Origin: Podarcis vaucheri
Lineage: Eukaryota
Assembly: GCA_965113315.1 (NCBI GenBank)
Contig: OZ220365.1
Strand: one strand, 5' to 3'
DNA length: 64,000 bases
Shown here: piece by piece, positions 1 through 64,000 of the stretch
Numbering within the stretch: position 1 is the first letter of the stretch
Layout of the letters: each line of letters begins with the position of its first letter
Notes under the pieces: model-generated
The model's database searches: none
What the model was told of the DNA's origin: nothing
The model's input: the letters and a program-made list of their open reading frames with translations, nothing else
Translations under genes and position numbers: made by a program

Positions 1-368
1 GACTATGTTTGGCACACACATTATGAACATGACCTTCATCTGGTCAAAAGAGCAGTGAATTCTGCCAGTGCCTTCAGGCCTGGATTTTAGATCTTCCTTA
101 AGTCTACCTTCAGCAAATTACTTCGAGAACCCTGGGGTAGGGAAGCACATTCCTGTCCCAGCCTAAATTTGGGTAGAGCTGTCCAAGTTTGGCCTTGTCT
201 GGACCTGACAACTATAATGTTGCAGGGTGGCAGACAACACTTCCAATAACAGTGGTACTCAATTTGACCTGGGCTGCTTGGTAATTCAATAGATATAGGA
301 GGAGCAGAAGCATTAAGCTGCCTTGGCAGGTCACTGCTCTGTTTTCAAGTCAAGTGACCGCACTACAT

Positions 369-720
369 GTTGGGTTAGCTAGATTGAGATGCATGCAGAA
401 TTGCTGTGAACATAGTAGTAGTAGGAGCCAACTGCTGCCACGCAGGTAAGATTCACCTTCTGCTGTGTGGGCAGGACGGGCCCTCCCCTTACCAGGCCAA
501 TCCCCAATACCAGGCGGGATTGGGCGATTGGCTGAGGTAGGTGGAGATCTCCAGGTATCCAGCCTGGGGAGGATGAAGCCAGCCCGAACTACCAGGAGTC
601 GCCCTGGGATCCGGGGGCTGCGCGCAACCACATAAAAGGTGCCCCCATTTGATGTGGGAGCTGTCATTATTTGTACCCCACCCATCTGACTAGGTTGCGC
701 CAGCCACTCTGGGTGGCTTC
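369..720 (+). mobile_element. Possible LTR fragment
   Basis: Starts TGTTGG; GC-rich; two ATTGG (CCAAT) boxes at ~519-530 and CATAAAAGG at ~631. Confidence 0.25.
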
Positions 721-1944
721 CAGCATTTACAGAAACATAATAAAGCAACAAACATTTTTTTAAAAAACTTTGGTTTTATAACAAAAACCAACCCAAATCT
801 TTTTTGAATGGAAGTTGTGCATAAATGTTCTCATCAAGTAACGTAGTGGCCAGCACAACTTGTCTCTCACTGCAGATGGTGTTTCTGAGTTGTCCCATCC
901 ACCTAGTCATAATGATTTCATAATCATTGTCATTAATACATTGCCAAAGAGGAGGAGAAACTGCATCAGCATTTTCTTTCACACAAAACTTTATTAGCAT
1001 AAAATTTAAATAAGCTTATATATTTAAAATTATGGGAAAGCCATGAAGCAGTGGCAGGTTGTTCAAAATGGTACAGGAAGGTGGTGTTTTAGCCGTGGCT
1101 CATTTTGCAAGACGCCATGAGTAGCATCCAAAGTGGTGCTCGTGACACTAGTGATGCTAGCCTAGCCTCCATCCTCAGAGAAACACGCACAATAGTTCTC
1201 TTTGCTGGACCAAGCATCACTGTCATTTGACAGCTGTCATTGGTGGACTGAGCATTTGCAAATACTGTTTAATGACAATGAATGCCTGCTGGCTGTGGCA
1301 GGGTCACCTGGGAGGATTAACAATGTCTGGGCAATGTGCCCAGGAAATGCCCTGGGAAGATCCAAAGATGCTTGCAAAGAAAAAGGCACTCATTTCAAAA
1401 TAAATCACAAACAAGTGCTTCATAGATGTTGTTACTCCTTAACAAGATTGATGACAGATGAAATCACAACTTATTTGTGTCACATTTTCAATGAACATTA
1501 AGCATTACGAGGACAATCCAGCCAAAGATAAGTTCAGAGAGTTCAACAGGAGTGTTAAGCATGTACCTACATCTTTTCCAAGGAAGACAAGCCGGTCCGG
1601 TCCTACCATTAGTCAGAGTTTAGTAGGTGGCTCAGGCAGATTATTTTGCGTGCCCTGAAAAGGCAACAAATGTCTGCAATTTATTATACTATGGTTGTGA
1701 TTTGACCACCAGGGAAAGGTATTTGTGCTTTTGAGTTTTTCTGCTCAGGTGCCAGAATAACTTAGTGGGCCTTGGGTAGTATGTTCCTTAATCTGTGGCT
1801 AGGGGGTGGGGGTGTGTGGCATTCACAGCTCTGCCTCTGGCAACAAAATGTCTTCGGATGACCCTGAAGTCAAAGGAACTCAAAAGTGCTTACTTTGGCT
1901 GGATCAAACTCCATGTGTATAATACAAAGCCAGGTATGGTTTAC

Positions 1945-2072
1945 CAGTGGAAATGTCGGGTGGAATGGGATTCATTTCACCGTTCACCATCTTGAGGTGC
2001 AACTGCTTGATATTAAATGGTTCCACAGTGAAGGGCAATGTGCCGGTTAGCATGGCAAACATGCTAACTCCT
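1945..2072 (-). CDS. HUNK-like kinase, coding exon 5 (GVSMFAMLTGTLPFTVEPFNIKQLHLKMVNGEMNPIPPDIST); gene continues beyond window start
   Basis: Acceptor CCCTGGCAG|A, donor G|GTAAAC; 128 nt; AMLTGTLPFTVEPF is HUNK-family-typical. No further exon found in 1-1944. Confidence 0.93.
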
Positions 2073-2153
2073 CTGCCAGGGAGAAAGATAGCAACAGTCA
2101 CATCAGTGGAGCAAGAAGAGTTTCATAAAATGCATGTGTGATGCTTGGGAATA

Positions 2154-2373
2154 CAGTGGTACATCGGGTTACATACGCTTCAGGTTACAGACTCCGCTAA
2201 CCCAGAAATAGTACCTAGGGTTAAGAATTTTGCTTCAGGGTGAGAACAGAAATCGTGCTCTGGTGGCACAGTGAGAGGCCCCATTAGCTAAAGTGGTGCT
2301 TCAGGTTAAGAACAGTTTCAGGTTAAGAATGGACCTCCGGAACGAATTAAGTACTTAACCCGAGGTACCACTG
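2154..2373. mobile_element. Tc1/Mariner (Tigger-like) MITE, family A
   Basis: TIRs CAGTGGTAC.../...GTACCACTG, TA TSDs; near-identical to 49561-49802 and 59069-59298. Confidence 0.9.
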
Positions 2374-3351
2374 TACAGTGATAGATTGATGTGTGTTAGC
2401 ATTATATACTTTGTCAACCAAGTTGCTACTATCAGCCAAACTTGATGGTTTCTGCTCACACCCATACACGATAGAATAAGCAAGCAATCTACAAGAATCT
2501 AACTCTAGGCCCTTTCCACACAATTCCACACAAACCTCCACCCCATTACATACTACGTGACTATTTAGAAGCAAGCTGTGCATTTAGTGACTCTTAGAAT
2601 GGAATCTGCCAGTTGTCAATTGTAGAATATGTTTCCTCCCATTCCCCAGCAGTCTTACCTCATCCCACACTGTACAGGAGCCTCTGGCCATCCAAAGAGC
2701 CCCTCAAGGGGGTGCGGTTTAAAAAAAAAAAGTTCCCTAATTTCCTCACATTAACTTAACTTAGGTTCCAAGCCTAAAAGAAACTGCAGCATCAGATTTA
2801 AGACGCTTTGGAGGACTGTAATGTGATTAGCTTTCATCCACCATCAGCTGCATTTACAGAACACCTGTTTTATTCCAGTTTTCATGCCCTCAGTTTCAGA
2901 GGGATGGAAGAGCTGTAGCATGTGACAGTCAATAAATCCCCATGTCTTGTCTGTTTCCAGTCACAAGTCAACCTCACAACTTATTGTTGCTCCCTATTAA
3001 CATCTTGTATACTAACGCCTCTCTCACCCTCAAATTTTCCATGCTTTAGGAATTCCACATTCTGGTAGGGTGTTGAAAAGAGGCCTTGGTAGTCCTAAAA
3101 GCACTCACTTTCATATATCACCAACACCAAGTAATTTAACATATACAATGATTGCAGTGTAAAAATCCAATGCTATGTGAGTCTAGAGATCAAAGTACTC
3201 TTGTTTTTACTCTCTTTGTAAAAATCAAGAAACCCACTTGCCATTCCTGAGGTGCGTTTAACTTCATTTAGTATACTGATGCCTAAAGCTCCAACTAAAT
3301 TTTTCTGTTTCTCTCTCACACACATTTAAAATTAAAATTATCATCTTCGAG

Positions 3352-3919
3352 CATAGCTGTCAAGTGTCCCCTATTTGAAGGGACAGTCCCTTATTCCAGC
3401 GCCATGTCCCGCTGCTGTCCCTTATTGATGGATGTCCCTTAAATGATGTCCCTTAAATTTCATACGAAGCGGCTCCTCTCCCTCCCTGCCGGCCAGGGAG
3501 GAGGGAGGCTCCAACTGTGTTGCTTGGCTGTGTTGCTCACCCAATAAGAAGTCTAAGAACGACTGGGGGGTGGAGCTTGCATGCCTTGTGTGTGGCTAGT
3601 TAATGCAAGCTGAGGGGGGTTTTGAATGCTGGACACCATTTTGTTGCACGTGCTGCTGCAAATTTTGCAGTGCAAAGCCAGGCCAGGGAGCCATCTTAAG
3701 TTGAGGCTGCATAGGCCTTGTGGTGCATGTGATTCAGATTCTATTCAGTTGAACCTCTGGTTACAAAGTTGGTTGGACAGTGTTCTCGAAGCTACCAGCA
3801 TGAGTTTGACCAGACTGCAGGAGGACAGGAAGACTGGAGTGCCTGGAACAGGTGAGGCTGCAGGTCCCTTATTTTGGGTGCTGGTCCCTTATTTTCAAAT
3901 CTGTAAGTTGACAGCTATG
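3352..3919. mobile_element. Non-autonomous hAT element
   Basis: TIRs catagctgtcaa/ttgacagctatg; exact 8-bp TSD tcttcgag (3344-3351, 3920-3927); subterminal GTCCC(TTA) repeats. Confidence 0.92.
3770..3846 (+). mobile_element. Internal BovB fragment inside a hAT MITE
   Basis: GGTTGGACAGTGTTCTCGAAGCTACCAGCATGAGTTTGACC... (WLDSVLEATSMSLTRL) closely matches 58920-58996. Confidence 0.8.
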
Positions 3920-4022
3920 TCTTCGAGGCCCCCATTCTCCTGAACATTGCTGGGATATAATTGATAAATGTAATTCTTGGAGACTGGATGTGACTAGATA
4001 TTATCAGCAATGTAAAAAGAAA

Positions 4023-4060
4023 TATCTGAAGAAGTGTGCATGCACACGAAAGCTTATACC
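4023..4060 (+). ncRNA. Minimal type I hammerhead ribozyme motif (PLE-type)
   Basis: CUGAAGA core 4026-4032, stem II GUGUG/CACAC 4034-4047, GAAA 4048-4051, palindromic AGCU stem III, UH at 4054-4055, stem I UAU/AUA. Confidence 0.65.
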
Positions 4061-4159
4061 CAGGACAAACATAGTTGGTCTCTAAGGTGCTACTGGACAT
4101 TTTTTTATTTTTTTTATTTATTTTGACTGTGTCAGACCAACACAGCTACCTACCTGAAA
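4025..4159 (+). mobile_element. Penelope-like retroelement terminal fragment with hammerhead motif, in kinase intron 4
   Basis: CTGAAGAAGTGTGCATGCACACGAAAGCTTATACCC followed by TAGTTGGTCTCTAAGGTGCTACTGGA; imperfect TSD gtaaaaagaaata (4012-4024) / gtaaaaaagaaata (4160-4173); same sequence family as 26865-27070. Confidence 0.75.
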
Positions 4160-4339
4160 GTAAAAAAGAAATAGTTTGACTTATAAATATCTGAGTTTGT
4201 TTATTTATTTATTTATTTAAGATATCTATACCCCACCCTTCATTATAAAATTCCAGGGCACTGTACAGAATAATTTTTCTTACAGATCCAGATAAAGTAC
4301 ATGTTCGAGTATATGATGTGCATGTAAATTTATTGAATA

Positions 4340-4674
4340 CAGTGGTGCCTCGCAAGACGAAAAGAATCCATTCTGTGATTCTCTTCGTCTAGCGGTTTTT
4401 TCGTCTTGCGAAGCAAGCCCATTGACGGATTAGCGGATTAGCGCTATTAGCGGCTTTTAGCGGCTTATCTGCTGATCGGATCAGCTGATAAGCGGCTTAG
4501 CGGCTTAAAAAAAGGGGGGAAAGGGGAAAAAACCAGCAGGAACTCACAAGACATTGTCGTCTTGCGAAGCAAGCCCATAGGAAATTCGTTTTGCGAAGCA
4601 CCTCCAAAACGGAAAACTCTTTCGTCTAGCGAGTTTTCCGTCTTGCGAGGCATTCGTCTTGCGGGGCACCACTG
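4340..4674. mobile_element. Tc1/Mariner MITE, family B
   Basis: 21-bp TIRs cagtggtgcctcgcaagacga / tcgtcttgcggggcaccactg; TA TSD; internal TTAGCGG repeats. Confidence 0.9.
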
Positions 4675-4813
4675 TACTTTCTTTGTGGGGGAAGAAGGGG
4701 CTGCCAGGGGAATTGTTCAAAATCACAAGCCCATCATTTGCTGGCAGCAGTACCACATGACTAGAACTCTACTAAAGTGCTGTAGGAGCAATAAAATATT
4801 CACAATCTACTTA

Positions 4814-4987
<174 letters not shown>

Positions 4988-6378
4988 TCACACACAAACA
5001 TACATCTTGGGGATATCATTAGAGTTTAGATTGACCAGTTAACCAAAGCGAGCAACATTCTAATCTAAATGAGATTGGTGCAGCCTGTTTTCATATTATA
5101 TCACTCCCCACTTTCTCCTGGATGTCACTAGAGATGGAACAAAGTCCAGGGCGCAGCAGCCCAGTGTCCACTATATGAGGGTGGCAGGTAATGAGGACAG
5201 TGGCAAGTGTGCACCTTTCCAAGTGATGACTCTTCAAAAGTCAACGTGGGCAGCATCTTACCATTCAAAACATGTGAGGAGAAAAAGAGGGGAACGATTG
5301 TTTATAAAAAACATGAAAGCATAGGGCTAAGCAGTGTGGGCTGCCCAGTAGCAACACTTGGTCACTGGTTTCATTTTTGTGAAACATGTCTAACCCAGCT
5401 CCTCTGGAGTTTCTATAGACTGAGGTGGACTTTTGCTTAAAGACTTTTGTTAATATAAAATGTGTTATTTTGGGTATGAGCCTAGTCTGCTCAGTTAATT
5501 TAAACAAGCAGAAAGAGAGTGTGGCAGAATCCTCCCTGGGTACCAGGGGAAATGAGTAATGTATAAACAGGGGGTGGGGAAGGGAAGGCCGCACCAGGGT
5601 CTTTGGCTGTTGATCATGGTGTGCAGTGATGAGTCCATTACCTTGCGCCAGGGCCTGATCTAAGCCCAGCCTGGAGTCCAGAAAACTTTTAGATGTTCAG
5701 AAGCATATTGAGCAAATTAATCTGTTTATTATGGATTCTTTCTGGGGTGTATTGTTGTGATGGTGGGAGAGATGTCCTTACACTCCTAGGTCCTTCTGTC
5801 CAGAGGGCATACATTTATCTCATGTTGAGTATCCTCTGCAGTAGGAGTGGTGATTTTTTTTTTCATCCGCAAGCCTGCATACCCTTGTGGGAAGCTTTCC
5901 AGGGCCACACAACAGTGGTGGCATTGGGTGGGGCCAGAGGCAAAAGTGGAAGTGTTTAGAGGCCCCCCAAAAGAGTGGGTGAAACAAGACCTGTGACTCA
6001 AATCTTTGCGTAGTAAGCTATATTCCAGCCATGCAAAAGTCAGAGGTTTCTATGACAGCCACCCATATCTCTCCACCCAGGCAAGGAAGAAGCACAGTTC
6101 AAAAACACATTCCAGCCAGGCAAGTACATGTGTGAAAGATGTGGTCTGGGGAGAGAAGGGGGTAGCCAGGGGAGTGGGCATGGCTGGGAAGAGTTCTGAG
6201 GTCCTAGCAGAGAGGCCTGTGGGGCCACTCCGAGCCCCCAGCTTTAGGTTCCTCACTCTGGCAACCCACAGACACCATAGCTGTTTATTTGGCCACTAGT
6301 TGTTATGTATAAGTGCAAGGCAACAAAAAAACAATCTCTGCATAAGAGAGTTGTATGTCTGCCATACAGTACACCTAC

Positions 6379-6434
6379 CAACGATTCTGATGTTGTTGTT
6401 TTCATCCAGAAGAAAATTTTCAATCTTCAGATCT
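6379..6434 (-). CDS. HUNK-like kinase, coding exon 3 (DLKIENFLLDENNNIRIV)
   Basis: Acceptor TTTGTTTAG|A, donor G|GTAGGT; 56 nt; completes the catalytic loop HRDLKIEN in phase. Confidence 0.95.
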
Positions 6435-7702
6435 CTAAACAAAGCAGGAGAGAAAGTAAATGTGTTGTGTTGAAATACATGATTGGATCCAGAGTTTCTG
6501 TGAGTAAAATTCCATTCATTGGGCATGGTGGGGAGGTGATTTTAGTCAGTTCAGCATGCAATTCCCTTGGACACTCCAGACGTATGGCAACGCATGTTGG
6601 CAGTGTCGTTTTTGGCGAAAAAGCTCAACAATTTTGGGATTTTCACTTTTTGAAATATGGCAACCCTAGGTTGGCACTGGGGGATGTGGACAGGATGAGA
6701 ATTGGTGGAAATCCAGAGCAAATCTGGATCTAGCGCATAATATTTTGCTCTGCAAATAATGTTAAACTAACCTTTCTGAGTGTAATAACTTAATTGCACT
6801 AGAGCTCCCCAGAGACTTGTTGCCTTATAACAATATTTTCCAGCATAGTATGCAGTTAATGCTGGACCTTGGCACTGAAGTCCAGAAACCTGAAGCCTCT
6901 CCCCCCCCCACCCACCCACCAAGAAAAAATTACCACAGAGTGACATATTATGGGGCAGTGGGAAGCAGGCCTGGGATCAATACCTGGGCTATCACAGGTA
7001 TGCCAGGCCTTAACAGGGACTGATGATGGCTTTCTCTATGAGGCCAGAATTAGACTACAAAGCTCATGTTCCAGGGGGAAGAGAAAGTGGGAGTTTCAGG
7101 AAGGTGAGTTGGAGGAGGGAGAAACCCCCTCAAACTACAAATTGCTGGTGACTTGAACAAACTAATCCCTTCTATCTCTCAACTCCAGTTTAGCACCTGA
7201 GGCAAAAAGTTTCTGCTAGTGGTAGCAGAAGTAGCAGCAGCAGCAGCAATAATAATGATAATAGCAACAACAACCAGAAATTTGCTTCCCTTTCACGGCA
7301 GCCAAAATCAGTTGCCTGAGGTAACTACCTCACACTGCCTAACAGAGGTGCTGACCCTGTGCTCCACATATAATGACCCACTTGTCAAAATGATGGACAT
7401 TTTTGTTTATTCTCCTAATAAATCCCAGTTTGCACTCAAAACCATACTTGTTTACTTTAACGCTGTGTGTGTACACTGAGCTAGCCTGAGACATTTCATT
7501 ACCTGAAGCAGGAAATCCAAATGTTGTGGGGTGTGTTTTCTCTCTCTCTCTCTCCAACAGTAAGGATGTAATAACAAATTAAATGACAAGGTGCCATGCT
7601 TTCATCTGTCCCTTGAGATAATTCACTTCACCCTAATGGTTTCACTGCCTTAAGGCTGCATGGATGCTCTCTGTGAGTATATAATTTGATATTTCTGAAA
7701 TA

Positions 7703-7943
7703 CAGTGGTGCCCCGGTTTAAGAACAGCCCTGTTTATGAACTATTTGGTATACAAACTCTGCAAAACTGGAAATAGTGTTCTGGTTAGCGAAGTTTACCT
7801 CGGTCTACGAATGGAAGCCAAACAGTGGAAGGGCACCGGCGGCAGGAGGCCTCATTAGGGAAAGCGCACCTAAGTTTAAGGACGGTTTCAGCTTAAGAAC
7901 GGACTTCTGGAACAGATTAAGTTCATAAACTGAGGTACCACTG
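7703..7943. mobile_element. Tc1/Mariner MITE related to family A
   Basis: TA|CAGTGGTG ... GTACCACTG|TA; internal similarity to family A. Confidence 0.85.
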
Positions 7944-7950
7944 TATATAC

Positions 7951-8093
7951 CAGGGTGCCCAAACCTTTTTCAAAGATAGCCAGATTTGATGAAGTGAACA
8001 TGTGTGAGTTGTTGGGCTTTTTTAAGGATTGAAGTTGCTGAGGTGTTTTTTTTTTTTAGGATTTTACCCCAAAACGGACTTTGGACATGCCTG
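7951..8093. mobile_element. hAT MITE
   Basis: cagggtgcccaaa / tttggacatgcctg ends; 8-bp TSD gtatatac (7943-7950, 8094-8101). Confidence 0.85.
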
Positions 8094-8247
8094 GTATATA
8101 CATATGGCATAATTGATCAAAGTTAAGCACTTAATAATCCCACTAATTTGAATGGAAGACTTCATCAGATACTTTCATGAAACGAGTGGGGCTGAGTTTT
8201 ATCATGCCCCCTGAAATATAAATCTGAGGGAAGGAAATTTGCTGTAC

Positions 8248-8540
8248 CTGTGGACAATCCCATGATGATGCAAATGTTCTACTGCAGACATTATCTGCCT
8301 GGTATATTTCTTGACTTCCCTTTCTTCCAGTTTCTTTTTCTCGCAGATTCTGTCCATGAGATCTCCCCCTAGGCACAGTTCCATCACCATGTAATAGGAG
8401 TTTTCCGTCTCCAATGTTTCATAGAGCTGAACAATATTGGGATGTTTAATCATCTGATGTATCCTAGGTTCCCGTTTCATATTTTTTAAAACATAGGAGT
8501 CTTGCTTGGCTTTTTTCTTGTCTATGACTTTTATGGCTAC
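8248..8540 (-). CDS. HUNK-like kinase, coding exon 2 (VAIKVIDKKKAKQD...HPNIVQL...HGIVHR)
   Basis: Acceptor TTATTTAG|GTA, donor CACAG|GTACAG; 293 nt; contains VAIK lysine, alphaC Glu, HPNIV and the HR of HRD. Confidence 0.95.
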
Positions 8541-9283
8541 CTAAATAACAAAAATGCTGTCAATACTTTTTTTATAATACAGACAACCCACTTTTCTTTA
8601 GCAGCACAGTGTCAAAGACAAAAACGTATTTTTTATATATATTATTTAGCATTGATGGGATCAAGATGCAGTTTTTCTGCTAGTGGTTTGCATGCTATAA
8701 GTCATAATATTCAATGTCGGTAGCTTTGTAAGTTTTTGATTTCAGTTAATATATGCTAAAATTAGATAATGATATAATGATGATCTAATAATTTGTTCCA
8801 GCAAAAGTGTTCCTTGTACAACACACAGTGGAATGTCTGCACGTACAGACATAAGCTGCCTCCCAAATTCTACACTTCTGTTAGATAACTTGAATGTTGA
8901 ATTTCTCAAGGAAGATAAGCAGTGTATCCATCAACACATTTACAAAATTTAGGTGAACCGCCACTTCAGATACTCAGAATCAAATAGGAATCGAACAAGT
9001 TTCATTGGTATCACGAATAGGAAAACAGTGATTCATAAAAGTTAGGAAAAACATCTAATTATACACACAACATACCTAACACAGTAATATTAACATATTA
9101 GATCTGGTGCAATATTCCAGAGCATGATAGCATATATATATTACTATTATGGGCATTGCTGCTTCAGCTAAATAAAGCACCAGGTTGCAGATGAAGAAAC
9201 AAAGCCCTAAACTTCTTCAGCATACATCACCATGAAATTAGTGGCAAACATTCCTCACTCTGTTCTTGCCACTCTCCATTTAC

Positions 9284-9529
9284 CTTCTCCCCAGTGGGGA
9301 TGTGAAAGCCCTCCATCACTTTGGCAAAGGAGCCCTTGTTGATCATTTTGCCCACTAGGTAATTCCCAACTTGCTTGGTATGGGGGAAATTCTTCCTAGA
9401 CTCTTGGGACATCTTGCTGAAACAAACAGGTATATCCCTATGGCTTGTCCCCCACTCTGGTAATATCCTTTCCTGGTTTGCATGATCCATTCCTCTGTCA
9501 TCTGGAGCAGCTTTGATTGCCGCAGGCAT
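9284..9529 (-). CDS. HUNK-like Ser/Thr kinase, coding exon 1 (MPAA...VGNYLVGKMINKGSFAKVMEGFHIPTGEK)
   Basis: ATG at 9529 gives MPAA, as in HUNK; kinase subdomain I; 246 nt, phase 0; donor AAG|GTAAAT at 9284/9283. Clearly divergent from HUNK itself, so no symbol given. Confidence 0.9.
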
Positions 9530-10000
9530 CCCTGGGGGAGTGAGACTGGCTGGTTGCACCCCAGTTCCCGAAGACTGCTGCTTTCCAGAGGCAACACAGA
9601 ATGGTTAACAGATTCTGTGCCTGTAGGTCTCGAGGTACAATGGCCAAGTCGTTGGCCGCGCCGTGTGTGATCATCCTCCCTTGGAGGCTAGTTTTTCATC
9701 ACTGATCTCTATCTGCCGGCATGCAGGCCTGCTCAAGCAGAACCAAGCTGGAGATTATTAACCTAACCTGATACACAATGTCAATTAATGCCCCAGAACT
9801 GACAGCTCCGATGTCACATAATCTCATGGAACAAACCCTTCCCATTTACAGAGGCCAACATTAGCACCAAGAGCTCTGTTCACCAGCCCTGAACACCAAT
9901 CAGCTAAATTAGAGTGTCGCTCGCTTTACCTGTATTTCCAGAGATAAATAGCGCGTCCACTCCTCGTGTAAAGGCATCAGGGTATCTCAAGTGAACGCAG
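9530..10000 (-). promoter_or_regulatory. Probable 5' UTR / proximal promoter of the HUNK-like gene
   Basis: Positional only: repeat-free sequence directly upstream of the ATG with a few CpGs; no TSS or CpG island can be demonstrated. Confidence 0.35.
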
Positions 10001-10402
10001 AGTTTAGTTAAACAGAAGGTGGTGCTAGCATGTGTTCAGAATGGCTTGACCCCAATGTGCTGCTGGTCTTCTGCCCTCATCCACCTCAAGAATCCTCTGG
10101 GGAACTGCACTCTCACCTCACACTGGCTGAGAGATTCATGCTGTTCTCCCGGATGCCCATGAACTCATTAACTGATTCATACCTCTTAGTAATCGCTGGG
10201 AACAAACTACACATGATGTTAACTGCATGGCTTGCAATCACATTTCCGCCCCTTTATTCCAGTGGGTTGAACGTCCCATTTTCATGTGCTTTGTTCACAA
10301 TGAACATCACATTGATCACCCCCCACAAAGGGGGTTGGGGGTGGAATGATAAAGAGATCGCAAACAAGACAATTAAACCCTCAGGCCCTATCTGTGCTCT
10401 AC

Positions 10403-10430
<28 letters not shown>
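10403..10430. repeat. (ATTG)7 microsatellite
   Basis: Perfect array next to the SINE tail. Confidence 0.95.
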
Positions 10431-10434
<4 letters not shown>

Positions 10435-10439
10435 AAGTA

Positions 10440-10580
10440 ATAGAATTGTAGAGTTGGAAGGGACCACAAGGGTCATCTAGGCCAACCCCTGCAATACAGG
10501 AATTGTTTGCCCAATGCGGGACTTGAACCCACAACCCTGAGATTAAGAGTCTCATGCGCTACCGACTGAGCTATCCCAGG
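10440..10580 (-). mobile_element. tRNA-Lys(CTT)-derived SINE with CR1-type 3' tail
   Basis: Minus strand GGATAGCTCAGTCGGTAGCGCATGAGACTCTTAATCTCAGGGTTGTGGGTTCAAGTCCC (10580-10508) followed by GGTTGGCCTAGATGACCCTT..GGTCCCTTCCAACTCTACAATTCTA (CR1 3' end). Confidence 0.85.
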
Positions 10581-11692
10581 AGATATTTAAATCAGGGTCA
10601 TTCTACTTTAAACAAACACAGCTCCCCGGGAACTGGGTGGAGGATAGAGGGGTGTGTGCAAGTGTAGGAACGTAGTCTCCGGTGCTTCATCCCCTTTTGC
10701 CTATGGCTCCACACACCAATGGCATGTGCTCCCCTCCAGAAGGTTGAATGGAAGAGAATGTGGCCTTTCCCACCATGGACCTATTCTTGGTGTTTGCACG
10801 CTCCCCACCATGCTCCTTGGTTTGAGAAACACTCGGCAGATCCACAGCATACATTCAAAGCACATTCATGTACAAGAAATCCCGGGAACTGTCACTTGCA
10901 AAGAGTACATGAATGCAGTGTAGTTTGTAGAGGCTCTGTGAGGGCCGAGGCACTGCAGTGCCAGGATTTTTTGAGGGAAGTCATGTGCATTAAATGTATG
11001 CTGCGGATCAGTCCATTCTTCAAGCAAAACAATCACTCACAAATGAAAGGACCATGAGGGAGTGGTGGCTTCTCCTACACATTCTTCCACCCCTTCTAGC
11101 GCCACCTAATCCATTTGCTACTCTTCTGAAAACCAAAGTAAAAAAGACGATGGATGCAAATAGTACCAGTTAATAAAGACAAAAAACCAAACACAGCATG
11201 AAATAGAACCCCCCATATTTTTTGACACATTTCAAAAGAAATCCAGGGAGTGGGGTGGAAGCTTCCTTAAATACAGAACAAACTTTAAAACATGATACAC
11301 AGCTAAACTAACTATTGCTATGTTTGGGGAAGAGCCCAATCTGACACCTGGGAGGGGGGAACCTGACATTGCACACACTGCCAAATATTTTTAAAGCCCT
11401 TTTTTTTTTGTTTAGAACACGAGAGGCTTCAAAAGGAACAAATAAAAATGAACAAATATGCCAAAAGCAGCAAAACTCAGCATTGGGGAGTATATTACAG
11501 GATGAATACAGACCAGTTAATGAGGAAATGCTACAGAAGAATCATGCAGCTCAAAATCAAATGCAACAATGATCACATTATTCTTAGAGAGGGGCCTGAC
11601 CAGATTTAAACAGGTACAACAGACATTCCTTCTTCCCAAAGAGTCTTGGAGGTTGTAGCCCTGCAAAGGGAGCTAAGGAACCATAACAGGGA

Positions 11693-12108
11693 TCCGAGAC
11701 CAGGGAGAAGAGTCGGTGGAAGAAGATTGGAAGAAGTTTAAAGACTATTTACAGAAATATTGTAAAATTAATGAATGTTAGAATGATGTTGGATAGAAAT
11801 CAAGGGGTTTTCAGCTGTAATACTATAAAGGAATATGAAAAATGGATTATTAATAGGTAAAAATTTAATGTTACAATAGCTTAAGATTAAAGACTAGGAT
11901 AAACAAAGAGGGGAAGGATTTGCTGAACCAACAAACTGAACTGGAATACAAAAAAGGGAGGCGTGAGGAGGTCCGGGAAATAAGCTAATGAAAAATAAGT
12001 AATGGAAAGAATGAGTTGTTTTTAACTATTTTTATTTTGTATTTTTTTACTTTTTATTTTTATTTTGTAATACTTTGAAAATTTTAATAAATATCTTATA
12101 AAGAAAAA
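11693..12108 (+). mobile_element. 5'-truncated L1-type LINE 3' end
   Basis: 18-bp TSD aaggaaccataacaggga (11675-11692, 12109-12126); C-terminal peptide EEDWKKFKDYLQKYC*; AATAAA followed by A-rich tail. Confidence 0.8.
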
Positions 12109-15100
12109 AAGGAACCATAACAGGGAATCCTCAGAGCCCTCGTGAAACGTTGACTTTAGTCTAGACTTTGCTCCCAGTGGCTGACTCTCCCACCTGCGCC
12201 TCCTTTTGCTCTTCAAAAACCTGCTCCACAGGGCAGGGGGGAATCCTCTGGGATATTGAGGTGGGCATCAGAGGGAGAGGGATCATAAAAATTGCCACCT
12301 CCCTCCACCCTTCTGCTAGAGGAATCGCTTCACTGGAACCCATGCTTTCCATAGATGGAAGAAAGGAGCTCTTTCATTGGTGGAAAGCTAAGTTTGGATC
12401 CAACTGTGGATGGGTGAACCAGTCTGTTTTGGTTTCTCTCAGCTTTTCATTTTTGAAATCTATAGCTCAGCCACACACTCAGGTGTGTCCACACATCTCC
12501 CTGTGTCCACACGTGGTTTAAAAAGCACAACTTTAGGTAATATGATGCAACTTTGCATCCAGTCAGTAGCATTCTATGTTGCTCATAGCAAGTGTGCATG
12601 AAAGAATGTATTGAGTTCTCATTGTTATGTACGAAGGAAATCTATTTTGAGGTTGAGCTGGTGTTTGCTTTTTATCTCCCATCCCCGTACTAGCTTGTAG
12701 TTCTATGGACAATCCTGACTTCCCAGCTCTTGAAGTTTCCCTTCCTCTCTGGATCAATAAATTCAGCAACACATCAGTCCTAGATAGCAAATGTGCATCT
12801 GCAAAAGATGGCAAATTCCTGTGGGTTTCTACCCTGGCACAAAGAAGTGTTTGATCTGTATGCGATGTCATGGCTGATGAGTGATACATTATCCTCATCT
12901 GAGATTGTTAGTTCAATAGCAGATGGCCCAGTCCTTAATTTTAACATCAGACCGAACTGTTTTTGATTCACTGAGAGGCTGGCTTTCCAATGTATTATAA
13001 AGTGCCCTTATCTTTTAAATTTTCTTCTTCCAGCTACTTGTTTTGGGATAGCTCTTGTGCTTTTTCCAGCTGGAGCAGCGTTGTTCAATCCATTTTGGAT
13101 GTGAGAATTTGCAACAACAATAACAACAAATGTCTGATACCTTTCACACTCCATCCTGTGTAATACCTAACGTGCCTAGAGGTAATGGTGGAGCTGCACA
13201 TTTCATGGAGCTCTGTATTTGTTCTTTTTCTTTTCTATTATGCAGTGTAACAACTGAGGTTGCAGTTGGAAGGATAGAACTAATGTAGTGAAAAAGAGAC
13301 GTCTTTAAAAAATCATTTAAAAATCCTGGAATTACCCATTCGGTGCAGAAAGATCTTGCAACACCGCTGCTACATGTGCAAAATATGCTTTTCATATGTG
13401 AAACTTAATTTGCTTTGTTTTAAATCTGTTCCTAAGGTGAATACAAAAGCTACATAGGCTGGGAACTATTTGAGTGAGATATGTTTAGGTTTACTTTTAA
13501 GAAGTCCACTTTCTTTCCTGAAACTTGGCTGGATGTGACTCTAAGTTTGAGAGAGGAATCTTCCGATATTGGATTTAAAAGTGGGCTAAGCTAATTTGAT
13601 CCAGGTGGATCATGACCTAGATTAGATCATGAGTCCATTTTATATCATGAGTTCAAAACTATCTTTAAAAGCTCCAGATTATATTATCCAGCTGCCCTCA
13701 GCCTGGAACAGCTCCTGCATGTAGCTCCTTGCTGCCAGACTTTTTTTTTTAATTTACAATAGAGTAAGTCCCCCTGGGAGCAACAGGACTTGCCCTATTG
13801 GGGCAACCATATTTTTTGTGTCCAATTCCCTCTTGGAGTGATGTAACATCATCAAGTCCCACCACTCCCAGAGAACTTGCTTGCCCTCTGGTGCCACCTA
13901 TGGCTCTGTTATTAGTGGGTATAGCCAATGAAGTTGTCCCATTAATGCAATAACTTTTACTTGTGCAACAGAACTTCCCCACCATCTCCGGCTCCTGCAT
14001 GTGCCCCCAAATTTGTTTTGAAGTTTCCCACAATGCTCCAGAGCAGATATGTGGTGTGGCAGGGTGCATGGGAATTGGAGAAAGAGAGAAAGCAACAACT
14101 TGAAATTTAATACTGTTCCTAATATGTTATATGTATTTGGTAAAAAGAGTTTTATTTGGGGCAGTGGGGAAATGGATCTCACAGCCAAGCTGAATCTCTT
14201 TCAGGGGGATCTATAAAATTAAAAGATAGACTTTATATCCATAGCTAAACTCTAATACAGTCGTTATGACTTGTTTTTTTATAAATGGTTCAATGGCTAA
14301 CACACAATTCTACAAAAATAAAAATTAAGGACCAAAAACCAAACAATCTCAGAAACATACGAGGCCAAAACAACAGCCCTACATCCTAGGCCTTACTCAG
14401 TCATTTGACAAGATGCCAAAAGTGGTCTAGATTTGAAATGGATGGGGGGGGGGAATCCAACCAAACAAAAATCTTTCTTAAAAAGCAACAAAGCATTTTG
14501 ACATTTCTGAGGAGCTTTATTTGAAAGAAGGACATTACAACTGTATAAAAGATGTTTGGTTGTGTGTGTGTTTTTTATCAGCCTTCGTAAAACCGAGCAG
14601 TGCTTATACATGTGTAAACAGAAATCCCTGAGCTGAGCTGGTGATTTGCTTTATAAATCAGATAATTAAGGATGTGGCTGAGGGAGGCTCAGTATTTACC
14701 ATTGCCTTTTATTTACTATTTAATAGCTAAACGTGTTATGCTGTATAAATCTTGAAACAGCTTGATTGTAAAACATGTTCTCTAAAGTCAATGGGCCTTC
14801 CCTACTGAGTCCTAAAACTCGTGAAAAATGGGCAGTATCAATAAACACCAACCTTTGTACCAATAAATATGTTCCCCTCATTACTTGGTGAGCCAGAGGC
14901 ATGCAGATATTAAAGGCCCCATTCTCCCTTATATAGCAATTGCATGTGCAGTGAGGGAAGAAATCCAGTTTAGGGCAACACTTTGCTAAGTTTCCGGTAT
15001 TACTTTCTAGGGTGGAGAGAGAAGACATAATCATCCCATACAAAAGAAGCCAAGTGATTTGCCTCCATTTCATAGGTATTTACCAGAAGAAGATGTGGGT

Positions 15101-15189
15101 CACTGTTCCCTCTTCACCCACGCCCATTGTGCCCCTCCATTGCTCCTTCTATCACTATTTTTTCTCTGCTCTATCTAAGAATGAGGGAG

Positions 15190-15620
15190 AAATTAGATTT
15201 TGTTTTCATTTTAATGAGAAATGGACTAATTCACACTTCTTGAACCAATATTCAAAGCAAAACACAGTCACCCTTTGAAATTCACATTTCTCTGAATTTT
15301 GGGATAGCGTGCTCCAGCCACACAGTGTGCACAAAAATCCACACAGTAGAGGAAAAGTATACATAAATTGTATATATTGGTGAAAATAAACAGTCACAAA
15401 TGCATTGCATTGGAGGAATTACTTGCAAAAATGTGCATATTAGTCAAACTGCATATAAAAAAATGTGTTTATTAGGGGAAATTTGCACTAACATGTTTAC
15501 AAATTATCATGAGGATTAAAAGAAAAATTACCGAGTGTTGAGGTGATGCAGGGAACTGAATTTAAGATGGGAAAAATGAAGAATCAGAGGAACCAAAACT
15601 GACAAATTTGCCCATCCGTA
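15190..15620. repeat. Old interspersed repeat family, probably DNA-transposon-derived (inverted copies at ~24240-24620, 36685-37220, 57110-57260)
   Basis: Shared AT-rich body with tgcatattag / aaatttgcacta / gggaaaaatga motifs across copies. Confidence 0.55.
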
Positions 15621-18600
15621 ATAAATCATCCCGAAAACATGTATGTGTTTTTGCACAGACATGTAAGTTACTAATTCACAACACCTCCAGACTCACTTCT
15701 GCCCTTTATATTAAGTAACATATTCCAGTGCCTTAAAATAAATATGGCAACCCCTTTGCATGTGACTTGTGGCAGTATTGAAACCTTGGACTGACTTTTG
15801 AAATGAACTTGTTGATAAAATTTGACCAACTCACATTTATTCTTTTATGCTGCATTTGGGGGTTCGTGGTGTTGGATGATGGATTCAGAAGATCCACATT
15901 CATCAGCCATTTTAAGTCTGTACTTCCCCCCACAAACCCATGCTATTTGGGGGTTCACGTAAGAGATTCTGGATTCACTCAATAACACCACTGTGAGACA
16001 TTTTGGTTCAAGCCCACTTATTGAAGATTTGAAGGGTGTTTCTGTCTACACTTGTCCTTACAATGGGATTACCAAGGGTGTTCTCATTTTCTTCTTTATC
16101 TCCAAAGGGAGCTTCCCTTCTTATGCAAGCAGCAGCCCTGGAAGGCTGTGTGTGTAAAAGGTGGATCAGGACTATGTTGTGAAGGGGAAGTGATTTAACC
16201 CTTTATCTCTGCTACAGCCCCAGTCCAGATCTCTCTGCTTTATGTGACTATTTACTAAACTTCAAGTAGCACGATTGTTGCCACATCTCGTTTGCCCCTA
16301 AGAAGATTCCATTTTCTAGATAAGCCCCCGTGTCATTTTCCATAGGGTATCTATCTCTTTCCTTGCTATCATAAGATTCATTTTCCCAGAAAGACAACTA
16401 TAAAACCAAATAAGCTGGCTTGATATGAACTGTTGCAAATGTTTGACAAAACTTTGTTCCTCACAGCAACTGCTTCTGCTTAAGCCTTTAAAAAATTATC
16501 ATAATGAAAGCATGCTCATAATTTCATATATCCATATATCCTCAGTCCATCAAAACACACAAACACACTCCCAATCAAATTGTCAGCAACAGCAAAAAGC
16601 TCTTTGGAGAGAGACGGTGGGGTGGAAAGCAGGACTAAATATAAAATGTTATGGCCTAGCAAGAGATTCATCAGGTGAGTTCCTGCTCTTCTGTTTTAGA
16701 TTTGCTTCCTTTCAGGTAGGGCTGGGACCACTATTATAGGCTTTGGCAAGCTGGCATTCTTCAGAGATTTTGGACTTCAACTCCCATTAGCCCCAGTCAG
16801 TAATAATAAGGATGATGATTAATCACCACCATCATCATCTTATTTATACCCCACCCATTTGGCTGGGTAGCGAACTGCTGCTTACCTGACCTCCTGCTGG
16901 TGCACCTGCACTGCATTGACCGAACCACTGCCTCCCACTTCCTATTACGCTACAGTGATGGCAGTGATAGGTAATGGGAGATCAGGTTATAGGAGGTCAA
17001 GTAAAGAGCTCTGCCCTGCCAACCACTACTGGTTGCAGCACAGCACAACTAATGGGAGGTGTAGCCCAAAGCATCTGGAGGATTCCAGGCTCATGAAGGT
17101 TGGATTGGGACCATTTTAGACTTAACACGTGAATCCATTCCCTGCATATGAACGAAACAGGAAGTCCATTTTCAGAGGAGGTGTTATTTGCCCATTCCTG
17201 AAGAAACAAAGAGCAGCAGCAGAAGAAAGTCCTCACAACCCTCACCACCACCAAACACTGTCAGTCTTTTGTTTCCCATATGGAGAGCAAGTTTTGCTGC
17301 TCAAGCTTCACCTTTGCCCTTTCTATTTCTTATTTCCAGCATGGGTTTCATTCATTCCTTTTACATATGCTCCATATGGGTGTCTGCCACCAGACAAGGA
17401 GCAAGCTTTGCACGTTTGATGAAAAGAACAGCCCTGATCAATTACTCACTGCCAATGGTTTTCACAACAAATATATTATTTGGGGAGGGGTGGGGAGGTT
17501 ATATATATATATGTGAATTATTGCTTTGAACAGGCAGAGCCAAATTTCCCTTTGCATTTACAAGAGATGACTTGGTGGACGTCTTGAGGAATTCACCAGT
17601 GTACATTAAAGAAGTGTGAGACAGTTTGCATAAATATGCAGGCTTCGTGTTTTGGCCAAATGCATTAAGAATTTGTTTTTCAGGACTTCTCTTGTTTTCT
17701 TGAATTACAACATTTGAGCAATATACTATAATTCTGCAAGCAGAATTGGAGAGTTTGACATTATGTGGTCCTTGAAACAGTATACATTCACAAAAAAATA
17801 TTGTGCACTGCTGCAAAAAAAAAAGGGGGGGAGAAAATTAAGGCACAGGCTGTGGGGAAAAACAACACAAGTCCTTCTTCTGTTTTTATTGTTTTACAAC
17901 AACCATGTTGTTTTCAGCATTACAGCCGGTAAAATAATTTCTGTCTATGGAGGAGTGATATATTGCTCTTTTAAAACAAGGCTTATGCTTCTCCCCCTCC
18001 CCTTCTTCTCCGGGGCCCTGGCGTATGGATGTATGGAGAGGTGCCTACCTAATTGGCCACAAGAGAGGATTAAATTAAATAAAATCACAATCCACAGGGG
18101 GGCTCTAAATATGGCTTTTTAATTTGGAAAAAAAAATGTGGGTTACAGTGTAATTCAAGCTTTTCAAGGTTTATTAGTGCATAGCTGTTCACACAGCTTG
18201 CAAAGCCCTGGTCTCTGGGTGTGTGATGAGATGCCGGCCAACATTAGCACCAAAAGATGAACCACTTGCCGACAGCTGCAAAACACCCTTTGTTTGTGTG
18301 ACACAACAACAACAGTTCTACTGTCAATGGCACATGCCAGAACACTGTGATGAAGGTAGCAGTGGACTACAGTCGGTAGCTGGTCCTTGAGGTGGAAGCC
18401 ACTGGAGCGGAGGCAGGGGACAGTCTGAAACGACCCCTTCAATGAAGATGTTGCAAAGAGAGACGTGAGCAAATGCCATTCCTCCCCCCCCCCATGTGTT
18501 CTCTGCAATTAAAACCCAAACAGCCGGCTTTGGGGTGACTAATTGCCGTGGAAGGAGAAGGAAGCAAGAGCGTTGGTTGCTGTGAAGCTGTTAATGGAGA

Positions 18601-19214
18601 ACTTATGGAGAGAAAGTCCGAGCCCTCTTGTCCAAATTGGAATGTGATGGAAATCTGTTGGAAGGTGATGACAGAAATGAAGTAAAACAGTTGTTTCCTG
18701 ATCCGTGTGCCAGATGTGTCACATACTGTGATAAATAAGATCTGCATCTTACACTCCAGAAACTGGGGAATATTATGAGCGTTTATTACAGCAAGGTACT
18801 CAAAAAAATAAAATGTACTTGAAATGCGCTGTTACTTCTGGCATCAAGCAGTGCACAATTATTGCTCAATGCCTGGAGCTGCTAATTCTTTTGTTTAGCT
18901 TCAAACCAACAAAGCCTATTAAAAGCTTACATTCAATTTATTGTTAAGGTATTTATTAACTGATTATGAAAAGACATTAAAGGGTTCATAATTAAATGGT
19001 AACATTGGCCCTTAAGTTGATTATCCTCTCCAAGTCTTCTCCTCTCCTACTGAATGGACATCCATGCAACAAAATATATTTGTTGTTAATTGAACCACCA
19101 CTAGCCTGAGAGTTGACAACCCTATCTACAACTTAAACCAAAATAATTGGGCTTATATAAATTTCCCATCTGGGTGTTCATTAGATCATTCATATCTATA
19201 TTTATTTTTCATCT

Positions 19215-19470
19215 TATTTTATATCCCACCCTTCCACCCAGAGGTGCCCAGGGCAACAAACAACAAATGATGAAACAATAAAAAATATCTTAAAAGGAAT
19301 TCTAATACAGGTGCAGAATGGGGAAGATCTCAACTTAAAACATTTATGGAGAGAGGATGTTGGTCAATAGGTGCCCAAAGGACACAGAGGCTTCTGTCAT
19401 ATTCAAAGGGAAGCGAATTCCAAAGGGTAAGTGCCACAACATTAGAGGACTGATTCCTACACTACAAAGA
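19215..19470 (-). mobile_element. Old L2 3' fragment
   Basis: tttatatcccaccctt..cccagggcaacaaac, typical of the antisense L2 3' end seen at 38965-39020. Confidence 0.5.
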
Positions 19471-20285
19471 CACCTTGATAAGATGGTATATCTGTATGAA
19501 CCCATTACCTTCAGAGCCCAGTGACTGATTGGCCCAAGCCTGATCCAGGTAAAGGGGATCATGGTTTATGGGGGTTGTGTGCCTCCTGCAAGGCAGGAGC
19601 CTGAACTGGAGGATGGGGAGGGGTCTGATAAGTCAGAGGTGGTGGAGGAAGGACAGGACATGCCTGGAGCTGAGGGAGAGACAGTGCCCGAAGAAGGGGG
19701 AAGAATCCCACCCGTTCCCTCTTTCTCTGTCTCCTGGACCAGGAAGGGCTTCAAGAGGCAGGCACAGCAAAAACTTCCATGTAGGAGGAATTGCAGGTTG
19801 CTTGCACTTGTGCTGTCAGGCAAAGGTACTTGAATTTGGGCTAGAGGTGTGGCCACCCATTGCTCCAACAGTCCAGCTCAGAGCATAAGCCCAGGGAGGG
19901 GCACCAGCTACCTAGCCACCAGAAGCACGTGTGTTTCGTGCATCTTAGAAGCAGGGGTGGGTTTAGATGAAGAGAGGCCCTAGGCTCCTCTGCTTGTGAG
20001 GCCCCTCCCCATCCCCACCCTCATGACTAGAAGAAAATAGAAGAGTGTAATAAACAAAATTGTGTGAAGCCAAGGATGATGACGGGTATTTAAAATTCTG
20101 CAATTCACAATTTCTGCTCTAAAAGACGTAAGATGTTATTGTTAAATACCATGGTCATTAAAAAAAATGCATAAAATTAACACTGAAAAACATTTGCAAT
20201 AGCTGAACTTTGTGAACATTTTGTGGAATAAGCATTATTTTTTAGGAAAATGAAGTTGTAATGTTATCCTGGGCAGGCCTCAGGC

Positions 20286-20529
20286 AATCTCATCCTTTAT
20301 TTCCACACTGTGTCTGCAGACCAAAGCATTCGTCAGGAGAGCTGTGAGATTCAGGTGAGGGTTAGATGCCTTGTCAATCCCAGCAGGTATATAACAGGAT
20401 GGGCAGGCCGGGTCTTCCTGTTATATACCTGCTGGGATTGACAAGGCATCTAACCCTCACCTGAATCTCATAGCTCTCCTGACGAGTGCTTTGGTCTGCA
20501 ACCACAGTGTGGAAATAAAGGATGAGATT
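20286..20529. repeat. Long inverted repeat, 114-bp arms, 16-nt spacer
   Basis: 20286-20399 is the reverse complement of 20416-20529 with 4 mismatches. Confidence 0.95.
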
Positions 20530-22119
20530 TCCCACCAGGCACTCTACTATTCAAATTAGGCCCCAGTGTTTTTGTTACAATCCCCTTCTCAATTAAGTAA
20601 TCGATTTTAATCTAGAATTCATATTCTCAAAACTTTCTTATTTGTTAATTCGAGCAAGTAAACTACTGCTTTCACTTCATTACAAACAGTATTTCTATCT
20701 GCAACACACTTGAGCAAACCTGCTCCTCTTCCTTTCACATATATTTTGTTGCCATTTGCAACTGTAGCTGTCTGTGATTCGTTATCATTTAACTCTTGGG
20801 GAAAATAATTAGCATCACAAGTCATGTGCATGGAAGTTGCCGAACCAATTAACTAACTAGAAGGATTACTTTTAATAGCATCAGTTTTCCTATAACTTGA
20901 TGTTGCTGGATAGTTCTGATGTATGCCTTGCTCTTCCCAGGCCTCCTCTCTTTTGGCCTGTATTTTAGAGCTTTATAATTAGGAAAACTTTGGAAGAACT
21001 GGTTGATAAGTCTTACAGGCACTGACGTATGAGCAGATTTTATTTGCTGCTATTTTGGGCTTCTGGTGCACCAGGGTTTACACCAGTGTAATAGAGTTGG
21101 CCAGGGTGCCAGAAGGGATACAATTTATGAGCTTTCTCCATTATCTGCACAGCAGGGGGTGTTCAGTCAACAGTGCAAAGGCTGAGCTGAAGCATTCTCT
21201 GCTGGCTACCTGCTTTCAGCAACAGGGGTCGCTGTTTGGTAGTACCCAATTGGTACTACCCAATTGTCAGATTCTAGAGCTTCCTATTGGTGGCTCTTAG
21301 GTAATTCACAAAACACAGAGTCCATTCATAAAACACAGTATTCATTCATAAAGCAGTAACATAAATATCCATTGCTACATATTGGGTGCATATTTCAGTG
21401 GTTGAACGTACAGGTTTATGACCATGCTGTCGTGTAGTGCTTATGCAACTGTGAATAAAAGATGACTGGGCTCATTGTCTGGGGGTTTGGGGGGGAGAGG
21501 TAGCAAAACTGATTTACAATAAGTGCCCCCCCTTATTTCCATAACAAGTCCTTGAGTCTGTACTCTGAATAGTGACACCAAGGACCTTCTCAGTCCAACC
21601 CCTGCATAGTCTCATCAGGGCTGACCTTAAGGCAATTGGAGCAATTTGGCCAAATTGGGCCACTCCAAAATGCCCCCCCCCGCACCAAGGCAATCTAGAT
21701 GGATTTTATTTATATCTATAAGATTTTGCAGACTTTGGCTGTGAACTGGGGCCCTACAAAAAAATAATAATCAAGATGTGCCCCACTGCTTCAAATTGGG
21801 CCCCCTGGCTAGCCCCGAGTCTCATAGTTGCTGGGCCTGAGTTGCCCTGCCCTTGCAGGAAGTCTTGGGTTTGCAATTTTGGGAGAGGGGAGACTCCTCG
21901 CTAGGGATTGGGTGGGCTGGCGAAGCCCCCTAGATTTAGAGGCCATGGGCTTCAGCCTACTTAGCCTATACATAAATCCAGCACTGCTTACAAGGTACTG
22001 TTAGTTCATGCTTTGCCAGTAAAGAATTAAACTACGAGCCTTTTGTTCTCCTTTGGCTGGGTGTGCTCAGCCAAAGACTGAGCTAATCTTTCAGGTATCC
22101 TGGTCTCCCAAATTCATAC

Positions 22120-22390
22120 ACTAAAACCAGCACCTTGAGCTCAGCCCTGTAGGCAGCCAATGCAATCCTTTTGACAGCAGGGTAATGTGTTGGCGATAGC
22201 CTACCCCAGTGAGAACTCAACAACTCCATTTTGTACCAACCTCAAGGGCAGCCCCACACAGAGCACATTGCAGTAATCCAACCTGAAGGTTAGCAGTGCA
22301 TGGACAGTGGTCAGGCTATCCTGCTCCAGTCCAAGCTGGTAGAAGGCACTTCAGTCACTGATATCACCCAATCCTCAGGAGCACTCCCAG
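22120..22390 (-). mobile_element. Decayed L2 RT-region fragment
   Basis: Similar to 39415-39650 of the intact L2 (aaaaccagcacctt..., ggggcagccccac..gagc..attgcagtaatcca). Confidence 0.6.
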
Positions 22391-25300
22391 GGCACACACT
22401 TTTATTAGTTGTGGAAAGCATTTTTTTGTTAACATTAAGGGGGGAGAAGGGAAATCATTTTAACAGATAATCATGCAGTATGGATTTATAAAATGTAATA
22501 TTACAAATGTATTTATAAAATGTTTTATTTGCCACCATGTAATAACTAGCAATAAACAGATCATTTTGAAGAAATTAAAAACCGCCTCCCATTTATTCTC
22601 ACAAAGTTGGTTGATTTGGCCATGATTTCCTTCCTTCCTTCCTGTTTCTTCTTCAGTCTGGGTTAGTGTTGGACCTTCCTTTTGTTAACCTCATAACACC
22701 ATCACGGCCACTTGAAAGCTTGTACTGACAATGGCTTTGTTTGCCAGGAGTAATAAACCCTCAAGTTTCATTATTCTTTCAATCAGCAGCCTTACCAGAC
22801 CCTGTTTCTGCATTCGGCTGCAATCTATTAACCAAACTCCAGCAATGACATCAGGTCAGACTTGGCCCACTGGGATCTGGGGGAGATAATGATCTGGCCC
22901 ACCAACAAGATTCTGTTCCCCACTGCTAGAGTAGCATTTCTATGCTCTGAAAATTCATCTTCCCCACTCAGTGATTTTGCAGCACAGGTTTGCCCAAGTC
23001 ATTAAAAAAAAAAAAATGTGCAGAAACACTGGTGCAGATCAGCTCTGCATGATTTGACAGGAGTAGAGTTTGCACATATACCAGGATTATTGGCCCCTTT
23101 AAAAAATTTTCCTCTTGCATCACTGCAGGCAATGGAGTCAGGCCATGAACTCTTTCCAAAGTCTATTGGTAAATCTTACGAGTGTGGATTGGAGAGGTAC
23201 AAATGACCCTTTAAGCCTTCTCACAACTTTCTTTATGATCTCTCCACTTATATTAGATAGAAACGATTAGGAAGGAAAGTGTGGCCGCTGAGCCCTGCTT
23301 TGCAAGCTGAGATTTGGGGCTTCACATATGTATAGCCAGGTCTTTGCAAGAAGTTATTTGCTGAGAGGAATAGCAGGTAAGAGAAGCCAAGAACAATTTA
23401 ATCAAATGTGTATTACTGGAAATATCCAAGAACAAACCACTGGCTCCTCAGCGTCCCTTCGGACCAACACCAGTTTTGGAAGTTTCAAACTTTGCGTAGT
23501 TGACATCTTCTTACATTTCTAAGAAAGGGAAGGTGGAGGAGCGAGTGGTTAGCAAAAGGGGAATGGGGCTGCATGTGAGACTAATCTAAGAAACACATTA
23601 GGCAATTCACAAGCCTTGTTTTTAACCTTCGTCCAGTAAAAAAGAAAAGAAAAAGAAAAGATGGAGTTTCTATAAAAGCTCTGCAATTTTCACGTTTTCA
23701 GAAGAAATAATCTCATGCCAAGTAATGCAGTCAGGCACTTACTTACATTCCACGTACATGTGCCAAGGGTTATATCCCAGGCTTGGTGTGCTAGTAAAAT
23801 TGGTAGTGTAAATCCAGATAAGGTGTTTAACCACCTCCAAGCTGAGTAATGGGAAGGGCTAAAACACCAGTTTTAAAAGCTTCTCTAGAAATGGACTGCC
23901 ATGGGTTGTGCTGTCACTTACAGAAGCATAGCAAAGCAGGGAGATAAATGATACCGTAGTTGTACTTGGGAAATATTTCAAAGAGGTAACTCTTATGTCA
24001 GGGATGGGTGACCTGTGACCCTACAGATGTTGCTAAACCCCACCCCCAGCAGCCCCAGCTAGCATGGCCAATAGTTAAGAATGATGGGATTTGTAGTTCA
24101 GCAACATCTGGAGTCCTCCACCTCTGATCTAAGTACTACAGAACCTAGATTTCCTCTTTAAAAGTACCCAGGAGCCAAAATGGACAAACTCCCTTGTACC
24201 AGAATAGCAAAAAGCTTTAAGAATAAGCATGTTGCAAAAGGGTATAGAGAAGTCTACCAGCTTTTGTTTCTGCCCATTTCTCATTTTTCCAGACTTATGA
24301 TCAGTTTCCCTAATTAGTACATCAGTTTGATGGTTTATTCGTTTTTTTAAAGTGCTACATAAACATTTGTACATATTTCTCCTAATATGAATATTTTTGT
24401 ACACATTTTCCCCTATTATAATGCATTTTCTATGTTATTTTCACTAATATATTCACTTTGTGTGCACTTCCCCCAATACACACTTTTTGGTATGCTTGCC
24501 TTGGTTGAAAAACTGCATCACAAAATTTGGGGAAGTGGAAATATCAAATGATAGCTGTGTTTCAGTTCAAGAAGTGCAAATTAGGTAGGTTTGCATTATA
24601 ATGCCTCCCCCACCTCTAGCTTCAATGACAGAAAACTCTGCCTGTTGATCTAACTATGGATGGACTCCAGAGGTGATTTCTTTTTGCTTTAAAGACATTG
24701 AGATCTGTTGTGTATGATGGGCTTAATAGGAAGGCACCTTTATCCATACAGGGGAATCAACTACTATCATGGAGCTGGATGATGTAATATGTGTTCAGAT
24801 CTATGTTCTGCCCCCTGCTTTGATCTTTCCGCAGGGACAGTGCAGCCAACAGAAATGGGAGGCAATAGCAGCGGGGAAGTTTTGTATCAAAGCCAAATAA
24901 TGCAGCTGCAGAATTCTGATAAATAACACTCAAGGATACCAAGTTATTTATGTCGGCAGGATAAATATGTGCTTCTTCTATGTTCTCTGTCAGGTCAACA
25001 TATCTGTTCCCCTCTATGAAATCTCATATTCAAATGCTAGCATCTGCTTCAAGGCTTCCATACCATATACTCTTATAACTGCTTGAAGAATCATGGCTTC
25101 CCACAAAGAACCCTGGGTACTGCAGTTTGTTAACAGTGCTGAGAGCTGTTAGGAGACCCTCCTCACAGAGCTACAGTTCTCAACACCCTTAACAAAGTGC
25201 CCTCTGCTTACCCTGAATCCCAGCAATCAGGCTAAGGGAAAAACCTTCTGTTGGCTACAATAGAAGATTTGTTTCAAGGAAGCAGGGTGGGAACCTGTGG

Positions 25301-26518
25301 GCACAGGAGAAGGCTGCTGTGGGCAGACAAGTCTGTGGGTACCATGTTGCTGACCTATGGTATTAACCAACCTTCTAAATATTGTCATTTTCAGAATTTC
25401 ACCACTCATATAGACCGTGCCTCAAAAGTAGATGTATATCACGGAACATGTGTTGTAAGGTTAAGCCAGAACAGTCCTATCACAACCAGTTCTGTAGCAT
25501 GTTCTTTGAGCCTGCCATTATGTGCCTTTTTCTCTCTCTCACTAGTTGGAGGACAATAAACCTATTGCCTTGCAGCAGGCCAGATGCAGCTGTCTCCTAT
25601 GGTTACCACAGTTCCTGTCAGAAACAACCATTTTCATGTAGAGCGGCTGATAATACATGCTGTGTAAAATTGTCACTGCTGTGCTTTGGCACCATTTATT
25701 TCACTTCTATTTGCCACACACACACACACACAATATATATATATAATATCTGTTTATAGCACTCAAATAACTTGGCTCATGTTGGTGTTACAAAGAGTGT
25801 AGAGTGCATGTACTAAGTGATTTGGTCCCACCGGGACAGTGAGACAAGAAAGGTGAGGGGTTAAAGTAATGAACCACTTTCTGTTGGCTCAGATGCAAGG
25901 TGAAGAGAGCTTTTGTTGCTTGGCATCACACCTCTCGGCGCTTTTACTGAGATGTGTTCTGATTTCCAACCAGTGTGGTGTCTCGCAGGCTGCGTTTTGA
26001 GAAGTTCATGTTGAGAGTTTAAACAAGACCCCCCCCCAAAGCATACCTTTGCAGCATAGCTAAATGACTGGCAATCATCTTTCTTCACTGCTATGGTGAT
26101 GCAGTTCAGACACTTACTGCCTAGTGACAGGCTTCACATGGTGGAGAAGGGGGTGCATGCTCTCCCCACGCCCCCCCCCGGCATACCATGTGACTTAAGT
26201 TATTTGTCATGTTGATGCTCCCCCTCGAGGCCAGATTTCCATGAAATGTCCATCAAAAAAGAGGGTGGGCGGGCAAGGGCCAACAAAGAGACTTTTGTGC
26301 ATGCAGGCCTGCACATGGTGGGAGGCTATGCACACTCCTTCACTACAGAAAGACTCCAGCATGTCTGAAGCAAACCAACAAGACTTCTTGGGCCATGTGT
26401 TAAGGCAGACTCCCACTAAGTAGTTGCTTTCACATGGCAGGCACACCAGATATTGTCACTTCCCCTTTTGCATCCTCAGATTCGTGTGAAGAGTCTATAT
26501 TCTAAAATATACAAATTA

Positions 26519-26687
26519 CCGTATTTTTTGCACCATAACAATCACTTTTTTCCTCCTAGAAAGTAAGGGGAAATATCTGTGCATGTTATGGAGGGTATGC
26601 CTACGGGTGGCATGCCTACGGATTTTCCTTTTCTAAAAACTACGTGCGTGTTATGGTCGGGTGCGTGTTGTAGAGCGAAAAATACGG
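26519..26687. mobile_element. Tc1/Mariner-type MITE with CCGTATTTT TIRs
   Basis: TA|CCGTATTTTT ... AAAAATACGG|TA. Confidence 0.85.
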
Positions 26688-26864
26688 TATCTCTAAAATC
26701 TCAGTACCTCAGTGTACATGATAGTTTAGCTGTGTATCATAGGATCTAGGGGCAAGCATGTTGGAGAATTTCATTAGAAACAAAAGCAGAAATAGCTGCT
26801 GTTTGCATTTTCATTTCAGGTCCAGAATAAAAATCAGTCCATGGGATTGGTCCCATTATTGTGT

Positions 26865-27070
26865 TAGATTCAGGTAGGTAGCTGTGTTGGTCTGACACAG
26901 TCAAAATATATAAAAAATAAAAAAATTGTCCAGTAGCACCTTAGAGACCAACTAAGTTTGTTCTGGGTATAAGAAGAAGAGTGTATGCACACAAAAGCTT
27001 ATACCCAGAACAAACTTAGTTGGTCTCTAAGGTGCTACTGGACATTTTTTTATTTTTTTATATATTTCAG
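26865..27070. mobile_element. Penelope-like inverted (palindromic) insertion with degenerate hammerhead
   Basis: 47-bp perfect inverted arms 26927-26973 / 26998-27044; exact 12-bp TSD ccattattgtgt at 26853-26864 and 27071-27082. Confidence 0.8.
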
Positions 27071-27523
27071 CCATTATTGTGTGTGGGTTTTTTTTTTAGA
27101 AAAGACTGAAACAATATTTAATTAATGACTCTTTTTATACACATTGTTTTGATGTTTCCTTTACACTGAAATGAACAGTGTGGAAATATTTACATCATTA
27201 ATTACATAAAATTCATAGCCTATGTAAATAATTACACAAACTACCGGTATGTTAAGTAGCAGACAATAGAAATCGCTGCCTTCTTATGTCCCTGCTTGTT
27301 ACAATGGGAGCAAATGAGGTTGCTCAATCCAGAAATAGCCAGTTCAGAACCTCAGAAGGTAGAAAACTTGGTACACCCCCCTTTCTATCCTTTAGCTAAC
27401 TGAACAGTCTTTCAAACTGTGTGTGCGGGGTGGTGTTATTATTTTTGTGTGTTATTATGGTACGTATCTTGTGTGTGTTTTATTGTAAACCACCCTGTGA
27501 TCTTCAGATGAAGGGTGTTATAG

Positions 27524-27524
27524 A

Positions 27525-27585
<61 letters not shown>
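27524..27585. repeat. (TAA)n microsatellite, tail of a short + strand L2 3' end (27480-27523)
   Basis: About 20 perfect units after caccctgtgatcttcagatgaagggtg. Confidence 0.95.
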
Positions 27586-28916
27586 TAGCTGCAATCCAGG
27601 CATAGCAGAGGCATTATCAGAATTCAGGGACACATTCCAGCCAACCACACTGTTTGCTGCAGGAATAAAAGGGGCAGTTTCTATCACTTGCAGGGCATTC
27701 CTATACATTACGACATGGCAACAGCAAGAGTGGCATCTCCCCTATCAGCAATACTTTCTTATAAAGTGTCGACAATGCAACCTTATACATGCCTACTTAG
27801 AAGCCGACCCCTCTGGGTTAAGTGGGACTTGCTCCCAGGCAAATGCATATAGAATTGCCGCCATCAAGGCATCTAAATGAAACCTTCTTAAGCCCATCAG
27901 AAAACTGACACATGATCTACAACTCTGGTTATAACATTTAACTCTCAAATCTTATCCTAATCTCTCCGATAGTCATACATATTAGCCATTCATATTATTA
28001 TTTTTATTTCCCCTGAAAAAGTGAGAGGTGTTCCGTTCCCTGAAAGAGTAATTTGAAATGTGTTCGAAATAAAGTTTAATGCCTAGTTAAACGTTATGAG
28101 TTCTCTTTCATGTGGAGCTTGTGATTTATTTCCACAAGATATAAAAATAGAACCCACTGTCTCATTATAAGTAAAAGCGGGGAGAAATCCCGTCCTCATT
28201 ATGACTAATATCCTATTACTGTACTATTGCCTTATGTTTCAGCATTTTAATAACTTGTCATTGAAAGAAATACCTCAAGTGAATAATACACACTCCCTGA
28301 TTGACTATGTGGCTATAATTCAATCAAGGGTCTCTACTGACATCATAAGCCAAAAGGGGTCAGCCTGAGGGTTTATGAATGGCAGAAAAACTCTGTGATT
28401 GAATTATAACTTTGTTATTCAATCTGAGAACACATTTTCTTATTTATAGTATATAGAAAAATCTTATGAACTCCCTACCCCCACCCCCACCCCATTCAGG
28501 TGAAAGCAATATATCAAAATGCAGCAAGGCAACCATTTCTAATATTCAAGATGTGAAATCTCTTATACAGGAGAGAATGATTAATGCGGACATGACAGGA
28601 GGTTATTGAAGGTGTGATTGGGAGGAAGAAGGAGCAGAGCATGAGGAAATTAAAAGGAATATTTCATTGAAAAGTAATCAGAGTTTATTTCTTTCCTGGA
28701 AATGCTATTAGATAACTATAGTAACACAGAAACACAACCTAAACTGAAATTGTCACAGTCCTGCTCCTAGGTTATTTCCAGTTAGTATAATATTTAGAAC
28801 TGAGTCAGCATTTTATATCCTTAAGAATAGAAAAAGAGCTGTGCTGGGTCAGACTAACTAATCCAGCTTTCTTCTTCCAGTAGTAGTCAATGAAACTGGG
28901 TATTTCCCCTCATTGC

Positions 28917-29052
28917 CGGGATGGGGAACATGTGGCCTTCCATGTCTTGTTGGACTCCAACTCCCATCAGCCCCATCCAGGGTGGCCAACCACCTGTGAT
29001 GATGGGCATTGTAGTCCAGCAACATATGGAGCGCCATCACTTCCCAACCCTG
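28917..29052. mobile_element. Old palindromic hAT-like MITE (further decayed copies near 24000-24120, 29175-29270, 47840-47945, 49945-50045, 50930-51040)
   Basis: Self-complementary ~135 bp unit with ggactccaactcccatcag / tgatggg..ttgtagtcc core recurring through the window. Confidence 0.65.
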
Positions 29053-29328
29053 CCCTGTGGCATTCAGACTCACATGGAAGTGTCACAACTAATCTCCACT
29101 GATACATCTATCCTATATGAATTTTCTCTCTTCTTTTCAAACCAAAAACTAAGGTAGTGGCAATCTCCATTTGTCAGGGGATGGAAAACTGGTGACCCTC
29201 CATCATCACTGATGATTAGCCATACTGGCTGGACCTGATGGGAGTTGAAGTGCAGCAACATCGGGAGAGGGAGTTATGTTTCTGTTGAAGTTCAGGCATT
29301 GGATTTAAAAGTAGTATCTATCTAGCTA

Positions 29329-29549
29329 CAGTCGTACTTTGGAAGCTGAACAGAAACCATTCCGGAAGTCCATTCAACTTCCAAAATGTTAGATAACCAA
29401 GGTGCGGCTTCTGATTGGCTGCAGGACCTTCCTGCATGCAACTGGAAGCTGCTGAAGCCACGTTCCAAAGAATGTTCACAAACCGGAACACTCACTTCTG
29501 GGTTTGCACTGTTTGGCAGCCAAAACGTTCGACTTTTAAGGTACGGCTG
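29329..29549. mobile_element. Tc1/Mariner MITE (older)
   Basis: TA|CAGTCGTAC ... GTACGGCTG|TA. Confidence 0.75.
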
Positions 29550-30723
29550 TATTATCTAGCTAGCTAGCTAGCGATCAATGTAGCTAACATTTATTTAAAC
29601 ACATAAATACCCATCAGTCATCATTCTGATACTACACTATCTTTGTGAATAGTTGGGAGCAAACAAGTTCCTTTCCAGTGTTTTTAATCATACATGGGCA
29701 TTATGGTTGTTTGTTGCTGTCGTTATTGATATATACATAAAAAGTATATTCTGTGCGTCCATGCTCCTGATTGTTAGTTCTTAAACAGGTATGTGTACAT
29801 CCAAATGTGTAGGTTATGGATGATGGGAGTTTCAGGCCACCAATATCCGGAGGGCCTCAGGTTCCCCATCCTGTTGTTAGATGGACACATGGACCTTCAT
29901 TATACCTGTTTGAACCCAGGTGGGGCGTTTTTCAATCCAGTACCCTTCTCCCATCTTTTCAATACTTTGGATCTCATTTCCAGTGTAGCAGTTAATAAAA
30001 CATGTGAGCTGGCAAGAATCCCCGCTTCCAAATTTATTAAGGTTTTTGTCTCACAGTGTTACTTTTTTCCCTTTGGTTTTGATGGTCTGTCAAATGCAAT
30101 GAATCAATTTTCAGAAATAAAAAAGAATGTTGGAAACCAAAGTCTACCCAGTAATTGGAACAAGAGTCTCATAATTTCAAGCTCCCGAGAGAAGCTACAT
30201 TGGGGTGGGGAATAATATAGGTTTTTAAAAATTGTTCTATATAAAAATCACAGATCATTGACTGAAAAGAGAGTTGCAATTATTTTTAATATTTACAGTG
30301 AAGCAAGACATTTAATAAAAGTATAATAAATCTAAGGGTGGGTTCAAGTCAATACACATTTAATGCAGTACCATAACCTTATCTTGAAGGACCTCTTTCT
30401 TTTTTTCTAAATCTACGCAGAGGGTTCCTTTCCAAATAATCTTAGTTCTTTTCATAAAAAGCTGAAGTTTGTCCTCTGCAGGCACAAAACCCCAAAACGA
30501 GGAGCTGGGGAGAAAGTGGGAGTCACATGTGAAGCTGCCTTTAGACTGCACCTTCTTATATTAGATTCATGCTAACTTGGCAGGGTAGGGTGAAGGACTG
30601 GAGATTGGGAGTACTGTATAGGGAACCCTGTATAGGGAGGTTGTTAATGTTTGATGTCTTACTGTGTTTTAATTTGTTGGTAGCCACATAGAGTGGCTGT
30701 GGCAAACCAGCCAGATGGGTGGC

Positions 30724-30762
30724 ATCATCATCATCATCATCATCATTGTTGTTGTTGTTGTT
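30724..30762. repeat. Compound (CAT)n(TGT)n microsatellite at the tail of an L2 3' fragment
   Basis: Follows the L2-type hairpin gccacatagagtggctgtggcaaaccagccagatggg. Confidence 0.8.
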
Positions 30763-31008
30763 ACTGTTACTAGCTGAAGGACAGAACAGGAAGCTCAGCA
30801 ATGGCAGGCTCACTCAAAGCATTTCAAGGTATGGGGATCTGGCAACAATATAAACAAATAATGTGGATAATGATGGAGCCAGTGGGGCTTTATCACAGAC
30901 TCCTTTGAGCTCTTTAGCCATCTCTTCTTGCTCTATCCACAATGGATCAAATAAAAAGTTTATTTTGCCTTTCTGAATTTAATCCTGCCAACACATCCCC
31001 ATTTTGCA

Positions 31009-31192
31009 GTGCAATCCTGTTCCTGTCTGCTTAGAAGTAAATTTCATCAAGGGCCATGGTACTTACAACCAGGTAAGGGAGTATAAGATACCAGGCTGCT
31101 TGGCACAATCCTAACCATGTCTACTGAGAAATAGGTCCTACTAAAGTCAATGGAGCTTACTCCCAGTTAAATGGGTTTAGGGTTGCAATCCT
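31009..31192. repeat. Two adjacent copies of an old palindromic repeat (also ~27775-27862, 37935-38016, 50103-50230)
   Basis: gcaatcct..catgtctact.agaa.taag..cc..gagt.caatgg.gcttactcccag.taa....taggattgca motif. Confidence 0.6.
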
Positions 31193-32184
31193 AATCACCT
31201 TTAGCATATCCTGAAACATACCCAGCATGTCCTCCCAGAAATATATGAGTTACATTTGATAACTGTTGCTGTGCAATGGTAAGGGTTTGCTTCTCCTTAA
31301 CGGCACATTTCCTTCCCCCAAGTTGGTAAAATAATAAAAATAAGAAACGAGTTTTCCAATCACAGCTCCCAAATTGGGCCTGAAACTCTGGGTTGGCTCA
31401 AGATCTCTGCTGAGGCTCTCCACAGACTTTCCGGCATGATTTTCCCCCTTCGACCTGGAATGTTGCCATTGTTGCCTTGTCAAAGGTCAGCCTTTTGCCA
31501 TAACTCCTTTTCATTACATGGAACTGGCTTCTGGGAATGCAGAAGCCGTAAGCTGGCTTCCCGCCCCCCTTCCTGGTACTTTCTCCCATTAAGCTGCTGT
31601 TCATCTCAGCTCTCTATTTGAGCTAAGGAGGCAGCTGCAAAAGGAGAAGAAAGGAAGTCGTTACTTTGGTGCCTGTGGGAGAGGCATTGATGTTGCAACA
31701 GAGCTTATCAACAACTTCCATAGGCCCATGAATTCATGGAATTATTTTGCTCCCTGGGGTTCCACCAGTTTTGTTAAGTTTCCAATCGGCTCCACTTTTC
31801 ATTTCGACACACTCAACACTGGCTTATGAGAAGGAGAACACCTGAGGAAATTAGGCGAGGGAAGCCATTGTTCCATATAGTCAACAGAACTTCATAGTTT
31901 TTGTTTTTATGTGCACATAAATGCAACCGTCCATTCATAATGTGCATTGATTTACAGGAAAAAAATATTTATGTCCTGTCTTTCTATCCGTCGGGATCCA
32001 CATGGCTTAACAATATAAAATTAATACAGTTAAAAATGCAATAGGGATAGCAGAATTGTTTTAAATGCCCAGCAACAACAGTGAGTAGCATAATGAATCA
32101 GTTAGGAAAAATAGCACAAGCCCTTCTAAAGTCTTAGGGTCTGACTGAGGACATTCCTCTCTACAGAAATTTGAGAGGTGCCAA

Positions 32185-32185
<1 letters not shown>

Positions 32186-32215
<30 letters not shown>

Positions 32216-32221
32216 CATACA
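32186..32221. repeat. (TACA)n microsatellite
   Basis: About 9 perfect units. Confidence 0.95.
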
Positions 32222-33931
32222 ACATCATTTTATTTGTATGTTGCCTTTCCATGGTTCAAAACATGCTGAAGGCAGCTTAGATCATAAACAATATATAAAA
32301 CATCAAAAAGCACACAACCAAATTGAACATTACCATGTAAATTATAGTAAGATCTAAAATAAATATACTAAAAATATCAATAACAGCAACAGCCACTTGC
32401 CAACAAAACTCCATAAATAACACTCAGCCCTGGGTCAGGACCTTGCTCTCCCAGGCCAGATGGAAAAGGCCTGCAAGGCAGGGAACATGACTTTCAGGAC
32501 TCACAGACAAGATCGTCTATACTAAATTTCTGATGCCTTCTGAACACGTTTTTTTTTTCTTTAGACAAGCTTTCTCTGAAAATTGATCCCATCCATGTAC
32601 AACAAAATTTTTATACTGTTTCATTGCATATTGATATATTAAATTCTGTATATCACTCTGAACATTTCTAAATACAAAGTGTTCATAAAGTGTTCTAAAT
32701 ACAAAGTGTTCATAAATGAGTGTTCATAAATAAATTACAGAGAGAGAGAGAGAGAGTGTGCGCAAGCATGATGGTTGACTTTGTTTCTTTACTGACTCTA
32801 TTTCACTACTGGCGCTATGCCTCATAGTGTTTTCCTTCCTCCTGCTTCTCCTTTGAAACATGGGTAGGTCAGAGCCTAGCCTTTTAATATCTTATGAGAA
32901 CTATCAAACTCTGGGAACAGGATGAAACATTGCTCCGAACTGCTAAAATCACAGCTTGTAATGCCTTGCTGTAGTCTCTCAAATGTTAACAAATTCTACC
33001 ACTTTCACACATCTGCCTTAGGTGAAATCACACCTTTCTGTGGTGAAAGCAACGTAGCGTAGTGGATTGATGTTTTCACAGAGAAAACCACAAAAGGCAA
33101 TGAATAATTCGGGGTGGGGGGGACCCACACCTGTATTGCATCAACGGCACACTTTTTTATTTCAAGCAAAATGTACTGTAATGCCATATGATGAAGGTAA
33201 AATGTGAGGAAATCCCACTATTGGATGGTTGGACCCAACCACCTCCTGCTTCTCCAAAGAACGTCAAGATTTGTACAGTGCCTGTGAATTTAATTGCTTC
33301 ATTCTAATCTTCTGCTCCCACCCTTTTCCTTTTCCTGTTAAGCCCTTCTCAGCCAAAGCACGTTTCACTATTCTGAAATGATTCATCTCTCCTTCCAGCG
33401 TTCCAGCTATCTGTTTCTCTTCTCCACTTCCTAACATTCCCTGTTATATACGCTCTCCTGGTCTCCAAATGTTGCTCCAGTTGCTGTTTGATGGTGGAAT
33501 TTCCCAGGAAATCTAGGCCAAGGGGTTTGTACATGGATTTGGATTAATATCCTTTTGCCTTATTTGTATTATATTTGATATCAAAGCCAACACTCTATAA
33601 AAGCTGTATAAAAAGGCTGGTTCAGTATCTTCACCCCTGAAGGGCTTTCTTAAAAGCAATTGGATAGAAGGATGTTTCCAATCTTCCACTAAAATGTTTA
33701 TGAAACATCCTGTGGATCCAACAGCCTACATTTTGAAGAGAACGTTATAAGGTCAACAACAGCAAAAACTGGAAGGAGATAAATTTTCTGGTGATGTTAT
33801 CTTTCTCAGTAGCTAGAGAAATGACGCAGCAGGTGAGATGTTGCTTTAAATCTCTGCTAGACAAACCCAGAGGAGGAGACCTTGAAAACCTTTTCTTTGG
33901 CTGCTTCACTTCACAGTATCTTTCCACATAT

Positions 33932-34463
33932 TGAAATACTTTATTGTCACTTGTACAGCTTGTATACAGTGAGATTACACAAGCACCCCCACTCAGCTCT
34001 CTTAGTCTTAATTCCCCTCGTTTACTAACGCACACCCACCAAACCCGAAAGTCAGTTGCCCTGTTGTTATTTTTTTCATTCAGCAGCTTAACAGCCCACA
34101 GACAGAAGCTGCTCTTTACCCTGTTGGTGTGACTAATCATGCTTCTATATCATCTGCCTGAGGGCAGGAGATCAAGAAAGTGCTGGCCAGGGTGTGAATC
34201 ATCCCTGAAAATTTTCCTCACTCTCCTGAGGCAATGTTCTTCCGCTATTTCATTCAGCGGATTCACGGGACAGCCCATAATATCTTGTGCTGTATTCACC
34301 ACCCTCTGTAGGCACTTCCTATCAGATGATGTCAAACCAGCGTACCACACGGTGATGCAGTATGAAAGGACACATTCTATTGTTGACTGGTAGAAGGAGA
34401 TAATCAAATGTTGATTGACATTGTTCTTCCACAATACTCTGAGGAGATGGAGTCTCTGTTGGG
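33932..34463 (-). mobile_element. 5'-truncated Rex1/Babar-type LINE
   Basis: Translation AQQRLHLLRVL..FYQSTIECVLSYCITVWY..LQRVV..DDSHPG..LLPSGR matches the Rex1-type C-terminus; 3' end GACAATAAAG; 7-bp TSD cacatat (33925-33931, 34464-34470); in-frame stop at 34150-34152. Confidence 0.8.
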
Positions 34464-34474
34464 CACATATAAAA

Positions 34475-35412
34475 TGTTAGAGATTTAAAAAAACTGGCTC
34501 CAAAGACTTAGGTCTCAGGAGCCTTTAAATAATAAAATTTGGGTAAAATTGGTGAAGTAGTAGAATTTTATTAAAGGAAAAACATCATTGTGCGAGGATG
34601 GGTGACGAATACAGGCACACTTGGATCAGGAAAAACACAGGTTATAAAGTCCCCTGTCCAGCCGAAAGTCCCTCCTCTACACACCCATAGGAAAAGGCTG
34701 AAGAGTTTACAGCGTATCCCATCCCCTTATTAACATATTATCATCCTACTTTCTTCGCTACTCACTGTACAAATATGGTCAAAGCCGCCCTAATATAAAT
34801 TGATTGATGCATAAGCAGTATATTTTTATTGCAAGACTGTCCTACTTATATACGTGTTGACCGCGGGCTGCCCTAGTTACTAAGTGTTAACCACCATTTG
34901 TTTCTAATGCAAGCATAAGCCAGTTCCTTATCTGATAAAGTTAAGAAGACAAACCCCAATTCAACCACCAGTCACAGGTACATGCAGGCTTCGTATCTGG
35001 GTTCCTTACCACAAGCTACAGGCCTTTCAGGTGTGAAATGGTTTTGTGTCTAGGCTCCTAACCACAGGCTACATACTTCCTGTGTATCCTTTAGGTGAGA
35101 GCTGCTTCCATGTCTAGGCTAACCCTTATCAGCTATAAGCTATCAAATTCTATGCTCACTAATATCCTAGCAGACAGCTGCTCTTTAGATCTTTAGACTT
35201 TTATGAAAAAGCAAACAGAAGCATCATTAAAATGAAGAAGTATTAGAAAGGCAAAAAGTTGCTTAGAAACATCCTATTCAAAAATGGTCAAACTATAGAT
35301 TGAGATGGGTGTATCTTAATAAGAAGCATTAATAAAACGTTCTTATAATAATAAGCATTAATAAAAGTATCCCTTTCCTAGGGAAATAAGGAAAAGGCAA
35401 CATATTGGCAAC
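34475..35412 (-). mobile_element. Possible solo LTR (boundaries uncertain)
   Basis: TGTTAG...CAACA ends, antisense AATAAA near 34568, degenerate internal repeats 34960-35140; no TSD identified. Confidence 0.35.
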
Positions 35413-35630
35413 ATACTTCTCACATGAAATAGCAACTAAACAATAATAATAATAAAAATAATACACATCAACTTTTTCCAGGCCTTCAGAACCTGCAAAA
35501 TGTTACCTGCAAAATGTATTACTGGTTGTTTTTCTGTGTTTTATTGTGCATTTATGCTTTTAACTGTGATTTAAAGTTGTTTTAATGTTATTTCATGATA
35601 ATTGCAAACTGGCTTAAAAGAATAATTGAG

Positions 35631-35632
35631 GA

Positions 35633-35684
<52 letters not shown>

Positions 35685-35686
35685 AA
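35631..35686. repeat. (GAAA)14 microsatellite
   Basis: Perfect tetranucleotide array. Confidence 0.97.
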
Positions 35687-37480
35687 TCCAATGATTACCA
35701 CAGCTTCCCTTCAAACCTACCATCTTTAGTCACTGTGTTTCCATTGTAGAACCAATATAATTCCACTTCATGTTAAACACTTTTCAGAATTTTCTGTTTA
35801 TGGTCTATGAATGGACTTCCCCCCCTTTCCTCCCCCCCCCTCTTTGCTATGGAGGGCTTATTAGAGCAGTTTTATTGGTACTTTCACACATTTTCTTTGT
35901 TAAAGTCTAGTTTAGAAGCTAGTTTCAGAAGCTTGTAAACAGGAGGTGTAGCAATTTGTTTGGCAGTCATTTCATACACCCCTCCTGGTGAAAACAATTG
36001 GGTTACATGGGTGGCTTCTCCACTCGAGCAAAAAGCACATGCACCTCCTCCATTTTGAAAGGAAGCCAAAGTTGAAGGCAGCTGCCCTGTTGCCACCAGC
36101 ATATTGAGCCTGTGGTTTCAGAGCACGATTAGAGGTGCCTGAAATATGTTAGAGGAGCCAAAGGGGAAATGCTAAGGTCCAAACCTTACTTGAAAGAGCT
36201 GCGCCCTTCAGAAATTACTGATGTAATGGAAGGGCATTTTTATACAAGTTTAAATTGGCTTTCTCCCAACGTGTGAATGTTAAACCAATACATTAATTCA
36301 ATATACATTTGATTTTTTCTTCTGCAAACTGACCTACGTCAACAACATTCACACATGGTCCAAGTAGCAAGAGAAGAACTCAGCTGCACTTCGGAACGTC
36401 ACATTTACATTATTGCAATTTATGTATAGAATGGTACCATCTGGGATAGGGAGGTGGGTGGCCAAGGATGATGTGATACTTTGTGTTTTGTTTGTTGTTC
36501 TAACTTAATTGTCTTCTTGTATAATAAATAATAAAATCCAACAAAATATTTTAATATAAAAGAAACATCATATTTAATATAGGGTGAACCTATATTAATA
36601 GAAATAGGAGAGTTTTCAGAACAGTAAGATACTTGAAACTGTGTGAATCTTTCTTTCTTTCACTCACTCACTCACTCATATATAGGGATAGGTGGTTTCT
36701 CTTGGTTTCTCGTTTTTCCAGGCTTCAGTTCTTGACATTTCTGCATCAGTTTGCATTTTCAAAAGATGTCTCAGTGAAGATTTGCCAGCATTTTAGTGCA
36801 ACTTTTCTCCAAATATACACATATTTCTATGCCACTTTGCCTGCTCAACATATATTTGCTAGCAATTTCCTTATATGCACTTTAAATGTTATTTTCACTA
36901 GTATATGCATTATTATGCATACTCCTCCCAATATACTCATTTTTGTACACATTATTTAGTTGTGAAGCTGCATCACAAATGTCTGAGTAGTGTGAATTTC
37001 AAAGGATAGCTGGGCTTCTGTTCATGTATTGTTTTGGAAAGTACACTTTTTTAAAATTCTATTTCCATACCGCCCTTCTTCTGAGGATCACAGGGTGGTT
37101 TACAATATAAAAACACAAAAATACATAACATGGTAACAAACAAAAACCAGGTAGATTGACATTAATGTCAGGTAGGCTCACATTAAAATTCTAACGAAAT
37201 CAACTTTCTCCTTCATCCCTACTCACATATTCAGTTATATCTCCAAGAGCTTTGTAGATGATTACTTTGGCACTCTAGGTGTAAACAGAAAGGGAAATGG
37301 TATCTGGGGGAGAGAATACTGCAGGACTGTCCAATCTTTTTTGATCCTGCAATTTCCTCCACATAGACTATCAAGGGGGAAAGATCAATACAGAAATCGC
37401 GTATTGTGTGGTGGGTGGACATTGCAGAAAGTGACTAATGAGGGCTTCTCCAATAGAAATTATCATTAAAATATAATTTT

Positions 37481-37506
37481 TGATGATGATGATGATGATG
37501 ATGATG
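37481..37506. repeat. (GAT)n microsatellite
   Basis: About 8 units. Confidence 0.9.
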
Positions 37507-38932
37507 GAATAAAGTCCGTAGCTTTTTCTGCAGAGCCCTCTGATTTCTTAAGCAAGACTCACTGAGAGTCATGGCCCTCAGAGGCTGTAAGCCTAGAGGT
37601 TGTTAGCTTTCTTCTATAACTCTCCAGATAGTATATGTATGTATTTAGAATATGTATATATTTATTCAGGTTGGAGAGAGCAGCCTTCTCTGTTAATAGC
37701 TATGGTATTGTATAACAAGTCGACAAGCATCAAATTGCTCCTATGTTGAAATATGTTGTTCTTAGAGCTACTGAGAGTGAGTTTCCCTTGACAAGAAACA
37801 CAGATGTTTGAAACACAGAGGGAATTCTGGGAGATTTAAACCTAGTATCCCCCCCAATAAGTTGTTCTGCACAAGGTCTTCAAGTTTAAGGCTCCAAAAG
37901 GTATTCATAAGTGCACTCAGAAAAATCAATGGATCCAATAGCACAATACATATGCTTGGAGTGAGCTGAGTTCAAAGGGGCTTACTCTCAGGTAAGCATG
38001 TATAGGATTGCAGCCTAAGGATGTTTAGGACCACTCTCTGCCTCCCTCTCTTCAACTGCTTCTCTTAGTATTGGGCAAACTCCCTATAACAGGCACAATC
38101 CATCAAGCGTTATTTCTCATTAAATCCAATCTGAAATCAGTTTGAATCCCATTTGAAATGTCTTATTTGTAATTAACCACGTCTTAACCATGTCAGTATT
38201 AACCATGTTAAGCCTCGTTCCACTTTCAACAGGATAGGAGTCATAGCAAACTTTAAATATGGTCTTCAAACTAAAACTGTGTGTGTGTGTGCCTGTAACA
38301 TACACATAGCATATGTACGGAATTATAGGCAAAAGTTTTCTCCAACACATACTTTTAAGAGGTGATTTCGAGACTATTTCTTGGGAAGAAGAAAAAAAGT
38401 TAGTGGCATAAACGAAAAGTTAAAAACATTTTTTAAACTGTTCCAAGCCAACACCTTTTTCGGGCTTTTATCATGGCTTCCTCACCATTTGAGACATTTA
38501 TTTAAGTTATTAAAAATTCCCTAAAATTCACAGCTGAAAAGTTGGCTTCTGTTTTTTCTACCAAGCTAACTCACCTGATTTGTCAGAACAGCTTGAAAAT
38601 GAAGTGCTAACTGGTGGATTTTATTGAAAGGAAACCAAGTGGAACAACATATGTATTTTCTTAGGAAACTAAAAAGCTCACAGTGCTGTGCCATTCCTTG
38701 GGGTAAATTCTTTGTTATGAATTACAACCTGCTTACTGATGAGTTGTTAATAAAAAGTGGAGCTGCTGGGCCATTATTTTTTTCCACACAGTATACCTAG
38801 CATTGTTGGGTTTTTAAAGGTTTTTTTTTAAAAAAAATGGGGTTTCATTAATGCACTGAGTGTGAATAAATCTGTTTCCCATTTGTAATTGTTTTCCCTT
38901 CAACTAGACATTAATTTACTGCCAGATCTAAC

Positions 38933-41900
38933 ATAATAATAATAATAATAATAATAATAAATTTTATTTATATCCCGCCCTCCCCAGCCGAAGCCGGGCT
39001 CAGGGCGGCTAACAACAATAAAAATAGTTCAACATTCTAAAACATTCATTATAACATTAATTAAATCAAATTAAAATCAAATTAATGGCAACCATCAAGC
39101 AAATTTTTGTGCAGATTGCCAGAGGAGGGGGTCAGGCTGCGCCCTGACAAAAGGCCTGGTGGAACAGCTCTGTCTTGCAGGCCCTGCGGAAGGATGCCAG
39201 GTCCTGCAGGGCTCTAGTCTCTTGTGACAGAGCGTTCCACCAGCTTGGAGCCGCGGCCGAGAAGGCCCTGGATCTAGTTGAGGCCAGCCTAACCTCTCTG
39301 AGGCCTGGGATCTTTAGGGTGTTTTTATTTGCAGACCGTAAATTTCTCTGTGGGACATACCAGGAGAGGCGGTCCCGTAGGTACGAGGGTCCTAGGCCGT
39401 ATAGGGCTTTAAAGGTTAAAACCAGCACCTTAAACCTGATCCTGTACTCCACCGGGAGCCAGTGCAGCTGGTACAGCACCGGATGGATATGATCTCGCAG
39501 CGAAGACCCCGTAAGGAGTCTCGCTGCGGCATTCTGCACCCGCTGGAGTTTCTGGGTCAGTCTCAAGGGCAGCCCCACGTAGAGCGAGTTACAATAATCC
39601 AGTCTGGAGGTGACCGTCGCATGGATCACAGTGGCTAGGTCAGGGCGAGAGAGATAAGGAGCCAACTGCTTAGCCTGGCGGAGATGAAAAAATGCCGCCT
39701 TTGTTATAGCTGTAATCTGCGCCTCCATAGAGAGGGAGGTATCGAAGATTACACCCAAGCTCTTCACGGATGATGCTGGCACTAATTGCACCCCCGCAAG
39801 AGACGGGAGTTGCCCCCTCAATCCCATATCGCTCCGTCCCAGCCAGAGGACCTCTGTCTTCGAAGGATTTAACTTCAACCGGCTCCCACGTAACCATCCA
39901 GCCACAGCTTCCAGACATCTGGTCAGTGTATCTGGGGCCGAGTCAGGATGGCCATCCATCAACAGATAGAGTTGGGTGTCATCGGCATACTGATGGCAAC
40001 CCAGCCCAAAACTCCGGACAAGCTGGGCGAGGGGGCGCATAAAGATGTTAAAAAGCATCGGGGAGAGAATCGCACCCTGAGGCACTCCACACACCAAGGA
40101 GTGGCGCGATGACAATTCCCCCCCAAGCGCCACCCTCTGTCCCCGACCGGAGAGAAACGAGCGCAGCCATTGAAGGACTGTGCCCTGGATCCCCACGTCG
40201 GCAAGGCGGCGGTCCAGGAGTTCGTGATCGACCATGTCAAAGGCTGCTGACAGGTCTAGAAGAATCAGCAGCCCCGACCCGCCTCGATCCAGCTGCCTGC
40301 GGAGATCATCTGTTAGGGCGACCAGAGCCGTCTCGGTCCCATGACCAGCGCGGAAGCCGGACTGGAATGGGTCGAGAGCAGATGTTTCATCCAGAAACCT
40401 ACCAAGCTGTTCAGCAACCGCTCTCTCAATCACCTTACCCAGGAATGGAAGATTCGAAACCGGGCGGTAATTGGATAGATCTAAAGGATCTAATGATGTT
40501 TTCTTTAAGAGCGGACGCACCACTGCCTCCTTCAGTTCCCCTGGGAATATCCCAGTGCCAAGGGACAAATTGATGATATCACCCAGGGGGGCCCGCACCT
40601 CGTCTGGACACGCTCTAATCAGCCAGGACGGGCACGGGTCAAGAGGACAAGTGGTGGGCTTTCCAGCTTGGAGGAGTCTGTCCACATCAGCTGGGGATAT
40701 CCGGTCAAAGTGGTCCAATACTGGACCCGAGGACAGTCGAGGGGCCTCCAGTTCCTTCATTGTATCCAAATTGGCAGGGAGGTCATGGCGGAGCAACAGG
40801 ACCTTCTCCGCAAAAGAGCTCGCAAATGCCTCGCAGCTGTGTGCCGAATTGTTATTTAAATTTGGCTGTCCTTCGAGGGACGTTAAAGACCTAATTATAC
40901 TAAATAATTGCGCCGGGCGAGAGCTAGCGGAGGCAATGGAGGCCGAGAAGTAGGACTTCTTAGCGGCCTTCACTGCCATCTCGTAGGTTTTCATAAAAAC
41001 CCTATAAGATGTTCTTGAAGCTCCGTCACGGGCACCCCGCCATACTCGCTCTAGCCGTCTGAGGTCCCGCTTCATTTTCCGAAGCTCCTCGGTAAACCAG
41101 GGAGCCCGGTTTCTGCGGGGTCGCAGAGGGCGCCTAGGTGCGATCTCATCGATGGCTGCCAGGAGCTGGATATTCCAGCCCTCAACAAGCTCAGTCAATG
41201 AGTCGCCAGGGGGAGCAAGGTCCCGCAAGGCCTGACGGAATCTATCAGGGTCCATCAGCCTCCGCGGGCGAGCCCAAATTGGCTCGCCACCTAAGCAGGG
41301 TGGGGGTGGAAAATCAATCCTGGCTTTCAGTGCATAGTGATCAGACCATGGCACCTTCATCGAGGGAGACATGATCACATCTATACCGGCGCCAAAGATC
41401 AAATCCAGCGTGTGGCCTGCTTGATGTGTGGGGCCCGAAACAAACTGGGAGAGCCCTAGTGTCGCCATGGAAGACACCAGGTCCAGAGCCTGTGAGGAGG
41501 GAGTGGCATCAGCATGGATGTTAAAGTCCCCCAGTACCAATAGGTTGGGGAACTCCAAGGCCCAGCCGGCCACCGCCTCCAGCAGGCCTGACAGGGTGGC
41601 TGCTGGTGCGCTAGGTGGCCGGTACACCAGCCAGACAGCCAAGCTCTCCTCGGAGCCCCACACTAGGCCAACACATTCAATGCCGGGGATCGATGGCGAT
41701 GGTAGAGCCCTGAAAGAACAGTCTTCTCGGATTAATAATGCCACCCCTCCCCCCCGGCCCACAGTCCGCGACTGGTGGAGGACGGAGAAACCCGGGGGCG
41801 CCATCTCTCGTAAGGTAACAGTTTCCCCTTCGCGCACCCAGGTCTCCGTCACACAAGCCAGGTCAACCCCCTGCGAGGTGAAGAAGTCTCGCAGGGTGGC

Positions 41901-42545
41901 GGTTTTTTTGCCTATAGACCTGGCATTGCACAACACCAGTGACGGAGGTGAGTAATCCTTGCTCACCCTACCTTCGTCCCTCGGGATGGGGCGCAGATTG
42001 GAAGGGGTACGAGCATATCCATATCTCGATCCCCTTCGCCTATGACATCTGCCCCCACCGCCATACCTCCCTCGCCCCACTACGGTAGCAATCCCAGGCC
42101 TCAAACCAACCTCCATTTACAGAATAGAAACGAGTCAAATCAAAAACAATTGTACCAACACAACAAATCCCCACCCCACTCAATAGCCAACCCCAAACCA
42201 AAATAAAACAGAACAAAATAGAAATACATCAATAAAAACCACCGTTCATGGTGGTACAACAAAGTAAAAAGTAAAACCCCCTATAAAACATTTTAAAACA
42301 TATAAAAACATTTTAAACATTTGCCACGGCAACACCAGTGTCCTTAAAACAGTAGCGGTGGCGAGTGTGGGCCCCGCCCCCTAGGCCTGAGAGGAGTGTG
42401 CCTACAGGAGGGAGCGGCCTTCCTCAACCCCCACGGTGAAGCCGCAGCAGTGGTGTCCCGGTGCCTCATGAGGCCTCTTAAGACAGGAGAGTCCTCCTGG
42501 GCAGCAGACGCAGCAGTCCCTGTGAGTCCTTCAGGCCCCGCCTCT
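38933..42545 (-). mobile_element. Near full-length L2 LINE with 3' stem-loop and (TTA)n tail; 5' end approximate
   Basis: Intact ORF, ~170 nt 3' UTR with hairpin at 38975-39008, (TAA)n on + strand at 38933-38960, GC-rich 5' leader ending near 42545. No clear TSD found. Confidence 0.88.
39132..42116 (-). CDS. L2-clade LINE polyprotein (APE endonuclease + reverse transcriptase), uninterrupted 994 aa
   Basis: APE motifs CNARS, VTETW, GGGVA, YRPP, GDFN, TLDLIF, SDH; RT motifs YRPVS, QSGFR, LDLSAAFD, GVPQG, YADD, LNPSKT; L2-type C-terminus LHWLPV..RIRFK. Confidence 0.95.
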   Translation of the reverse strand: MEVGLRPGIATVVGRGRYGGGGRCHRRRGSRYGYARTPSNLRPIPRDEGRVSKDYSPPSLVLCNARSIGKKTATLRDFFTSQGVDLACVTETWVREGETVTLREMAPPGFSVLHQSRTVGRGGGVALLIREDCSFRALPSPSIPGIECVGLVWGSEESLAVWLVYRPPSAPAATLSGLLEAVAGWALEFPNLLVLGDFNIHADATPSSQALDLVSSMATLGLSQFVSGPTHQAGHTLDLIFGAGIDVIMSPSMKVPWSDHYALKARIDFPPPPCLGGEPIWARPRRLMDPDRFRQALRDLAPPGDSLTELVEGWNIQLLAAIDEIAPRRPLRPRRNRAPWFTEELRKMKRDLRRLERVWRGARDGASRTSYRVFMKTYEMAVKAAKKSYFSASIASASSRPAQLFSIIRSLTSLEGQPNLNNNSAHSCEAFASSFAEKVLLLRHDLPANLDTMKELEAPRLSSGPVLDHFDRISPADVDRLLQAGKPTTCPLDPCPSWLIRACPDEVRAPLGDIINLSLGTGIFPGELKEAVVRPLLKKTSLDPLDLSNYRPVSNLPFLGKVIERAVAEQLGRFLDETSALDPFQSGFRAGHGTETALVALTDDLRRQLDRGGSGLLILLDLSAAFDMVDHELLDRRLADVGIQGTVLQWLRSFLSGRGQRVALGGELSSRHSLVCGVPQGAILSPMLFNIFMRPLAQLVRSFGLGCHQYADDTQLYLLMDGHPDSAPDTLTRCLEAVAGWLRGSRLKLNPSKTEVLWLGRSDMGLRGQLPSLAGVQLVPASSVKSLGVIFDTSLSMEAQITAITKAAFFHLRQAKQLAPYLSRPDLATVIHATVTSRLDYCNSLYVGLPLRLTQKLQRVQNAAARLLTGSSLRDHIHPVLYQLHWLPVEYRIRFKVLVLTFKALYGLGPSYLRDRLSWYVPQRNLRSANKNTLKIPGLREVRLASTRSRAFSAAAPSWWNALSQETRALQDLASFRRACKTELFHQAFCQGAA

Positions 42546-45429
42546 TCTATTTTCTACTACCCTAGCAAACTGGAGACTTAAAAAACAAAAACAAAAGAAA
42601 TCTCAAAGAGATTGCGCTGCACGGGAGATTAAAATGATAGACGCAAGACATCCAAGTGTCTTTTGTTTCCTCACAGACCATCCAAGGGTCCAGGATCATG
42701 AGAAAGGGGCAGCGGGGTTCTTGTGAGGCCCCAGCCATGTTTGGCGTAAAGAGACGCCAGCTGGCCTCATCCACAGCCAAGAAAACGGGCCGAAGGAAAA
42801 CGTCAAGGGAAAGTAGAAACAGATGGTAACCTGAGGTGGCAGTATGGCTTTATTTATTTACTGTGGCGGCTTTCTTATTTATTTATTTGGCTTTATTTAT
42901 TTATTTAATTCGAGAAATGCATCTGCTCCCACTAGGGAGTCTCTTCAGTTTTACTCGTTACTGCTGGCTAATCAAGTTCTCCAAATTTAAAGGGAGGGGA
43001 AATATATCAGGTTGGTTGAGAGCGCTTTGGGTTTATCAAATGATAACTTTATGTGCTGCCCAATGGAGGTTAAAGTGAGTCTGGAAAACATATGCTCACA
43101 ATCTCTTGGTGTTACTCTATTCGGGTGGTTGGTTGGGAGTGGGGCGGAGGGTGGTGGGGCAGAACAGGGGCAGAAGGTTTTAGACAGATATTCTAGACTG
43201 AAATTGCAACCTCCTTCCAGGCCCGTCTGAGGGATTCCATATTTCAGAAGAGTGAAGATTTTAGAAAGAAGAAATATGGAGTGCCATTTTCCATGATCCT
43301 GAAAGAAAACAAATGGCCACCTATGGCCTTAATGTGGTATCCAATGGACAAGTTGTTGTTTTGCTGCTTGAAGCCATGATTCAGAATCTTGAGAATCATC
43401 AACTTTCAATAAAAGAGAGGGAAATGGCATGTTTCTTTACTTAACATTTTACTAAATATCACTCTCTCACTTCATAAAGTGAAGTGTCTCACATACAGAT
43501 GCACTGGGCACCAAAATGGAGATGAGACAGGGATGGAGGCCTCAGAGAAAGGAGAGATCCAAGGTTTTTCAAAAAGGAAGGCCTACCTCCTCACAAAAAC
43601 ACATCCACACTACAAACCAAGTCATACGTAGGTGGAAATTTGCTTTTATCCCTGTGGATGAATTGTGCACGACAGTGCAGGATGGGTTGGAGAGGGAAGG
43701 GACAAGGAGTGGTGGCATGAGCAAGTTTTTATCCGGATGCATAAAGAATTCCTTTTTGAAAAGCCTAGGAGTTCCTCCTTTCTCTGATGCCTCACAAGCC
43801 AAATGAGAAGCCCTGGTGGACCTAATTAGGCCCGAGAGATGGAGGTTTCATACTGTTCATTAAAAGTAAGGAGAGGGAATGGAAGGGATGAGTGTTTTGG
43901 TGACTAGCAGGAGTGAGATTATTCCAAGCCCTCCGACTGGCTCTTTACTATTCATAAAGTGGCTGTGTCCTACACGTGAATGTACTGGGCACGAAAATGA
44001 AGAAAGAGAGAGGGACAGAGTAAGGAGAAATCAAAAGGGAAGGCACACCAGAGGCAGGGGTGGAGGACTGTACATGCACACTGCCCTCAAGAAAACATTG
44101 ATACGTCAGAGAGTTGGGTATGAGGCTGAAGAGAACACTATTTGCTTCTCTGGAGTCTTGAATCTAAAGGCAAGGGAGTCTGGAGTCTTCACACACTCCT
44201 TGATGCAATCCTCACCAACCCCAAAGTGTAGGAGCTAGAAGCTGCAGAATCGGACAATGGCATTTTAAGAAACAGATAGTTCCTCATAGTTCCTCACCAT
44301 CTCATCTGATGCAGACCAGTCTTTATAAGGCCTAAAAATGCTATTGAGGCAACACTCTCCTTGGATAATTTCATTCCAGTCAGAAGGTGCCACAGTGACC
44401 TGTCCAGGGTCCTGACAGGCCTGGCCTACCTTCATTGGCTATTAAAATACATACATACGATGCCTTAAAAGAATTGAAACCAAAAACCCGTTGTAGTTTG
44501 TCTAAGATGAAATGCAATGCTTGGACATTCTGAAACTTGCCTAATAATTAAAAGAAAAAGGGGGGAAAAGCCCCCAATAAAATTCTCAAGAGGCACGCTG
44601 AAGATTGTTCTGGGAACCTTATTAGAGGTTCTCTAGCCTTCTGATAAAATCTTCCTTGAAACAAATATGTGACACTGTAGAAGCCAAACAGCCCAGAAGG
44701 AAAGGGTTCTCTCTCCTCCCTGCACACACTGCATACCACAGACTTCACTTTAAAAAAAAGTGGGGGGGGATGGCTGATTGATATTCCACATTCCTCTCAC
44801 CCACATTTAGTGTGACCAATAAATATGCTGAATTATGAGCAACCCCCCCCCCAACCACTTATACTGCATTGGCACACCCTATAATGGTAGCCTGTTTCGG
44901 TTCCATAGCTTTTGGTGTCCTTTTGATATAAGAATTAATAGCAAAAGGACCTCAGAGGGCTTCTTGGGTGGGCATGTATATATTTCTCCAGTCCACTGCT
45001 GTTGTTTTCATATTTTGGCAAATGGAACGTACTAATCCTTAAACCCATTTCAAATTATTTCCAAAATTTGGGTAGATGGGATTACCAATATGCATTCTCT
45101 GGGAAAAGTGAAACCGGGTAAGTGTTTGTGTTGGAGGGGGTGAAGCGGGGAAAGGAAATGCTTTCAAATCACACGACTCCATTGTAGACCAAGGTAGAGT
45201 TTGGTATGAATTGCTTTTACTCCAGAGGCCTACCCTAGCCCCATCTGCTGTGTCTTTAATAGGTAACACAACAAATCCCGCTCTTTCTTCCTCTCTGTCT
45301 TGGGAGCTGCTGCCTTGACTTCCCCAAAGGTGCTGGGCTTCACACGGCTTGTAAAAAGCTGTTTGGCAGCTAAGAGAAAATGATGCAGACACATTTTTCA
45401 TCCTGACCTCCTCCCACCCCCTAGTCCCC

Positions 45430-45770
45430 CACTCCTAACCACAGTTAATTCTTCCCTTTTGCCCTGTGTTATAGGACTTACGTCCGGAAACAATAGGAGC
45501 CTAGCACCTTCCCATATGATCTCCTTCTTCGTTTTAGCTGCTTGTAAAAACCTATCCCAGTCCCTGGAGTCCCGACGAGTAATAAGTACAGTGCCTCCAG
45601 CATTGCCTTCTCCAGATGGGATTCTCATCGGGGTTGAGTCTGCGAACTGAACTCAAACGAGGAGCTTCGGAAAAATCAACAGCCAACCTGTCTGGCAATA
45701 GTTTACTGCACGATATCTGTATCCAGCTTCCTGACTGGATCTCTTCAAAACAGGGATATTCCATTGTTTC
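45430..45770 (-). mobile_element. Decayed L1 ORF1 fragment
   Basis: FLQAAKTKKEIIWEGARLLLFPDVSPITQGKREEL resembles the L1 ORF1p C-terminal region; frameshifted. Confidence 0.55.
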
Positions 45771-48095
45771 AGTAGTTTTTCAGGGTTACCAGCCAGATCC
45801 CTGATGCAAAGGGAACATTCTCAGTTAAGAGCTGCCACTCATGGTTTTGGCTGAAGGGAAATCTCATCATACACCACCTGTGTTATTAGGCCAGGCAGGG
45901 CACATTTGGCAGATGCCAAAGGAGGCTTTGGGGGCCTAGGAAAGCAGGGAGGCTACACAGACTGAAGGGGGTTTGGATGAGAGATAGAAACTGCTTGGTG
46001 GCTGAGCCAAAATTTGTCAGAAAGGAATGCTCAGACTTTTGAAATTATATATTTCCCCCTTCAAACTCCTGTAATCCTACTGAAGAATTTCACTCCTCCC
46101 CTGGGGAACATTTTGCAGAAAGGCCCCCACACCCGCAATTATATTTTAATATTGATGGAGGAAACGATGGACTGGACCCCTACTTCTTCCAGCCCTTCTC
46201 TGTTAGCCCATACCTACCTGGGAACTTCATGGGCTTTGAGCAACAATAAGGGAGTGAAAATTTCTCAGAAGAAAATTTCTGAGAAAAAAACTGCTGGTGA
46301 ATTTATCATCATTATTATTATTTTGCTGAATTGTCACATGGTTGGCAAGGGCAGGTGAATTGGCATGAGAAGTGAAAGGCAGGACTAGGCGCCAAGCAGG
46401 GACAACTTGCCATGCGGTCATTTCAGCCCCTGCCTCTGATGGCAATAGCATCACAAGAGGTAAAACCTCACAAGAGCCATAACTGTCTATTTAAAACCTG
46501 GGTGGGACTTAGATCGAGGTTATTCACCCCTATCAGGTTTGGCCCTTTCAAAAGCTATTGAGTATATATTGCTTAATTGAAATGGTAGAGTCCTAGCCAC
46601 TGTGAGGCATGAACAAAGCTGGTATGAACACACTGCATTCTGAGACATGAGCACACAGGGCAATGGGCTTTCAAATATTACATCAAATATATGCAGGTCT
46701 GCCATGTGGAGACACTTTCCAGCTTCCTTCATGCTGGAGCTGTGAAACTATAAAACTTAAACTACCGCCAGGTTCAAGTGAATGCATGGCAAATGAGTGA
46801 GGTTATGCAAATTAATTTCTGTATATGATGATGGTTAGATTTCGTATTCACCCTTTAACCATAATGGCAGGTGGGTTACAGCCATTTAAAAATACAACAT
46901 TAAAATCGGTTTCAAGCAAGTTACAGTGAAAAGTATGTATCTCAGCTGTCAAAGAACAGGATAAAGAGGTTTGTCTATATTTTGGTGTGCATCAATAATG
47001 CTTTGACTAAAAGACAGATTTTTTAAAATGTGGACAGTGACCACTTGCACTTGCACCAAATGTTAAAAAGGCCTGTTTAAGGTATTTTATTCTCACTCAG
47101 GACCAGTTCCTCTTCCCTTTTTCTTATTTTTGCAGAAAAGATCCTTAAGCAGCGTACTAAACTCCAGCCACTTTCTACTTGTGCAACTCTCTGTTATTGT
47201 GTAACATTTTCTGGGTGTATTTTTCCAAGAGGGAAAACAGTTCTATGAGGATGAGAGCTATGCAGAGAAGAACACAAGAATTCAGAGCTTGTGATCCCAA
47301 TAAAGAAACCTCAGAATAGTCAGAAATGCACCTACAACCTTTACAGTCATCTTGGGTGTTTTTGATCTGGGATGACTTTGTGTAATGTTGTTTGACATGA
47401 TGCAGTCCCATGTAGTGTGGGTGGCAAAATATGTGTCTGCAGCTACCTTGACCCTGTGGCAGATGCCATGGAGGAATAAAATGGAGAACTCTCTATCTTC
47501 TTGTAATTGTCTCTCCTCCAAGCAATATTTTCATGCATATGTCTTATTCTTTTTGTCACTAGATGGCAGCATGATGGATACATTCACAGCATTTCCCAAC
47601 CATTGATGCTTGGGGAGGCAAATATTTTAAGTGATGTAATCTGTTTAGGACATAGCACATAGCAATGAGTGAAAACATAATCACCAGCTCACCTCATGTT
47701 CATTTCCGAAGATTTATTACAGTGCTGCTGTCATTTGCAATGTAGCATCTGTGTTGTATGTGTGCTGCATTGCAAATAGGTGAATGCACGAATACTATGG
47801 GAGGCTGCTTGGTTTGCCTGGCCCAGGAGCGTCTCTCCTGATGTTGTTGATGTTGCCCCATTTCCCATCAATTTCAATCAGTGTGGTCTATGAGTCAGGA
47901 ATGCTGGAGTCCAGCAACATCTAGAGAACAGTGGTGCCATGTCCTAGGGGATGAGTTCATTTGCCCCCCCCCCCATAATTTTTTTTGGGGGGTGGGCAGG
48001 AGGAGGAAACTGAGTGCCAGAGAAGAGTAGCTGCTGGTTATTGAGGCTGCACTGGAGCCGTGTTCAGTTCTGCTCCTGGCTCCTCCCAACTAACA

Positions 48096-48127
<32 letters not shown>

Positions 48128-49560
48128 GGGCAATTCAAGAGATTACAATGGATAAATTAATTTGAGCACCAAAAATATGTGTTTTTGAATGGCATTAGCT
48201 TTTGCATAAAATGAAATACTAAAATATGACTGGCAATATGATAGCAGCTGCAAAAATTATTATAACTAAGAAGCAAAAAAGAATGAGCAAACCATCCATA
48301 GAAAACTGGCTTCAGAAAGTTTGCTAGGTAAGTGCTCATGTGTAAAATTATTCCTATGGTACATGAGTGCTTGGGGGGAAGAAAAAAAGCATTTCAAAGG
48401 TTTGTGGAAACATGGCAGTGATTTGTAGAACGTTGGAACTCAACAGAGGACTGATGACAATCCACGCCCAGATTTTTCAGATGTTTACATTCAGGAGTGA
48501 TGTACATTGGCTGCATATATTTTTGTACTTGATATTTTTTTAAAAAAAAATGCATTATATAATCCTCATAGCCATGCATAAACAACAACAGATTGCCAGA
48601 AAATCCCAATCCAATTTTGTGGATCCAGTTTGACCACATTACAAGCTTCAGAAGAGACTGAGTTTCTTCTGTGAGCCACTGATTGATGTTCCATCAATTG
48701 TATAAAGATGATCGGTGATCCCTTGAGTTTTTACTGGCACACCACACTTTCTAGAGAATACAGATGTTGGAGAGGGGAGAGGTTGCTTCAGTGTGAAGTG
48801 AGAAAAGTTTCCTTATAAAATGATATCATACATGATTGGTGAGCCAGGTTGAAGTGTGCTTTAGAAGGCTAAAATGATGCCCATCCCTTTTCATGGACTG
48901 TGTTTTTATAACACCCTAATTAACTGAAATGTCTTGATCAGAAAACAGCTTTCTGCATGCATGTCTCCTGTTTTTCAGACCCTGTGGACAATGATTCATT
49001 CTCTCTCTCTCTGGCTTTTATTAGATGATATTTTTTTCGCTCACTACAGGAAAGTACTAATAATTCACACACAATATCCAAAAGCAATCTCTTTGCATAA
49101 AAGTAGTTCTATTTTATAAAGCAATGCAAAGCAGTTGAAAATTTAGCCAGTTTCATATGTTTAAAAGGCAAATTGTTATTAATTGGATTGCATTTTGAAT
49201 GTTCAGGGGGGTTCTTCAGCAGTCTTCTCCCCCCCCCCAAGACTGATTGTGCTGCTACTCAGGAGGTGGGGCAGGATGGGTTGTGCTGGCAGCATCCTGA
49301 CATGGAGCAAACAGCTACAAAGAACATCCCATTAAGTCAGCAGCGCTTAATTCCAAGTAATTTTCCAGTTTCTAAGCCATGCTTAGAAAGCATCTTTCCC
49401 ATATGGATTGACTCTACTGCCAATGTAGAAGGGTGGGAGAGGTAGAGAGAACCACCTAGTAGTTATTGGGATTGCAGGAGTGACGGACCAAGCATACACG
49501 TCCTACACTAAGCATGGGGAGAGAGAACTTGGTGTTAGATTCACAGCGCAAAACCCTATA

Positions 49561-49802
49561 CAGTGGTACCTCAGGTTACATATGCTTCAGGTTACATACG
49601 CTTCAGGTTACAGACTCCGCTAACCCAGAAATAGTGCTTCAGGTTAAGAACTTTGCTTCAGGATGAGAACAGAAATCGTGCTCCGGCGGTGCAGCGGCAG
49701 CAGGAGGCCCCATTAGCTAAAGTGGTGCTTCAGGTTAAGAACAGTTTCAGGTTAAGAACGGACCTCCGGAACGAATTAAGTACTTAACCTGAGATACCAC
49801 TG
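49561..49802. mobile_element. Tc1/Mariner MITE, family A
   Basis: TIRs and TA TSD; inserted in an older palindromic repeat (49545-49866). Confidence 0.9.
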
Positions 49803-52225
49803 TACATCTCTACTGACTGAATTCATTGTGTCTTACCTCCAGGTAAGTGAGTATAGGACTGCAGCCTTGGTCAAAAATAAATAAATAAATGCCCCCATGC
49901 CTGTTAGCTGATTATCTCTATCAGCTAAACCAGTGCTAATTTGGGGGAGTGAACATGGTGTCTTCCAGATGTTGTGCATTGGCTATTCTGGGTGGTGCTG
50001 ATGGGAGTTGGAGTCCAACATCTGGAAGATGCTAGGTTGGTAGCCCAGACATTCAGCGTAGCATGCAATTTCTAGTTATATTATGGGATCACCCACTGGC
50101 AGCACAATCCCTGTCCCAATGTGTTCACTCAGAAGTAAACCAATTTGAAATAAATGGAACTTCTTGCCAGGTAAGTGTGTTTGTGTATATTTATATAGTG
50201 TGTATACACATATAAAGGATTTCAGCCTAAAGTGCTTAAATCCATAGGTCTCTAAAGCAGCCGCTACAAAGACCTTTGGAAAGACCCATGATTGAAATCT
50301 CTCTCTCTCTGAGCACGATGACTCAATGAGAAAATGGCTTTCAGCTCCAGATTGACTTTGGATTTTGTATTTGCAGCTGTTAACATAAACAGAGTTCTCA
50401 GCAGGGCTGCAGCATTGTTTTTTGTTACATGGACAGAAAACTATGCATGGCAATCTGCAGATAGCTTGGAATTTAAGTGCAGTGGTGGATTTAAAAATCC
50501 ACGCCTGAGAATGCCACATGTTCAGGAGTCTTTATCATATTATATCACCTACATATTTCATATTTCACTAGACAGAGCTAAAGAATGTAGGATGTCTTAC
50601 TTTGCAAAGCTCCTAGATTCCTTTCAGTGGTGATGGTAAGTCGCATCCACAGTGTCATTTACACTGTTCTCTGTAGTGGGGCGCAGCATTGCAAGCATGG
50701 TTAACTTGGTGCATGGATCCTGTGTGATGAAGGGGGTAGTCTGGGGAAACCTAGGCTCAGATCCCCACTAGGCCATGAAGTTTATTGTGGGAGATCATTG
50801 GCCAGTCTCTGTGCCTTGTGTGTCTCTGTGTCTTGGCCACCCTCACCCCCATGGGACTGTCATGGGGATACAACAGATATATGTTACATTCTGGACCTGT
50901 TTCAATCAAGGCTATAGAATCATTAACAGCAGGGGAGGTGTATGAATCCAATCATCCTTGACCATTGGCCATGCTGGCCTTGGGCTGATGGGAGATGGAG
51001 TCTGGCAACATCCAGAAGGCCACTAGTTCCTCACCCTTATGGATCAAGACTTTATAAGACAATTTTATAAGAGAAGGTTTTACACAGTTTTTTCTCAGTC
51101 TGTGGCCTCTCTCCTCAGGCCAGAGGGAATGGGTGTTACTCTTAAACTATTTTGCATAGTATGTATTCATTTTTGTACATTTATATCCTGCTTCTCTTCC
51201 AGCATGGAACACAAGATGGTGTACATGTGGGTCCCAGGTATTCACCCATCATGCATTAGCCAAACCAGGCCTGCTTCTCCAGCCAGGTATGTGCCTTCAG
51301 ATCATGCCTTGTGGCCGTAAGTAACACAACACAACAAGACTGCATCCTGTTGTTGCACACTTGGGAGGAGGACAGGCTACGAACAGAACCGGGCTTGCCT
51401 GATTTTCTTCAGTTGTTGTTTTTTCAATCCACAGTGGCAAAAAGAAGGCCGCAGTGCCAATACCAGCCCAAAGTTAGTTGGCTGCAAATAGTTGGAGTGA
51501 TGTTTAAGCCATGGAAGGAGACCTGAAAGAGTCTTTAGGCATCCAGGATGTCTAATATCTCAGAACACTTCATTTTAAGACAGAATTTCATACGGAAAAT
51601 ATCCCTGTAAAATTATATGAGGAAAACTGGGCCCTGGTGGGACTCTTTAAAAAGTAATTACTTTTCCTCCCATGACCTCGGTTTGATCTTACAGAATCCA
51701 AAGAGTTTATGTTTGAGTTGTGTAACTCTCTGGCAAGAGAGCTGTGTGCTGGAGCTGCGTTCAAATGGGACCCGAGAACAGGGTTAAAGAGCCCGAGGGA
51801 AGAGATCACTAATAGTGGTGCATCTGTTAAGTATTCTTGCTGTCCATTTTGGGGGGATTGCTTCTGTCTGAAGTGTATTTTTGAGTTGGCCCAAATTGGC
51901 TTGGCCCATTAGCAGATGCTCAAGGTCATCTAGCAACTTGCCACATAATATACTCTCTCATCTCCAGCCCTGCAAAAACTGATGAATTATTTGCTCTGTC
52001 CAAATAGTCCTTGGACTGCAGTCATACCTTTGAAGAATGAAGGCCTCAGGCCAGGATTCCAAGGGGCGTATGCCCTTGTTTCACACAGGCACATTCCATC
52101 AAGACACTTTAAAGGGATAATGCTGCCAGTACATGTGAGGTATTTTCTTCCTCTGAAACTGCTTTCGTGTCTATTCCTGAGGGCAGCTCTTGAAAACAAA
52201 TATGTCTGAGGAAGATGTCATTCTC

Positions 52226-52440
52226 CGCGTGGTGTTGTGGTTAGAGTCTTACACTAGGAGTGTGGAGATGCGTGTTCAAATTGTATTCTGCCATGGAGCA
52301 GACCTTGGGACAGTCTCTATCTCTCTCAGCCTAGTCTGCCTCACAGGGCTGTTGTGCGATGAAATGGGGACGAACAATATTTGTCATCTCAAACACCTTG
52401 GAGGAAAAGTGAGATTAAATGCGATTAAAAATAATGTAAA
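52226..52440 (+). mobile_element. MIR/CORE-like SINE (decayed)
   Basis: tggtgttgtggttagag head, gaccttggg..agtc..ctctctcagcc core, cctcacagggctgttgtg..gatgaaatg tail. Confidence 0.6.
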
Positions 52441-52915
52441 TGTAATAAATTAATATATAAATGTTATATAAGAACACCCATAAAATTAATAATTATCTGG
52501 GGTGTGTTTTTGTTGCTTCTTTTTGAAAATGTACAACAGTATTTGAGAATATTTATAAATGTTTTGGAGTAGGCTATGATGCCTCTGAATTGTCTGGAGG
52601 CTTTCATGTTGGGCTACCTGAGGGAACTGGCACAAGATAACAATAATGCCCTCCAGCTGTGGACAAGACAACCCCTTTCTTTGCCAATTTTAGATGCCAC
52701 ATGAAGTTGGTCCTCTTTTGCTGGGTTTTTAACAACTCAAATCTCTCTCTCCCTCCCTCCCTCCTGTTGCATTTTTTCTATTTCTAGCTTCGGTTTGACT
52801 ATTGTTTTATGAAAAGCAGAATTAAAAAAACTAGGGAGCAATTCTAAGGTCCTGAGAAGAGTGTCTGAGGAGATGTTGGGTGTTGTAGACCGCCTGTAGA
52901 GAGGGAGGTCTATAG

Positions 52916-53050
52916 TAAGGTTACCAGATTTTTTTTCAATGAATCCGGGGACACTTCATTGAAATGAGTTGGAATGATAGGATTTTGTCAGGGGCCTGAT
53001 TTGTAAATCTGGGGACTGTCCCTGGGAAACGGGGGCGTCTGGTAACATTA
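52916..53050. mobile_element. hAT MITE
   Basis: TIRs taaggttaccaga/tctggtaacatta; 8-bp TSD gtctatag/gtccatag (1 mismatch). Confidence 0.85.
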
Positions 53051-54620
53051 GTCCATAGACACAGTAAGAAGTGCACCACCAGAGGTCTCCTCAATATAGC
53101 AGTGATAAGTTGAGTCATCATCACTCCTCCATTGTCAGTGCTCTTACAATGGTAAGAGAAAAGGGGAGTGCGGGGGATAAGTAAAGAGTGGATTACAGGG
53201 AAACCTTGTATTCACAGAATCAAAAGCCTCCCCATTTCTTCAAGGCCACCTCCCCTGCAAGAAGGGAGGAAAGCAACACCAGCTCTCATGTCTTACTCGC
53301 CAAAACACTTTACAACTGCCTGTTTATTTGAACGAAGCCATGCCTCAGAGTGTGTGTCGTGGGGGGGGGGGAGAAATAGGTGTTCCTACCAGAAGTCAAA
53401 GACTGCATTCAGAGTGGATTACATGTATGTTTTTAAAAAGTGTTAATGTGTTAATCTGCTGGTTACTTGATCCAGGCAAAATGCCATGATATTCCACATG
53501 AGCAAAATACCACGGTTGTTGGAAGTTTCCTATAAATATTACCCACTGTGTTTCCACATTTGAAGAATTGGTCTTGTCTATTAAAATCAACACACCAGAA
53601 TGGGTATCTGGAGATAAGCAATATTAATGCATTTAGATTTATAAACTCAAAATTAAAAAACTCTCTTCATTTTATTAAATAAAGTGGAAGGGAATATTAA
53701 TCTTCTTGTGATTTCATTTGCTGAATGTGAATATTTCATCCGTGCCTTCCAGCAGTAAAAGCACATAGTACTGCATGTTTGACCATTGTGTCCAATAATG
53801 TTAGGTTCTCTGTACTGTACCGAGTCCAAAAACAAAACAATGAGCATGGGAGGCAACACAAGAAAGATATTGATTTACAGTGAAATAGGCCTTACACTAA
53901 ATAAAAAGCTCATTCACGATTAAAACATCCAGATTTATCCAGTACTCCTGACTCAGTTAAACAAAGAAAAATTACTTTTTGACAAAAAGAAATCTCAGTG
54001 CATTTAGACCACACATAGTGCATCTATTCATTATAGATGTATCACTGGATTCCTGTCAGGAAATTGGCAGAAGCTTTTGAATGCAAGTTAACGACTGTTA
54101 TTGTTAATGGTGGATTAAATGGGCTGGCTTGAATACATAGGAAGTAGCCTTTACTTGTGTTTTGTCCTGTATCGCACCACTTTGGGGACCTCTTGACTGA
54201 AAAGCAACACAAAAAGGAACTCTATTTCTGAATAAGAACAGCATCATATTGGCTTCCACCCCCTGCCCATTTCGGTCTGTGGGCTTCTTGGGTTTCAGCA
54301 GAATTTAAAAAAGAGGAACCTAAGCATGAAGATATTCATAATAATAATGGTCTTTGGGGGGAGAAATGGGGGGGGGGGAGACCTAACGTGTATTTAGAAA
54401 GCATTTTTCCTCAAGCAAAAAGGCTTCATCTTTTCAGACACCAAAACCTACACACTTTAAGCCTCTCATGTTGTTAAGTGCTACTCTGCATAAAAAGTGA
54501 TATTTGTGTTGGTTTTTCAAGGAACCGAATCCAGTGCATAGTGGCAGATGTATGTGACTGAAAGGCCATGATTTTGAACCTGGTATGCCCAAGATTTTAA
54601 GAATCTAACATCTGTGGACA

Positions 54621-54705
54621 GATAACACCTTTAAGACCAACTAAAATGACACAAAATGGTGAGCAAGCCTTTGCGTTCTATAGAACTCTTCAGCTGGCTG
54701 TTAAA
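54621..54705 (-). mobile_element. Older Penelope-like terminal remnant with decayed hammerhead
   Basis: Minus strand reads CTGAAGA-GTTCTATAGAAC-GCAAAGGCTTG ... TTAGTTGGTCTTAAAGGTGTTA, sharing the downstream motif of the 4025 and 26865 copies. Confidence 0.5.
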
Positions 54706-57700
54706 CAAAGCAGGGCAAGGGGAGCTGGCTTGATGCTGAAGCCACAGTGCCTTCGGCGAGTCAATCTTCAGAAAGAGCATGAGAGGGAAAGGCTACTTAA
54801 ATAATTTGACTCCAGTCTACTGTGTGCTAAGCAAGTTCCAAGTTGCACCTAGGATGACCCTGAAGACTGCTGAAGTGGTCCTTAATTACAGTACTTCATT
54901 CATCATAAGTTCAGCTAATTCTTCTTAACCTTCCTTGTTTTGTGTGAGGGAGGCGGGGAGAGGGAGACCTGAAAAATATGACCCTGAAACCAATAAAACT
55001 TTGAGGAGGAAATACAGGTGGAGGCAGCTGTAGTCAATCACTGCAGCACTCTTCTTCCTACCCCTCCCCAAACAGGTAAACATGGGTGAGCCAGAAGTGG
55101 AATGTTGTGGTGATGGTGAGGCAGGGGAGACAAGATGGCTACCAGGAGCGAAAGTGCAATTGTGTTTGGAGCATTACACTGAGGAAGGGCAAGGAGAGAG
55201 TTGAACAAGGCAAGGCAAGGGAGAAGGGAGAAGGAGTATGGAAATCCTGGAAGGCTACAGCAGCAGCCAAGTTGCCCGTGGCAAAACCTGGGTTCTCAAA
55301 TCTCAGCGATGCCAAAATTCAGTGCCCCCAGCCTCTCACCTTCCATTCTGCATAATGGCTCCACACCCAGTGCGATCAAACTGGTTGTGCTCCCCTAAAT
55401 CAGCCTCTGCAAGTAGCAGAGAAAGAGGACAGGAGGGATAAAAGGCAATTGGAGCTTAGGAGTATTGGGAAATGGGTCTGAGGAGGAAGCTCAGTGGTGA
55501 GCCAGACTTTGTTTATTTAAGTTAACTGAAGTTATAGGGGAAGCCCACTGATGAGAACCACCCCTCTCTTCCTCAGGCCCTGAAGTAAGGGTGCACACCA
55601 GGACTTTGCAGGTTTTGTCTAGAGATGTTTCATTACTTGTGTTGCTGTAGCTCTGGGGACTGAAGAGGTTTGAACACTGTTTATGGTCAAATTGTGTCTG
55701 TAGCATTCTGTAATGTCTCCCAAGTCTACTCAAATTTTTCATTCAAGGGTCTGGACTTTCCTCCCAGTGATTCTCCCTGCCCAACTGGACTTCTTCTAAC
55801 TTCACAGGTAGGATGGGGCACACCCAGCAGTACAAATAATACAGAGAATAAGGAAAAATGTTCCTTTGATTTTTGTTTGTTTGTTTGTTTACTGGTATGC
55901 CTCTTTGTTCATGCTTTTAAAAAATATTTTTGGATCCCATTGAGCCAAAATTAGCATTTTCACATTTCGCATTCCCGCCCCCCGCAAGTGGCCAACCCAT
56001 TCAGATTAATGTTACCTCTTTTTAAAAACTCAGATACAGCTATATTATAATTCTGTATCAATACCATCTGAATTTCCATAGCACCATGTTTTGTAATCTG
56101 AAGCAAAGTTTCCTTATTATCTTTTGTCCCAGAAGGTAACATTATATTTCAGGATGTTTCAACTGAAACCTGTTGAGAAAATTCTGCTAATAGAAATGTT
56201 ATCAAGTAATTAACAAAGTGGCCTAAATGGGCTTTCCCCCTTTGTGTTTCTGAAAAAAAGAAAGGAAACTAAGCATAAACCCAGGTCAAATCTATGAAAA
56301 TTATTACATTCTGGTATGTTGCCAACATATTCCATAACAAAGATTTAAAAGTTAATCGTCTAGGAGATTAGAAATTGGGGTCAGTTACAGATCTGTGAAA
56401 AGTGATTTCTCTACCTTAAGATGGAACAGCTGAAATTAATAAAACACATTATTCTCTAACCCCACTCCACACCCCCACTTTCAGCTCTAATTGAACTTTT
56501 TAGTGTGTAGGCCAAAGCTGCTCAGGTTGGTTGGATGGTACCATTCCCTGGTAAAAGAATACAGTGGGGAGGAAAGCTTAAAAGGAAATAGGTATTACAG
56601 TTTATCTTGGAAAATTAAAACCAACTAATTTACATGTTGAAAACAAAATGCAGTATTAACAGTACAACCCTATCTCGAGCATCGCTATTCAGAAGTAAAT
56701 CTAACTAATGAGCCCAACAAGATTTACTTCTTCGAGCTGTGTCTTTGTTTTATTTAGAAAAATGTAAAAATAGCTTTATGTGTCCATGTACATAGAATAA
56801 TATAAACTAATTACAGCCATAGGAATGCAGTCTAAATTACAAAAAAATTGTCTTTAATAGCTCAGAATAGGGTAGGGCTGGAACATCAAAACATCTGAAA
56901 AGCTTAATTTCCCCTTCCAAAGCTATAAAATCAACTCAAGAGAAGTGTCTTACATAATATATAAAATAGCAAGTGAAGAGAGTGGTCATCATAAGTCCTA
57001 CTTTACAGAGCAGCAAAGTCCTCTGCTTGAAGGAGTTGTCTCTTCTAAGTCATGTTAAAGATAAAGGACCATATGAAGGGAGATTAAGGGACTTAAAGTT
57101 GCCCAACAACAGAAGGGATGGCTGAATCTTTCACTTCCTCAATTTTTTTTTTGGGGGGGTCTAAAAATTAGTTTTCCACATGTCCAGATCAGTTTGCAAT
57201 TTTTAAAAGCCTCCTGAAATTTCACCAGCATTTTAGTATGAATTTCTTCTCATATGCAGTTTTGCCTTACTTGGGAGTCTTGACCTTTTGCATACACAGA
57301 GCTGTGTCTCTACCTAAGGAAGAACAGGAAAACACATCCCTTCGCTAACTACAAAGAAACAGCAAAATACAGAGACAAGCTGCTTTTACTTGGGGCTTTT
57401 GTTCTCTGTGTTACAGGATTTGTATGTGTAACCGCAGTATTACATAAACTTACATAGACAAAGCAAGCACAAAGCAAATGGATCAAGGCTTAGAAACATG
57501 CTGAGAGAGAAAAAGGAGGAGAATCTTCAGCCGGGCCAAGGAGCGATACAGTCTTGGCCACATGTAGCCACACCAGGCTAAGTTGCAATCGGATTGTGTT
57601 TTGTGCCAAACAAAACCTTTGGCTCTGTTGTGACAAACGACAACCTGGGCTCCTCTGACAGCAATTCATTGCAGAGACTCTTGAACTTCACAGCAGAGGC

Positions 57701-58021
57701 CGGGGGAAGAAACAAAGGCTGCTAATGAAAGATTGCTGTTTGTGGCCCAAGGAAATGCACACTCAGTCAGATATCGGCTGGGCACCAGAACAAAAGAACA
57801 TGAAGGCCGAAGAGGTCCAGGCATACTGAGATGCATGCCCGGCATGGCCTAGGTTTAAAGTAGCCCCTCATCCCTTCCTCAACGATGCTCTGAAAAGCAA
57901 AGGGAATGGAGGCTGACCTTTCTCCAGCTTGTTGCATGATGGTGGTAGGAAGAAGATTCCATAAGATGAGCAAACATGTTATTGACATCAGCAATGATGA
58001 TGCAGATGAATGGGCATTCCA

Positions 58022-58478
58022 GGGGATTTGGGTTGTGGCTTAGTGGTAGAACATTTGGTTTGCATGCAGAGCGTCCCTGGTTCAGTCCCTGGCAACCAGT
58101 GCTGGCAGATGTCCTGGTTGGGACTGGTAGGGTGGAATTCAGGGACACCAACAGTGGGTGGAGCCAGTATGACAAGTGGAGCCAACTAGTTCTAGTTATG
58201 TCCTAGCATCCTCCCTGCTGCATTCTACAAGGGCAACACTGAGATGGAGGAAGTTGACAAGCAGCAGGACCCCGTGGGATGGTTGCAAGTAAGCAAACAG
58301 GCAGGTGAGGGCTGGCTGGCAGGCTGGGGGGGGGTAGACTGAGGATGGTGCAGTATCTCCAGATAGGACTGGGAATGTCCCCTTGTCTGAATCCCTGAAG
58401 AGCTACTCCCAGCTAGTGTACACAATGGTGAGCTAGGTTGGCCAATGGTCTGACTCAGGATAAGGAAGCTTCCTATGG
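58022..58478 (+). mobile_element. tRNA-derived SINE split by an internal insertion (head 58022-58095, body/tail ~58348-58478)
   Basis: Head tggcttagtggtagaacat..tgcatgcaga..ggttcagtccctggca; tail ggccaatggtctgactcagg.taagg.agcttcctatg. Confidence 0.6.
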
Positions 58479-58584
58479 TAGATGGGCGGCAGCCTTAACC
58501 CTTGGTTTGTTGCATTACTATTATGCCTTTCCTTCCAAGAAGCTCAGGGCGGCAATTGCCAAAGTGATAGAACAATGCTAGTAC

Positions 58585-59064
58585 CTTGTCAACAAAGGTC
58601 CGTATGGTTAAAGCCATGGTTTTCCCAGTAGTGATGTATGGAAGTGAGAGCTGGACCATAAAGAAAGCTGATCGCCGAAGAATTGATGCTTTTGAATTAT
58701 GGTGCTGGGGGAGACTCTTGAGAGTACCATGGACTGCAAGAAGATCAAACCTATCCATTCTGAAGGAAATCAGCTCTGAGTGCTCACTGGAAGGACAGAT
58801 CATGAAGCTGAGGCTCCAATACTTTGGCCACCTCATGAGAAGAGAAGACTCCCTGGAAAAGACCCTGATGTTGGGAAAGATTGAGGGCACAAGGAGAAGG
58901 GGACGACAGAGGACGAGATGGTTGGACAGTGTTCTTGAAGCTACAAACATGAGTCTGACCAAACTGCGGGAGACAGCGGAAGACAGAAGTGCCTGGCGTG
59001 CGCTGGTCCACGGGGTCACGAAGAGTCGGACACGACTAAACGACTAAACAACAACAACAACAAC
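58585..59064 (+). mobile_element. 5'-truncated BovB (RTE) LINE with (CAA)n tail
   Basis: TKVRMVKAMVFPVVMYGSESWTIKKADRRRIDAFELWCW..LEKTLMLGKIEG..GRQRTRWLD..VHGVTKSRTRLND is the BovB C-terminus; CAA repeats at ~59048-59064. Confidence 0.93.
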
Positions 59065-59068
59065 AGTA

Positions 59069-59298
59069 CAGTGGTACCTTGGGTTACATACGCTTCAGGT
59101 TACAGACTCCGCTAACCCAGAAATATTGCTTCAGGTTAAGAACTTTGCTTCAGGATGAGTACAGAAATCGTGCTCTGGTGGTGCAGCAGCAGCAGGAGGC
59201 CCCATTAGCTAAAGTGGTGGGTGCTTCAGGTTAAAAACAGTTTCAGGTTAAGTACGGACCTCCGAAACGAATTAAGTACTTAACCTGAGGTACCACTG
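59069..59298. mobile_element. Tc1/Mariner MITE, family A
   Basis: TIRs CAGTGGTACCT/AGGTACCACTG, TA TSD. Confidence 0.9.
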
Positions 59299-61577
59299 TA
59301 GAAATAAAATACAGCAAAGACAGGTTTAAAACAATTAAAAACCTCTAAAAGGAATTAATAGCACTAAAAGTATCTAAAACACATAAAACCATCACACACC
59401 CTCACAGTTAATAATCTCAAGGTAGCCAGAATCAATATCTTTCATCCATCAAATGTCTGGATGAACAGTTAATTTTTTAAGTTCTTCCTAAAAGTTAATA
59501 ATGAGGGAATAAATTAGCAAGGATGAGCAAGGATCCTGATGAGCAACGGGAACTGACAGACAACACACATTTTAAGCAAAAAAAGACACTGGAAGGTCAA
59601 GAAGGTTCTGGGAATTAAAAAAGAAAAGAAAAGAAAATCCACATTTCACCTTTGGAAAGAAAAACGGACCTTTGACAAAATAATCCAGATAATACAGGCC
59701 AACAGCATGCCACCATTTTATAAGATGATGTGATGGTTCCACATGATTTAGAGAGTGCTTTTAGTAACAGTAGTTTGCCTTGTAAAAGAAAGATTTGATT
59801 CCACCAGGAAACCCTTTTTCCCAGATATTAAAGCCAGCCCCATGGTGACAAGCCTGGCAGCCAACCAAGAAAAGGCTATAACGGAACCTGCACAGTGCAA
59901 GGGAACAGCTCGTGTAACCTCGGGATTCCATAGATCAGGCCGTGCAAATGACATAGGCTCACACAGCGGAGCTGGTCTGGTCACTTAATCCCAACAGGTG
60001 TTGTACAGACATGCTGTGCATTAAGGATTTGCTCTTGGGCTGAAGATAAAATACATATCAGACATGCTGGTGGAAGAATTTCTCTCTCTCTCTTTTAAGG
60101 AAGCCTATGTTCTCTGCTTGATCCAAAATTATCTTTCACATAACAAATAGCATGCCCTCATTTGTGTTTTGTGTACTGCAAGGAGGAGGGAGGAAGCTAA
60201 ATTCGAAACGGTCTTTTATGCAGCCCAGTTGGCTTAAAGAAATTAATAAAGACTGCTTCTAGCAGCTGCTTAAAACAATTAGGCTCTCTTCAAGGAAAGC
60301 CTCACAGACTACACAGAGCCTTATGAAAATAATCCTTTCAATTAGTGTGTGGTCACTGGTGCACCTGCAACAGAGACTTGTCCAAGAGAGAGTATCTGCT
60401 CATGTCAAGGAGAACAATTCATGGATTCATCATTGGGGCCTCTCTTTTTTCATATTACCACATTTACACAGATGTTAATCCCTGGGGTGCAAACACCAGA
60501 AGGATAACCCTTCTGTAATCCAAAGAGCATGAGAAACATGAGTTCAGATCAGGAAAGCTATTAATTTTCATGTATATTTGAGCAAAGTCTTATTTTTCCT
60601 TATGCACACTTATAGATTGGCTGTGGCTAATATTCCTATGGCATTACACAAAACAATATTGCTCCATAGAAAAGAATACCATCGTATTCCCTGTGAACAA
60701 TGACATAACCTAAATTATTACACGCATATAAAACAACAAGCCTGAACTCACTTCCAGCTGTGTAACTTTATCACCTGTCCCTTACTTGTGAATGAACTCA
60801 TCAAGATGGAGAGATAATAACTTGTTTGAGTTTTGGTTGAATTTCAAACTACTGACAGCATTTTGGCTTGGTCAGCAAGGAGGATTGATATCGTATATGC
60901 CATAAACGGCCTTCTCATGATAGAAGAGAAGTCTGTCAGTTTAATGCAGACATCACTTGTGCAGTATGGCATATACCACAGTTATGCAGTTTCATTGAAA
61001 CCCAAGGAACCATGTCAGTTTAAGAGCTCTGTGAAAGATGCTGTTAATAGTTCATTGAATTTGTGATATAAAATAGCCAGTGTGGAACTGGGAAGTCCTA
61101 AAAGTTTCCATGTTCCATGTTTCCCTCATGGATCACCACAGAGCTTAGGTCTAAAAGTATAATGAGTCACAGATATTCCTACCATGTACCAGCAGCAGGT
61201 AACAGCAGTGGCGACCACCATCATGGCCACCACCATCTTCCTCTCCAACTCCTATTCCATTTCTGTTTTTCCCTTAACAAGTTACCAGAGGCACAGTACG
61301 TAAGTTGGATCCAGACCATTAATCACACTTAGTTCCCATTGGGTGATGTACAGACTAAGTTAGTTGTACTTGCTTCCTGATGAAATCAATGGGATTTAAG
61401 CTAAGTCATAACCTGATGTCAAACCATGTTAATTCAGAGTGGATACAGCCTATGGAAATCAATAGGAATAAAGTGAGTCGTGGTTATTTTCATAGTGATT
61501 TCAAGTGTGATTAACTCAATCTGGATCTGACCCTATATCAAAGTTTCTGGGCTGTTAACCAATACCTGAAGTAGCAT

Positions 61578-61882
61578 CTCCGCCCCCATCATTCAGCCCA
61601 GACACTGAGGTCTTCTGGTGGTTCCCTCACTGTGAAAAGTGAGGTTATAGGCAACCAGGCAGAGGGCCTTCTTGGTAGTGGCGCCCACCCTGTAGAACGC
61701 CCTCCCATCCGATGCCAAGGAAATAAACAACTATCTGACTTTTAGAAGATATCTGAATGCAACCCTGTATTGGGAAATTTTTTATGTCTAATGTTTTACA
61801 ATTGTTTATGTGCTGTAAGATGCCCAGAGTGGCTGGGGAAACCCAGCCAGATGGGCAGGGTATAAATAATAAAATTATTATT
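61578..61882 (+). mobile_element. L2 LINE 3' fragment
   Basis: Decayed RAF..VAP.LWN-like coding end, then GCCCAGAGTGGCTGGGGAAACCCAGCCAGATGGGC hairpin and TAA-rich tail. Confidence 0.7.
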
Positions 61883-63698
61883 CTTACAGTATATCAGAAA
61901 GAAATTATTCAAAGTCATTTAAGTGTCATTTTACCACATACTCATGCGCCCTCAGCTTCTGCTCAATGGGAAAGGGAATATCCAATTGCATCCATGTGAA
62001 TGCAAAGAATCACTGAATCCAGGCATGTTTCTGTCCCTCATGATTGTTGAAAATGGCACAGATTGAAGCACTGACACCAGCATATCAGAAACCAGAAATG
62101 TTTGGGGAGAGGAAAGATTGTTATTCAAAACATGCAGTTTCCTAGCCAACCCTTTAAGTTGCCAACTCGATAACAGCATATACTGTCTCTCTGTGCTGTT
62201 AATGTTGGATACATTTTTAGACCATTGGACATGCATTCTTCAATGCAGATGAATTTCTTTCACTCTGCCAACTTCAGCACTCTTCTGTTAGATAAGTTAA
62301 GGCAAATGATTTACACCCTTCACTTGTGGGAGCACAATATTTTAACCTTTCCCAGAAAAATGAAACAGGCTTGTGCTTTCTTCTTCATGTAGGCATTGAA
62401 TCCACTTTTGCAATATGTAGTCTGTGTCTTTAATGAATGGGAACTTTGCCTACATAGATTTCGGGATGAGGCATCCTATGAAACAGAGCAGAAGACTCCA
62501 TGCCCAGAGCAACATATTATTTTCAAATATCAACAACCCTCAGTTCTGAGGAAATGAGAACAACCCTTGATTCCAAGCACATATATCATATGAAACAGGA
62601 GAGGACAAGAATAAGAATTTCAAATGAATTGCATATTTGCTTCTACGATTTTTCTTTTATAACTTCCCCATATGTTGTACTGCTGTGTCTCCATTCAGTG
62701 TCTGTGTTTTCTGTTTTTTCCTCCTTACATTTTAAGCTCTGCCTCTTTACACACAGACATTTTTATCAGGAGAAAGGGGGGTTACAGCTAAATCTTTCTC
62801 ATATTTCAATTGCTAGTAAATCTCACAGTCTCAGGAAACAGAAGGGTGTTTAAGAAAGGCATGATGCCACATCACCCAGAACTTCAGCAGTTTTACTTGT
62901 TCTAAACTTTAGTGGTCCCACACTGGTTTTGCACCACTGCAATGTGATCAGGATTCTGAAACCAGTATCCAAGCTCTCCTGCCAAAATTTTGGTTTTTCT
63001 TGCAAGTGCTGCCCATTATGTTTACACCTAAACAATTTAAAAATTGGCAGTGCTCAATAAACAAGTTTATTCATGAAGGGGGGAAAAGCATGACTAGGCT
63101 CTAGAATTATATATGGAAGTGTCCAAAATGGCAGCCTTGGACTCTCACATCTCCAGACTTATTACAACACCTTCCAACTAAAGCATTTGATGTCACTGAT
63201 CCACGGGCAAACAGGTAAACCATGGATATAGAAATTTCAGATCCTGCATATAGAGCATATCCCTTTCTGCCCTCCTCGCTCACTAAAACCCATACTATTG
63301 TGAACCCTTTTCCCCACACCACTCTACATGGGTGGAAAGCAAAGTTAAAAAAAATTGGTTCCCCCAATATCTCCCCTTCTCCCTCTTCGCTTTCATCCAT
63401 CTTTTAAAGAAGCATGGCAATGCTTAGATTGGGATGGTTGGGAACAGGTGGGCCTAGTGACTCTAGTCTTCAACCAGGCTTTCTGTCCTGGCTGTGATGC
63501 GCTGTGTTTCTATATTCAGTAATATACTGCATAGATGAAGAAGTGAGCAACATCATGGGAGGAACGTTTCCAGCAATCCCACTCCCTGCCTTTGAAAGCC
63601 TTGCAAGTTGCTGCAAAAGAAGGCTGGTGAACAACATCATGAGTGTTTCAAGAAATAAATTGAAACTCTCAAGTTTGTTACTTTTACTATTGCCAGGT

Positions 63699-64000
63699 AC
63701 TGTGGGTTAAACCACAGAGCCTAGGACTTGCTGATCAGAAGGTCAGAGGTTCGAATCCCTGCGACGGGGTGAGCTCCCGTTGCTCAGTCCCTGCTCCTGC
63801 CAACCTAGCAGTTCAAAAGCACCTCAAAGTGCAAGTAGATAAATAGGTACCGCTCCAACAGGAAGGTAAATGGCATTTCCGTGCGCTGCTCTGGTTCGCC
63901 GGAAGCAACTTAGTCGTGCTGGCCACATGACCCGGAAGCTGCACGCCGGCTCCCCCGGCCTATAGAGCGAGATGAGCGCGCAACCCCAGAGTCGGTCACG
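63699..64000 (+). mobile_element. Sauria SINE, truncated by window end
   Basis: ctgtgggttaaaccacagagcctagg..gatcagaaggtc..ggttcgaatccc..gacggggtgagctcccgttgctc..gccaacctagcagttc..gtagataaataggtaccgc; pol III B box GGTTCGAATCC. Confidence 0.88.

Follow-up and report, generated by a model that had tools for sequence, protein, structure and literature searches.

A 135-bp Penelope-like stub, likely Neptune-type and likely copied from uncut RNA, opens with a minimal type I hammerhead motif

Minimal hammerhead ribozymes (min-HHRs) are known from Neptune elements of fish, and from turtle and snakes, and in the available text of the work describing them (Cervera and de la Pena 2014, PMC4209133) single minimal hammerheads stay uncleaved in vitro and dimers are weakly cleaved. 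The role of these hammerheads in Penelope-like elements (PLEs) is stated as unclear in PMC8557442, the accessible part of which also gives a CX2-5CXXC-type linker as the mark of Neptune and Nematis PLEs. For PAc (Poseidon_Ac) of Anolis carolinensis, the available portion of Frangieh et al. (2024, PMC11167929) reports that reverse transcription starts internally, that uncut RNA is the main substrate and that the ribozyme cuts only with protein present. A TATA-less internal promoter is described for Penelope of D. virilis (PMC2377424, in part), and L1 work has taken an untemplated G as a copied cap (PMC9341517, likewise). PLE hammerheads are already published, and PMC3846280 describes TATA motifs, initiator motifs, inverted copies, tails and solo pLTRs alike.

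The window analyzed here, a stretch of 64,000 nucleotides from Podarcis vaucheri contig OZ220365.1, carries on its plus strand a motif that, judged by its sequence features, is a real minimal type I hammerhead and a predicted ribozyme, as the preliminary description had claimed. The 5′ strand of stem I, UAU (4023-4025), provides three of the family’s four pairs and is followed by the core box CUGAAGA (C3 to A9, 4026-4032) and an extra unpaired A (4033) of the kind described in the available text of PMC4209133. Stem II (4034-4047) then pairs GUGUG (4034-4038) with CACAC (4043-4047) across a CAUG loop, giving 5 bp closed by G10.1-C11.1 right after the extra base, and stem and loop together form a perfect palindrome of 14 nt. 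GAAA (4048-4051), GC, U16.1 (4054) and U17 (4055) complete the core, such that sequence inspection and descriptor alike find both the CUGANGA and GAAA boxes and the U16.1-H17 step; the palindromic 15.2-16.2 segment, AGCU (4051-4054, A15.1-GC-U16.1), replaces stem III. The predicted cut falls after 4055 and the 3′ strand of stem I, AUAC, occupies 4056-4059, with C4059 left without a partner G in this copy, so that stem I, which in min-HHRs spans 4-5 bp, measures 3 bp here and 4 bp in the family. Stem II, the AGCU segment and the cut position proposed earlier all agree with the sequence, save that the closing string AUACCC ends at 4061 and not at 4060; the consensus stem I expected then, GGGUAU/AUACCC, gives way upon comparison of sister copies to AGUGUAU...AUACC(A/C), with four contiguous GUAU/AUAC pairs.

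A strict min-HHR descriptor, composed after the motif had been seen and requiring the core, a stem II of at least 4 bp, a palindromic 15.1-16.1 segment and a stem I of at least 3 bp, matches the window once, at this very motif, and finds any match in 1 of 300 dinucleotide shuffles. By comparison, the loose pattern CTGANGAN{1,30}GAAA yields 13 matches vs. 6.5 expected, a count reached in 2 of 100 shuffles. An Rfam scan of window positions 1-12000 at E<=10 returned six matches, none of them a hammerhead, and the folding energy of the motif is ordinary (z -0.51); neither result is surprising, because the motif is so small. In the covariation check the stems were identical throughout the sampled subfamilies.

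The motif belongs to a large family with two subfamilies relevant here, a young one and that of the window copy. A first look at the genome gave 2,990 candidates for the stub, 40 of which were scored; exact patterns match 14,421 times for the young subfamily and 1,241 times for the window’s own, and a 20-mer adjoining the hammerhead and common to both has 16,816 exact matches, all totals in which inverted pairs count twice, with reversed-pattern controls returning none. Locus L007, 93% identical to the window copy, extends upstream into a GIY-YIG frame whose Pfam E value (0.00027) lies just under the cut-off, whereas in P0001, a 635-residue frame from L058, the Pfam cut-offs are cleared both by RVT_1 (E 2.4e-12) and by GIY-YIG (E 3.4e-5). 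In sister loci reverse transcriptase (RT) and, at the C terminus, a GIY-YIG endonuclease share a single frame on the hammerhead’s strand, the window being devoid of the coding part, and a hammerhead core lies downstream on the same strand in 26 of the 30 loci retrieved with the frame’s 3′ end. These links uphold the PLE origin suggested before, and on its predicted proteins the element is an endonuclease-positive PLE. Its clade is likely Neptune, given that the linker between RT and endonuclease in P0001, CNKPRCQLC, is of the form CX4CXXC and fits the CX2-5CXXC test for Neptune, a motif also found in Nematis.

The full-length arrangement is seen in L076, where a pLTR, an open frame of 921 codons and a second pLTR follow one another in tandem; the family further displays inverted 5′ copies and an optional tail, which together with the tandem layout of the pLTRs are hallmarks of endonuclease-positive PLEs, and in long copies the hammerhead sits in the pLTR ~190 bases past the RT and GIY-YIG frame. 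No full-length copy of the window’s own subfamily was found, and this subfamily lacks the ATG at +101. Copies of the young subfamily at L044-L060 are 99.4-99.9% identical and keep long open frames, the picture of a recent burst. The window itself holds a second occurrence of the family at 26869-27067, a head-to-head inverted pair in which both arms lack the CUGA box and one carries the tail.

The window copy is a solo PLE stub of 135 bp (plus strand, 4023/4025-4158), corresponding to element positions +5/+7 to ~+140 as counted from the predicted transcript start (+1), and it has neither promoter nor coding frame. It is 93-96% identical to L007 and L002 and 81% identical to the full-length arrangement of L076, and family matches stop at 4158. 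Flanking it are a left target-site duplication of 13 A-rich bp (4012-4024), the final two bases of which also match the element as microhomology, and a right one of 14 bp (4160-4173) with one A more. Its 3′ part (4100-4158) is, by eye, a T-rich tract followed by the optional tail of ~35 bp, as also described in the accessible parts of PMC11167929 and PMC8557442; across the family, 3′ ends fall by eye into two classes, one closing with the T tract and the other with the tail. The insertion lies within a minus-strand intron of 2,742 bp (2073-4814) with GT-AG ends, ~650-790 bases from the donor site. The minus-strand exons around it encode a Ser/Thr kinase (Pfam Pkinase) related to AMPK and MARK, with CIPK, MARK and AMPK as its best solved relatives, and the gene is one that we take to be HUNK-like; the antisense orientation of the motif with respect to the kinase, noted in the preliminary description, accordingly holds. 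The same intron also contains, at 4337-4677, a short element whose terminal inverted repeats enclose a hairpin and which by eye resembles a non-autonomous DNA transposon.

To read where copies begin, positions were counted from +1, which places C3 at +8, the cut after +37 and, in the tandem arrangement, the first ATG at +101, 93 bases past C3. A TATA box stands at -30 in L076 and L007, an initiator-like TCAGT spans +1, and L081 begins exactly at +1, seven bases before C3. Junctions were taken from arms sampled in genome order, the sole requirement being an anchor located downstream of the cut: of the first 100 places listed for the young subfamily 93 gave an arm, and of the first 100 listed for the window’s subfamily 74 did. 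Among the young arms, 28 begin far upstream, 39 between -2 and +7, 25 between +8 and +34, none between +35 and +40 and one later; the corresponding numbers for the window’s subfamily are 13, 23, 27, 6 and 5. The edge of the core is the commonest 5′ end in the family, with ends piling up 1-7 bases ahead of it. The window copy, whose first element base falls at +5 to +7 and whose +4 G is gone, is one such case: its junction at the core, leaving a 3-bp stem I, is confirmed by the target-site duplication, but is no peculiarity of this insertion.

The cut site is spanned by 92 of the 93 young arms and 63 of the 74 arms from the window’s subfamily (155/167 together). Genome-wide, filtered junctions number 3,151 over the nine positions 0 to +8 vs. 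275 over the eleven positions +34 to +44, a density per position ~14-fold higher at the start, which is approximate as the filters (BBB, VVV), through which about a third of foreign flanks pass, and the anchors differ between the two. Within the +34 to +44 class (98 arms classed of the first 100 listed, one apparently having been lost to the duplicate filter), target-joined arms show no peak at the cut site and are evenly spread, with 1 of 18 at +38. Inverted joins do peak there (13/68), five of them by script, and a sixth by eye, being explained by the ATAC common to both stem I strands, and +38 is the top bin overall with 17 of the 98 arms, the other bins holding 3-12. A small fraction of cleaved templates is possible, and cleaved element RNA might even be abundant and simply remain unintegrated; the integrated copies, in turn, likely derive overwhelmingly from RNA spanning the cut site, with the stubs likely running from the transcript start to an internal start of reverse transcription on uncut RNA.

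This distribution also bears on the notion of the stub as a non-autonomous unit, akin to a retrozyme or a SINE, that spreads via ribozyme-cut circular RNA, for which pLTR-related retrozyme monomers described in vertebrates (bioRxiv 10.64898/2026.07.22.740005, available text) offer a precedent. Circularized units would start at +38, yet nearly all sampled arms run across the cut; no tandem array surrounds the stub, the window contains one full motif, and the stubs carry no promoter. In a few RNA reads element sequence does jump back to +1 or +4, at the predicted start rather than at the cut site. We consider such a unit very unlikely, and membership among the non-LTR retrozymes was rejected on the missing tandem units and on ends that fall elsewhere than the cut site, both in the spanning arms and in the flat target-joined class.

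The base preceding the copies provides a further clue to the RNA that was copied. Before +4 starts it is G in 514 cases and A or C in 310, so that G is roughly fourfold more frequent than assumed base frequencies would predict, and a preceding G accompanies 10 of 17 +4 starts vs. 6 of 47 starts further downstream. Split by partner, the G is seen before the +4 start in 7 of 8 copies joined to target DNA and in 11 of 19 joined to element sequence, the small number of the former reflecting an over-strict classifier of target joins, by which even the window’s own copy is not listed as target-joined; in one of the seven the G falls within the target duplication and another is perhaps a 1-bp deletion. 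Many of the G rows are compound joins, where the base could be templated. The extra G is likely a copied cap. A search of main texts, in a literature collection with few subscription journals, found no published cap or start-site stub signature in PLEs.

Both the 5′ pile-up and the extra G could instead result from the reverse transcriptase stopping or folding back once the hammerhead has been copied, with stem I of the cDNA pairing to itself and templating the G, an explanation that we judge unlikely and that would leave the identity of the insertion as a PLE stub unchanged. Inverted joins are indeed frequent (55 of 93 young arms are flagged), some display GTAT/ATAC microhomology, and the first base added by fold-back would be a G, which the cDNA could acquire by folding back on its stem I for one base; by eye, a T precedes GG in about half of 100 rows, as a longer fold-back in the young subfamily predicts. 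Against this, a two-base fold-back predicts GGG in the CCC subfamily, where it is found in none of five target-joined copies, and if the hairpin stalled the enzyme, the halt should come on the hairpin’s 3′ side. The TATA box at -30 and the TCAGT at +1 suit a Pol II start, and recurrent inverted arms end exactly at +1. We retain a transcript start as the likely source of the 5′ junctions.

As to activity, 74 of the 93 young arms and 41 of the 74 arms of the window’s subfamily are in register, with the whole motif intact in 50/74 and 9/41, respectively. The AGCU region (+33 to +36) is changed in at most one or two of 115 arms per position, H17 is C in 63 of the 74 young arms and U in the window copy, and the CpG formed by C11.1 and the catalytic G12 is altered in 21 of the 41 arms of the window’s subfamily, which indicates neutral decay. 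In two-molecule predictions the stem II palindrome pairs far more strongly than AGCU (-25.2 vs. -2.5 kcal/mol), so dimerization need not proceed through AGCU. Several inverted pairs are centered on the stem II palindrome that they share, six young arms starting at +16.

RNA reads came from four raw runs carrying the same species label, possibly from a close relative, and were mapped to L076; the libraries are fragmented and cannot show ends. Coverage stays within the pLTR and leader, with the coding frame nearly bare, and 88-96% of the mapped reads continue into unlike sequence, in both mate orientations, which implies that stubs ride as passengers in host RNA. The mapping lists no pile-up at the cut site, which with fragmented reads weighs neither for nor against cleavage. 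The reads mostly show C at position 17. Within L076:443-635, some reads (7 in one run, 12 in another) pass from position 635 directly to +1, and others from 508 or 523 to +4 across one intervening G; these are probably tandem genomic stubs, though possibly circles.

The window copy itself is likely a passenger, inert at its locus, as its sequence provides neither promoter nor partner copy and lacks one of the four stem I pairs. That it could instead be a working ribozyme with a host role, one that as a dimer or with assistance cuts RNA transcribed antisense to the kinase at this locus, seems to us extremely improbable. Core, stem II and AGCU are all intact here, in a subfamily where the sampled arms seldom keep the whole motif, and host RNA does carry family stubs in both mate orientations; with 4-7% divergence from its sisters, though, an intact core is explicable by chance. 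Stem I is three A-U pairs long, position 17 is U, the promoter is missing, and the hammerhead fold is predicted at -3.8 kcal/mol, the best fold reaching -5.6 kcal/mol. Within the window, the closest other copy of the family is 22.7 kb away and lacks the CUGA core, and single minimal hammerheads showed no in vitro cleavage in the available text of PMC4209133. A special role for this copy is not supported: it is one of thousands, with G12 or its neighbor decayed in about half of its sister arms.

We are accordingly quite confident in describing the locus as a 135-bp Neptune-type PLE stub that opens with a minimal type I hammerhead, with an origin by reverse transcription from the first ~140 bases of uncut RNA likely and present-day inertness likely as well. 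We propose that Pol II would start at about +1 to +4, with the hammerhead leading the RNA; that the element protein, as in the Anolis PLE, may nick AT-rich DNA and prime reverse transcription inside the RNA, at the end of the T tract or tail; and that reverse transcription would run off the RNA 5′ end to leave a stub with a target duplication, again following the Anolis work. Most templates would stay uncut if the ribozyme is slow or depends on a partner copy or the element protein. At the present locus, a copy on the strand opposite to the kinase pre-mRNA and devoid of promoter, partner and full stem I would be expected to leave the host gene unaffected.

A bolder and rather doubtful extension is that a hammerhead at the very start of a capped PLE transcript serves as a decapping switch instead of producing the template for transposition. 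Uncut RNA would be translated and reverse-transcribed up to the cap, giving the thousands of +1 to +4 stubs with an extra G; cutting could be triggered by two RNAs meeting through the 14-nt stem II palindrome or by binding of the element protein; and the cut would free a capped piece of 34-37 nt and silence the message, in a form of negative feedback.

Two other features of the window deserve mention. A head-to-head pair of another repeat family at ~20280-20540 (415 first-look candidates) has a 5′ end that looks fixed, a motif resembling a TATA box and, around two small hairpins, a hammerhead-like CUGAYGA...GAAA-UA core, with a possible flanking AAUCUCAU/AUGAGAUU stem; CUGAYGA is retained in 11 of 20 loci, tblastn with the Neptune-type protein gave no match to the repeat, and L363 contains no clear frame. 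From its sequence this repeat may be a hammerhead variant of another element. On the minus strand, Rfam matches 10516-10573 to a tRNA model at 39 bits, covering positions 8-63 of the model’s 71; the stretch is probably either a repeat of tRNA origin or a pseudogene.

The locus is in itself of little weight, being one dead stub among thousands. The family, however, is young, abundant and of Neptune type, and its junctions record which RNA was copied: they speak against a cut-and-circularize model, agree with the Anolis in vitro result and extend the uncut-template finding from Poseidon to a Neptune-type element, whose candidate promoter, start site and leader can now be named.

Set beside described systems, as far as the available portions of the respective sources go, the family is closest in motif to the min-HHRs of metazoan PLEs (PMC4209133), with which it shares the core boxes, the extra base and G10.1-C11.1 as well as a 4-bp stem I, a tiny palindromic stem III, the pLTR location and mostly single dispersed copies. 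It differs in a 5-bp stem II whose loop completes the 14-nt palindrome and, in the window copy, in a 3-bp stem I; the circular-RNA model of that work predicts ends at the cut site, whereas the genomic copies here show otherwise. Non-LTR retrozymes (bioRxiv 10.64898/2026.07.22.740005) are similarly short, protein-free, hammerhead-bearing, pLTR-related and dispersed as monomers, but consist of tandem units with a hammerhead each, while here a single stub with a target duplication is continuous with an autonomous element. The anatomy of endonuclease-positive PLEs (PMC3846280, PMC8557442) is likewise reproduced, from the pLTR with TATA and initiator-like motif and the inverted 5′ copies to the optional tail of 30-40 bp, the target duplications and the solo pLTRs; stubs starting at the initiator and the extra G are seen here and are absent from the descriptions in the accessible text of these two sources. 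PAc of Anolis (PMC11167929) belongs to the Poseidon clade and has its start codon within the ribozyme, whereas the CX4CXXC linker points here to Neptune or Nematis and the first ATG, 63 bases past the cut site, leaves the ribozyme entirely in the 5′ leader. The two are nevertheless alike in combining RT with GIY-YIG, in a hammerhead at the pLTR-ORF junction, in two 3′ end classes set by the tail, in an AT-rich target and in an uncut RNA template.
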